47,329 nucleotides of DNA from a virus (Duplodnaviria; Caudoviricetes). The translations under genes were made by a program, and so were the position numbers. Position 1 is the first letter of the stretch, and every line of letters begins with the position of its first letter. This document shows positions 1-47,329 of this stretch, one piece after another. The stretch spans positions 1 through 47,329 of the IMG/VR virus record IMGVR_UViG_3300031938_000007. One strand, given 5' to 3'. The notes under the pieces are model-generated. The model was not told the DNA's origin and made no database searches. It saw only the letters and a list, made by a program, of their open reading frames with translations.

Positions 1-27
1 GTCCAGTTCGGACATCGGCTGACCAGT

Positions 28-375
28 GTGCCGCTGCCTGCCGGGCTGCCCACGGTGGACCGGATCAACCGCGAGATCGAGGAGTACACCGACGTTCTAC
101 TGGGGAGGGTGGACCCACCGGTGGACAGCCCCTATCTACAGCTGATGGAGGTGGCCGCGGCATACTACGCCCGAGCCCGGGAGCTGGAGATCCTCATCTT
201 CGAGGGGGAGCAGAACGGCTCGATCAAGAAGGGCGACCCGCACTACCGGGTGCGCACCGGCCAGCTCAACAGCTTCATCGAGATGGCCCGCAAGATGTTC
301 GACCTGGGCAGCAGACGGCTGACCCAGGAGCAGTTGATCTCGGCTCAACGCCTCGACCATGGAGAACGCCTGTGA
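28..375 (+). CDS. Hypothetical phage protein (frame is open back to base 1, may be 5'-truncated)
   Basis: Phage-like codon usage; stop overlaps the start of the next gene (GTGA at 372-375). Confidence 0.7.
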   Translation: MPLPAGLPTVDRINREIEEYTDVLLGRVDPPVDSPYLQLMEVAAAYYARARELEILIFEGEQNGSIKKGDPHYRVRTGQLNSFIEMARKMFDLGSRRLTQEQLISAQRLDHGERL

Positions 376-677
376 AGCTGTACATCGCCGGTCCGATCAC
401 CGGGGTGGACAACCACCAGGTGAACTTCGACAAGGCCGCCACCACCTTGGTCGAACGCGGCTTTGAGGTGGCCAACCCCTGCTGGCTCGATGACCAGGGC
501 GCGGCCTGCGGGTGGGGCTGGGAGGACTACATGAAGGCCACCCTGACGATGATGCTGGCCTGCGATGGGGTGGCGCTGATCGAGGGCTGGGAGCGCTCCA
601 AGGGAGCCGCCCTGGAGATCCAGGTGGCCAATGGGGTGGGGATGCCGGTGCACGACGTCACAGCCTGGCTGTCGTGA
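372..677 (+). CDS. DUF4406-like / nucleoside 2-deoxyribosyltransferase-fold protein
   Basis: KLYIAGPITG...NF..A...L...G..V.NP...W..YM...L.M...CD.V..I.GWE.S.GA..E motif pattern. Confidence 0.8.
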   Translation: MKLYIAGPITGVDNHQVNFDKAATTLVERGFEVANPCWLDDQGAACGWGWEDYMKATLTMMLACDGVALIEGWERSKGAALEIQVANGVGMPVHDVTAWLS

Positions 678-1162
678 CGGTCTGGGGTGTCGACCCCGCC
701 GCCCGCAAGCTGGCCCTGTTCGGCATCAACGGTGAGCACCACCAGGTGCACATCATCACCACCCCCAAGCTGGGTCGAGGCAACGAGCTGACCCGGATGC
801 GCTACCAGCTGGAGAAGCTGCTGGGCGCCGAGGCGGACCCCATCGTGTTCTGCGAGGAGCCGGTGGTGGCCGGGGTGCGCAACCTGCGCTCGACCATCCT
901 GCTGGCCCAGACCGTGGGGATGGTGCTGGCCCTGGACGTGCCGGTCTACCTGGTCCCGGTGAGCACCTGGAAGAAGGACACCACCGGACGCGGAAACGCG
1001 GACAAAAGCGGCGTGTCGGAATGGCTTAGACTAGAGTACGAACAGTACTTTTTGTCCTGTGATGGAAACCAGGACGCTGTCGATGCCGCAGCCATCGCAA
1101 TCCACGGCATCAATGTCCTCCACCGCTCCACGGTGGATTCCGGCTCACGTAGCCATCTCTGA
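674..1162 (+). CDS. RuvC-like Holliday junction resolvase
   Basis: GTG start overlapping upstream TGA; VWGVDP (catalytic Asp), FCEEP (Glu), STWKK...G.GNADK, DAVDAAAIA. The ORF-track start at 512 is an overextension. Confidence 0.8.
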   Translation: MTVWGVDPAARKLALFGINGEHHQVHIITTPKLGRGNELTRMRYQLEKLLGAEADPIVFCEEPVVAGVRNLRSTILLAQTVGMVLALDVPVYLVPVSTWKKDTTGRGNADKSGVSEWLRLEYEQYFLSCDGNQDAVDAAAIAIHGINVLHRSTVDSGSRSHL

Positions 1163-1544
1163 GGAAATCACCCACGACGAAGAAGAGCCCAAGTCCTATC
1201 GCGGCATCACCTCGATGTGGCCCGAATGGCATGCCAAGGCCAAGTGCCTGGGGGATCTGGGCACCACGTTCTTTGGCTCTCCCGAGCCCAATGAGCGACC
1301 GCCCTATACGACCAGTGACATCAAGGCGGCCAAGTCCAAGTGCGCCACCTGCCCGGTGTTCGAGCTGTGCCTGCGCCAGTCGATCAACGGGTTCGAGGAG
1401 TACGGGGTCTGGGCAGGCACCACCACCAAGGAGCGCCAGAAGTACTTCAGAATGATTCGCAAGGGTCAGGCCACCACTGACGAGATCATCGACTACTTGC
1501 TGGAGCGAAGAGATGCCCACCGACGTGCAGCGGCCGCCCTCTGA
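1059..1544 (+). CDS. whiB: WhiB family Fe-S transcription factor (start uncertain; ATG 1113 also possible)
   Basis: Four Cys (AKC...KCATCPVFELC) followed by the EYGVWAG turn motif. Confidence 0.9.
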   Translation: MMETRTLSMPQPSQSTASMSSTAPRWIPAHVAISEEITHDEEEPKSYRGITSMWPEWHAKAKCLGDLGTTFFGSPEPNERPPYTTSDIKAAKSKCATCPVFELCLRQSINGFEEYGVWAGTTTKERQKYFRMIRKGQATTDEIIDYLLERRDAHRRAAAAL

Positions 1545-1983
1545 GAAGGAGCTGGCTCGCCAGATCTACCACCTGCGCACCGGCGGGGTGCCGTTCGTGG
1601 AGATCGCCGACCAGATGCAGACCTCCACCGCGGTGGTCATCGAGTACTACCGCGGCTACGTGGTCGAGGCGGCCAAGTCACTGACCACCGACGAGCGCAG
1701 GCTGGCCATCGCCACTGAGCTCAACCGGCTGGACTCGCTGCAGAGCGCCTACTGGAACGACGCCCTGTCCGGGGAGGTCAAGAGCGCCGAGTTCGTGCTC
1801 AAGGTGATGACCCACCGGGCCAAGCTGATGGGGCTGGACCAGCTGGGCAGCGGGGAGCAGACCGAGGGTGCCCGGGTGCTCATCGTCGGCGGGGACCAGG
1901 CCAGCTTCCTGGCTGCCTTGCAGGCCGGGCGCGCCCAGCACGCCCTGACTGGTGAGGCCATCGAAGATGGAGATGATCGCTAG
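1513..1983 (+). CDS. terS: Putative terminase small subunit (HTH N-terminus)
   Basis: HTH-like YHLRTGGVPFVEIADQM, ELNRLDSLQ..W, RAKLMGLD pattern typical of actinophage terS; lies upstream of terL. Confidence 0.65.
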   Translation: MPTDVQRPPSEKELARQIYHLRTGGVPFVEIADQMQTSTAVVIEYYRGYVVEAAKSLTTDERRLAIATELNRLDSLQSAYWNDALSGEVKSAEFVLKVMTHRAKLMGLDQLGSGEQTEGARVLIVGGDQASFLAALQAGRAQHALTGEAIEDGDDR

Positions 1984-1991
1984 GAGGCCAG

Positions 1992-2354
1992 ATGAGTGTT
2001 GCCGCAGTGGTGGACCTGGAGGCTGACCAGGGCGCCGACTTCGGGTTCCAGCTCTACTGGCTCGACCCCACCATGACGCCGTACCAGCTGCTCGAACCCA
2101 TGCGGATGGAGGTTCGCCGCCTGGACGACCTGCAGCTGGTCACCGCGGTATCCAGCGGCGCCGGGATCACCTTCAACCCCGCCGGGGGACTGATCCAGGT
2201 GCTCATCCCGGCCAGTACCACCGACACCATCAAGGCCGACACCTACGTGTACGACCTGTTCGTCAGCTACCAGGAGAACCCCACCTCCACCCGTCGGCGG
2301 CGGTTGATCCGCGGCCGGTTCATCCTCAACCAGAAGGTCACTCAGACGCTATGA
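1992..2354 (+). CDS. Virion structural protein, BppU-N / Ig-like domain
   Basis: RBS AGGAGG; DLEADQGADF...MEVR...YVYDL...RLIRG.F pattern of beta-rich tail-associated domains. Confidence 0.55.
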   Translation: MSVAAVVDLEADQGADFGFQLYWLDPTMTPYQLLEPMRMEVRRLDDLQLVTAVSSGAGITFNPAGGLIQVLIPASTTDTIKADTYVYDLFVSYQENPTSTRRRRLIRGRFILNQKVTQTL

Positions 2355-3055
2355 GCAACCAGGTCATCCGTCTGATCACCGGGGACACCATCGAGGTGCG
2401 CACCGGGGCGATCCAGGGCATCGGCCCCGAGGGACCTCAGGGCGAGGTTGGCCCGATGGGCCCGCAGGGTGCCCAGGGCGACACCGGCGCCACCGGAGCC
2501 ACCGGCCCGATGGGCCTGGTCGGCGACTACGGCACCATCTTGACCCTGGGTGGGGCGATCAGCGTGGCGGACAACACCCCGACCAAGCTGAAGTTCCTGT
2601 CCACCGTGCTGGACCACATCAGCGGGGCGATCGACAACAGCGGCGCCTCGACCAAGCTGCTGCTGCCCGCGGGCAACTACTTCGTGTCCGGCTGGGCTGC
2701 CTGGGCCCAGCCCTCGGGCACCGCGGTGGGCTACCGGGAGATCGACCTGCAGTACAACACCACCAGCGTGGCCGGAAGCTGCCAGGCACCGGTGGCCAAG
2801 ACGATGAAGGTCGGCGGGGCCACGGTGCTGGTCTCGGTGGGCACCAGCGCCTGGCTCGATGTCACGGTGACCCACACCCAGGGCAGCGCGCTGTCGTTGG
2901 CCGACGCCCGACTGGCCGTGTGTGCCGTGGGACCGGGCCCAGTTGGCCCTGTGGGGCCCGCAGGACCGGCTGGCCCAGAGGGACCGGCCAGCACCGTTCC
3001 CGGGCCCGCAGGAACGCTCTCAGCGACCACCACCTTCGCGGATCTGGGTGGCTGA
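2351..3055 (+). CDS. Collagen-like (Gly-X-Y) minor tail/fibre protein
   Basis: Gly-X-Y repeats (GPEGPQGEVGPMGPQGAQGDTG; GPVGPVGPAGPAGPEGPA) flanking a beta-rich domain. Confidence 0.8.
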   Translation: MSNQVIRLITGDTIEVRTGAIQGIGPEGPQGEVGPMGPQGAQGDTGATGATGPMGLVGDYGTILTLGGAISVADNTPTKLKFLSTVLDHISGAIDNSGASTKLLLPAGNYFVSGWAAWAQPSGTAVGYREIDLQYNTTSVAGSCQAPVAKTMKVGGATVLVSVGTSAWLDVTVTHTQGSALSLADARLAVCAVGPGPVGPVGPAGPAGPEGPASTVPGPAGTLSATTTFADLGG

Positions 3056-3411
3056 TGCTGGACCGTCAACTGCGTCTGAGCCAGCGCGCCCCCGCCCAGG
3101 TCTCGGCGCTGCCGCTGGACTACGTGCTGTCCCGTGGCGGCATCCCGGTGGACTGCACCGGGGAGCTGAGCGCGGTCTACACCGGGGGACTGACTCTGGT
3201 GCGCGGCATCTTCACCCTGATCGGCTCGGCACCCAGCGGCGACTGGACCCTGAGCCACACCCTGAGCGCCATCGGTCATGGGGTGTGGATCCAGACCGGC
3301 AGCGCCACCGGGCTCAGCCCGGCCCTGTTCGTGGCCGGGATGACCACCACCTTGTCGACCCTGCCCGGTGCCAGCACCGGGGACCTGATCACCATCCAAG
3401 GAGTGCTCTAG
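3055..3411 (+). CDS. Putative minor tail protein
   Basis: ATG overlapping upstream TGA; G/T/S-rich beta-strand-like sequence; lies within a run of structural-like genes. Confidence 0.55.
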   Translation: MLDRQLRLSQRAPAQVSALPLDYVLSRGGIPVDCTGELSAVYTGGLTLVRGIFTLIGSAPSGDWTLSHTLSAIGHGVWIQTGSATGLSPALFVAGMTTTLSTLPGASTGDLITIQGVL

Positions 3412-3749
3412 TGGCCATCTTGAACACCCCGATCCAGAAGCTGCCCTACCCGGACGAGAACAGCCTGATCAACTCGGTGGATGAGTACATCCGCAACCTG
3501 GCCAAGGCGCTGGAGACCAAGCTGGTGATGGTCTTCGTCTCGGCCAGCGACCGGGACACCACGCTGCCCGCGGGCTCACGCACCGAGGGGATGATGGCCT
3601 GGCTGCAGGACACCAACAAACTGCACCTGTTCGACGGCACGGACTGGAAGCAGATCTACCCGCCCAGCCCGAACATCACCACCGGCACCACGCTGCCCTC
3701 GATCTCCACCGGCGCGGTGGGTGACATCTACATCCAGTACGGCGTCTGA
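3411..3749 (+). CDS. Putative minor tail protein
   Basis: GTG overlapping TAG; TP...LPYP, F.S...RD...EGM.AW..DT..L..FDG..W and G..GDIYIQY motifs typical of actinophage tail-fibre modules. Confidence 0.7.
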   Translation: MAILNTPIQKLPYPDENSLINSVDEYIRNLAKALETKLVMVFVSASDRDTTLPAGSRTEGMMAWLQDTNKLHLFDGTDWKQIYPPSPNITTGTTLPSISTGAVGDIYIQYGV

Positions 3750-4744
3750 TGTCCACCGGCCAGCTGTGGACCCTGGTGGCCACCCCCACCGACGTGGGGA
3801 CCTCGATCCGGTGGCGCAACGACACCGCGATCAGCGTGCAGTCCGGCTCCGGGCAGCGACCGGTGGCCAAGATCTACCAGCGTGCCGCGGCCAGCTGGAC
3901 GCTGCTGTACGAGCGGGATGTCACGCCCCCGGCCATGCCGTTGTCGCTGACCGCCACGCTGAGCGGCTCCACGCTGACCATGACCGCCAAGGCCCCGGCC
4001 GATGCCGACATGGCCTCGATCGCCTTCCGCTGGTCCACCACCGGCTACCCGACCTCGCCGACCTCTGGGGGCGGTGGCAGCGTGGCAGCCGGGCCCTCGG
4101 CCACGGTCAGCGCCAGCTATGCCAACCAGACCAGCGGCACGGTGCTGTACTGGGCGGTCTTTGCCATCGACACCAGCGGCAACTACTCCACCCCTCGGCT
4201 GCTGAAGTACACCGTGCCGACCATCGCCTCGGCCCCCACCACGGTGACCAAGAGCGCCTACGTCTACGCCACCGACTCGGCCTCGTGGAACGACGTGAGC
4301 GGCTACTGGCGCACCGACAACGACTACGTCTACCAGGGCGGGGACGCCTACCACGGGCTGTGGTTCTACTCCACCCGGATCAGCGCCCTGCTGGCCAAGG
4401 CCAAGACCATCGAGGCCTTCTCGATCACCATCACCCGGGCCAACACTGTGCATGGCGTCCCCGGGGGTGCCAACGTCTACCTGACCGCCCACACCGCCAC
4501 CGCCCAGCCCAGCGGCAGCCCGCAGGCCAACGACTCCAACGGGGCCTACGTGGGCACCCTGACCCGCGGGCAGACCGACACCTTTGCCGTCCCCAGTGGC
4601 TACTGGGCCAGCTTCCTGGGCGGCACCTACAAGGGCTTCGGGCTGTATGCCGGGACCACCTCCTATACCGATCCCAAGTACTTGTACGCCCTGGGCGGCG
4701 CCAACGCCGTCAGCGGCCGGGTGTACCTGAAATGGACCGAGTAA
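3749..4744 (+). CDS. Putative minor tail protein (Fn3-like plus C-terminal beta domain)
   Basis: DVTPP...YW.VFA.D.SGN.S Fn3-like pattern; YQGG...GLWFY C-terminal pattern; S/T/G rich. Confidence 0.7.
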   Translation: MSTGQLWTLVATPTDVGTSIRWRNDTAISVQSGSGQRPVAKIYQRAAASWTLLYERDVTPPAMPLSLTATLSGSTLTMTAKAPADADMASIAFRWSTTGYPTSPTSGGGGSVAAGPSATVSASYANQTSGTVLYWAVFAIDTSGNYSTPRLLKYTVPTIASAPTTVTKSAYVYATDSASWNDVSGYWRTDNDYVYQGGDAYHGLWFYSTRISALLAKAKTIEAFSITITRANTVHGVPGGANVYLTAHTATAQPSGSPQANDSNGAYVGTLTRGQTDTFAVPSGYWASFLGGTYKGFGLYAGTTSYTDPKYLYALGGANAVSGRVYLKWTE

Positions 4745-4763
4745 GAGAGAGGAGGGCTAACCC

Positions 4764-4859
4764 ATGCGCCAAGTTCCGGGCTTTGTCTGGTTCATCGTCG
4801 TGGTCATCTTGATCCTGCTGCTGTTCCTGCTGGTGGGACACCCGATCAAGATCGGCTGA
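4764..4859 (+). CDS. Small single-pass membrane peptide (31 aa, MRQVPGFVWFIVVVILILLLFLLVGHPIKIG), below the ORF-track cutoff
   Basis: Strong RBS GAGAGGAGGG upstream, ATG 4764, TGA 4857-4859, one hydrophobic helix. Confidence 0.6.
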   Translation: MRQVPGFVWFIVVVILILLLFLLVGHPIKIG

Positions 4860-4868
4860 CAGGGTGGA

Positions 4869-4874
4869 TAGACT
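4869..4874 (+). promoter_or_regulatory. Candidate -10 hexamer (TAGACT) for leaderless terL transcript
   Basis: TANNNT exactly 6 nt before ATG 4881; no clear SD at normal spacing. Confidence 0.5.
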
Positions 4875-4880
4875 GTAAAC

Positions 4881-7127
4881 ATGACGGTCACGTTCCCCAG
4901 CTCCTATCAGCTGACCCGGCCGCCCAGGAATGACGACGAGCTCTACTCCTTGGTCCAGGCGCTGTGGAACGTGACCATCCCCCGCGGCAAGCACTGCCCG
5001 CACCACCAGGCGCCGTTCGACGCCTTCGCCACGGCCTTCTTCGCCCGTGAGCCCCAGGTGCTGGTGCGTGGCAGTCGAGGCCTGTCCGGCAAGACCCAGA
5101 TGATGAGTTGCCTGGGGCTGACCCAGGCGGTGGTGCTCGGGGCGGACAACAACATCGTGGGTGGCTCGGAGATGCAGGCCATCAACGCCCTGGAGCACAT
5201 GAAGAAGATGTGGTCCTTCCACAGCGCGCCCAAGTACATGATCCGCAAGGACCAGACCACCCGGATCGAGCTGCACAACGACGCGGTGATCCGCCCGCTG
5301 ACCGCCTCCGAGCGCAGCGTGCGTGGCCCGCACCCGCAGCGGCTGCTGCTGGATGAGATCGACGAGATGGACGAGAACATCCTGGAGTCCGCCAAGGGCC
5401 AGCCGATGCCCCAGGACAACTGGCTCGGGGTGCGCATCCCCCAGCAGACCACCATGGTGTCCACGCTGCAGTACGCCGACGGCACCATGATGAAGGAGAT
5501 GGCCCGGTTCGAGGACGAGGGCCTGCCGGTCATGGAGTGGTCCCTGGCCGAGGGCACCCAGGTGACCACCCAGGCCGGGATCAAGAACATCGAGGACGTG
5601 CTGCTCACCGACAAGATGCTCACCCGAGGGGGGTGGAAGCCTGTCCAGCACGTCAGCCGGATGGGCTACAAAACCACCATTAGCATCCAGCTGAGCAACG
5701 GCAAGACGTTGCGACTTACTCCCGAGCACAAGGTGGCGACCCCCTCAGGATGGGCCCGCGCCGACAGCCTTGAGCCGAGCTCGCCAGTTCTTGGTCTGCT
5801 CTCGGACGCACGTACGGCAGTGCCTGCGGTTGTCACTGGGGGCCACGTAGGTATTTTCCGGGGTGTACTCATGGTTCCGGGGGCAGTGCGTGCGTGCCAG
5901 CTGTGCGGCGATGTGGGGTGCGCGGAGCATGTTCGTCCGATGGCTCGTGTCCTCCAGGTGGCTGGGGTTGACACAAGCGTGGACTCGACACAGGTGGTCG
6001 ATCTCCCCATCGATGGGGCCGATGAAACAGGCGTAGGACAGCCGATGGGCCTTGGCATGCCCCCAGGTCTTGCGGTTGACGATCCCGTAGCCGTCCTTGT
6101 CTCTAGCTCCGATCCACAGCCAACAGCCGTTCATGTCGATCGAGATGGACTGCCGTACCCGAGCTTGACCACGCATACGGTTCTCGGTATCAGTCATGGT
6201 GCTACCGTACCGGTCTGGGACATTGGGGTGGAAGAAGACCACGAGTTCGTGGCCGAGGGCGTGGTGGTCCACAACTGCTACCTGGACACCATGTACGCCA
6301 AGGACGGCTGGCTGTCCGAGGAGTTCGTCACCCAGAAGAAGCGCGAGGTCTCCCGGGAGCGCTGGCGGGTGGAGTACGAGCTGGGCGAGCCCTCCATCGG
6401 CAACCGTGCCTTCGACTCCTCCTCGGTCGAGCAGGTCTTCTCCCTGCCCTGCCCCGAGCCGATCAAGTCCAGCCGGGAGTGGGAGGAGTACAAGACCGCC
6501 GACCCCAAGGACGACCGGGACTACGTCATCGCCGCGGACTGGGCCCAGGCCGTGGACAAGACGGTCATCAGTGTCTGGGATGTGACCTACGAGCCCATCG
6601 AGATGGTCTACTTCGTGTCCTTCAACCGGCTGCCCTACCCCAAGATGATCGGCAAGTTCAACGACCTGCAGAAGCGCTACCGGGCCCAGGGCATCCACGA
6701 CGCCACCGGGCTGGGCCGGGTGGTCTCCGACCTGATCGACGGCCGGGTGCGCGACTTCGTGATGGCCGGGCGCGAGCGAGACGACATGCTGTCCGAGTAC
6801 GTCACCGGGGTGGAGAACGGCAAGATCGTCGCCCCGCGGATCGGCAGCATGTACCGCGACCACCTGTACGCCTCGGTGGAGGACCTGTACTCCCGGGGCA
6901 AGGACTACCACCTGCCCGACAGCGTGTGCAGCGCGGCACTGGCCTGGAAGCTGGTCAGCCACAAGTTCCCGGTGGTCTCCCCGGTGGGCCTGCCACGCAC
7001 CGACACCACCTGGATGGCCCGCCAGATCGAGCAGGGCACCGAGCACCTGCATGGCTCCTCGCACTGGCGTCCCGAGGGCGACGTGCGCTCCACCGAGACG
7101 GAGGACCTGAGTTGGCAGTTGAGCTGA
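4881..7127 (+). CDS. terL: Terminase large subunit, interrupted by an intein
   Basis: Walker A-like RGSRGLSGKT, Walker B LLLDEID, motif III VSTL, nuclease VIAADWA...D, DATGLG, C-terminal PDSVCSAALA. Confidence 0.92.
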   Translation: MTVTFPSSYQLTRPPRNDDELYSLVQALWNVTIPRGKHCPHHQAPFDAFATAFFAREPQVLVRGSRGLSGKTQMMSCLGLTQAVVLGADNNIVGGSEMQAINALEHMKKMWSFHSAPKYMIRKDQTTRIELHNDAVIRPLTASERSVRGPHPQRLLLDEIDEMDENILESAKGQPMPQDNWLGVRIPQQTTMVSTLQYADGTMMKEMARFEDEGLPVMEWSLAEGTQVTTQAGIKNIEDVLLTDKMLTRGGWKPVQHVSRMGYKTTISIQLSNGKTLRLTPEHKVATPSGWARADSLEPSSPVLGLLSDARTAVPAVVTGGHVGIFRGVLMVPGAVRACQLCGDVGCAEHVRPMARVLQVAGVDTSVDSTQVVDLPIDGADETGVGQPMGLGMPPGLAVDDPVAVLVSSSDPQPTAVHVDRDGLPYPSLTTHTVLGISHGATVPVWDIGVEEDHEFVAEGVVVHNCYLDTMYAKDGWLSEEFVTQKKREVSRERWRVEYELGEPSIGNRAFDSSSVEQVFSLPCPEPIKSSREWEEYKTADPKDDRDYVIAADWAQAVDKTVISVWDVTYEPIEMVYFVSFNRLPYPKMIGKFNDLQKRYRAQGIHDATGLGRVVSDLIDGRVRDFVMAGRERDDMLSEYVTGVENGKIVAPRIGSMYRDHLYASVEDLYSRGKDYHLPDSVCSAALAWKLVSHKFPVVSPVGLPRTDTTWMARQIEQGTEHLHGSSHWRPEGDVRSTETEDLSWQLS
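5745..6197 (-). CDS. HNH homing endonuclease (150 aa) encoded antisense inside the terL intein
   Basis: GCWLWIGA..KDGYG...AHRLSY..FIGPI..EIDHLCRVHACVNPSHLE...NMLR, plus THCPRNHEYTPENTY...RHCRTC zinc-binding tail; ATG 6197 (alternative 6176), TGA 5747-5745. Confidence 0.88.
   Translation of the reverse strand: MTDTENRMRGQARVRQSISIDMNGCWLWIGARDKDGYGIVNRKTWGHAKAHRLSYACFIGPIDGEIDHLCRVHACVNPSHLEDTSHRTNMLRAPHIAAQLARTHCPRNHEYTPENTYVAPSDNRRHCRTCVREQTKNWRARLKAVGAGPS
6204..6209 (-). promoter_or_regulatory. Candidate -10 hexamer (TACGGT) for leaderless antisense HNH transcript
   Basis: Minus strand reads ggTACGGT-agcacc-ATG, the same TANNNT + 6 nt + ATG geometry as at terL and at 7379. Confidence 0.5.
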
Positions 7128-7336
7128 GCCAGACCCAACACGACCTGCTCACCGAGCTGCGTCACCAGCACTGGGCCGAGTCCAAGGCCCGGGCCGAGGT
7201 GGACCGGTTGACCCTGGCCGCCAAGGAGGCCGGGATCAGCGCCGGGGTGCTGTCCCAGGTGCTGGGGATCAAGCCCAGCGCGGTGAACAGCCGGATCTAC
7301 CAGCTGCGCCAGCAGACCCCCTCGCTGTTCGAGTGA
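7112..7336 (+). CDS. Small HTH DNA-binding protein (start approximate)
   Basis: AKEAGISAGVLSQVLGIKPSAVNSRIYQL HTH-like pattern; TTG at 7112 with GGAGGA upstream. Confidence 0.6.
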   Translation: MAVELSQTQHDLLTELRHQHWAESKARAEVDRLTLAAKEAGISAGVLSQVLGIKPSAVNSRIYQLRQQTPSLFE

Positions 7337-7344
7337 GACCAGGT

Positions 7345-7358
7345 TGTTAACGTTAACA
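7345..7358. promoter_or_regulatory. Perfect 14-bp AT-rich palindrome TGTTAACGTTAACA, candidate operator
   Basis: Perfect inverted repeat in an intergenic gap, 8 nt upstream of the TAGGGT -10 candidate (7367-7372) and the ATG at 7379. Confidence 0.6.
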
Positions 7359-7378
7359 GTAAGGACTAGGGTCGAGGT

Positions 7379-7609
7379 ATGAGCAGGACCACCGTGTTGG
7401 GGATGCGGGCCAAGCCGGAGCAGGCCGCCTGGATCACCGACAAGGCCAAGTCGCTGGACGTGACCGTCACCGAGCTGATGCGCCTGATGCTGGCCTACGC
7501 CGCGATGCACATGTCGGAGCAGGACTACCAGGAGACGAAGTGGACAACTCTCAACCGTGGAATGACCCCCAGTTCCTCACCAGCGACGCGGTCTACCAAG
7601 ACGTCGTGA
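7379..7609 (+). CDS. Putative ribbon-helix-helix DNA-binding protein
   Basis: Alternating strand TTVLGMR then helices PEQAAWITDKAKSL / TVTELMRLML, a CopG/Arc-like pattern. Confidence 0.55.
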   Translation: MSRTTVLGMRAKPEQAAWITDKAKSLDVTVTELMRLMLAYAAMHMSEQDYQETKWTTLNRGMTPSSSPATRSTKTS

Positions 7610-7842
7610 ACCATCTACGGGCTGTACAGGCCGACGACACTGAAGGTGTCAACCGGCTCAAGCGAAGGGCAGCCATGAAGGGCGGACAGGTCACCGTGGA
7701 GGTGCAACGCACCGACACCGAGGTCCGGCTGATCATCGGCGCTGGGGAGCACAAGACCATCTACAAGCTGGGCGCCAAGCTGGCTCGTGAGGTGGGCGAG
7801 GAGCTCTACCGGGAGGGCTGCAACCTCCAGCCGGGCGTCTAG
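7540..7842 (+). CDS. Hypothetical protein
   Basis: GTG start with GGAG upstream; phage-like codon usage. Confidence 0.55.
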   Translation: MDNSQPWNDPQFLTSDAVYQDVVNHLRAVQADDTEGVNRLKRRAAMKGGQVTVEVQRTDTEVRLIIGAGEHKTIYKLGAKLAREVGEELYREGCNLQPGV

Positions 7843-7852
7843 AGTCGAGCCC

Positions 7853-8122
7853 ATGCCCGAACCCCGGTTCAGCCCCGCCTGGCTGCACTACCAGGACTTC
7901 TCCCGCAAGGTGGGCATCCAGGCGTGGCTGACCGACCACGGGGTGAACCTAGAGACCTGCGCGGGCTTCGACCTAGAGCACGAGGGCGCCAAGGTCATCC
8001 TGGTGTACTACGTCTACGACCCGGGCCCCGATGGCAACCCCCAGCTGCGCGACGGGGAGCCGGTGATCAGCCCTCGCCGCGTGGCCACCACGTGGCTGCC
8101 CGAGGGCCTTGGGCACTGGTGA
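7853..8122 (+). CDS. Hypothetical protein
   Basis: ATG 7853; stop overlaps the next start. Confidence 0.55.
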   Translation: MPEPRFSPAWLHYQDFSRKVGIQAWLTDHGVNLETCAGFDLEHEGAKVILVYYVYDPGPDGNPQLRDGEPVISPRRVATTWLPEGLGHW

Positions 8123-8331
8123 TGGCGGGGTTCACCGAACAACGAAAGCTCGTCAAGAGCTTGCAAAAACAGGGTTTCAAGGTCACACAGACCAAGAAGA
8201 ACCACTTTAAGGTGTATTCTCCAGACGGAGAGAGGGTGGCATTTCTGGGCGGGACTCCTGGCGACCACCGCAGCTGGAAGAACCAGATCTCCATCCTGAG
8301 ACACATGGGGTACCGGCACCACAAGGAGTAG
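8122..8331 (+). CDS. HicA-like (dsRBD-fold) small basic protein
   Basis: RKLVKSLQKQGFKV.QTKKNHFKVYSPDG..V....TP.D.R...N....LR pattern seen in phage HicA-like proteins. Confidence 0.65.
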   Translation: MAGFTEQRKLVKSLQKQGFKVTQTKKNHFKVYSPDGERVAFLGGTPGDHRSWKNQISILRHMGYRHHKE

Positions 8332-8333
8332 CG

Positions 8334-8612
8334 ATGGGCGCACCACAGACCCGCACCAAGATGATGGCCGAGGGCTTCGTGCCCCGCCGTCGGGGGCGGC
8401 GCCCGTTGGTGGACATCGACCCGTTCATCACCGCCGTCCGGCTGGCTCAAGGCCGCTGGGTCTCCTTCGAGATCCCCAGCTCCAGCGAGGCCAACTCGGT
8501 GCTGCGCCAGCTGCGCAAGGAGGGCGACGTGGAGACCACCAGCGCCCTGCGCGAGAGCGGCAAGACCGTCTACGCCCGGGTGCGCCTTGACGGTGCCGCC
8601 ACCAGGGCCTAG
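8334..8612 (+). CDS. Hypothetical basic protein
   Basis: RBS AAGGAG; PRRRGRRP basic stretch; coupled to the upstream gene. Confidence 0.6.
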   Translation: MGAPQTRTKMMAEGFVPRRRGRRPLVDIDPFITAVRLAQGRWVSFEIPSSSEANSVLRQLRKEGDVETTSALRESGKTVYARVRLDGAATRA

Positions 8613-8678
8613 CCTCCGGCTAGATCCCCCTCCACAGGATCCTCAGGCCGAGGACCCGCTGCCCATCGGCCTGGGTGT

Positions 8679-8713
8679 AGAGGACCCCCTAGCTCACGCC
8701 TAGGGGGTCTTCT
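8679..8713 (+). terminator. Stem-loop, probable terminator
   Basis: AGAGGACCCCCTAG-ctcacgc-CTAGGGGGTCTTCT inverted repeat after the small-gene cluster. Confidence 0.6.
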
Positions 8714-8734
8714 GCGTGTGGCGACACTATGGGC

Positions 8735-8875
8735 ATGAAGGACAAGACTCACCTCGCCGCCGTCGCCGTCGTCAACGCCGCTCAACTGATGGGTGAGGTC
8801 TACCTCATCTTGTTCCAGGAGCTGATGCTGGCCATCCAGCGCCGGGCCCAAGCAGTGGCCCAGCGCTATGCCTAG
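8735..8875 (+). CDS. Possible small protein (46 aa, MKDKTHLAAVAVVNAAQLMGEVYLILFQELMLAIQRRAQAVAQRYA)
   Basis: Fills the gap before the portal; GC3-rich codons; below the ORF-track cutoff. Confidence 0.4.
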   Translation: MKDKTHLAAVAVVNAAQLMGEVYLILFQELMLAIQRRAQAVAQRYA

Positions 8876-9027
8876 GACCATCAGCGAGCAGCTCCAGGCC
8901 AAGGGCTGGGAGCACTACGCCGAGGGTCATGCCTGCTGCGCCGGGCAGTTGTGGGCGCTGGCGGTCCGGGCTGCCTCCCAGGCTTGGGTGGTGAGTCCGG
9001 AGAGGATGGAAGAGACCGAGGAGAGCC

Positions 9028-10962
9028 GTGCCTGATCAGCAAATGAACTACGCCGACGTCCTGCGCTACGACGACCAAAGCGACCCGCAGGCCTCTGGCG
9101 GGGTGCCCGCCATGCCCTTTGCCGAGCTGGGCGGCACCGGCCTGAAGCGGGCCAGCGGGATCATCGACGAGGAGTTCCTGCCCGCGCTGCGTGGCCGCAA
9201 GGCGGTCAAGGTCTACCGCGAGATGAGCGACAACGACCCCATGGTGGGGGCGCTGCTGTTCGCCATCGAGAAGCTGCTGCGCCAGGTCTCCTGGCGGGTG
9301 GAGTCCTCCGACACCACCCCCGAGGCCACCGCGGCATCGGACTTCCTCGAAGAGTGCATGGACGACATGTCGCACACCTGGGGCGACCTGATCTCCGAGA
9401 TCCTGTCCTGCCTGGTCTACGGCTGGTCCTGGCACGAGATCGTCTACAAGAAGCGGATCGGGCCCTGGGAGAAGGACCCCTCCAAGCGCTCCAAGTTCAC
9501 CGACGGCAAGATCGGCTGGCGCAAGATCCCGATCCGGTCCCAGGAGACCCTGCTGCGCTGGATGTTCGATGAGACCGGCGGCGTGCAGGCCATGGTCCAG
9601 ATCGCCCCGCCGTACTACGACACCACGGTGCTGCCGATCAACAAGTCGCTGCTGTTCCGCACCGGGCTGCACAAGGGCAACCCCGAGGGCCGCAGCCTGC
9701 TGCGCAACTCCTACCGGCCGTGGTTCATGAAGAAGCGCCTGGAGGAGTTCGAGGCGATCGGCGTCGAGCGGGACCTGGCCGGTATGCCGGTGGCCAAGGT
9801 GCCCAGCTCCTACATGAACGCCGCCAAGGGCACCCGGGAGAACAACGCCTTCCAGGCCTTCAAGCGGATGGTCCAGAACGTGCGCCGCGACGAGCACGAG
9901 GGCCTGGTGCTGCCGCTGGAGTACGACCCGGTCACCAAGCAGCCGATGTTCGACTTCGAGCTGATGAGCTCGGGTGGGGCGCGCAGCTTCGACACCTCGG
10001 CGATCATCCAGCGCTACGAGCAGCGCATCCTGATGACCACCCTGGCCGACTTCATCCTGGTCGGCCACGAGGGGGTCGGCTCCTACTCGATGCACGTGGA
10101 CAAGACCGGCATCTTCCGGGCCGCGCTGAACACCATCGCCGAGGCCATCGCCGACACCTTCAACCGGCACGCCATCCCCCGGCTGTTCGAGCTCAACGCC
10201 TGGAAGCTGGACGAGCTGCCGCGGATCGTGCCGAACAACGTCGACCCGCCCGACCTGGCCCAGCTGGGGCAGTTCATGACCCAGATGGCGGGCCTGGGGA
10301 TGGAGTTCTTCCCCGACCCCGACCTGGAGAAGTTCCTGCGCGAGACCGCCCACCTGCCCGAGATGCCCGAGCAGGTGCTGGACCTGCGCCGCCAGATGGC
10401 CTCCCAGAACAACCTGATGAACTACGCCCAGTCCAACATGGACCTGGAGGGCATGGCCCAGCAGGAGCAGCTGGTGGCCCAGGGGCACAGCCCGCAGCAG
10501 GCCGCGATGAGTGCCGAGCAGCCCAACGAGGCGATGGCCACCGACCAGGCGGTCAACGAGCAGGTGGGTCAGGCCCGGGCCGCGATGCACCCCGAGGTGC
10601 AGGCCTCCCAGGCCCAGCAGATGGCCCAGCAGCAGCAGACGGAGCTGCAGCAGCAGCAGGCCCAGATGCAGCTGCAGGCCCAGGACCCCAACGCCCAGGC
10701 CCAGGCCGCCAACGACCAGCAGAGCCGCGAGCTGGACCTGCAGGGCAAGCAGGTCGACCAGGCCATGAAGGAGCGCGACCACGCCCGCGACCAGCAGGCC
10801 AAGGACGCCGACTTCAAGCGCGACCAGCAGGGCAAGGACGCCGACGCGGCGCGGGAGACCAGGCTCAAGGAAGCCGAGCTCAAGCGCAAGGAGCGCGAGG
10901 CCAAGATCAAGGCCCGCAACGGTGTCACCCCGCCCAAGACCAAGAAGAAGGCAAAGAGATGA
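9028..10962 (+). CDS. Portal protein with Gln-rich, basic C-terminal extension
   Basis: ELG.TGL....G.I.EEFL..LRG....KVY.EM..ND, YGWS.HEIVYK, GNPEGRSLLR..YRPW, GVERDLAG.P; position after terL. Confidence 0.9.
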   Translation: MPDQQMNYADVLRYDDQSDPQASGGVPAMPFAELGGTGLKRASGIIDEEFLPALRGRKAVKVYREMSDNDPMVGALLFAIEKLLRQVSWRVESSDTTPEATAASDFLEECMDDMSHTWGDLISEILSCLVYGWSWHEIVYKKRIGPWEKDPSKRSKFTDGKIGWRKIPIRSQETLLRWMFDETGGVQAMVQIAPPYYDTTVLPINKSLLFRTGLHKGNPEGRSLLRNSYRPWFMKKRLEEFEAIGVERDLAGMPVAKVPSSYMNAAKGTRENNAFQAFKRMVQNVRRDEHEGLVLPLEYDPVTKQPMFDFELMSSGGARSFDTSAIIQRYEQRILMTTLADFILVGHEGVGSYSMHVDKTGIFRAALNTIAEAIADTFNRHAIPRLFELNAWKLDELPRIVPNNVDPPDLAQLGQFMTQMAGLGMEFFPDPDLEKFLRETAHLPEMPEQVLDLRRQMASQNNLMNYAQSNMDLEGMAQQEQLVAQGHSPQQAAMSAEQPNEAMATDQAVNEQVGQARAAMHPEVQASQAQQMAQQQQTELQQQQAQMQLQAQDPNAQAQAANDQQSRELDLQGKQVDQAMKERDHARDQQAKDADFKRDQQGKDADAARETRLKEAELKRKEREAKIKARNGVTPPKTKKKAKR

Positions 10963-11558
10963 GTGAAGAGCAGGTCTCGTTCACCTACGGCGACTACTGG
11001 GCCAACCGCAAGCTGGCGGACAAGACCGCCGCCAACGCCTACGCCTGGGATGCCGGGGTGGGCAGCTGGACGATGACCCCCGGTGGCTCCAGGGTGGGGG
11101 CTCTGGCCACCTTCCGGGCCCAGGGCTCGGACTCGCTGACGACCTACCCGGTGACCGCCAACAACTACACCTATGTGCCCGCCGAGGCACAGGCGGTCAA
11201 TACCAGCGTGGCCACCGTGGATGGCTCGGGGCGCGTGGTCTGCGCCGAGAACGGGCTGTACACGATGAACCTGTCGGTCTACGTGGGCACCGCCTCCGCG
11301 CCCCCGGCGGGCAGCGTGGAGAAGATGATCTACGCCTCGCTGGACTGGGGCGGCGCGCAGCGCCCGCAGGGTTCCTCCCCCTACGCGGCGTACTACTCGG
11401 TGGACTACTCCTGGCTGTTCGCCAACGAGCAGCTGGTGCTGACCGGATCCTCGACCCTGGTGGCAGGACCGCAGACCACCTTCCGCCCCATGGTCTATGC
11501 CGGAACCCTGAACTGGGCGATCTCCGGGTTCGACCTGCTGATCGTCAGAGCTGGCTGA
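10959..11558 (+). CDS. Hypothetical beta-rich protein, possibly a virion component
   Basis: ATGA overlap with the portal stop; aromatic and S/T-rich. Confidence 0.6.
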   Translation: MSEEQVSFTYGDYWANRKLADKTAANAYAWDAGVGSWTMTPGGSRVGALATFRAQGSDSLTTYPVTANNYTYVPAEAQAVNTSVATVDGSGRVVCAENGLYTMNLSVYVGTASAPPAGSVEKMIYASLDWGGAQRPQGSSPYAAYYSVDYSWLFANEQLVLTGSSTLVAGPQTTFRPMVYAGTLNWAISGFDLLIVRAG

Positions 11559-11562
11559 GGCC

Positions 11563-11850
11563 ATGAGCCACGAGCCGCACCTGACCCTGGCGGGCAACTC
11601 CTGCGAGGTGCACAAGTACCACTGGCCGCGCCCACTGCGCACCGTCAAGCACCACATCTGGCCCCAGGAGTACGGCGGCCCCACGGTGCCCACCAACCTG
11701 GTGCTGGTCTGCGACACCGGCCACTACAACATCCACGCCGTGCTCGACGCCCTGCTCAAGGGCACCACCCCACCCAAGACCCACAAGGCCGAGCAGTCCC
11801 TGGCGCTGGCCGGGTACGCGGCGATCAAGAAGGCGGCCCCCCATGCCTAA
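11563..11850 (+). CDS. Small HNH-type nuclease
   Basis: C..H...HHIWPQEYGG...TNLVLVCDTGHYNIH. Confidence 0.75.
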   Translation: MSHEPHLTLAGNSCEVHKYHWPRPLRTVKHHIWPQEYGGPTVPTNLVLVCDTGHYNIHAVLDALLKGTTPPKTHKAEQSLALAGYAAIKKAAPHA

Positions 11851-12493
11851 CCGTGTCCTTGACTGGAAGCCCCGCTACGACCCCCGGTCGCTGAGCTACA
11901 CGATCGCCAAGACCGAGCCCAACCTGCACGTGCGCAACTGCATCTGGCGCCGGGACACCTGGCTGGACCAGGGCCAGGAGGGGGCCTGCGTGGGCTTCTC
12001 CGGGGCGCATGTCATGTCCACCACCCCCAAGGCCATCCAGCCGCGCTACACCCAGGCAGGTGCCGAGGACCTGTACCACGCGGCCCAGCGCAACGATCAG
12101 TGGCCGGGGGAGGACTACGAGGGCTCCTCGGTGCTGGGCGCCATGCAGGCCCTCAAGGCCGAGAAGCAGATCAGCAAGTACCGCTGGTGCACCACCTTGG
12201 AGGAGGTCCAGCACGCGGTGTCCTACCTGGGCCCGGTGCAGATCGGCATCAACTGGTATCAGGACATGTTCACCCCCGATGACAAGGGCTTTCTGCACCG
12301 CAGCGGAAAGCTCGCCGGGGGTCACGCCATTTGCGTTGGCGGCATCGATTTTCGCAGGGAAGCAGTGCTGCTCTACAACTCCTGGGGAAAGGACTGGGGC
12401 GTTGACGGCAACGCCTGGCTGTCCTTCTCCGACCTGGAGCAGCTCATCAAGGAGGACGGGGAGTTCGCCATCCCCTCCAAGACGAAGGGCTAA
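11843..12493 (+). CDS. Papain-like cysteine peptidase (C1 family)
   Basis: LDQGQEGACVGFS (oxyanion Gln, catalytic Cys), GGHAIC (His), YNSWGKDWG (Asn). Confidence 0.85.
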   Translation: MPNRVLDWKPRYDPRSLSYTIAKTEPNLHVRNCIWRRDTWLDQGQEGACVGFSGAHVMSTTPKAIQPRYTQAGAEDLYHAAQRNDQWPGEDYEGSSVLGAMQALKAEKQISKYRWCTTLEEVQHAVSYLGPVQIGINWYQDMFTPDDKGFLHRSGKLAGGHAICVGGIDFRREAVLLYNSWGKDWGVDGNAWLSFSDLEQLIKEDGEFAIPSKTKG

Positions 12494-12495
12494 CC

Positions 12496-13410
12496 ATGCA
12501 CAGACGTGTCATCGCCGTTCTCGCGGCATTCGCCTTAGCTGCCATCGGGATTGGAGTCACTGCCACCGATGCCAATGCACTGGCCAAGATCAAGTGCAAG
12601 CAGACCACCGGGACGGCCAATGTCGATCCCATCGTGCGACATAACGAAGAGCCCTCGATGATGCAGCACCTGCATCAGTTCTTCGGCAACAACTCCTGGC
12701 TGAGCCTGGCCAACCCCAACACGGCCAACCTCGGTGACCTCAAGGGCCAGGGCACCAACTGCGCCGACACCGGGGACACCGCCGGGTACTGGGTGCCCGC
12801 CGTGGTGGACACCCGCACCGGCAAGACGCTGGCTCCGCAGGCCTTCACCGCCTACTACCGCACCTTCGATGGCAAGAGCCACGGCCCGGCCTCCAGCGCC
12901 GAGCTGTTCCCGCCGGACACCCGCCTGGTGGCCCCGCAGACCTCGGTCTCCCCCGGGGCGCACGGCTGGTCCTGCGGGCAGTTCTCCGGCACCGGCAGCA
13001 CCGCCACCATCCCGGACTGCTCCAACCTGTCCCAGAAGGCGGGCTACGTGCTCACCGCGCACATCAACTTCCCGTCCTGCTGGGATGGCGTCAAGCCCAC
13101 CCACAGTGCCAGCGACACCGGGGACACCCGGGACAACGCCCACTACGCCTACCCGGTCAAGAGCGGCAAGAACTGGGTCTGCCCCTCCGCCTTCCCGCGC
13201 AAGATGCTCCAGCTGCGCGAGACCATCCAGTTCCCCAACCCGGACAAGGTCCCGGTGCAGTACCTGGCGGTCACCTCCGACGCCATGGCCAACACCACCA
13301 ACGGCGCCTCGATGCACGCCGACTTCTGGCAGGCCTGGGAGGACGACGCGTTCCTGACCATGCAGCAGACCTGCATCGTGGGCACCGCCAAGTCCTCACT
13401 CTGCGGTTGA
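12496..13410 (+). CDS. Secreted DUF1996-domain protein
   Basis: Signal peptide MHRRVIAVLAAFALAAIG; DPIV...HLHQFFGN, GYWVP, FPSCWDG, CP..FP, MHADF motifs. Confidence 0.8.
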   Translation: MHRRVIAVLAAFALAAIGIGVTATDANALAKIKCKQTTGTANVDPIVRHNEEPSMMQHLHQFFGNNSWLSLANPNTANLGDLKGQGTNCADTGDTAGYWVPAVVDTRTGKTLAPQAFTAYYRTFDGKSHGPASSAELFPPDTRLVAPQTSVSPGAHGWSCGQFSGTGSTATIPDCSNLSQKAGYVLTAHINFPSCWDGVKPTHSASDTGDTRDNAHYAYPVKSGKNWVCPSAFPRKMLQLRETIQFPNPDKVPVQYLAVTSDAMANTTNGASMHADFWQAWEDDAFLTMQQTCIVGTAKSSLCG

Positions 13411-13413
13411 TCC

Positions 13414-13695
13414 ATGAGCTCCGACCAGTACCGCTTGATTCACGTGCTCATCGTCGCGCTGCGCGTGTTGGCCGGAGCCTTCTGGATCCAGGGGGTGGTC
13501 CGCGGCTCTGATGCGCTGCGGATCGCCTCCGACGCCTCGGTGCCCAGCTGGTGGGTCTGGGTGTCCGCGGTGTTCTCCCTGGTCTTCTTCTTCACCGGCT
13601 CCTGGCTGTGGTTCGGCGCCCGGTATGCCAACCGGTTCGCCAAGAGCTTTGACGACCATCCCTCCAACCCCCGAAAGCACAGGACGAAGACGTGA
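13414..13695 (+). CDS. Small membrane protein (2 predicted TM helices)
   Basis: Two hydrophobic segments and a basic C-terminus. Confidence 0.6.
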   Translation: MSSDQYRLIHVLIVALRVLAGAFWIQGVVRGSDALRIASDASVPSWWVWVSAVFSLVFFFTGSWLWFGARYANRFAKSFDDHPSNPRKHRTKT

Positions 13696-15086
13696 ATGAC
13701 GACCTGGGTGTGGAGAAGATGGCCCCACGGGACATCCCACACGTGGCTGGGGCGCACTGGACGGTCAAGCTCTCCCGGGTGGCCGACCGGGTCGAGCCGT
13801 ATGCCGCCAAGCGGCGCAAGCCCACCCCGCGGCCTCTGGTGGATCGGCACCTGCCCACCGTCAAGCGGGTGGGCTCCAAGGTGATCACCACCGGACGCAC
13901 CAAGGCGGCCGAGACCATCCGCAGCGTCTCCTACGACGTGTCCAGCCTCAACGACAAGGACAAGCTGATCCGCGAGACCGCCAGCGGACAGGGGCGGCTG
14001 CGCCCGGCGGTGGCCAAGTCCTTCATCCCCGGCCAGGGGTACGTCAAGGCCACGGAGGCGGGCGCTGAAGCGCTGCGTCGAGGCGCCAAGCTGCGCTCTT
14101 CCCATGGCTATGAGGCCACCCGGATGGGCAAGAAGGGCAAGCAGCGGATCCGGTTCAACACGGCCACCGGCGAGGTGGACCCCAACAACGCCGTGACCTA
14201 TCGCCGGTACCTGAGCAGCATGCGGGATGCGATCAACATCCACGAGGGCCAGCCGACTCGGACCATCCAGACCAAGCGCGGGAAGATCACCCTCATCCAG
14301 GCCAATCCGGGGAAGATCGACCGCAACGCTCTTGCCTACGCCGTGACCTTGGGCGGTCGCCGGGGCGAACGCTACATCGTTGCCCCCGCTGACACCGACG
14401 CGCAGACCCTGGCCCACGAGATAGCCCATCTGACCCCCAAGCGCTCCTCGTACCGTACCTTCCAGAACCACCTCAACGGCAAGCGGGGCAGCGAGGAGGC
14501 CAGGGCCGACATGACCGGGGCGTCCTACTTCCGCATCCAGCCTGGTGCGGGCGAAGCGAGCGCCCACAGCGGATACGCGGCGGCGGCCTCCGACCCGGGG
14601 TACCAGATGCTTTCTCATCTCGTTGGCTCAGGTCTCAGCCCCCGGGAAGCCGGTGACTACCGCATGGTCCAGGACAAAATCGCCATCGCTCGGGGCGCAC
14701 GGATCAAGACGGAGGACGACAAGAGACTGGGTCCGGGCCAACACTTCTACTCCCCGGCCTGGGGATACAAGGCCCCTGAGCCCAAGCCGGACTTTGGCAC
14801 TCCCGGTGATGCGTTCCACGGCAACCAGTACGTCGACTGGAGGCGACGCAAGCGCCGGAACCGAGCCATCCGGTATGCCGCGGGCGGCACCGTAGGAGCT
14901 GGTGTGGGCGTCGCGGCCTATCGAGACCACAAGGTGAACAAGTCCTACCAGCCCTGGGATGGCATCCGTTCGGAGGTCTCCAAGATGGGCCCGGATCCGA
15001 GTGAGTTGCACGTGGCCGGATCCTCAGGACAGAGGCGTGGTCGCCTGCGCAAGTGTCCGCCCGACGCGATCCGGAGAATCCGATGA
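13692..15086 (+). CDS. Basic protein with HExxH zincin-like motif, putative head-associated cargo
   Basis: TLAHEIAH...SEEARAD; FHGNQY motif; VEKM, VAKS, VNKS, VSKM sites. Confidence 0.65.
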   Translation: MNDDLGVEKMAPRDIPHVAGAHWTVKLSRVADRVEPYAAKRRKPTPRPLVDRHLPTVKRVGSKVITTGRTKAAETIRSVSYDVSSLNDKDKLIRETASGQGRLRPAVAKSFIPGQGYVKATEAGAEALRRGAKLRSSHGYEATRMGKKGKQRIRFNTATGEVDPNNAVTYRRYLSSMRDAINIHEGQPTRTIQTKRGKITLIQANPGKIDRNALAYAVTLGGRRGERYIVAPADTDAQTLAHEIAHLTPKRSSYRTFQNHLNGKRGSEEARADMTGASYFRIQPGAGEASAHSGYAAAASDPGYQMLSHLVGSGLSPREAGDYRMVQDKIAIARGARIKTEDDKRLGPGQHFYSPAWGYKAPEPKPDFGTPGDAFHGNQYVDWRRRKRRNRAIRYAAGGTVGAGVGVAAYRDHKVNKSYQPWDGIRSEVSKMGPDPSELHVAGSSGQRRGRLRKCPPDAIRRIR

Positions 15087-15922
15087 GCACGATCTACAGC
15101 CCCAACAAGTACGAGGGCCGGATCTCCCCGATCCGGGTGATCGTGCTGCACACCATGGAGACCGACGAGGACGGCTCGGTCGCCGAGGCGGTGGGCAACT
15201 ACTTCGCCAAGCCCACCACCCAGGCCAGCGCGCACCTGGGCGTGGACACCGACTCCACCTGTCGCTACGTGGACGACAACGACACCGCCTGGGCCGCCCC
15301 GGGAGCCAACGCCGATGGGCTGCAGCTGGAGATGGCCGGTCGAGCCGGGCAGACCACCGGGCAGTGGGACGACGCGTCCTCCCAGGCGATCCTGACCCGG
15401 GGGGCCATCGAGGTGGCCAACTGGTGTGCCGCCTACAAGATCCCGGCCTCCTACCTGACCGACGCCCAGCTGGCCGATGGCAAGACCAAGGGCATCACCA
15501 CCCACGTCCAGGTGTCCCGGGTGTTCAAGCGCTCCACCCACTGGGACCCGGGCCCGAACTTCCCGGTCAACTTCTTCCTGACCCTGGTGCACGCCAACCT
15601 GCCCGCCACCCCGCCGACCCCGGCCAAGCCCAAGTACCCGGCCAAGCCGTTCGTGGCCCAGCTGACCGTGGACGGGATCCTGGGGGTGCGCACCATCGCT
15701 CGCTGGCAGCAGATCCTGCACACCCCGGTCGACGGGGTCATCTCCCGGCCCAGCCTGCTGATCAGGGCGGTCCAGAAGGTCGTGGGGGTCAGCGTGGACG
15801 GCATCTTGGGGCCGGTCACCTGGAAGGGCGTCCAGCGCCGCCTCAAGGTCACCCCGGACGGCATCGCCGGTCCGGTCACCATCTCCGCCCTGCAGCGGCG
15901 GCTCAACACCGGAGCGTTCTAG
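15083..15922 (+). CDS. Endolysin: N-acetylmuramoyl-L-alanine amidase with C-terminal peptidoglycan-binding repeats
   Basis: IVLHTME, SAHL.VD, AWAA..AN..G...E, ITTH..V, HWDPG; three (V)DG(I/V).G..T repeats. Confidence 0.9.
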   Translation: MSTIYSPNKYEGRISPIRVIVLHTMETDEDGSVAEAVGNYFAKPTTQASAHLGVDTDSTCRYVDDNDTAWAAPGANADGLQLEMAGRAGQTTGQWDDASSQAILTRGAIEVANWCAAYKIPASYLTDAQLADGKTKGITTHVQVSRVFKRSTHWDPGPNFPVNFFLTLVHANLPATPPTPAKPKYPAKPFVAQLTVDGILGVRTIARWQQILHTPVDGVISRPSLLIRAVQKVVGVSVDGILGPVTWKGVQRRLKVTPDGIAGPVTISALQRRLNTGAF

Positions 15923-16162
15923 ATGTCCAAGGTCGACCAGATCCTGCCCTACGCCAAGGCCATCGTCGGCTTCGTTGCCCCGGTTGCCAGCTCGCTCATC
16001 GCGGCCACCCAGAACGGCACGCCGGGAGGCAGCACCATCACCGGCACCGAGTGGCTGGTCTCGCTGCTCACCGGTGTGGTGACCGCCAGCGTCGTCTGGT
16101 CGGTACCCAACAAGGACCCCCAGGCCGAGCACCAGCAAGAGTCAGTGCAGCCACCGGCATGA
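15923..16162 (+). CDS. Putative holin
   Basis: Immediately after the endolysin; YAKAIVG...IT..EW......V.VW.VPN pattern with two hydrophobic segments. Confidence 0.7.
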   Translation: MSKVDQILPYAKAIVGFVAPVASSLIAATQNGTPGGSTITGTEWLVSLLTGVVTASVVWSVPNKDPQAEHQQESVQPPA

Positions 16163-16410
16163 GCCTGTGGACGGTCGGCTGGCTGCTCTGGGTCGCGGCG
16201 TTCGCGGTCGAGGAGGGCTTCGCGCTGACCAACAAGGTCAACGGGGACACCCTGTCCGAGCACGTCTGGAAGTGGTTCGCCATCCCCCAGGCGGGCTCCA
16301 AGGATGACGGCAAGCGTCCCAGGACGGTGGGCCTACGACTGAGGCGCTTCGCCCTGCTGGCCTTCATGGCTTGGCTGGTGTTGCACTTCGTCACCGGCGG
16401 CAAGTTCTGA
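16159..16410 (+). CDS. Membrane protein in the lysis cassette
   Basis: Two TM segments around GDTLSEHVWKWF; ends WLVLHF. Confidence 0.65.
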   Translation: MSLWTVGWLLWVAAFAVEEGFALTNKVNGDTLSEHVWKWFAIPQAGSKDDGKRPRTVGLRLRRFALLAFMAWLVLHFVTGGKF

Positions 16411-16616
16411 TGCGTCGCTTCCACCTGGTCCGCCACCGCGATCCCTCGGGGATCTCCGGGACCGGGATCGTGGCCGACGGGGTGCAGTTCCGCGACGGGC
16501 AGGTGGTGGTGCGCTGGCGAGGGGAGCGGTCCTCCACCGTGATCTGGCCTGGGATCGAGGATGTGCAGGCCATTCACGGCCATGGCGGAGCCACCACCAT
16601 CGCCTGGGAGGACTGA
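16410..16616 (+). CDS. Conserved small actinophage hypothetical protein
   Basis: RRF.L.R..D.SG.SGTG.VA.GV.F.DG.VV.RW...HGH.G.T pattern. Confidence 0.7.
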   Translation: MRRFHLVRHRDPSGISGTGIVADGVQFRDGQVVVRWRGERSSTVIWPGIEDVQAIHGHGGATTIAWED

Positions 16617-16643
16617 CCCGAGAAGATAGACCCAGGAGGTCTG

Positions 16644-19559
16644 TTGATGGACGAGTTCTACAACGCGCAGTTTGCGGCCAAGGTGCGCAGCATCGTGTCG
16701 AAGATGGATGCAGATGAGGCCGAGATGTTCATGCGGCTGGCCACCTACGACACCTTGATGGCTGACATCGAGGCCAACCGGCGCACCCTGGAGCGGCACA
16801 CCGCCGCGGTGCACAAGCGGCTGGCCGACACCGTGGCCAAGGCCGCCGTCTCGCTGGTCTCCAAGGGAGCCGTCGACGGGGCCAAGCAGGCCGCTGCGGT
16901 GGTGGGTGTGGTGTCCAAGGGCAGCACCCCCTACGAGGAGCTCTACCACCGCGAGCAGCCCCGCGGGAAGGGCGGCCGCTGGTCGGTGTCCATCTCCCGG
17001 GAGAAGCAGGGCAAGACCCCCAAGGGCAAGAAGTACCAGCGCGGCAACGTCATGGTCGGCCCGGAGTTCAACCTCACCTCGGCACTGGCCGAGACCGGTG
17101 GGCGCACCACCGCCTTCCAGGACTCCTGGAACAAGTCCGACCCGCTGTACGCCTCGACCAACAAGCGCACCTACGACCGGATCGCCGCCGGGTCCCAGGC
17201 CCTGCACGGGGTGGGCGGGCCCAAGATGCAGGCCGCCACCGGGGTGGCCGGGTTCTTCGGCAAGTACGGCCCGGAGGCCGAGAAGGTGGTCGGTCCGCAC
17301 CTGCGCCGCACCGCCTACCGCTACCGCGGCACCGAGCGCACCCCGGACAGCGCGTTGATCCAGGCGGCCAACACCAACTCCAAGAACCTGATGCGCTACG
17401 ACGAGACCGACGAGCTCACCCCGGCGATGCGTACCCACGCCTCGCAGCGGGCCGCCGCGGGCTACCTCATGGAGCGTCTGCCCAAGAAGAAGTGGACCAA
17501 GCTGCAGCAGGCCAGCGGCAAGATCCCGCCCTCCGAAGGCGTGATCATCAATGCCGATGGCAAGATCATCACTCAGGCCGTGGGGTACGCCGACGACCAC
17601 TACCTGCCCTTCAACCTGAAGAATCTGAAGGGCCTACAGGGAGGGCACTATGTGCGCTCCCGGTCCCAGGGCGGGCTGACCACCGAAGACATCTACACGG
17701 GGTTGGTGTCTGGCGCTCGATCCGTCACGGTGGTCAGCCGCTCTGGGATCTTCACGATCAACTTCGAGGACGACTTCCGCGGCGGCCGTCGCTACAACGA
17801 CAAGGCCGCCCAGATGGTGAGCCGCTACGCCTCGACCCTGGATGCGGTGAAGTCCGAGACGGTCAGCCGCCGGTCGCTGTCCCCCGAGGAGCGGGCCGAG
17901 ATCCGCGACCAGGTGGAGGGTGAGTACGCGGGCTTCGGGATGCCCTCCACCGAGCTGGAGGACCTGATCAAGGAGCGCGAGGACGAGTACAAGAGCCGTC
18001 CCACCTTGACCAAGGCCGAGCTGGCCGACATCGATGCCCGGGCGCGCAAGGACAACGACGACGACGAGCGCAAGTACAAGATCGCCCGCAGCGAGCTGAT
18101 CAGCGCGGCGCTGGACAAGAAGGCCCAGCGCAACTACCGGCTCGACGGGGAGGGCTACGCGGCGTCCATGGAGGCGCTGCGTGAGCAGTTCCCGTACTAC
18201 ATCGCCAACGTCGAGTACAAGCACCGCGACCCCGAGCACGGCACCGTCGAGGACCCGTTCACCAACGAGACCGACAAGGGCTACGTCAAGCCGCGGTACA
18301 TCCGTCCCGAGGGTGCCAAGGAGGGCTACTTCGACGACACGATCACCGGGCGCAAGAAGATCAGCGCCGACCGGCTCAACTACGCCAACTGGGCCAACAA
18401 CCCCGAGCGGGCCCACGCCGGTGGTGCACGGCTGACCCCGGTGGAGCAGGAGAACGCCGAGGACGCCAAGAACCCCCTGGCGCGAGAGGCCAAGCTGCGC
18501 GAGCAGATCGCCCAGGGCCAGGCCCAGACCCGCGGCAACGAGTCGCTGCAGAAGCTGGCCAAGCTCTACCAGAGCAACTTCGATGAGCTGCCGCCGATCA
18601 TCACTCGGGCTGCCGGGGACGACTTCGACTCCATCGCGAACAACGCCACCAAGCGCCAGGAGCTGATGGACGAGCTCAACAACGTCCAGACCAAGATCGA
18701 GGGCGACCCCAAGCACGCCGACGTGCACGAGAAGGCCCGGGCTCTGTTCGTGGCCGTCGAGGCCATGCGCGGCGGGTCGATGTACGACGAGGCCAAGGCT
18801 GCCGAGAACCCCAAGACCCCGTTCGCCTTCGACAGCGACAAGGGCAGGCGGGTCGGGTATTCCGGTGCCGCCAACGCACCGGAGATCGAAGCGGAGTGGC
18901 GCCGGGTGGCTCCTGGCGCGCTGTTCAACGTCCAGCCCGGGGACAAGACCCAGGAGGAGCTGGGCAAGCTGGCCGCCATGTACGGCTACATGGGCCACGC
19001 CCTGCGCCAGGGGCTGGATGAGTCCTTCGCGGCCAAGGCTGCCGGGTACGGCGCCACCGCCGAGCAGATCCGCAGCGTCATGAGCGTGGCCAACCGTGGT
19101 GGCTCGGAGGCGGAGAAGCGGGCCAAGGCCATCCTCAAGCAGTCCGAGGCCTTGCACCGGCTGCGCAGGCTGCAGGCCAACCTGGACAACCTGGACAGCG
19201 CCTCGTCGCAGGCGTCGGGCAAGGACCTGGCGGTGCGCAGCAAGCAGCCCCAGGAGACCCCGGCCCAGACCAGCCAGCTCGGCAACACCAACTTCAACCC
19301 CACGGTGAGCGACGTGCTGGGGGTTGCCCAGTCCAAGTTCCGCGAGGCCGCTGGCGCGGCGGCCAAGGGCGGCAACAAGGACGTGGCCGGGGTCTACAAC
19401 GTGATCGCCCGGGCCCTGGGTGACCACAAGAGCGGGGCCCTGGACAAGGCGATGATGAACCGCGACATCCAGGACGCCCTGGACGAGCTGAAGCCCACCG
19501 ACGCGACCCTGGTGCGCGGGCACCTCAAGCAGCTCGGTGTCGACCCTGACGAGGACTGA
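16644..19559 (+). CDS. Large putative internal head protein (about 970 aa)
   Basis: RBS CAGGAGG; directly upstream of MuF; N-terminal cluster of VxK sites, then PRGKGGRW motif; central degenerate JAB-like segment. Confidence 0.7.
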   Translation: MMDEFYNAQFAAKVRSIVSKMDADEAEMFMRLATYDTLMADIEANRRTLERHTAAVHKRLADTVAKAAVSLVSKGAVDGAKQAAAVVGVVSKGSTPYEELYHREQPRGKGGRWSVSISREKQGKTPKGKKYQRGNVMVGPEFNLTSALAETGGRTTAFQDSWNKSDPLYASTNKRTYDRIAAGSQALHGVGGPKMQAATGVAGFFGKYGPEAEKVVGPHLRRTAYRYRGTERTPDSALIQAANTNSKNLMRYDETDELTPAMRTHASQRAAAGYLMERLPKKKWTKLQQASGKIPPSEGVIINADGKIITQAVGYADDHYLPFNLKNLKGLQGGHYVRSRSQGGLTTEDIYTGLVSGARSVTVVSRSGIFTINFEDDFRGGRRYNDKAAQMVSRYASTLDAVKSETVSRRSLSPEERAEIRDQVEGEYAGFGMPSTELEDLIKEREDEYKSRPTLTKAELADIDARARKDNDDDERKYKIARSELISAALDKKAQRNYRLDGEGYAASMEALREQFPYYIANVEYKHRDPEHGTVEDPFTNETDKGYVKPRYIRPEGAKEGYFDDTITGRKKISADRLNYANWANNPERAHAGGARLTPVEQENAEDAKNPLAREAKLREQIAQGQAQTRGNESLQKLAKLYQSNFDELPPIITRAAGDDFDSIANNATKRQELMDELNNVQTKIEGDPKHADVHEKARALFVAVEAMRGGSMYDEAKAAENPKTPFAFDSDKGRRVGYSGAANAPEIEAEWRRVAPGALFNVQPGDKTQEELGKLAAMYGYMGHALRQGLDESFAAKAAGYGATAEQIRSVMSVANRGGSEAEKRAKAILKQSEALHRLRRLQANLDNLDSASSQASGKDLAVRSKQPQETPAQTSQLGNTNFNPTVSDVLGVAQSKFREAAGAAAKGGNKDVAGVYNVIARALGDHKSGALDKAMMNRDIQDALDELKPTDATLVRGHLKQLGVDPDED

Positions 19560-21538
19560 TGAGTCAGCCCCTGCTGGACCCCTCCCCGAACCTGGCCGGG
19601 GCCGAGCTCACCCCCGATGAGCAGGCCCTGGCCGATCGGATCGACCACCCCAACCCGGACCACTCGCTGGTCCTGGTGGCGGCGGGGCTGGGGGCTGCCT
19701 TCCTGCTGTACCACAGGTACCTCAAGCGGCGGCTGAACCAGGAGATGAAGGACAAGGACCCCTCGGACCTGTCCCTGGTGGCCCAGGCCACCGCCAACGC
19801 CTTCATCCCCCGCTGGGTGCAGCTGGTGGCCCCGCACCTGGTGGCGGGCTACCTGGAGGGGCTGGCCCAGGCCCAGGCCGGAGATATATCCCAGGAGTAC
19901 CTGCTGGACATCGCCGAGGGGTATGCCGCCGAACTGGGGGCCTCGCTGAACGAGGTGACCATCGAGGCCGCGGTCTCGGGGTTCCACGCCCAGGTCAACC
20001 GCAAGGTCCCGCCCCGCAAGGCGCTGAGCAACGTGGTGCACGCCATCGGCACGCCACCGCGCACGATGAACTCGCTGGTGACCATCTGGACCGGTGAGGA
20101 CCCCAAGGTGCTCTCCGCCTCCCCGGTGTCCTCACGCCGTGACGCCAAGGCCGACGCCATCATCGACAAGGCGCTGGCCACCAGGGCCCACCAGATCGGG
20201 GAGAATGAGGCCTGGACGGCCCGTAGCCAGGCCAAGCAGCTGGTCTGGATGTACGGCATTCAGAAGGGCACCATCCCGCCCGAGGCGACCCGGGTCTGGC
20301 GCACCGCCAAGGACGAGCGGGTCTGCGCGGTGTGCGGCCCGTTGCACAAGGTCGAGGTGCCGATCGCCCAGCCGTTCGTCACCGACGCCGGGAAGTTCTG
20401 GTCGCCGCCCACCCACCCGAACTGCCGCTGCGACATCGACCTGGCCTTCGACGTGACCAGCCTGTTCCGCCCGGTGCGCGAGGAGGAGCTGGTCGGCAAG
20501 AACTTCGGCGACGACCCCTACGACCGGGACCGCCACGGCCGGTTCTCGCGCCAGGAGTCCCGCTCCAAGGCCAAGCCCAAGCTGGGGTTCAAGGACCCGG
20601 CCCCGCGGGTGAAGCTGACCCCCATCACCATCCCGGACGTTGTCGAGGGGCAGCAGGAGCTGCCCCCGCTGCCGGGCACCCTGCCGCCGCTGCCGGGGGT
20701 GCCGGTCTCCCTGGGGCGCGACAAGCTCGGCCGCTCCTCCCTCAAGCGGGTCTCGTTGAACGCCAAGACCTCACTGAGCGAAGTCGGCCAGGAGAAGACC
20801 TCGCTGGACCAGCCCAAGCGCGGCCTGCCCAAGGTCTCCCTGCCCAAGGCTCGCTTCCCCTCCGACGACGTCGTGCGCTCCTCGCTGGGGATGGACAAGC
20901 CCGCCCCGGTCCCGCCGGGCAAGAGCGACCGCTGGGTGGTCGGGGAGATGCCGCTGTACACGGTCCTGGTCCCCGGCTTCAACCGCAGCGGCGACCTGGC
21001 CCACATCGACCAGGACCAGCTCTGGGTCAAGAACGGGATGGTGCCCAAGTCCCTGCAGGGCTACTGGGAGTCCTGGGTCGACCAGCAGCTGGGCTACTTC
21101 GACGCCGGTGACCTGGCCTCCAACCAGTACCACTACACCGACCCTCGCACCGGCCGGACCTGGATGGTCAACCGGAACGCCTACGCAGAGACGCTCAACT
21201 GGTACCTGCACGGTGACGAGGAGCGCGACCAGCCGATGATCGAGGTCTACCGGGGACCGGAGACCGGGCAGTACGAGACCAAGCTGGTGCCCGCCGGGGT
21301 GCTCTCGGACGCCATCAGCCTGTCCGACGAGATCGACGAGGCCACCCCGACCATCATGGTGAGCGACTACATCAACGTCGAGGACGGGGAGATCCACGAC
21401 TCCAGGGCGACCTGGAGTGCCCGCAACCCCGGCACCTTCCGTGCGGTCAGCGCCCGCAACCAGGGCGGCAACGACTTCTCCAAGACGCTGCCCTACGACG
21501 TGGTCTACTTCGAGCCCAACGACCTGTTTGACTTCTGA
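19559..21538 (+). CDS. MuF-like (phage Mu protein F / SPP1 gp7) minor head protein with C-terminal extension
   Basis: VWRTAKDERVCAVCGPLH...PPTHPNCRC signature; about 350 further residues after it. Confidence 0.85.
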   Translation: MSQPLLDPSPNLAGAELTPDEQALADRIDHPNPDHSLVLVAAGLGAAFLLYHRYLKRRLNQEMKDKDPSDLSLVAQATANAFIPRWVQLVAPHLVAGYLEGLAQAQAGDISQEYLLDIAEGYAAELGASLNEVTIEAAVSGFHAQVNRKVPPRKALSNVVHAIGTPPRTMNSLVTIWTGEDPKVLSASPVSSRRDAKADAIIDKALATRAHQIGENEAWTARSQAKQLVWMYGIQKGTIPPEATRVWRTAKDERVCAVCGPLHKVEVPIAQPFVTDAGKFWSPPTHPNCRCDIDLAFDVTSLFRPVREEELVGKNFGDDPYDRDRHGRFSRQESRSKAKPKLGFKDPAPRVKLTPITIPDVVEGQQELPPLPGTLPPLPGVPVSLGRDKLGRSSLKRVSLNAKTSLSEVGQEKTSLDQPKRGLPKVSLPKARFPSDDVVRSSLGMDKPAPVPPGKSDRWVVGEMPLYTVLVPGFNRSGDLAHIDQDQLWVKNGMVPKSLQGYWESWVDQQLGYFDAGDLASNQYHYTDPRTGRTWMVNRNAYAETLNWYLHGDEERDQPMIEVYRGPETGQYETKLVPAGVLSDAISLSDEIDEATPTIMVSDYINVEDGEIHDSRATWSARNPGTFRAVSARNQGGNDFSKTLPYDVVYFEPNDLFDF

Positions 21539-21861
21539 GGTTGAGCCGGGCTGCTGGTGCCCAGGGCGCGGTACTTCACGAAGGTGTAGATCCGAAAGAT
21601 CAGCAGGGCGTCGATCGCCAGGGCCAGGACCAGCTGTATCAGGTTGTCCGGGGACCAGAACGGCTTGTGGGCCAGTCGGTCGAAGCTGGTGGCCAGGGTG
21701 ATGGCGGAGCGCACGTAGAGCAGCCCGATGATCACCACCCACCCGGTGGCGTTGATGGCGGCCGGGCGCAGCCAGTGAGCCGGACGGTGCAACGTCAGGA
21801 ACGTCGCGGAGCTCAACAGACCGATGCCGATGATCACGCACCAGGTCACGTATAGGGGCAC
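21505..21861 (-). CDS. Membrane protein (3 predicted TM helices), holin-like
   Basis: Three hydrophobic helices; RBS-like GAGG upstream on the minus strand; third gene of a reverse-strand triplet. Confidence 0.65.
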   Translation of the reverse strand: MPLYVTWCVIIGIGLLSSATFLTLHRPAHWLRPAAINATGWVVIIGLLYVRSAITLATSFDRLAHKPFWSPDNLIQLVLALAIDALLIFRIYTFVKYRALGTSSPAQPQKSNRSLGSK

Positions 21862-21863
21862 GA

Positions 21864-22112
21864 TCAGTTCCTCTGGGAGCTCGACGTGGAGTAGTACTTC
21901 AAGAATTGCTCGCAGAGCCAGTCATCGTAGTGATTGGCCACGTTGTGCTCTCGTATCCGCCGAGCGACCTTGTTTGACTCGGTCAACCTGCGTTGGGCGC
22001 GCTCAAGATCACTGTGGGCCTGGACCAGGGACTCCTGCGAGGAGCTCTCGGCTCGCTGTGCTTCCCCTGGTTCCTTGGTTCCCCTGAACCAACGCAACAG
22101 GGAGTCCATCAC
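21864..22112 (-). CDS. Small coiled-coil protein
   Basis: Coupled to the upstream minus-strand gene; ...RRIREHN..NH(Y/F) pattern seen in actinophage lysis-associated triplets. Confidence 0.6.
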   Translation of the reverse strand: MMDSLLRWFRGTKEPGEAQRAESSSQESLVQAHSDLERAQRRLTESNKVARRIREHNVANHYDDWLCEQFLKYYSTSSSQRN

Positions 22113-22450
22113 GTACTCCTGGTCTGTCGGGTCTTGCGGTGGTTGAGCTCTTCGAGCAGCGACGCCGTGGTCCGGGCGGTCTCCAACGCTGCCTCCGCTC
22201 GCTCTTCGGCCTTGGCCAAGGCCACACGGGTTAACTGATGAGCTTCCTGTTCGTTACTGAAGGCTGACTTCCAAGAGTCCCGGTCGGTCTCAACCATCTT
22301 GCGGAACCTGGAGGGTTCCAGTACTCCAAGGATGATCAACCCCAGGACGACCCCTCCGGGTCCCCATGTGATCAGAGTAGACACCAGATCGGTGCTTGAG
22401 GGCCCTGGGCTGCTGGCAGTTAAAACTGCCGCTGCTGCGTAGATGAGCAA
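22109..22450 (-). CDS. Membrane protein with C-terminal coiled coil
   Basis: TM segment GPGGVVLGLIILGVLEP then RDSWKSAF..EQ coiled coil; RBS AAGGGG. Confidence 0.65.
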   Translation of the reverse strand: MLIYAAAAVLTASSPGPSSTDLVSTLITWGPGGVVLGLIILGVLEPSRFRKMVETDRDSWKSAFSNEQEAHQLTRVALAKAEERAEAALETARTTASLLEELNHRKTRQTRST

Positions 22451-22539
22451 CAGACCCCCTTGACCTCATTTTCGACGGAGTTTCCTGCCTCAAGCGTAGA
22501 AAGACCAACCAGTCTTGCGGGCCGCTCGATGATTGAGGC

Positions 22540-23430
22540 ATGGAGATGAATGCCCGTGCCCTGAGCGCCGCCGGGGGTGACCTGGCAGAGATCGCCAAGC
22601 TGCTTTACGGCGACGGGGCCTGGGAGTTCGTCGCCAAGCGGAGCCTGGATGAGGAGAGCAAGAACCGCACCCAGGCACGCATCGGACTGGCCACCAACGT
22701 GCTGGGAATCACCGCCGGTGGTGCCGCTCTGGGTGGGGAGATCAAGCGCACCAGGCAGGCCTTCCAGGGCGCTCCCAAGCCCGGCGACATCAAGGTGCTC
22801 AAGGCGCCGGGACGGTTCAAGAAGCTTGGTGTGGCCGGGGCGGAGTTCGCCGCCAAGCACCCCAAGGGACTGGCCCTGGCCGGGCTGGGGTTGCAGGGTG
22901 CCAACCTGGCCGGGGATGCCGTGGCCAACCGGGTGCTGGCCCGCAACGCCAAGAAGCAGGTGGCCAAGCGCCAGCTCACCGAGGTGCACGACGGTGAGGT
23001 CTCCAAGAACGTCGAGATCGACACCACCTTCGAGATCTCCAAGGTCAACGCCGACAAGCGCCAGGTCTTCGGCTGGGCCTCGGTGATCACCATGAACGGA
23101 GAGCCGGTGGTCGACCTGCAGGACGACTACATGGCCATGGAGACCATCGAGAAGGCCGCCTACGACTACGTGAAGTCCTCGCGCAAGGGCGGCAACATGC
23201 ACGCCCGCAACGGCGAGGAGCCTCATCACGTCAGCGACATGATCGAGTCCTTTGTGGTGACGGACGAGAAGAAGGAGAAGCTCGGTCTGCCTGCCGACTT
23301 CCCCACCGGCTGGCTGGTGGGATTCCAGGTCAACGATGACGAGACCTGGAATCAGGTCCGCGACGGCAAGCGCACCCAGTTCAGCATCCATGGCTCCGGA
23401 CAACGGGTGACCAAAGTGCTGGACCGATGA
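22540..23430 (+). CDS. XkdF-like prohead (capsid maturation) serine protease with basic Gly/Ala-rich N-terminal extension
   Basis: ISK...KRQVFGWASV...VVDLQDD...IEKAAYDYV...GNMH...IESFV...GWLVGFQV.D.ETW..V..G....FSIHG.G. Confidence 0.85.
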   Translation: MEMNARALSAAGGDLAEIAKLLYGDGAWEFVAKRSLDEESKNRTQARIGLATNVLGITAGGAALGGEIKRTRQAFQGAPKPGDIKVLKAPGRFKKLGVAGAEFAAKHPKGLALAGLGLQGANLAGDAVANRVLARNAKKQVAKRQLTEVHDGEVSKNVEIDTTFEISKVNADKRQVFGWASVITMNGEPVVDLQDDYMAMETIEKAAYDYVKSSRKGGNMHARNGEEPHHVSDMIESFVVTDEKKEKLGLPADFPTGWLVGFQVNDDETWNQVRDGKRTQFSIHGSGQRVTKVLDR

Positions 23431-24830
23431 GCAGCATCCGCCAGGAGCGGGCCCTGTACAAGGAGCACGGCTCCAAGGCCAAGGACGCCAAGATCGCCCA
23501 CACCGCGCAGATCGCCGGGTTCACCGGCCTGGCCGCCGGGCTGGGTGGAGCTGCCCTGGCCGGGCGGGGGGTCAACGCCGGACGAGGAGCCGCCTGGGCG
23601 GCCAAGAACGCCAGAGGTCGCAAGGGCGTGACGTGGCTGGCCACCAAGACCGGCGCCCGGGTGCCGAACCAGAAGTTCGAGCGAGCCGTCACGGGCTGGC
23701 CGCAGGCCGCGGTCGGTGGCTATGGCGGCGCCGTCGCCGGGAACGAGATCAGCGGTCGCAAGCAGTACAAGGGCTACCGCCGCACCCAATACGGACTGGC
23801 CCCGGTGGGCCGCAACAAGAAGAGTCAGGTGACCAAGAGTATGAGCACTGTGTCCGTCTGGGGTGTCGACCACCTCGAAGAGGTCAGCAAGAAGGCCCAG
23901 CGCGAGCCCCGTGAGAACGCCAGCTTCGGCCGCATGGCCACCGCGGCGGTGTTCCCCGGCTGGCACGCTGCGGCGGCTGGCCGCAAGGGCAAGAAGCTGC
24001 GGGCTGCCGGATACGAGCTGGGTGGCGCGCTGGTGGTTCCCGCGGTGGGCGGCGGCGTGGGTGCGCACTTCGCCCACAAGGAGGGCTACTACAAGAACCA
24101 GAAGGTGCACAAGGCCTTCACCCCGGTGCTGGCGCGAGCGGCAGGCATGCCGAAGATCCCCAAGCCGCCGACCGGACCCAGCGTGGCCAACGGCCTGAAG
24201 CAGATCGGTGGGATGGCCAAGCCCACCGGGGTGCCCACCGGGGCCTCGCAGGGCCAGTTCGGTGCCGCCGCCAGCCGGATCAAGGGGCGGTCGAGGTTCA
24301 ACGCAGGTCAGCAGTCCGCACTGGGCAACCGCCTAGGCGTCAGGAAGAACATGGAGAGCAGCGTGGGCGTGTCGGTGTGGGGCGTGGATCACGGCCCGGA
24401 GGACATCAGCAAGGACCTGGTCGGCAACAAGAGCTTGAAGAGCCAGGGGGCTGCCTTTGCCCAGCCGGGGGCGCGCAGGCGAGCGGGCAAGGTTGCGGGC
24501 CGCGAAGGCGCGTTCTTCTCTCCGAACGGCACCAACCGTTCGGCCAACTGGCACCAGCTCGGTCGCTCGACCGCCAGAGGCGCTGGGATTGGTGCAGGCG
24601 CCGGTGCCGTGGTCGGCACTGCACTCACGCGTCGCAGGAGCGGAGCTGTGGTTGGCGGCACGATTGGGGCCGAGGTGGGCGCGATGGGCGGCTCATTTCA
24701 CGCCCAGGAAAAGATCGGCACCCGCGCACGCGCCAAGGCCTGGAACGCCGGGGTCAAGAGCGGCGACATCCAGACCGGTCTGAAGTCCAACCAGATCACT
24801 GCGTTCAGTGGGCGTCGGCAGGGACGATGA
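23427..24830 (+). CDS. Highly basic Gly/Ala-rich modular protein with two SVWGVDH motifs
   Basis: Coupled to the protease; glycine-zipper segments (GAGIGAGAGAVVG, GAVVGGTIGAEVGAMGG); VxK sites. Confidence 0.75.
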   Translation: MSSIRQERALYKEHGSKAKDAKIAHTAQIAGFTGLAAGLGGAALAGRGVNAGRGAAWAAKNARGRKGVTWLATKTGARVPNQKFERAVTGWPQAAVGGYGGAVAGNEISGRKQYKGYRRTQYGLAPVGRNKKSQVTKSMSTVSVWGVDHLEEVSKKAQREPRENASFGRMATAAVFPGWHAAAAGRKGKKLRAAGYELGGALVVPAVGGGVGAHFAHKEGYYKNQKVHKAFTPVLARAAGMPKIPKPPTGPSVANGLKQIGGMAKPTGVPTGASQGQFGAAASRIKGRSRFNAGQQSALGNRLGVRKNMESSVGVSVWGVDHGPEDISKDLVGNKSLKSQGAAFAQPGARRRAGKVAGREGAFFSPNGTNRSANWHQLGRSTARGAGIGAGAGAVVGTALTRRRSGAVVGGTIGAEVGAMGGSFHAQEKIGTRARAKAWNAGVKSGDIQTGLKSNQITAFSGRRQGR

Positions 24831-26254
24831 CCTTCACCCCCATCCAGGCCGGACGTCCCAAGAGCATTCGTGACCCGCTCTCGGGACAGTTCGTCATGGC
24901 CGGGAGACACAAGACCGCGGAGGTGCTGGAAGGCGCCGGGGTCTCCAAGCGGGTGATGTCCCAGTCCGAGCTGGCCCGGCGCAAGAAGTTGCAGAGCCAC
25001 ATCGCGGTGACCACCTCCACCCTGGGCCTGGGCGCCCTGGGACTCAAGGGTGGCTCGATAGCCGCCGGTCGGGTGGGCCGAACCGCTGCCAAGGCCAACG
25101 AGGCGGCGGGTGCCTTCGTCCACTCTCCGGCCGCAGTGCGGGCGGCCAAGTACACCAAGCTGTCCCACCAGCTCAACAACACTGCCATCAACACCGGCAT
25201 CGTCTCCTCGGGCGTCGGTGGGGTGGGCGGCTACAACTTCGCGGCGTACACCAAGGCCGAAGGCCAGAAGAAGATCAAGAAGAGCTGGGAGCCCGGGATG
25301 GACTTTGGACTTGGTGGAGTGCATCAGGGCGAGGAGATCTCCAAGAAGGACTGGCAGAACATCTCCGAGCACGAGCGCCGGGCCAGGGACTCTCGTCGCA
25401 CCCGTGGCCGGGCCAAGAGCGTGGCCGGGCTGGGCTCCACCGTGGGCGCTGCTGCGCTGGCGCATGGCATCTACAGCGGCAAGGACCCGTTCAAGGAGGC
25501 CCATGTCGTGGGCCGTGCCGTCAAGGGCGGAGCTCAGGGAGCCTGGGCCAACAAGGGCCGGGGCCCGGAGGCTGCCTTTGCTCGCAAGGCCAACCTGCGT
25601 GCCGTGGGCAGCGTCGCTCGGTCCATGCCGCACGGCAGCACCGCCCTGGCTGGCTATGGCACCGCGCTGGCCGCCGGTGGCGTGATGGCCGGTGCCCGGT
25701 TCAACGAGAAGCGCCACGACCGGGCCATTGCCCGCCAGCGTCGCGCCCGGGTCGGCAAGTCCTTCACCGAGGTGGACAAGAGCCTGCGGGTCCCGAGCAT
25801 CAAGCTCGGGGACCCCGCGAAGATGACGGTGAAGTCCAAGGTGATCAAGCCCAAGAAGGGCACCTTCACCCCGCTGAGCCACGACCGCCAGATCGGCAAG
25901 GCCTACGACCCCGAGCGCAAGCGGCAGAACCGTCTGTCCCGGTACCAGAACGCCACCATGTTCGGCTCGGGGGCCATGGCACTGGGCGCTGCACAGACTG
26001 CGCGTGGCGCGGTCGGTCACAAGTCTCGCGAAGAGTGGCGCACCAAGAAGAACACAAGCTTCAAGGTGAACGCACCCGGTACGGGGCTCCACTCTCCCTC
26101 TGGTGCCGTGGTGCGTGGCTCCTTGAAGAAGCTCGGCAAGGCTGGTGCCCTGGGCGTCGGCGCAGCCGGTTTGGCCATCGGGTCAGACCGGATCAAGCAA
26201 TACCGCAAGGGCCGGGGACGCAGCTACACCCCCATGCGTGCCATTGGCTACTGA
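24827..26254 (+). CDS. Highly basic Gly/Ala-rich modular protein (475 aa from ATG 24827)
   Basis: ATGA overlap; repeated basic-hydrophobic-basic modules separated by VSK, ISK, VGK, VDK, IGK sites. Confidence 0.75.
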   Translation: MTFTPIQAGRPKSIRDPLSGQFVMAGRHKTAEVLEGAGVSKRVMSQSELARRKKLQSHIAVTTSTLGLGALGLKGGSIAAGRVGRTAAKANEAAGAFVHSPAAVRAAKYTKLSHQLNNTAINTGIVSSGVGGVGGYNFAAYTKAEGQKKIKKSWEPGMDFGLGGVHQGEEISKKDWQNISEHERRARDSRRTRGRAKSVAGLGSTVGAAALAHGIYSGKDPFKEAHVVGRAVKGGAQGAWANKGRGPEAAFARKANLRAVGSVARSMPHGSTALAGYGTALAAGGVMAGARFNEKRHDRAIARQRRARVGKSFTEVDKSLRVPSIKLGDPAKMTVKSKVIKPKKGTFTPLSHDRQIGKAYDPERKRQNRLSRYQNATMFGSGAMALGAAQTARGAVGHKSREEWRTKKNTSFKVNAPGTGLHSPSGAVVRGSLKKLGKAGALGVGAAGLAIGSDRIKQYRKGRGRSYTPMRAIGY

Positions 26255-26296
26255 GGGTGTTGCACAGATCAGGAAACTTAGAACGAGGTACAAGGA

Positions 26297-27112
26297 ATGA
26301 CCAAGCGCGTACGAGAAATTCGTGACCTGATCATCGACGAGGTGTCGCTGGTCGACAAGGGCGCGAACCAACACGCATCAGTCACTATCGCCAAGTCGTA
26401 CGACGGCGAGGAGGAACAGGGTATGGACATCTTCGACGAGCAGGGCAACCCGCTCGACGCCGAGACCCTTGAGGACGGTGCCATCGTCTACGGCGAGGAT
26501 GGTCAGGCGTACCTCTTTGAGCTCGATGGACAGGACGAGGGCGAGCAGGAGCTGCAGTACGAGGACGAGCCTGAGCTCGCCAGCGTCGGCAAGGCTTTCC
26601 GCCGCCCCGAGCCGGTGGCCAAGCGCGCCAGCGCTGCCGAGGTGCTTCGCGAGGAGCTCTCCAAGGCGCTCACCGACGACGACCGCGACCAGGCCATCTC
26701 CAAGGCCCTGGCGGCCGTGGACGCCTACGCGGACCAGGCTGCGGCTGCCGAGGAGATCGCCAAGTCCGAGCGCGACATGCGCCTGGACCGCGAGTACACC
26801 GAGATCGCCAAGTCCTACAACCTGCCCGTGCACCCCGGTGTGCTCGGCCCGGTGATGAAGCGCCTCGCCGAGAACATGTCCGAGGACGACTGCGCGGTGA
26901 TCGCCAAGTGCTTCGACGCGGCTAGCGAGGCCCTCTTCGACGAGGTCGGCTACCAGGGCGGCGGCGACAACGCGGACATTTTCTCCCAGGCCCAGGCGAC
27001 CGTCGACCAGATGGTCTCCAAGTCCGGCGGTAGCCGGGAGCAGGCGCTGGCGGACTTGTTCGAGTCCAACCCAGCGGCCTACGACGAGTACCTCGCCGAG
27101 AACCAGCGATAA
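26297..27112 (+). CDS. Capsid scaffolding protein with N-terminal protease-like EVSLVD..AN segment
   Basis: Acidic and helical, directly upstream of decoration/MCP genes; many IAKS/VSKS/LSKA sites; C-terminal NPAAYDEY helix. Confidence 0.8.
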   Translation: MTKRVREIRDLIIDEVSLVDKGANQHASVTIAKSYDGEEEQGMDIFDEQGNPLDAETLEDGAIVYGEDGQAYLFELDGQDEGEQELQYEDEPELASVGKAFRRPEPVAKRASAAEVLREELSKALTDDDRDQAISKALAAVDAYADQAAAAEEIAKSERDMRLDREYTEIAKSYNLPVHPGVLGPVMKRLAENMSEDDCAVIAKCFDAASEALFDEVGYQGGGDNADIFSQAQATVDQMVSKSGGSREQALADLFESNPAAYDEYLAENQR

Positions 27113-27127
27113 GAACGGAGGAAGTAA

Positions 27128-27544
27128 ATGGCATACGAAGAGAGCCTCCGGTCTATCTCGCTCAACGCGGACTCGTCCGTCGCGGTGTACACCGGCGTGC
27201 CGAACACCCCCGGTGCTGCTAACCCGAACTACGGGTTCCAGTACCGGTTCGTCAAGGTCACCGGTACCCACCAGGTGGGTCTGGCCACGACCAAGGCAAC
27301 CGACGTCTCCGTCGGAGTCATGCAGAACAAGCCACAGGTGACCGGTCAGGCCGCCACCGTGGGCATCCGCGGGGTGACCAACGTGATGGCCGGAGCGGCC
27401 GTCGCTGCGGGCGCTGCAGTTACGTGCGATGCCAACGGGCGCGGGATCACCGGCACCGTGGGAACCGACAAGTGCTACGGCATCGCTCTGGCAGCGGCCT
27501 CGGGAGCTAACGAGCTCTTCCCGGTCCTGCTCACGATCGGCTGA
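27128..27544 (+). CDS. Capsid decoration/cement protein (DUF2190-like)
   Basis: YRFVK...GVMQNKP..GQAATV.I.G...V.AG.AV.AG..V..DA.GR...GIAL..A; lies between scaffold and MCP. Confidence 0.75.
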   Translation: MAYEESLRSISLNADSSVAVYTGVPNTPGAANPNYGFQYRFVKVTGTHQVGLATTKATDVSVGVMQNKPQVTGQAATVGIRGVTNVMAGAAVAAGAAVTCDANGRGITGTVGTDKCYGIALAAASGANELFPVLLTIG

Positions 27545-27556
27545 GGAAGGTAAGGA

Positions 27557-28552
27557 ATGAACCCCACCCAGAGCGATCTGCACGTCAACGCCCCGCTGAC
27601 GAACGTTTCGGTCGCCTACATCCAGAAGTCTGACGCGTTCATCGCGACAAAGATCTTCCCGAGGGTCTCTGTTGCGAAGCAGTCCGACCTCTACTGGAAG
27701 TACTCCAAGTCCGACTGGCGTCGTACCGACGTGCAGCGCCGGGCCCCGTCCACCGAGACCCCTGGTGTCGGCTGGAACGTGACCACGGACAGCTACTTCG
27801 CGCACGTCTACGGCGTCCACAAGGACATCGACGACCAGCTTCGTGCCAACGCGGACTCCCGCTTCCGGCTCGACAGCGACGCCACCGCGTTCGTGACCAA
27901 CCAGCTCCTGCTCAAGCGGGACATCGACTGGGCGGCCACCTACTTCAAGACCGGCGTCTGGGGCACGGACTACACCGGCGTGGACGCCTCCCCGACGGGC
28001 AGCCAGCTGCTCCGTTGGTCGGTGACCACCTCGGACCCGATCTCCCAGCTGTCGACTCTGCAGGTCAACTTCGTCCAGCAGACCGGCTTCAAGGCCAACA
28101 CCCTCGTGCTCGGCGCGAACGTGCTCAAGGCCCTGAAGAACCACCCGGCGATCATCGACCGGATCAAGTACACCCAGAAGGGCATCGTCTCGACCGATCT
28201 GATCGCGACGCTCTTCGACGTGGACAAGGTGCTGGTGTCGTATGCCACCTCCGCCACCGGCCCGCAGGTGCCGGATGCAGCTGCCCAGGACGCTGCTGCA
28301 TCCTTCAGCTTCATCGCCAACCCCAACTCGGCGCTGCTGTGCTACACGCCCTCCAGCCCCTCGCTGATGCAGCCCGCTGCGGGCTACACCTTCACCTGGA
28401 ACGGCTACCTCGGTGGCAACGGCCAGGGCATCCGGGTCAAGCGGTTCCGCATGGAGCAGATCGCCTCGGACCGCATCGAGGGCGAGATGACCTACGACAT
28501 GCGAGTGATCTCGCCGGACGTGGGCGTCTTCCTCAACGGCATCGTGGCCTGA
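27557..28552 (+). CDS. Major capsid protein (HK97 fold)
   Basis: LHVNAPLTNVSVAY.Q...FIA..IFP.V.V.KQSD.Y..Y, PN/ANTLVLG..V..AL.NHP.II.RIKY, PAAGYTF.W; 331 aa. Confidence 0.9.
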   Translation: MNPTQSDLHVNAPLTNVSVAYIQKSDAFIATKIFPRVSVAKQSDLYWKYSKSDWRRTDVQRRAPSTETPGVGWNVTTDSYFAHVYGVHKDIDDQLRANADSRFRLDSDATAFVTNQLLLKRDIDWAATYFKTGVWGTDYTGVDASPTGSQLLRWSVTTSDPISQLSTLQVNFVQQTGFKANTLVLGANVLKALKNHPAIIDRIKYTQKGIVSTDLIATLFDVDKVLVSYATSATGPQVPDAAAQDAAASFSFIANPNSALLCYTPSSPSLMQPAAGYTFTWNGYLGGNGQGIRVKRFRMEQIASDRIEGEMTYDMRVISPDVGVFLNGIVA

Positions 28553-28565
28553 CGAAGAACCCTGT

Positions 28566-28603
28566 AGGAGGGGGCTGAGAGGTTAGCCTCTTGGCCCCCT
28601 CCT
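28566..28603 (+). terminator. Stem-loop terminator after the MCP gene
   Basis: AGGAGGGGGCTGAGAGG-ttag-CCTCTTGGCCCCCTCCT inverted repeat (with G-U pairs). Confidence 0.75.
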
Positions 28604-28620
28604 TCACATCTAGGAGAGAC

Positions 28621-28866
28621 ATGCAATCGGTGTGGGGTGTGGACCACGGTCCCGATGAGGTCGCCAAGGGGTTCATGGACTACGTCCAGGCCCGCAAGGC
28701 GACTCACGAGAAGCGGAACCAGGCCCGCGGCAAGGGATTCAGGGAAGCAGCCGACCTGGACGGTCTGAAGCGGACCTTCACCTCTCGCAGCTACCGCAAG
28801 GCACAGACTGCCGAGCTGCGCAGCGAGTACAACAAGGCCAAGACGTCGAGGAAGAAGAAGTCATGA
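28621..28866 (+). CDS. Small basic protein beginning with the SVWGVDH..EVAK motif
   Basis: RBS AGGAGAG, ATG 28621 (the ORF-track start at 28591 lies inside the terminator); MQSVWGVDHGPDEVAKGF. Confidence 0.75.
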   Translation: MQSVWGVDHGPDEVAKGFMDYVQARKATHEKRNQARGKGFREAADLDGLKRTFTSRSYRKAQTAELRSEYNKAKTSRKKKS

Positions 28867-29381
28867 GCGAGTACCTCGGAACCCAGGGTGTGAAGTACAT
28901 CGTGGGCCGCCCGTTTACCTCCGAGGAAGGCGAGCACACCACCGGGGAGGAGATCCCGGCTCGGCTTGCCGAGTCCTGGCGCTACCTGGAGGCCTTCGTC
29001 GACACCGGCCTGCTGTACAAGGTGTACGGCGAGGGCTACGACCGGCTGCCCCCACACGTGTTCACTGCGGTGCGCACCAAGGAGGAGGCGCTGGCTGCCA
29101 TCGAGGGTGACCAGAGCTTCGTGTCGGCCCAGAACGAGTGGGAGAAGACCCCACAGATGGAGCAGGCCGAGAAGGAGGCCGAGGTCCAGGAGCAGCTGCA
29201 CCAGCTCGTGCTCGACCACGCCGCCCAGGCCCACGACCAGGCCGGTCACTCCGATGCTGAGAAGCTGCTGGCCACCGAGCAGGAGCAGCTCACCACGGAC
29301 TCGGGCTCGAAGGTCAAGGTCAAGCACGACGACGCTCCTGAGCCCAAGCCCGCGAAGAAGACGGCCGCCAAGAAGGCCTAA
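28863..29381 (+). CDS. Hypothetical virion protein after the MCP gene
   Basis: Coupled ATGA overlap; acidic, with a PAKKTAAKKA tail. Confidence 0.65.
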   Translation: MSEYLGTQGVKYIVGRPFTSEEGEHTTGEEIPARLAESWRYLEAFVDTGLLYKVYGEGYDRLPPHVFTAVRTKEEALAAIEGDQSFVSAQNEWEKTPQMEQAEKEAEVQEQLHQLVLDHAAQAHDQAGHSDAEKLLATEQEQLTTDSGSKVKVKHDDAPEPKPAKKTAAKKA

Positions 29382-29852
29382 ATGGGTTTCACCTACACCT
29401 CCAACCCCGAGAGCGTGCCGCTGGACTCGGTGCGCTTCTTGGTGGGTGACATCGACGCCAGCGAGCCTCAGCTGCAGGACGAGGAGATCAACTACCTCCT
29501 GCAGCTGTGGGGTGACCGGTCGGTGTACTACGCCGCTGCCATGGCTGCTGAGGCCATCGCCGCCCGGTATGCGCGTGAGGTGAACATCTCCGCGGACAGC
29601 CAGTCGCTGTCGGCAGGAGAGCTGCAGGAGAAGTATCTGAGCCTGGCGGATCGCCTACGGTCTCAGCACGAACAGCTGCTCGCCGGTGGACTAGTTGATG
29701 CGGGCGGCGTCACCATCGGCGAGCAGCCTGACCCCACCGTGCGCCCGTTGTCCTTCGGACGCGGCATGCACGACGACCCGGAGGCAGGCCAGCAGGACTT
29801 CGGTGGGTACGGCCCACCGGTGTGGATCCCGGAGATCAACGGGAGTTACTGA
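29382..29852 (+). CDS. Head-to-tail adaptor
   Basis: F.Y...P....LD.VRFL.GD.D....L.DEEI.YLL......Y.AA..AE.IAA..AR pattern; position. Confidence 0.75.
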   Translation: MGFTYTSNPESVPLDSVRFLVGDIDASEPQLQDEEINYLLQLWGDRSVYYAAAMAAEAIAARYAREVNISADSQSLSAGELQEKYLSLADRLRSQHEQLLAGGLVDAGGVTIGEQPDPTVRPLSFGRGMHDDPEAGQQDFGGYGPPVWIPEINGSY

Positions 29853-30265
29853 TGCGCATCTCACCGATGGCCAGTGGCTACATCCGCAAGCGGGCGACCG
29901 ACCTGATGCACGACGCCTGCAAGATCTACACCCCGGGCAAGCCGGTACTGGACCGCACCACCGGCAAGACGCACACCCCGGCCCCGACGATGAAGTACCA
30001 GGGGCCGTGCCGGTACTGGGAGGTCCAGGCCGGGCAGCAGATCCTGGTGGGAGAGGAGGAGCTGGTGATGACCCAGTCCTACCTGTCCCTGCCGTACGAC
30101 GCCGCGGTCCCCGAGAGCGACGACACGGTCCAGATCACCGCCTCCTCCGACCCCACCTTGGTGGGCACCACGGTGAGCGTCATCTCGGTGGTCCGCGGCG
30201 GTGGGCTGCGGGCCAGCCGCAAGCTGCTGGTGCGCGTGGTGGAGTCCCAGAAGGGGTCCTGGTAA
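29852..30265 (+). CDS. Head-to-tail stopper/closure (DUF6093-like)
   Basis: M.D.C.I..PG..V.D..TG...Y.GPCR...LP......D.V.IT.S.D..LVG pattern; position. Confidence 0.7.
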   Translation: MRISPMASGYIRKRATDLMHDACKIYTPGKPVLDRTTGKTHTPAPTMKYQGPCRYWEVQAGQQILVGEEELVMTQSYLSLPYDAAVPESDDTVQITASSDPTLVGTTVSVISVVRGGGLRASRKLLVRVVESQKGSW

Positions 30266-30723
30266 TGGGCTACGACGCTGCCTACGCAGACCTGACGGCA
30301 CTGGGCGACCGGCTGGCCAAGGCGGGCAAGCGCAGCGACGCCGCGCTGCAGGAGATGCTCCAGGACGCCGGGGAGAAGATCGCCAAGCGGATGCGCGAGC
30401 TGGTGCCGGTGCGTACCGGTCGGCTCAAGTCCGACATCCGGGTGGTCTCCATGCACATGAAGGTGGTCGTGGGTCCCACCACCGTGCCGTATGCCGCCTT
30501 CGTGGAGTTCGGCACCGGAGCTCGTGGGGAGCTCTACAACAAGGCCTACCTGGTCTCCACCCGCGGCACCGTGTTGGTGATCGACACCAAGAAGGCCTCC
30601 GGGCTGCGCGGTCAGAAGGCCTCTCCCTACGCCCGTCCCGCGGCTGCCGAGTACGTGGCCTCCTTGGGCCCCAGGGCGGCCCAGGTGGGCCTGGCCATGA
30701 TCACTGGGGGTCAGGGTGCCTAG
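30265..30723 (+). CDS. HK97 gp10-like neck/tail completion protein
   Basis: VPVRTGRLKSDI, YAAFVEFGT, PY.RPA. Confidence 0.8.
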   Translation: MGYDAAYADLTALGDRLAKAGKRSDAALQEMLQDAGEKIAKRMRELVPVRTGRLKSDIRVVSMHMKVVVGPTTVPYAAFVEFGTGARGELYNKAYLVSTRGTVLVIDTKKASGLRGQKASPYARPAAAEYVASLGPRAAQVGLAMITGGQGA

Positions 30724-31177
30724 CCCCACCGACGTCTCCCGTGGGGACCTGTCGGCGTGGCTGTTGGCCCAGCTGCGCAGTGAGTTCCTGGTCGGGGATG
30801 CCGAGGCTCCGGACGAGGGCGGCTGGGACCAGTCCCCCACCTCCGACAGCGCCTCCTACGCGGCCTACAGCGTGCTGACCCCGATGCCCTCGGGGGACAT
30901 CAGCGGACCGCTGGCCGACTCCAGCGCGGACTGGATCCTGCCCTACCGGATCGACTCCTTCGGGATCTCCCGCGAGCAGGTGGAGTTCCAGGCCGACCGG
31001 TGCCGGTTGCTGGTGCGCCCCACCGCCCGGCTGAACCTGACCCTGGGCAACGACAGCTACCGGATCCAGCAGGTCCGGACCACCAGTCTCGGAGGGGTGG
31101 GTCGAACCGACAACACCGAGCCTTCCGAGTTCTCCCAGAGCGACATCGTCGCTGTGTATCTCTCAAAGGAGCTGTGA
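30716..31177 (+). CDS. Tail terminator
   Basis: VGD..AP..GGW...Y.VL...G.SR.Q....AD..R pattern; position before the major tail gene. Confidence 0.65.
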   Translation: MPSPTDVSRGDLSAWLLAQLRSEFLVGDAEAPDEGGWDQSPTSDSASYAAYSVLTPMPSGDISGPLADSSADWILPYRIDSFGISREQVEFQADRCRLLVRPTARLNLTLGNDSYRIQQVRTTSLGGVGRTDNTEPSEFSQSDIVAVYLSKEL

Positions 31178-31362
31178 TGACGACCAAGAAGGACGAGCCC
31201 CAGGCCGAGCAGGTTGCCGTGGAGGTGACCGACGGAAAGACCGAGAAGGTCACCGTCACTCGCCAGGGTGTGGCGCTGTCCGACCCCTTCGGCAACGAGG
31301 TCTGGGTGCAGCCCGAGTCCGTGCCGGTGTGGCTGGAGCGCAAGTACAAGCTGAAGAAGTAG
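31177..31362 (+). CDS. Small hypothetical virion protein
   Basis: ATG overlapping TGA; V.V.PESVPVW...Y C-terminus. Confidence 0.6.
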   Translation: MTTKKDEPQAEQVAVEVTDGKTEKVTVTRQGVALSDPFGNEVWVQPESVPVWLERKYKLKK

Positions 31363-31434
31363 GGGTGGCTGGAAATGACCCAGCCTGCCTTGGACGATAA
31401 GAGCGGTAAGTACTACACCAACAAGGAGTAACCA

Positions 31435-31923
31435 GTGGCACGCCTCATCCCGAATGAGAACACCTGGGTCGGCTTTGCGACTACGGTTGCTTCGATCGCT
31501 GCCCCCACCGCTGCCGAGATCACGGCCGCAGTCGACCTGACGCACTACGTCATCTCGATCAACGCCAGCGCTCAGGGCAACTCGGTCCCCACCCCCAGCT
31601 TCGACACCCTGTTCGAGACCAGCATCCCGGGCACCTCCCAGGCGTCGTTCTCCGCGGACTTCTACCGTGACGACGCCAGCGGCGCCACGGGTGACCTGGC
31701 CTGGGTCACGTTGCCGCGAGCCACCAACGGCTTCTTCATCCTGTCCCGCTTCGGCGGTTCAGGTACGGCCAACCAGCCTGCGGCTGCGGACAAGGTCGAG
31801 GTCTGGCCGGTGGCCGTGGTCTCTCGGACCATGGCGAACATGAGCAACAACACCGTGATGACCTTCACGGTCACCTGCTCGGTTCCCGTGGAGCCTGCGG
31901 AGTCCGCAACTGTCGCTGCCTGA
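31435..31923 (+). CDS. Major tail (tube) protein
   Basis: RBS AAGGAG; IAAPT.AEI..AVDLT, AW.TL.R...GF....R.GG, KVEVWPV; lies upstream of the tail chaperones. Confidence 0.85.
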   Translation: MARLIPNENTWVGFATTVASIAAPTAAEITAAVDLTHYVISINASAQGNSVPTPSFDTLFETSIPGTSQASFSADFYRDDASGATGDLAWVTLPRATNGFFILSRFGGSGTANQPAAADKVEVWPVAVVSRTMANMSNNTVMTFTVTCSVPVEPAESATVAA

Positions 31924-31987
31924 CCTGGCTTTCCAGATCAGGTAGAGCTACCCAACACCCATAACCCTCTCCCGCCCGGAGGACGTA

Positions 31988-32410
31988 ATGCCTAGCAACA
32001 TCAGCGTTTCTACCGTTGCTGCGCGGCAGGACCAGAGCAAGGCCTCGAAGAAGGCCACCCTGGACCTGCTGCGCAGCAAGAAGCGTCGGTCCAAGACGAT
32101 CGCCATGTCGATCAACGGACAGACCGCCGAGTTCACCTTCACCGCCTTGGGCAGCCACGACCTGGATGCCCTGCAGGCCAAGCACCAGCCGACGCCCAAG
32201 CAGAAGATCGACGGGATGTCCTGGAACCCCGACACCTTCGCCCCGGCGCTGGTGGCGGCCTGCCTGCAGGACCCCGAGGTCTCCGAGCAGGAGATGAAGG
32301 AGATCTGGGAGTCCGGTGAGTGGTCGGCCGGTGAGCTCGGCACACTGTTCAACACGGCGTCCCAGCTGTGCATGGAGGGGATGGACATCCCTTTTACCGA
32401 GAGCGCCTGA
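31988..32410 (+). CDS. Tail assembly chaperone (G)
   Basis: F.ALG....DAL...H.PT..Q...WNPDTF.PALVAAC..DP...W..GE...LF..A..L; position before the tape measure. Confidence 0.8.
   Translation: MPSNISVSTVAARQDQSKASKKATLDLLRSKKRRSKTIAMSINGQTAEFTFTALGSHDLDALQAKHQPTPKQKIDGMSWNPDTFAPALVAACLQDPEVSEQEMKEIWESGEWSAGELGTLFNTASQLCMEGMDIPFTESA
32389..32395 (+). other. Programmed -1 ribosomal frameshift site C CCT TTT
   Basis: XXXYYYZ slippery heptamer just before the chaperone stop; the -1 frame is open to 32772. Confidence 0.75.
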
Positions 32411-32772
32411 GGAGCGACTCCAGCTTTTCCCTGGAGATGTCTTACTGCTACGAGCGGGGCATCTCCCACAGTGACTTCCTGTCCTGGGCGCCCCAAGACC
32501 GTGCCAAGACACTGGCCTTCGCCCTGGAGCAGGCGGCCCGGTGCCAGTTGTGCGGAACAGCAGAATGGGAGTGGACGGAGAACCGATTCGCCTATGAGGC
32601 CGAGGAGCAGTACTGCCGAGGGTGCTACCTGAAAGCGGTGGCTTCCGAGGGAAGTAACAACCTCCCCGGCACCACAGTCGAGTTGATCCCCGTTACTGAG
32701 CTCACCCGAGCACAGAAGAAGGTGAACCAAGCCCGGCTAGCGATGATGGACCTGGGCGACGAGGAGGGCTAG
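32395..32772 (+). CDS. Tail assembly chaperone frameshift extension (GT C-terminal part)
   Basis: -1 frame: EMSYC...GISHS.FL.W...DR.K.LA.......C..CGT...EW...Y.....C.GC; no independent RBS seen. Confidence 0.75.
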   Translation, partial: YRERLRSDSSFSLEMSYCYERGISHSDFLSWAPQDRAKTLAFALEQAARCQLCGTAEWEWTENRFAYEAEEQYCRGCYLKAVASEGSNNLPGTTVELIPVTELTRAQKKVNQARLAMMDLGDEEG

Positions 32773-35700
32773 TGCCTGGCGCAGACCAGACTGCCAATGT
32801 CGTCCTGACTGCTGACAACCGGCAGTACAACCGCTCGATGGACGAGTCGGCCAAGTCGACTGCCTCGCTGACCACCTCGGTGCTCGCGCTGTCCTCGGCG
32901 ATGAACACGCTGGCCCAGCGGACCGGCAAGAAGCTGCAGATCGTCTCCGCCGCCGGGATCGCCGGTCTGGCGGCCGCTACGGCCTCGGCGGCCAAGTTCG
33001 ACCAGCAGATGTCGACCATGCAGGCCAACGCCGTGCTGACCGGCCGCAAGGTCGACGACATGGCCAAGAACGTCAACGCCCTGCGTGGCTCGTTCGCGGT
33101 CACCACCGACCAGGCCATCGCGCTGCAGACCCAGCTGTCCAAGCTTGGTCAGGTCCGCGGCATCGACCAGATCAGCGCCTCGATGCTCAAGCTCTCCGCG
33201 GTCACCGGGGAGTCGCTGTCCGGGCTCACCGCGGGCATGATCGGCCTGCAGCGCCAGATGGGGACCCTGGGCGGGCAGTACACCGAGAAGTTCTCCTCCG
33301 CGCTCGCCAAGGTCAGTGCCAGCGCCGGTGTCAGCGCCCAGTCGGTGCTGGACTTCTCCAACGCCATCGCACCGGTGGCCAAGGTCGCGGGGATCTCCCA
33401 AAAAGAAGTGATGGGCTTCTCGACCGCCTTCGTGAAGGCCGGTCAGGACGGTGGCGCGGCCGCCACGGCGTTCAACAAGATGCTCACCGACATCACTCGG
33501 AGCATCCAGTACGGCTCCCCGGAGCTGAAGGCCTACTCCAACCTCATCGGGGTCAGCGTCTCGCAGTTCAAGCAGATGCCGCGCTCCGAGGCCGTCATCA
33601 AGATCTTCGACGCGATCAACAAGCAGGGCCCGGACGCGATCAAGACCCTGGAGCGCTTCGGTCTGGACGGCATCCGGACCTACAAGGCCCTGCAGGGCAT
33701 GGCCTCCCAGGGTGGGATCCAGTCCGCCATGGCCGACGTGGCCAAGGGGTACGAGAACACCAAGCCGTTCAACGACGCCGCCAAGACGGCGATGGACGGG
33801 CTCAACGACGAGCTGCAGAAGCTCGGCAACAACCTGTCCATGGTGGGCCAGGCCTTCGGCAAGGCCTTCGTCGGCCCCACCAAGGCCGTGGTCTCGGCGA
33901 TCAACTCGGTGGTCAAGCCGATCGCCGCGCTGCTGCAGTCGATGGGGTCGATCCCCGGCGTGGCAGCCCTGGCCGGGACCGCCATGGTCGGGGTGGCGGG
34001 CACCATCGTGCGCAGCCTGGGCCTGATGACTGGCATGGCTGCCTTCCGCCAGCTGCAGGGCGGCACCTTCAACGCCGGTCGCCGGATCGCTCGTGGCGAC
34101 GACCGTGGCTGGGCCAGCCGGGCCGCGGACAGCTACACCAGCGGCGAGGGCGGCATGTTCCAGCGCCGCCTGTTCGAGATCGGCATGTCCGCCGGGGCCG
34201 CCCAGAACCGGTTCCACGACTGGCGCAGCGCCCGGCGCAGCGGCGGCTCGGGCCAGGGCGGTCCCAACCCGCTGTCCCGGCTGGGTGCCCTGGGCGTGCA
34301 CGGTCTGGGCGCCTTCACCCGGATGCAGATGGAGCCCGTCTACTGGGGCAACGTCCGCAACCCGATGAACCGCAGCGCCACCTTCGAGTCCAAGACCTTC
34401 GGGGACTTCTTCGCCGCCCAGAAGAAGACCATCAGCGACAGCTTCTCCGGGATCAAGGACGCCCTGAGCGGCAAGAACAACGCCGCCACCGCGGCGGCCG
34501 CCAAGAACGCCGCCAACGGGCTGAACAACGTCGGGCGGGAGAGCGCCCGGCAGGCCGGGTTCTTCAAGACCCTGGGCAAGGAGACCCTGTCGCTGAGCGT
34601 GGCGATGGGCAAGGCCGCGGCAGGCTCCATGCTGATGGTCGGCGGCGGTGCGGCCCGAGGCCTGGCCAAGGCAGCCCCGGGCATAGCAGGCCTGGCCGGG
34701 ACCGCCCTGAAGGGCATCGGCGGGGCTGCGATGGGCTTCCTGGGCGGTCCGGTGGGCTTGGCCCTGACCGCTGGGGCTATTGGCTTCTCGGCCTACCAGA
34801 GCCACAAGGACAACATGTCCAAGGACCTGGCCGCGGCTGATGACGCCGATGCCACCCAGGCCGCCGGTGGGGCCTACCGGGTGGCCCTGGGCGAGGCAGC
34901 GCGGGCCACCACGACCTTCGCCGACATCGTCAAGCGCAACGCCTCGGACATGAGCCCCAAGGAGAAGCCTGGGGTTGTCTCCGACGCGATGGCCAAGGAG
35001 GCCGCCAAGCCCGGCCACGCCTACACCGACCCGCGCATCGGAAAGATGACCGAGGCGGAGGCCACCACCTACGCCAAGAGCGCCAGCCTGTCCGACCAGG
35101 GCAAGATCCTGCTCGGCTATGACCTGACCAAGCGGTTCGGCCAGAAGACCGCCCAGCAGATCCTCAACGCCCAGTCCTCGATGAGCGGGGCGCTGGACAC
35201 CCGGGACCTGTTCAACAACACCCTGGGTGACCGCAGCGGGTTCGGCCCCTGGCGGCACTCCTCGGACGATGCCCGCAACGCCTCCAAGCTGGCGGCCGCC
35301 ACCGGCCAGGCCAACCTGGCCGACATCAACTCCAAGTACGGCTCGGCTGCCGGGGCGCAGTACACCATCGCCACCCTCAACGGAGCCTCCCGCTCGCGGA
35401 TGAGGGGTGGCAACACCGAGCTCATCCTGTCCTCGATCGCCGCTCAGCTGGGCATCGACGCCAAGGACAAGAACGTCCAGCGGGACTTCACCAACCTGTT
35501 CGCGCCCTCGATCGACAACGGGGTGGTCAGCAACGCCACCTTCAAGACCGCGCTGGACCGGTACAAGGCCGACCCGAGGATGTACTCCTCGGCACTGGGT
35601 CAGCAGATCCAGGCGCTGGCCTCCACCGCGGGCGCCGGGGCCAACTACACCTCCTCGGTCTTCAACCCGACCACCTCGGCCACGGTGACCCGCAACCCCT

Positions 35701-38609
35701 TCGACCAGGTCGGGGACTACTCGCTCAAGCAGCTGCGGTACTCCCAGTTCGGGGCCCGGGTCTTCGGCGGCGACCAGACCCGGGTGGGCCTGGACGTCAA
35801 CGAGGCCATTGGCAACCAGGGCAACGCCAACATGCAGCAGATCGCCATGAAGGAGCTGGCCGCTTCGGCCATGGCGACCTCCAAGGGGTTCTCCGGCGCG
35901 GTCAGCTCGCTGCAGGACTTCAAGGCCGCGGTCGGCGACGTCAACGACCCGCTCTACCAGCTGGCCGCCAACGCCCAGGCCGTGGTCATGCAGCGCCAGA
36001 GCGAGGCGATGCACTACATGTCCCGCGGCGAGCAGGCGGGACAGCTGGTCGGCAACTTCAGGGCCGCCCAGCGCAACGCTGCGGCCCACCCGGACTCCCC
36101 CGAGGCCGAGACCGAGCTGGAGCAGTCCCGCCAGCAGATGGAGGGCGCCAAGGCCGGGGCGTACGACTTCTTCAAGCAGATCGTCGCCCAGCAGCGCGAG
36201 TTCGAGATCTCCACCGAGCGGGCGCAGACCGACTTCGCCATCCAGCGTGGGCGCCAGGAGTTCGAGTACAACCTGTCCCGCAAGCGGGCCCAGGAGGACT
36301 TCGACAAGCAGCGCAACCGGTCCCAGGCCTCCTTCGACCGGCAGATCGGTCGCAGCCAGCGTGACTACAACAAGCAGCGCGGCTACGCCCTGGCGGACTT
36401 CAACAAGCAGCGGGCCCGCTCCGAGGAGGACTACCAGCACCAGGTGATGCTGCTGCAGTCCCAGGCGGCCCGGCAGCTGTACGACATCTACGACCGGATC
36501 CAGGTCAAGCGCTCCTGGGACGCCAGCAACCTGTTGGTCAACGCCAACGACCAGCTCCAGCAGCTGCAGCAGCAGGCCACCAACCTGACCACGGCCAGGG
36601 GCATGGGCGTGTCCAGTGACGTGATCAAGCTGCTGGGCCTGAACGAGACCGAGAACGCCCAGCAGCTGGCCCGCTTCATCGCCGACTTGCAGAGCGACCC
36701 CGCGCTGGTCAAGGCCTACAACGACATGGCCACGGCGCGGCTCAAGGCGTCCAAGAAGATCGTCACCGACAAGGACAACGAGCAGTGGTCCGAGATGGAG
36801 CGGTCCTTCAAGCTCAACGCCGACCGCGCCCTGACGGACTTCAACCAGTCGATGGGCCGCCAGGCCGAGGCCTTCGCCACCTCGCTGAAGGACATGCGCA
36901 CGGAGAACCGGATCCAGGTCTCCCAGGCCGAGGCGGACTTCTCCCAGGCCCGGCAGCGCCAGGCCGACGACTACGCCCGCTCGGTGGCCAACATGGTCAC
37001 CGACTTCAACCGGCAGATGATCCGCGCCCGCGACGACCTGTCCCGCTCGGCCGAGGAGATCACCGGCACCTTCGACGACCTGGTCGCCAAGGCGATCGGG
37101 TCGCTGACCGGTACCGCGGCCAAGCAGGCCCAGGCGCTGTACAACCAGTTCAAGGGCACCTCCAAGCAGGTCAAGGACGAGGCCAAGACGCTGGCCACCG
37201 ACGTGGCCCACCTGTTCTCCCAGATGGGCCTGAAGATGGGCACCACCTCCGGCGGGGTGGCGATGTCCTCCGGTGGTGGCGCCAACATGGGCGGCGGGAC
37301 GACCAAGTACGCCGACGGGGGGCACGTCCAGGGCTGGTCCCCGAACAAGCGCGCCGACAACATCAACGCCCGGCTCACCGCCGGTGAGTACGTGCACAAC
37401 GTGGACGCCGTGAACTACTACGGCAAGGGCTTCATGGACGCGCTGAACAAGCGCCAGATCCCCAAGGGCGAGATGGCCTTCGCCTCCGGTGGCCTGGTGC
37501 CGTTCGGTCGCTGGCTGCAGTCCAAGGACTACAACGTCTCCGAGCACCCGCTGTTCGGTGGGGTCCACCCGGTGCACGCCAAGAACTCCTGGCACTACAA
37601 GGCTGGCGCGATCGACGTCAACCACGACCAGAGCGACGAGAAGAACGCGATCAATAAGGTCATCAACGTCGCTCGCCAGTACGGCCTGCGGGTGATCTGG
37701 CAGGTCGCCGACCACTTCAACCACGCCCACTTCGACATCGGTGGCGGTCCGGACATGATCGGCCCCGGGGTTCCCCGCGGGGTGCGCAACTCCTCGGGTC
37801 AGTACAACCTGCTGGACCAGATCGCCAAGCTCAACGGTGTCCGCAAGTGGGAGAAGACCCGGGCCGCCGAGCGGCTGTTGGCCCAGACCATCCCGGCGGG
37901 CTTCCTGGCCAAGGTGATCTCCGAGAACGCCGACTTCGGCGGCAGCGGTGACCTGTCCATGCCCACGCCCAGCCGAGGCACTCCGGCGCGCAACGCGATG
38001 CTGGGCCGGGGGATGGCGGCCGCCCGCGGCTGGACCGGCCCCAACTGGGACGCGCTGAACTGGATCTACATGCACGAGTCCGGCTGGAACCAGTACGCCA
38101 AGAACCCCAGCAGCGACGCCTACGGCATTCCGCAGGCGCTGCCCGGCTCCAAGATGGCCAGCGCCGGAGCGGACTGGCGGACCAACGCGGCCACCCAGAT
38201 CAAGTGGGGCCTGGGCTACATCGCCGAGCGCTACGGCACCCCGACCAAGGCCCAGCAGTTCTGGAAGGCGCACAACTGGTACGGCGACGGCGGTCTGTTC
38301 AGCGGTGGCGCGCAGAAGGTTACCGGGTTGGGCGAGCGTGGTCCGGAGATGGTGCTGCCACTGAACCAGCGCGGCGTGGACTACCTGCTGGCGGTGATGA
38401 AGCAGTACTCCGCTGCCGATGCCCGCCGGGCCGTGGGCGCGGCACGCGGGGTGCCTGCCGCGGCGTCCACCTACATCACCAACTCGCACGTGGACCGGTC
38501 CACCAAGATCAGCGGTCCGATCACCGTGCAGGCGCAGGACCCCAACGAGATGCTGCGCAAGCTTGAGGCCAAGAAGCGCCTGGATGCCCTGACGGGAGCA
38601 CGTCGATGA
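32772..38609 (+). CDS. Tape measure protein with C-terminal cell-wall hydrolase domains
   Basis: 1945 aa, Ala/Gly helical, 11-residue-like D(F/Y) periodic region; HAKNSWHY..GAIDV...DHFNHAH (M15-like Zn peptidase) and HESGWN..AKNPSS.AYGIPQALPG (lytic transglycosylase). Confidence 0.92.
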   Translation: MPGADQTANVVLTADNRQYNRSMDESAKSTASLTTSVLALSSAMNTLAQRTGKKLQIVSAAGIAGLAAATASAAKFDQQMSTMQANAVLTGRKVDDMAKNVNALRGSFAVTTDQAIALQTQLSKLGQVRGIDQISASMLKLSAVTGESLSGLTAGMIGLQRQMGTLGGQYTEKFSSALAKVSASAGVSAQSVLDFSNAIAPVAKVAGISQKEVMGFSTAFVKAGQDGGAAATAFNKMLTDITRSIQYGSPELKAYSNLIGVSVSQFKQMPRSEAVIKIFDAINKQGPDAIKTLERFGLDGIRTYKALQGMASQGGIQSAMADVAKGYENTKPFNDAAKTAMDGLNDELQKLGNNLSMVGQAFGKAFVGPTKAVVSAINSVVKPIAALLQSMGSIPGVAALAGTAMVGVAGTIVRSLGLMTGMAAFRQLQGGTFNAGRRIARGDDRGWASRAADSYTSGEGGMFQRRLFEIGMSAGAAQNRFHDWRSARRSGGSGQGGPNPLSRLGALGVHGLGAFTRMQMEPVYWGNVRNPMNRSATFESKTFGDFFAAQKKTISDSFSGIKDALSGKNNAATAAAAKNAANGLNNVGRESARQAGFFKTLGKETLSLSVAMGKAAAGSMLMVGGGAARGLAKAAPGIAGLAGTALKGIGGAAMGFLGGPVGLALTAGAIGFSAYQSHKDNMSKDLAAADDADATQAAGGAYRVALGEAARATTTFADIVKRNASDMSPKEKPGVVSDAMAKEAAKPGHAYTDPRIGKMTEAEATTYAKSASLSDQGKILLGYDLTKRFGQKTAQQILNAQSSMSGALDTRDLFNNTLGDRSGFGPWRHSSDDARNASKLAAATGQANLADINSKYGSAAGAQYTIATLNGASRSRMRGGNTELILSSIAAQLGIDAKDKNVQRDFTNLFAPSIDNGVVSNATFKTALDRYKADPRMYSSALGQQIQALASTAGAGANYTSSVFNPTTSATVTRNPFDQVGDYSLKQLRYSQFGARVFGGDQTRVGLDVNEAIGNQGNANMQQIAMKELAASAMATSKGFSGAVSSLQDFKAAVGDVNDPLYQLAANAQAVVMQRQSEAMHYMSRGEQAGQLVGNFRAAQRNAAAHPDSPEAETELEQSRQQMEGAKAGAYDFFKQIVAQQREFEISTERAQTDFAIQRGRQEFEYNLSRKRAQEDFDKQRNRSQASFDRQIGRSQRDYNKQRGYALADFNKQRARSEEDYQHQVMLLQSQAARQLYDIYDRIQVKRSWDASNLLVNANDQLQQLQQQATNLTTARGMGVSSDVIKLLGLNETENAQQLARFIADLQSDPALVKAYNDMATARLKASKKIVTDKDNEQWSEMERSFKLNADRALTDFNQSMGRQAEAFATSLKDMRTENRIQVSQAEADFSQARQRQADDYARSVANMVTDFNRQMIRARDDLSRSAEEITGTFDDLVAKAIGSLTGTAAKQAQALYNQFKGTSKQVKDEAKTLATDVAHLFSQMGLKMGTTSGGVAMSSGGGANMGGGTTKYADGGHVQGWSPNKRADNINARLTAGEYVHNVDAVNYYGKGFMDALNKRQIPKGEMAFASGGLVPFGRWLQSKDYNVSEHPLFGGVHPVHAKNSWHYKAGAIDVNHDQSDEKNAINKVINVARQYGLRVIWQVADHFNHAHFDIGGGPDMIGPGVPRGVRNSSGQYNLLDQIAKLNGVRKWEKTRAAERLLAQTIPAGFLAKVISENADFGGSGDLSMPTPSRGTPARNAMLGRGMAAARGWTGPNWDALNWIYMHESGWNQYAKNPSSDAYGIPQALPGSKMASAGADWRTNAATQIKWGLGYIAERYGTPTKAQQFWKAHNWYGDGGLFSGGAQKVTGLGERGPEMVLPLNQRGVDYLLAVMKQYSAADARRAVGAARGVPAAASTYITNSHVDRSTKISGPITVQAQDPNEMLRKLEAKKRLDALTGARR

Positions 38610-39094
38610 GCACTGCCGAGTACCAGAACGGCGCCCTGATCGGGGTCAACGACAACCGGCTGCGCAGCTTCAACCTGGAGATTTCCTACCAGGACCAGTG
38701 GGTCTCGTTGAACGACCACGCCCGGTACGTGGTCACCTCCGAGGGGCTGGGCAACTCCCAGACCACCCGCAAGCGCGAGACCGTCACCAGCCCGTTCTAC
38801 GACGGCGAGTACGAGGTCCACAGCGTCAAGGAGAACGTCAAGGAGACCATCGGGGTCTACGTGCTGGGCCAGTCCCAGTCGATGCTCACCGAGAACATCC
38901 TGCTGCTGGTGGACGCCTTCGAGCAGAGTGTCTACAACCTGCGGCTGACCCTGGACGAGCACCGCGAGGTGTGGATCTGCAACAGCGCCGACTACTCCAT
39001 CGACCGCTCCCAGGTGAACGCCCACAACTGCCGGGCCACGATGAGCTTCGAGGTGCCACGTCTGCCTGCGGTCAGCTACGAAGTGATCTTCTAG
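38606..39094 (+). CDS. Distal tail (Dit)-like minor tail protein
   Basis: First gene after the tape measure; 162 aa, beta-rich. Confidence 0.6.
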   Translation: MSTAEYQNGALIGVNDNRLRSFNLEISYQDQWVSLNDHARYVVTSEGLGNSQTTRKRETVTSPFYDGEYEVHSVKENVKETIGVYVLGQSQSMLTENILLLVDAFEQSVYNLRLTLDEHREVWICNSADYSIDRSQVNAHNCRATMSFEVPRLPAVSYEVIF

Positions 39095-39522
39095 TGGCGG
39101 GGTTCATCACCAGCGACGGCGCGGTGTACCTGGCCCGGCTGGCTACCCAGCGGGTGCTCCCTCCGGCCCAGTACTGGCTCACCTTGACCCGCAGCGTCCC
39201 GGCGCCGTTCCTGTCCACCGAGGAGCTCGACGAGATCGACGCCCCGGACTACGCCCGGGCCCCGATCGCGGCAGACGGACTGTCCTGGGCCGCCTCGGGA
39301 ACCACGGTGGCCAACACCGTGGAGGTCCTGTGGGGCGTCCCTGGGGCCGACTGGGGCGATGTCCAGGGCTGGGCCCTCCTGGACTCCCCGCAGGGCGGCA
39401 GCGTGCTGTACGGGGGCGATCTGGGCATCACCTGGACCATCGGTGCCGGAATGCAGCCGGTGATGGCCCCCGGACAGCTCAACCTGTCCATCACGGTCTC
39501 CTCCTGGGCGCTGGAGATCTGA
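39094..39522 (+). CDS. Minor tail protein (paralog 1)
   Basis: GTG overlapping TAG; YWL.L....P......EI..PDYAR...W...N..V.W....DWG.V.GWALLDSP.GG.VL. Confidence 0.7.
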   Translation: MAGFITSDGAVYLARLATQRVLPPAQYWLTLTRSVPAPFLSTEELDEIDAPDYARAPIAADGLSWAASGTTVANTVEVLWGVPGADWGDVQGWALLDSPQGGSVLYGGDLGITWTIGAGMQPVMAPGQLNLSITVSSWALEI

Positions 39523-39977
39523 TGACCTACACCCCACCCACCCTGGACACCTTCGGCTACCTGACCGAGGACGGCGCCAACTACCTACTGGGCATCATGG
39601 TGGGCAACGAGTCCTGTGTGGACCGGTACTACCTGGCCCTGAGCGCGGTGGTGCCCACCGTGCACAACAGCGCCGAGGACCTGGAGGAGCCGCAGGCCGC
39701 CGACTACGCCCGGCTGCCCGGCACCGCGGCGATCGACTGGATGGCCTACGGCGGAGCGGTGTTCAACGACGTCGACCTGACCTTCACCGCCACCAGCGAC
39801 TGGGGCCAGGTGCGCGGCTGGGCGCTGCTGGACTCCCCGGCCGGTGGGCGGGTGCTGTTCGCTGGGTTCTTCGCCGAGCCCGTCGAGCTGGTGGCCGGAG
39901 CGGTGACCTACCCGCGTGGCTCCCTGGCGGTGGCCATGTCGGTGATGGACTGGGCCATCTCGCCGGAGGGCACCTGA
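39522..39977 (+). CDS. Minor tail protein (paralog 2)
   Basis: YYLAL....P......E...ADYAR...W...N...F.ATSDWGQVRGWALLDSPAGGRVL. Confidence 0.7.
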   Translation: MTYTPPTLDTFGYLTEDGANYLLGIMVGNESCVDRYYLALSAVVPTVHNSAEDLEEPQAADYARLPGTAAIDWMAYGGAVFNDVDLTFTATSDWGQVRGWALLDSPAGGRVLFAGFFAEPVELVAGAVTYPRGSLAVAMSVMDWAISPEGT

Positions 39978-42103
39978 TGCAGCTGCTGACCACCGCGCTC
40001 CTGCTGGACCGGATTCCGTACGGGACCATCGGCAACCCGAACATGTCCCCGGCCTGTGCGGCCCTGGACGACGGCACCTTCCTGCTGGCCTCCTCGATCC
40101 GCTCCAGCGCCTCCGGCGAGCGGGTCCAGGTCTGGCACCTGGGCGCCGACGGCACCGTGCTGGGCACCTACTCCTACGCCGGGTCGGACGTGGGCAAGGA
40201 CCCGGCCCTGGTGGCCACCAAGAACGCCCACGCCCTGCTGGTGGTCACCGAGGGCACCACCAGCACGCTGATCACCCTGGACGCCTCGGGGCCCACCCCG
40301 GTGGAGGCCTCGGTCCAGCTCAGCACCTGGGAGCAGGACTTCACCAACACCCTGATCCCCAGCTGGGGCTTCTACCTGCCCGACACCGACCAGGTGGTGC
40401 TGGGTGGCTACAACGGGGTGGGGCTGTACACCGCCGGGGCGCACACCGACCACTACCAGCCGACCACCTACAGCTGGGAGGTCAACGGCTGGTGGCGCAA
40501 CCCCAGCGACCCGACCAAGTTCGCGGTGCTGGGTCGCTCCAACGGGGTGCGCAGCGGCATCGAGTTCACCGTCGGGCCGGACTCGCTGACCTTCGTGACC
40601 AAGCCGGAGTGGACCGCCGTCGAGCGCTACTGGCTCTTCGGTGCCGGGGACCCCTACTCGGCCACCCCGGTCAACTACGAGGCCAACCCGCTGACCCCGC
40701 GCCCCGACGGCTGGCAGCTGCTGGACCCCAACGGCACCCAGCTGGCGGTCATCGCCCCCAACGACAACGGCAGCTACCAGAACGTCAGCGGCCCGACCTA
40801 CCCGGTGGCCCCCGGCATCCAGGCCGCGGTCTACGAGTACGACCTGTACTACGGGGACCAGAACACCGAGAAGTGGTCCCCGGCGATCGCCCTGATCGAC
40901 TCCACGGTCTCCCCGCCCACCCGCGATGAGCTGGTGCTGGACTGGTGGGAAGGGGCGATCTCGGTCAACTACGGCTCGTGGACCGCCGACGTGCACAACG
41001 GGGTCATGATCCTGGCCGGGACCAACGTCAACCGGCCGACCACCAGCCCCCAGGAGTTCTCCCTGGGCTTCTGGCTGATCCAGGTCGGCACCTCGGTGGC
41101 GCCCGAGGCGGCCGCCTTCTCCACCGGCAACACCTCCACCGCCAGCGGACGGCTGCAGCTGCGCCAGGCCATCGCCGCGCCGATCGAGAGCGTGCTGAAC
41201 GAGACCCCGGGCAAGATCGGCATCGTCATCCCCGACCCCACTCCGGAGACGCTGTTCTCGGTCTATCCGGGGGAGAACCAGCCGATGCGGCTGCCCAGCA
41301 CCGGGCGGGCCAGCAACTACGGGATCTCGCTGGACCCCGGTCTGGTGCAGACGCTCAACGGGTTCCCGCGCCAGCCTGCCCTGTCGGTGGTGGCGGACAC
41401 GCTGTGCTCGACCAGCGGGGAGTTTCTGACCACCGGACGAGACCTGCCCGAGGCGGTCGACATGGGCACCCAGGTGCGCTTCCTGCCCAGCGAGATGAAC
41501 GGCACCTCACTGGGGGCCCACACCGGCTCGCTGTACCCCTGGTCGCTGCAGGCCAGCGGACCGGTGGAGAAGCTCACCGCCAGCTACCGCCGGGTCAAGG
41601 AGATCTTCTCCTTCAGCGCGGTCTCGCTGGATCCCGGCGGCGTGCTGGCCGGGGACTTCGGCTACGGGGACACCACCGCGATGACCGTCTCCGGGGTGTT
41701 CCTGCTGCGCACCCCGCTGGGCTACCAGCTGCTCTCGGGTGGGGACGATGACTTCGCGCTCACCGCCACGCCGTACTGGACCGGACGCAACGCCGAGGTG
41801 ACCCGGGTCTCCCAGCTGTCCATCGCGGCTGCGGCGGTGACCCCGCTGTTCATCACCGCGGTGTTCGCCCCACCCCTGGTGACCTACTACATCTCCACCG
41901 GGCCGGGAGCCACCAACTCCTTCACGGTGCGCTCGGCCACCGCCAGCGTCATCCCGGCCACCGTCAAGGTGGGCGGCCCGATTGCCAACGCCGAGATGCT
42001 GGAGCTGAACATCGACCTGTATGCCCGGACCTCGGCCCAGGTTGAGCAACTCAATGCACAGTACGGATCGATCTACGGGTATGCGATGACATGGGCGAGC
42101 TGA
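39977..42103 (+). CDS. Minor tail protein, possible receptor-binding protein
   Basis: 708 aa, beta-rich and acidic, within the tail module. Confidence 0.65.
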   Translation: MQLLTTALLLDRIPYGTIGNPNMSPACAALDDGTFLLASSIRSSASGERVQVWHLGADGTVLGTYSYAGSDVGKDPALVATKNAHALLVVTEGTTSTLITLDASGPTPVEASVQLSTWEQDFTNTLIPSWGFYLPDTDQVVLGGYNGVGLYTAGAHTDHYQPTTYSWEVNGWWRNPSDPTKFAVLGRSNGVRSGIEFTVGPDSLTFVTKPEWTAVERYWLFGAGDPYSATPVNYEANPLTPRPDGWQLLDPNGTQLAVIAPNDNGSYQNVSGPTYPVAPGIQAAVYEYDLYYGDQNTEKWSPAIALIDSTVSPPTRDELVLDWWEGAISVNYGSWTADVHNGVMILAGTNVNRPTTSPQEFSLGFWLIQVGTSVAPEAAAFSTGNTSTASGRLQLRQAIAAPIESVLNETPGKIGIVIPDPTPETLFSVYPGENQPMRLPSTGRASNYGISLDPGLVQTLNGFPRQPALSVVADTLCSTSGEFLTTGRDLPEAVDMGTQVRFLPSEMNGTSLGAHTGSLYPWSLQASGPVEKLTASYRRVKEIFSFSAVSLDPGGVLAGDFGYGDTTAMTVSGVFLLRTPLGYQLLSGGDDDFALTATPYWTGRNAEVTRVSQLSIAAAAVTPLFITAVFAPPLVTYYISTGPGATNSFTVRSATASVIPATVKVGGPIANAEMLELNIDLYARTSAQVEQLNAQYGSIYGYAMTWAS

Positions 42104-44256
42104 CAGTACGCACCAGCTCCTCCGGAGGCAGCTGGCGGATCTTCGTACGCCCTCCGGGAGGCCAGCGCCAGGACGTCACCTTCTTCCGCGACGTGCCGAC
42201 CCAGATCGGCCAGATGTCCTCCACCGACCCCTTCGGGGATGCCGTGGCCACGGTGATCTTCCCTCGGGTCACCGGCTTCGACCGGCCCGGCAGCGGCGAC
42301 CTGTGGTGGCTGGTGCCGTGGGCCGACATCGACCTGATCTGGTACGACCAGGACAACCAGCCGACCGCCTACACCTGGGAGGGCTTCGCGGTCAGCGAGG
42401 AGATCGGGGCCAGCGGGCTGACCGTGCAGTGCAAGGGCGCGCTGTACCAGCTGGACAACTTCCTGGCCGCACCGTTCTTCCCGCAGTACCCGATCCCCTA
42501 CGAGCGGCTGATCGCCAACGCCTTCGACGTCACCAAGCACCCCTCGCTGCGGACCTCACCGCTGGTGATCCAGTTCCCCTACCTGTGGAACGTGCGGGTG
42601 CCGATCTTCGACGACCCGGACTACCTGTGGTTCCTGCGGCCCTGGGGCGTGACCCCGCGACACCTGTGGACCGGGCTGACCACCCGCTCCACCGGCTCCT
42701 GGGAGCCGCTACTGACCGGGTTCGTCCAGTCGCTGCTGTCGGTCATGTATACCGATGACGGTGGCCAGTGGACGGTCTACAAGCGTTCCGGCCGGGTGCC
42801 CGTGCTTCAGGTTCGGCCTGCTCTTCGTGCGCCGCAGTCGAACACGCTTGAGGTCTTCTATGGCGTACACGGGACAGAGGTCTCCTTGTCCCGCGACTTT
42901 ACGCAGTCCGCCAACGTCATCTATGGCCAAGGTACCGACCTTGCTGGGAGCCAGTTTTCCGGACAACAGGTCACTCCAGATGGAGAGACCACGTACTACG
43001 AACCCTTCGCTGCGCTGCCGCAGTACTACCCCAGCTCCGCGTCCAACCCGCGGCTGCTGCCGCACCTGGCCCGCAAGGAAGCGCGGGTCCAGTTCCCGCA
43101 GGGGTTGGACGAGCAGGCCGCTCGGGATGCCGCCGCCACTCAGCTGAGGCGCTTCGCCGACCCGGGCTACGTTGGCTCCATCACCCTTCGGGTGGATCCG
43201 TTGATCGGCGGTAGCCCATTTCCGCGCCAGCTCATCAAGGCCGGTCAGACGGTGGTGCTGCGCAACTTCCGGCGCACTGATGTCCTCTTCCACATCTCAC
43301 AGGTTGCCATTGACGTGGCCGAGGGGACAGCCACGCTCACCGTGGACACCAAGTTCCGCGACGCCCTGACGGTGGCCGAGGTCAAGGCCCGCACCCGGGA
43401 CGCCCTGGACCCGGTCCGGCTGCTGCAGGTCGGCAAGTTCTCCACCACGGTGCAGGACCAGATCAAGCCGTGGAGCTACTCCGGCGGCTCCGGGGTGGTG
43501 CCCAGCGACCCGGCCTCCTACGACGCCACCGAGTTCTTCCGGACCATGCCCCAGGACATCGCCTTCCCCTGGACCCAGTGGACCACCAAGTACCCGCCCA
43601 AGGACAAGAGCTACACCAAGTACTACATCCCGCTGGGCACCGCGGACCCCATCGCCACCAACAACTGGTCCGGGGTCTCTCGGGCCGGGACCAAGGTGGC
43701 GGCCATCCCGATCAAGATGAGCCAGGCGGGCTCGATCCGGCTGTCCCAGTTCGCCATCTACGACCAGGACGGCAACGTGCTGCCGTGCCGGTTCCACGTG
43801 AGCATCTACGGCACCTCGGGGACCAACGTGACCTCGATGCCGATGATCCCGGCGCAGTACTCCAAGAAGTACAAGGGCTACCTGGCCGGGCAGCGCTACC
43901 CGTTCTTCCCCGGGGCCTTCGAGACCATCAACGCCGACGGCACCGAGACCAACAACCCGGGCCAGCTGCTGGCCGGTGGCAGCGACCTGGTGATCGGCTG
44001 GGGCAACTACTACGAGGGCGCTGGCTACTCCCCCGGGCTGGAGAGCGCGCACGCGCCCAAGACCGGCAAGCTGGTCGACGAGCAGACCTGGACCTTCAAC
44101 ACCTCCAGCGACCCCAGCTTCGACAAGTACGACGCCAAGAAGACCCAGTCGAACACCACCGCGGGAATGCTCTACGTGATGGTCTACGCCGACGACCAGG
44201 GGGCCACCCCGGCCTACCTGCTGGGTCGGCTCTACATCCAGTCCCCCGGCGCCTAG
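42091..44256 (+). CDS. Minor tail protein (Tal/hub-like)
   Basis: WEGF...L.V.C.GA...LD, L.RD....ANVIYG.G, G.ITL..DP, I.AG.TV.L...FHI..V.....T.TLTVD pattern. Confidence 0.7.
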   Translation: MGELTVRTSSSGGSWRIFVRPPGGQRQDVTFFRDVPTQIGQMSSTDPFGDAVATVIFPRVTGFDRPGSGDLWWLVPWADIDLIWYDQDNQPTAYTWEGFAVSEEIGASGLTVQCKGALYQLDNFLAAPFFPQYPIPYERLIANAFDVTKHPSLRTSPLVIQFPYLWNVRVPIFDDPDYLWFLRPWGVTPRHLWTGLTTRSTGSWEPLLTGFVQSLLSVMYTDDGGQWTVYKRSGRVPVLQVRPALRAPQSNTLEVFYGVHGTEVSLSRDFTQSANVIYGQGTDLAGSQFSGQQVTPDGETTYYEPFAALPQYYPSSASNPRLLPHLARKEARVQFPQGLDEQAARDAAATQLRRFADPGYVGSITLRVDPLIGGSPFPRQLIKAGQTVVLRNFRRTDVLFHISQVAIDVAEGTATLTVDTKFRDALTVAEVKARTRDALDPVRLLQVGKFSTTVQDQIKPWSYSGGSGVVPSDPASYDATEFFRTMPQDIAFPWTQWTTKYPPKDKSYTKYYIPLGTADPIATNNWSGVSRAGTKVAAIPIKMSQAGSIRLSQFAIYDQDGNVLPCRFHVSIYGTSGTNVTSMPMIPAQYSKKYKGYLAGQRYPFFPGAFETINADGTETNNPGQLLAGGSDLVIGWGNYYEGAGYSPGLESAHAPKTGKLVDEQTWTFNTSSDPSFDKYDAKKTQSNTTAGMLYVMVYADDQGATPAYLLGRLYIQSPGA

Positions 44257-44266
44257 AGGAGTTTCG

Positions 44267-44635
44267 ATGAGCGTTGGCAGATTCAGCGACTACCAGGTGC
44301 AGCAGTGGCTCACCGACGCCTCCCAGGACGGCTACTGGCTGGCACTGCACTACGACAACCCCGACATCGCCGGGGCCTACGCCTCCGAGGTGTTCGGCGG
44401 CACCTACAAGCGGGTGCGGGCCGACTTCACCTCGGTGGACGGCCGGACCATCTGGAACGCCGGTCCGGTGCGCTGGCCCGGCCTGCCGTCCATCGTGATC
44501 ACCCACGTGGCGGGCTGGGATGCCCAGCTCAACGGCAACCTGCTGTGGTACTCCAGCCTGGATGCCGTCGTGCGGATCACCCAGGGCTCGGCGTGGGCGG
44601 TCTCGGCCAACACCATCGCGCTGTCGATGAACTAG
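44267..44635 (+). CDS. Minor tail protein (distant paralog 3)
   Basis: YWLALH..NP......EV.GG.YKR...N...V.W......ITH...WDA...GNLL; RBS GAGGAG. Confidence 0.7.
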   Translation: MSVGRFSDYQVQQWLTDASQDGYWLALHYDNPDIAGAYASEVFGGTYKRVRADFTSVDGRTIWNAGPVRWPGLPSIVITHVAGWDAQLNGNLLWYSSLDAVVRITQGSAWAVSANTIALSMN

Positions 44636-44646
44636 CCCAGAAACGC

Positions 44647-44741
44647 AAAAAGGCCCCCTGAGCCCTCCCCCGAAGGGGAGGGCAGGAGGGCACAAAGAAA
44701 GCTCCCTGGGCCCCCGCCAGACCCGAAGGCCTGACGGGGGC
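44647..44741. terminator. Convergent terminator region with two hairpins
   Basis: GCCCTCCCC-CGAA-GGGGAGGGC (44662-44683) and GCCCCCG..CC-CGAA-GG..CGGGGGC (44710-44741). Both are cUUCGg tetraloops on the minus strand, with A-runs giving U-tails on the minus strand. Confidence 0.8.
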
Positions 44742-44750
44742 TTGGTGAGC

Positions 44751-45275
44751 CTACTTGTCGATCTTGGCGCGGGCACGTTCCAGCGCCTGCTGCAGGTTCA
44801 GGGCGGCCACCGAGACGTCGTGCATCGCCGCCTTGGCCCGCAACACGGCGGGCAACACCGGGATCGGGTTCTCCTGCGGTAGCTCCAGGACGGGTGGATC
44901 CGCACCATCATCCACAGTGCTGCAGCACTCGTAGGCCTGCACCCGGTCTTCCCAGAGCGTCTCGCAGCTGTCGCAACGCCACATCTCCACGGCACCGAAG
45001 ATGTTGAAGTCGGATTCGTCGAGCCAGTTGTCACAACACGGGCAGCGGTACACCCAGAACATCGGTGGGCGCTCCCGGTCCAACCTGGCGATCAACTCTT
45101 CGACGGCGAACCAGAGGACCTCGGCCTCCTCTGCGGCATAGTCATCGCCAGGATCTAGCCAAAGCACCATGGTGTGATCCAGGTCGGTGACATTGCGCAG
45201 CAGCGGCAGCTCGAAGAGCCCGTCGCACTGCAGGCACTGCCCGGCGGTGTTGGGCGCCAGCCGGGAGACACTCAT
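44751..45275 (-). CDS. Cys-rich putative zinc-binding protein (paralog A)
   Basis: ATG 45275 overlapping the upstream stop; CLQC, VYRCPCC, WRCDSC...AYECC. Confidence 0.65.
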   Translation of the reverse strand: MSVSRLAPNTAGQCLQCDGLFELPLLRNVTDLDHTMVLWLDPGDDYAAEEAEVLWFAVEELIARLDRERPPMFWVYRCPCCDNWLDESDFNIFGAVEMWRCDSCETLWEDRVQAYECCSTVDDGADPPVLELPQENPIPVLPAVLRAKAAMHDVSVAALNLQQALERARAKIDK

Positions 45276-45757
45276 AGGTCCGCCTTGGTGATCCCGCGGG
45301 AGAACTCGGCCAGCAGCTGGTCGCGATCCTGCGGGTTCATCCGGGCCAACTTGGCTCGCACCTCGGCACGTCTGCGCTCGTCCTGCTTGGCTTCGTAGTC
45401 GCAGCACAGCACGGCCTGCTCCCGCTCGGGATGCTCTTTCGAGCAGCGCCCGCACTGCCAGGAGGTGGTGGCGACGGTGCGCACCACGAAGTGGTCCTGC
45501 TCGTACCAGAACTCACAGTTGGCGCAGCGGTAGACCGTGATGATCTTCTCGATCGGAACGTTCTGCCGCCAGTTGTCCAGGACATCGACGGCGTAGTACT
45601 CGTCGTCATCGATGGCAGGCAGCGACTCGAAGTGCACCGCGGTGCGCTGGTCCAGGTCTGCAAGCGAGGAGCCCATGGGCTTGCTCCTGCTCTGGCACGC
45701 GAGTGTGGTGCCGGGCGGGATCTCGATGGGCACTGAGGTTGGAAGGTTGGCCATCAC
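45272..45757 (-). CDS. Cys-rich putative zinc-binding protein (paralog B)
   Basis: VYRCANC, WQCGRC...AVLCC. Confidence 0.65.
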   Translation of the reverse strand: MMANLPTSVPIEIPPGTTLACQSRSKPMGSSLADLDQRTAVHFESLPAIDDDEYYAVDVLDNWRQNVPIEKIITVYRCANCEFWYEQDHFVVRTVATTSWQCGRCSKEHPEREQAVLCCDYEAKQDERRRAEVRAKLARMNPQDRDQLLAEFSRGITKADL

Positions 45758-45945
45758 GGCACGCCTGGGTTCATGAGTCTGGATCGGTTGATGAGCTTCT
45801 GCAGGAACCTGCGCAGCAGGTCAGCGACCTCACGCTCGAAGTTGTTCTCCGGCTTCCCGGAGAGGATCCGCATGAGCGAGTGTGCGACGACCTGAGCGGC
45901 TTCCTTGGCAAGCGATACGACGAAAACGATGATGGGGCCGCGCAC
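45754..45945 (-). CDS. Small hypothetical protein
   Basis: GTG start with GGAAGGA upstream; stop overlaps the next start. Confidence 0.45.
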   Translation of the reverse strand: MRGPIIVFVVSLAKEAAQVVAHSLMRILSGKPENNFEREVADLLRRFLQKLINRSRLMNPGVP

Positions 45946-45987
45946 GGCGGGGGTTCCTTCCCTCGGAAACGAATGAAGACAACGGAG

Positions 45988-46020
45988 CGGGGGCAGCAGG
46001 CGAGATGCCCACTGCCCCCG
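45988..46020 (-). terminator. Stem-loop downstream of the AAA+ gene
   Basis: CGGGGGCAG...CTGCCCCCG inverted repeat. Confidence 0.5.
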
Positions 46021-46036
46021 CCGGTTCAGTTGTAGA

Positions 46037-47329
46037 TCACTGCTCGACGAGCACGACCTCGATCTCGTCGCCCTGCCAGGTCAGCTGCAGGTTGTCGGTG
46101 AACACCTCGGCCATGGCCTTGCGGAACATGGTGTCTACGGTGACCTCGTTGGCCCGGTCCGCCTTGGAGGTGTGCAGCTCGTGCTGCGGACGCAGCAGCT
46201 CTGCTGCTCCCACGAAGTCCTCCGTGGTGAGCATGTAGTCCTTGGACTGGGTCCGGATCAGCGCTGCCGTGGCGGCTTGGTCGAAGGTCTGGCGCACGAA
46301 GGCGGGCTCGAAGCCCTCCAGCGCCTTCCAGACCTTGTCGTAGTCCGTGTTGGGGTCCAGCCGGTCCTTGCCGATGACCCTGCGGATGAGCTCCTCGGTG
46401 GAGTTGCGGTCCAACGGCCCAATCTCGATCATCCGGTCCACTCGACCGGCTCGAAGCATGCCCTTGGAGAAGTCCGCGGCACGGTTGGAGGTCATCACGA
46501 TCATGACCTCGTCACCCTTGGAGCCGATGCCGTCGAACAGGTTGGTGATCCTGGTCTGGGCGTTGGCCCCCTCCTTGGAGGCGTAGATGTCGATGTCCTC
46601 GATGAACACCACGCAGGGGCTCATCAGCTTGGCCGTGGCGATGGTGGACTCCAGGTCCTCCAGGGTGGACTGGCCCGACTTGAACTGGATGAAGGTCCAG
46701 CCGAACTCGTTGGCCACCTGTGCCGTGAGCATGCCGCACTCGGACTTGCCGGTGCCGAACGGACCGTGTAAGAGCACCCGGTTGTTGACCCGGCGGTTGT
46801 CACTCTTGAGCAGCTCGGCGTTGGCGATGACGCCCCACACCGTGTTCGTCAGGGCGCGGGTGACGTCCTCGTTGTACACGATGGTGGGGTTGGACTTGAC
46901 GTTGATGAAGCGGGGCTGGTCGGTGCCCTTGATGGACTTGCCCTTGTAGATCGAGTTGGTCTCCAGCTCGTTCTCGATCAGGTTGAAGAAGCCGTGGATG
47001 GCTGCCGCATACTTCTTCGGGCAGTTGACCGTCAGCGAGAAGAGCAGCCCGTACTCCTCGTCCCGCTGGGTGCCCAGCTCCATGTGCCCGTCAAAGAAGG
47101 CGATGTCGATGTGGCCCCACGGGATCTGGGCCGTCTCGATCTTGCCGTTCGGGCCCACGCCGACCTCGATCTCGATGGTCTGCGGCGGGATCGGGCCGAA
47201 CATGGTCTGGATCGGCTTGCCGCGACCCGTGGTGCCGAAGAACTTGTGCAGCACCTTCTGCAGTGCGAAGGCCCCGTCCCAGGGACGGAACTTGAAGGTG
47301 TGCGTGAAGTTCTGCTTCTCGGCGTTCGC
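46037..47329 (-). CDS. AAA+ ATPase (5' end lies beyond the window)
   Basis: Walker A LLHGPFGTGKS, Walker B VFIEDID, sensor-1 TSN, Arg finger LRAGRVDR; the frame stays open from 47254 to the window edge. Confidence 0.88.
   Translation of the reverse strand, partial: ANAEKQNFTHTFKFRPWDGAFALQKVLHKFFGTTGRGKPIQTMFGPIPPQTIEIEVGVGPNGKIETAQIPWGHIDIAFFDGHMELGTQRDEEYGLLFSLTVNCPKKYAAAIHGFFNLIENELETNSIYKGKSIKGTDQPRFINVKSNPTIVYNEDVTRALTNTVWGVIANAELLKSDNRRVNNRVLLHGPFGTGKSECGMLTAQVANEFGWTFIQFKSGQSTLEDLESTIATAKLMSPCVVFIEDIDIYASKEGANAQTRITNLFDGIGSKGDEVMIVMTSNRAADFSKGMLRAGRVDRMIEIGPLDRNSTEELIRRVIGKDRLDPNTDYDKVWKALEGFEPAFVRQTFDQAATAALIRTQSKDYMLTTEDFVGAAELLRPQHELHTSKADRANEVTVDTMFRKAMAEVFTDNLQLTWQGDEIEVVLVEQ

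Follow-up and report, generated by a model that had tools for sequence, protein, structure and literature searches.

A terminase intein from an uncultured phage with an HNH endonuclease gene on its opposite strand, in register with the intein frame

The terminase gene terL of the virus record analysed here houses a class 1 intein with an intact HNH endonuclease gene on its opposite strand, which likely has its own leaderless promoter and likely serves homing into intein-free terL; taken as a whole, we consider this explanation probable. Judging from the sequences, the antisense HNH element is real, it is the HNH strand that is under selection, and its family is the dominant one among the related terL inteins examined. 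The window, as we call the whole stretch of DNA that was analysed, is a linear virus record of 47,329 bases with a G+C content of 66.6 %. Its other genes include those for portal, major head, tape-measure, RuvC-like and WhiB-like proteins, and the WhiB-like gene together with the G+C content suggests an actinobacterial host. The record is a fragment, across which we found one intein and one HNH gene of this type.

The terL gene (4881-7127, + strand) encodes 748 aa. Residues 1-220 (4881..5540, +) form the N-extein with the ATPase domain (phrog_9 terL, E 7e-9), and the C-extein (6276..7127, +), which begins with Cys+1, matched phrog_2 (E 4e-4) and appears to be the nuclease domain by its position and this weak profile match. 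Between them lies a stop-free frame of 245 aa (5541..6275, +) that starts with Ser1 and matched the Pfam profile PF14890 (Intein_splicing) over the cut-off with E 7e-10. It displays the motifs S1, T60-x-x-H63, D227 and H244-N245, with Cys at +1; the coordinates and motifs named in a preliminary description of this DNA proved right. The intein-free homologue P0004 is 89 % identical to residues 1-220 and then continues at CYLD, from where it was aligned to the C-extein; the insert therefore sits exactly at VMEW|CYLD, where it had been placed before. Of the 72 nt flanking the insert, 69 are shared with L001 and 71 with L003, two alleles that are empty. Among mycobacteriophages, terL is the commonest intein host (PMC5050341).

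In the AlphaFold model, pLDDT exceeds 90 at intein residues 1-80 and 221-245. The Hint domain would comprise approximately residues 1-86 and 206-245, and residues 91-205 are predicted to be disordered (pLDDT <50). Foldseek matched the intein model to the Mtu RecA intein with E 8e-8 and a TM of 0.83 by target length. The motifs, the predicted Hint fold and the precise in-frame insert that is missing from other alleles identify the element as a class 1 intein. The class 3 triplet occupies positions B12, F4 and G5, and the residues found there are V65, D227 and V243. The Trp-Cys-Thr triplet that characterises class 3 inteins (PMC5050341) is absent. Nor is this a canonical full-length intein, as there is no in-frame homing endonuclease between the splicing blocks; the + frame of 5748-6224 had no match in Pfam or PHROGs, in agreement with the earlier statement that the + strand insert holds no nuclease. 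A group I or group II intron was rejected as well, since the host frame is open and protein-splicing motifs are present; moreover, the search for intron RNA gave 0 Rfam matches at E<=1 across 4500-7500.

The arrangement was recovered in contigs of three runs that were not flagged as a possible source of the record. The 5′ junction is covered by contig X3 (4986-5658) and the HNH core by contig X4 (5931-6090), both with 0 differences, and the HNH start and the 3′ junction by contig X5 (6111-6548) with 1 difference; an assembly artefact is therefore ruled out. A joint without the intein was found in none of four DNA runs, all of them fragmentary. The intein had no match by tblastn in 50,697 annotated phage records, and an initial scan using the intein alone as the query gave no match.

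The gene on the opposite strand (5745..6197, − strand) encodes a protein of 150 aa with a C-terminal zinc finger. Profile searches of both strands bore out its identification as an HNH endonuclease: PF13392 (HNH_3) is the sole Pfam match of the antisense ORF (E 1.3e-6, over the cut-off), and phrog_826 was matched with E 6e-44. The structure model has a pLDDT of 89. In a fold comparison it came closest to I-PpoI (Z 6.3, rmsd 4.0, 97 aligned), followed by I-HmuI (Z 6.0, rmsd 3.0, 76 aligned), both Z values lying below the level rated safe by the fold-comparison tool, and Foldseek returned no match for the model at E<=0.001, the best E being at least 0.11. In a weak match (E 0.077), H68, C70, C75, H80 and N89 align to H98, C100, C105, H110 and N119 of I-PpoI, the residue numbers being counted off the alignment. 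These I-PpoI residues presumably have the roles we attribute to them, which for H98 is known from mutants. The features that define a His-Me finger, a catalytic His and a metal-binding Asn/His in a beta-beta-alpha motif, are provided by D67-H68, N77 and N89. The catalytic and zinc residues are intact in the window's HNH, and 11 aligned copies show little or no variation at them. Annotated HNH genes from phages of Mycobacterium, Gordonia, Clavibacter and Streptomyces share 40-47 % identity with the protein, and 78 of the 80 nearest HNH loci are situated outside inteins.

The HNH frame and the intein frame are in exact antisense codon register and share the middle codon base. The HNH gene starts on intein His219 (CAT) and stops on intein Ser69 (TCA), both its ends overlapping the folded splicing domain. 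Given this register, a stop in the intein frame can arise solely where the HNH gene has a TTA, CTA or TCA codon, and these three codons together account for 14 of the 7,798 codons in 15 coding stretches of the record. The probability that none of them occurs among the 14 Leu/Ser codons of the window's HNH is ~0.38. When the 15 stretches were divided into 119 non-overlapping windows of 150 codons each, the in-register antisense frame was open in 95 of them and the other two antisense frames in 2 and 0; an earlier estimate of 73 % openness (809 overlapping windows) was discarded, as its automatic gene set probably included shadow ORFs. That both strands have stayed open had been singled out as noteworthy. 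The stop-free + frame is confirmed, and the two stop-free strands of this copy are hardly more than chance.

Regarding the family, the numbers point further. Among the 244 Leu/Ser codons of 12 intein HNHs, TTA, CTA and TCA occur 0 times, where free-standing relatives would predict 24. This zero is partly built in because the search demanded an open intein frame; two intein HNHs of lower GC3 lack such codons with P ~0.001-0.002 each. Free-standing HNH relatives have an open in-register antisense core in 20 of 36 cases at GC3>=0.68 and in 6 of 42 below. The + frame has a GC3 of 0.95-0.96 in the exteins versus 0.59 in the overlap, where the − frame has 0.77, and the remark that the + frame codons of the insert are unlike those of the rest of terL thus holds. 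So codon usage eases reaching the layout, and selection afterwards retains it in the family.

Identity across the aligned overlaps is 34.5 % when read as HNH and 25.6 % in the + frame, and the least conserved position in the overlap is the third position of the HNH codons. Taken as HNH codons, the overlaps of the close pair L055/L061 differ by 8 synonymous and 9 non-synonymous changes; in the + frame these numbers are 4 and 13, respectively. Outside the overlap (C-terminal splicing region and extein), the + frame of the same pair displays 24 synonymous and 2 non-synonymous changes. By these substitution patterns, selection in the overlap follows the HNH strand.

A TANNNT box (6204..6209, −), located on intein Thr222-Val223, ends 6 nt 5′ of the HNH ATG, with its first T at −12. 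A TANNNT motif ~12 bp upstream of the start marks leaderless genes, which are common in Actinobacteria (Zheng et al., PMC3160421), and this motif and its enrichment make the box a likely, putative leaderless promoter. The record contains 55 TANNNT motifs on both strands, 7 of which are followed by ATG/GTG at 6-7 nt (3.3 expected), and the starts of HNH and terL are both among these 7. The terL box (4869..4874, +), 6 nt 5′ of the terL ATG, has the same layout and is likewise a likely, putative leaderless promoter; terL starts have TANNNT in 8 of 66 cases in the group, so it is not general there.

A box at 6-7 nt is present in 10 of 13 antisense-HNH elements, or in 9 of 12 lineages once a close pair is merged, and its middle bases differ. 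The same test was positive in 1 of 75 control inteins (same region) and in 8 of 78 free-standing HNH genes (Fisher p 4e-9 and 6e-6, the significance of both being inflated by the common ancestry of the elements). The three elements without a box (L085, L087 and L290) have purine-rich, Shine-Dalgarno-like stretches by eye. The HNH signals lie on + strand codons that are rare in the record: CAT under the start (8 of 125 His), TCA under the stop (11 of 564 Ser) and, in the box, GTA at Val223 (5 of 503 Val). A scan for the sigma-70 consensus that required a −35 match did not report the HNH box, and a terminator scan gave a match at chance level.

The antisense gene is not peculiar to the window. 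The preliminary description proposed scanning other inteins for antisense HNH genes, and such genes turned up in 18 of the 103 inteins, duplicates included, that were delimited in fetched DNA, with 18 of 18 in the same register. Once duplicates had been merged and L290 and two partial loci included, there were 13 distinct DNA-confirmed elements; Pfam HNH_3 was over the cut-off in 7 of the 8 other elements tested. Free-standing HNH genes, translated in antisense, also served as the sole source of a shadow profile. The 135 related proteins contain 41 inteins, of which this profile matched 33 (31 at E<=5e-10, two weakly), a count that includes the window's own intein and leaves out P0049, whose intein was not delimited; outside inteins, the profile had no match in these proteins. 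Five of the 8 inteins missed by the profile are mini-inteins of 133-163 aa, and mini-inteins also occur at the same site as the window's intein. Because the proteins were collected through their similarity to the window's terL and intein, 33/41 is not a general phage frequency. The insertion sites fall at five positions in the window's terL family, and further hosts are a different terL (P0124) and a head-maturation-protease-like protein (L161). An antisense HNH of this type was found at 0 of 80 bacterial/archaeal genome loci in a scan of 22 of 64 parts.

The distribution of the inteins is patchy and incongruent with the extein tree (FastTree; identity pairs). No intein is present in the eight exteins that most resemble the window's (77-83 %), and the sister of the window's intein (81 % in the splicing parts) resides in an extein of 69 % identity. 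The extein of intein-bearing P0012 is 100 % identical to empty P0035. The extein of P0003 is 98 % identical to empty P0042 and 97 % identical to that of P0011, whose intein at this site is a different one; the exteins of P0054 and P0060 are identical, their inteins are not. Such near-identical empty and occupied exteins are what homing predicts, and on these comparisons the element is probably mobile. The HNH-less mini-intein P0045 also has a 100 % identical empty extein twin, P0071; presence/absence pairs are therefore possible without a nuclease in cis. Regarding a possible co-conversion tract, identity to empty L003 peaks at 95-97 % directly 5′ of the site, compared with 83-90 % in an empty/empty control, and it reaches 97 % elsewhere too. 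As to a single or repeated entry of the HNH into inteins, trees need 4-5 label changes, yet one clade was not rejected in the AU test (p 0.79), for which 10 intein rows, without the two partial ones, were set against the first 40 of the 77 rows of free-standing HNHs. The idea of a composite element of splicing domain and antisense HNH is upheld by the mostly free-standing HNH relatives, the same-site mini-inteins, the selection on the − frame and the patchy intein.

Three other readings were weighed. The HNH could be a dead or idle passenger, a recent relic inside an intein that acts as a long mini-intein and is spread by ordinary recombination or by a nuclease in trans. Open frames on both strands are indeed cheap at such GC, a mini-intein has an empty twin as well, and the weak or partial shadows of P0061 and P0132 together with the five mini-inteins show decay in the family. 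We nevertheless regard an idle passenger as unlikely, given catalytic and zinc residues that are intact here and (nearly) invariant in the aligned copies, start, stop and box that all lie on rare synonymous codons, and substitutions in the overlap that follow the HNH frame.

It seems quite improbable that the HNH serves the phage, for instance as a packaging nickase working with the terminase or as a nuclease against competing phages, with the intein as its shelter only. HNH genes often adjoin terminase and cos sites (PMC3592412), and the family is mostly free-standing; however, the nearest terL alleles lack the HNH, and inteins at five terL positions and in a head-maturation-protease-like protein carry the same HNH type, which fits a mobile element better. 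Very improbable, finally, is a role of the antisense transcript mainly as a regulator, in which head-on transcription damps terminase output and homing is secondary. The HNH and terL boxes do face each other, ~1.3 kb apart, but within the overlap it is the HNH protein sequence that selection follows, and the spacing of the box is that of a leaderless protein-coding mRNA.

With homing by the antisense HNH as the preferred explanation, terL would be translated as a precursor of 748 aa, and the Hint domain would, by prediction, excise all 245 intein residues, of which a central stretch of 115 is presumably an unstructured shadow of the antisense gene. The box in the DNA of the C-terminal splicing region would launch a leaderless antisense HNH mRNA. 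When an empty terL is present in a mixed infection, the HNH would nick or cut it near VMEW|CYLD, the putative target, and repair off the intein allele would copy the element into the empty gene. As to its origin, a free-standing phage HNH gene may have entered a mini-intein backwards and in register, and that reversed register would be the one usually left open by high-GC3 codon usage.

A wider joint reading, which we advance tentatively and with somewhat less than even confidence, is that inteins in these uncultured phages are normally two-strand elements that possess a transcription unit of their own. Rare synonymous codons would let the DNA of the splicing domain also provide the antisense HNH with its promoter, start and stop. 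The nuclease would be uncoupled from the translation of the terminase and could be produced on a timetable of its own, and the unit would have spread to five sites in terL and to two further host genes. High GC3 would ease this layout, and many phage inteins filed as 'decayed' would then be active.

Homing by a nuclease gene inside a self-splicing element is textbook knowledge, and antisense versions are in print, so no novel mechanism class is represented here. What our analysis adds is the HNH family, the likely promoter box and the in-register antisense HNH in related terL inteins. The box would give a concrete answer to how an antisense intein nuclease is expressed, a point left open in the main sections of the 2025 survey discussed below. 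The register explains the ease of the overlap: the intein frame is broken by TTA, CTA and TCA only, codons that are rare in GC-rich phages. Inteins annotated with a degenerate middle need six-frame checks, considering how many of the related inteins examined hide an HNH.

Among known systems, the free-standing actinophage HNHs (phrog_826), I-PpoI and I-HmuI have the same domain, and their His-Me finger residues align with ours, but they are ordinary genes or intron-encoded. The ShiLan domain of a phage methylase (Arsenault et al. 2025, PMC11855218) resembles the element in being an HNH with zinc fingers in another frame of an open host ORF, and leaderless initiation was proposed there too; it differs in having, as described, no splicing domain, whereas a Hint domain is present here. 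The cyanobacterial DnaX intein (Phillips, DeSimone, Gogarten, bioRxiv 10.64898/2026.09.14.751524) is alike in its disordered in-frame middle, in a nuclease in another frame under purifying selection and in the coexistence of empty, mini and full alleles. There, in contrast, the nuclease is a LAGLIDADG in a +2 ORF with putative Shine-Dalgarno motifs in a bacterial host gene, and HNH has 0 occurrences in the main text of that preprint.

The closest relatives in arrangement are the inteins of actinobacteriophages with antisense LAGLIDADG or antisense VSR-like nucleases reported by Gosselin, Arsenault and Gogarten (bioRxiv 10.1101/2025.01.02.630785). The preliminary description did not know the arrangement, and this has to be corrected, since that survey contains such inteins together with the same model of a free-standing nuclease invading an intein. 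It counts 63 non-canonical inteins among 784, with HNH solely in frame according to its main sections, argues that some antisense-nuclease inteins are still homing and predicts that such inteins have been overlooked. For the first antisense case it cites Gorbalenya 1998; the DnaX preprint places the LAGLIDADG of that case in a +2 ORF. We found no literature report of an antisense HNH intein, although the full table of 784 inteins or subscription journals might contain one.

The window's intein shares with those of the survey an intact splicing domain, an opposite-strand nuclease ORF inside the intein, a patchy distribution and the host gene, terL being among the non-canonical hosts there. It differs in its HNH_3 domain with a zinc finger in place of LAGLIDADG or VSR-like nucleases, in belonging to an arrangement that is rare there and dominant in the related terL set here, and in the promoter and codon-register rule described here, which the main sections of the survey do not name. 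As far as its sequence and our analyses indicate, the window's intein works like the antisense-nuclease inteins of Gosselin et al. but is none of their described types.

The window's terL intein begins with serine (codon at 5541-5543). The five inteins of the related set that have Ser in place of Cys at their start (P0002, P0003, P0059, P0063 and P0067) form one clade with a support of 0.89, in which the exteins are only 47-69% identical to those of the window. One of the fetched loci, L040, carries two inteins in a single terL gene (2140-2784 and 3382-4122), each with an antisense HNH gene. Both antisense frames extend back across nearly all of the N-terminal splicing region and stop on a TCA codon at intein residue 4 or 6.

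Elsewhere in the window, the strand opposite the tape-measure gene carries, in matching codon register, a 1,906-codon open frame (32769-38489, minus strand). This frame is most likely a shadow of codon usage, and it illustrates how cheaply open in-register antisense frames arise. A TANNNT box, like those of the likely leaderless promoters of terL and the HNH gene, was also found 6-7 nt upstream of the ATG of two small plus-strand genes past terL (7379-7609 and 7853 onward), so leaderless-type starts are clustered around terL. Upstream of terL, separate from the main tail module, are tail-fibre-like or collagen-like genes (2351-4744, plus strand) with Gly-X-Y repeats in 2351-3055. A 95-aa ORF located 3′ of the portal gene (11563-11850, plus strand) had no PHROG match at E≤0.001; judged by eye, its motif His-His-Ile-Trp-Pro...Asn-Leu-Val-Leu-Val-Cys...His looks like that of a small HNH-type protein.

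Nucleases in the +1 frame of the same strand were identified in two inteins of the fetched loci, as LAGLIDADG_2 in L188:1264-2064 (plus strand, E 1e-19) and as DUF559/VSR-like in L195:1066-2052 (plus strand, E 8e-13). Besides the inteins with an antisense HNH, the fetched loci include a second, large class in which an ORF bearing an HNH motif and Cys-rich zinc fingers is concealed in the middle of the intein, in the +2 frame of the same strand (L088, L091-L093, L099, L100, L104, L108, L114, L118, L122-L125, L127-L129, L133-L135, L139, L157, L170, L180, L191 and L228). The two members tested against Pfam HNH_3 were both positive (L091:2192-2902, E 2e-13; L124:2246-2890, E 1e-14). As far as the accessible text of the 2025 survey goes (Gosselin, Arsenault and Gogarten, bioRxiv 10.1101/2025.01.02.630785), an out-of-frame HNH is not one of its four intein types.
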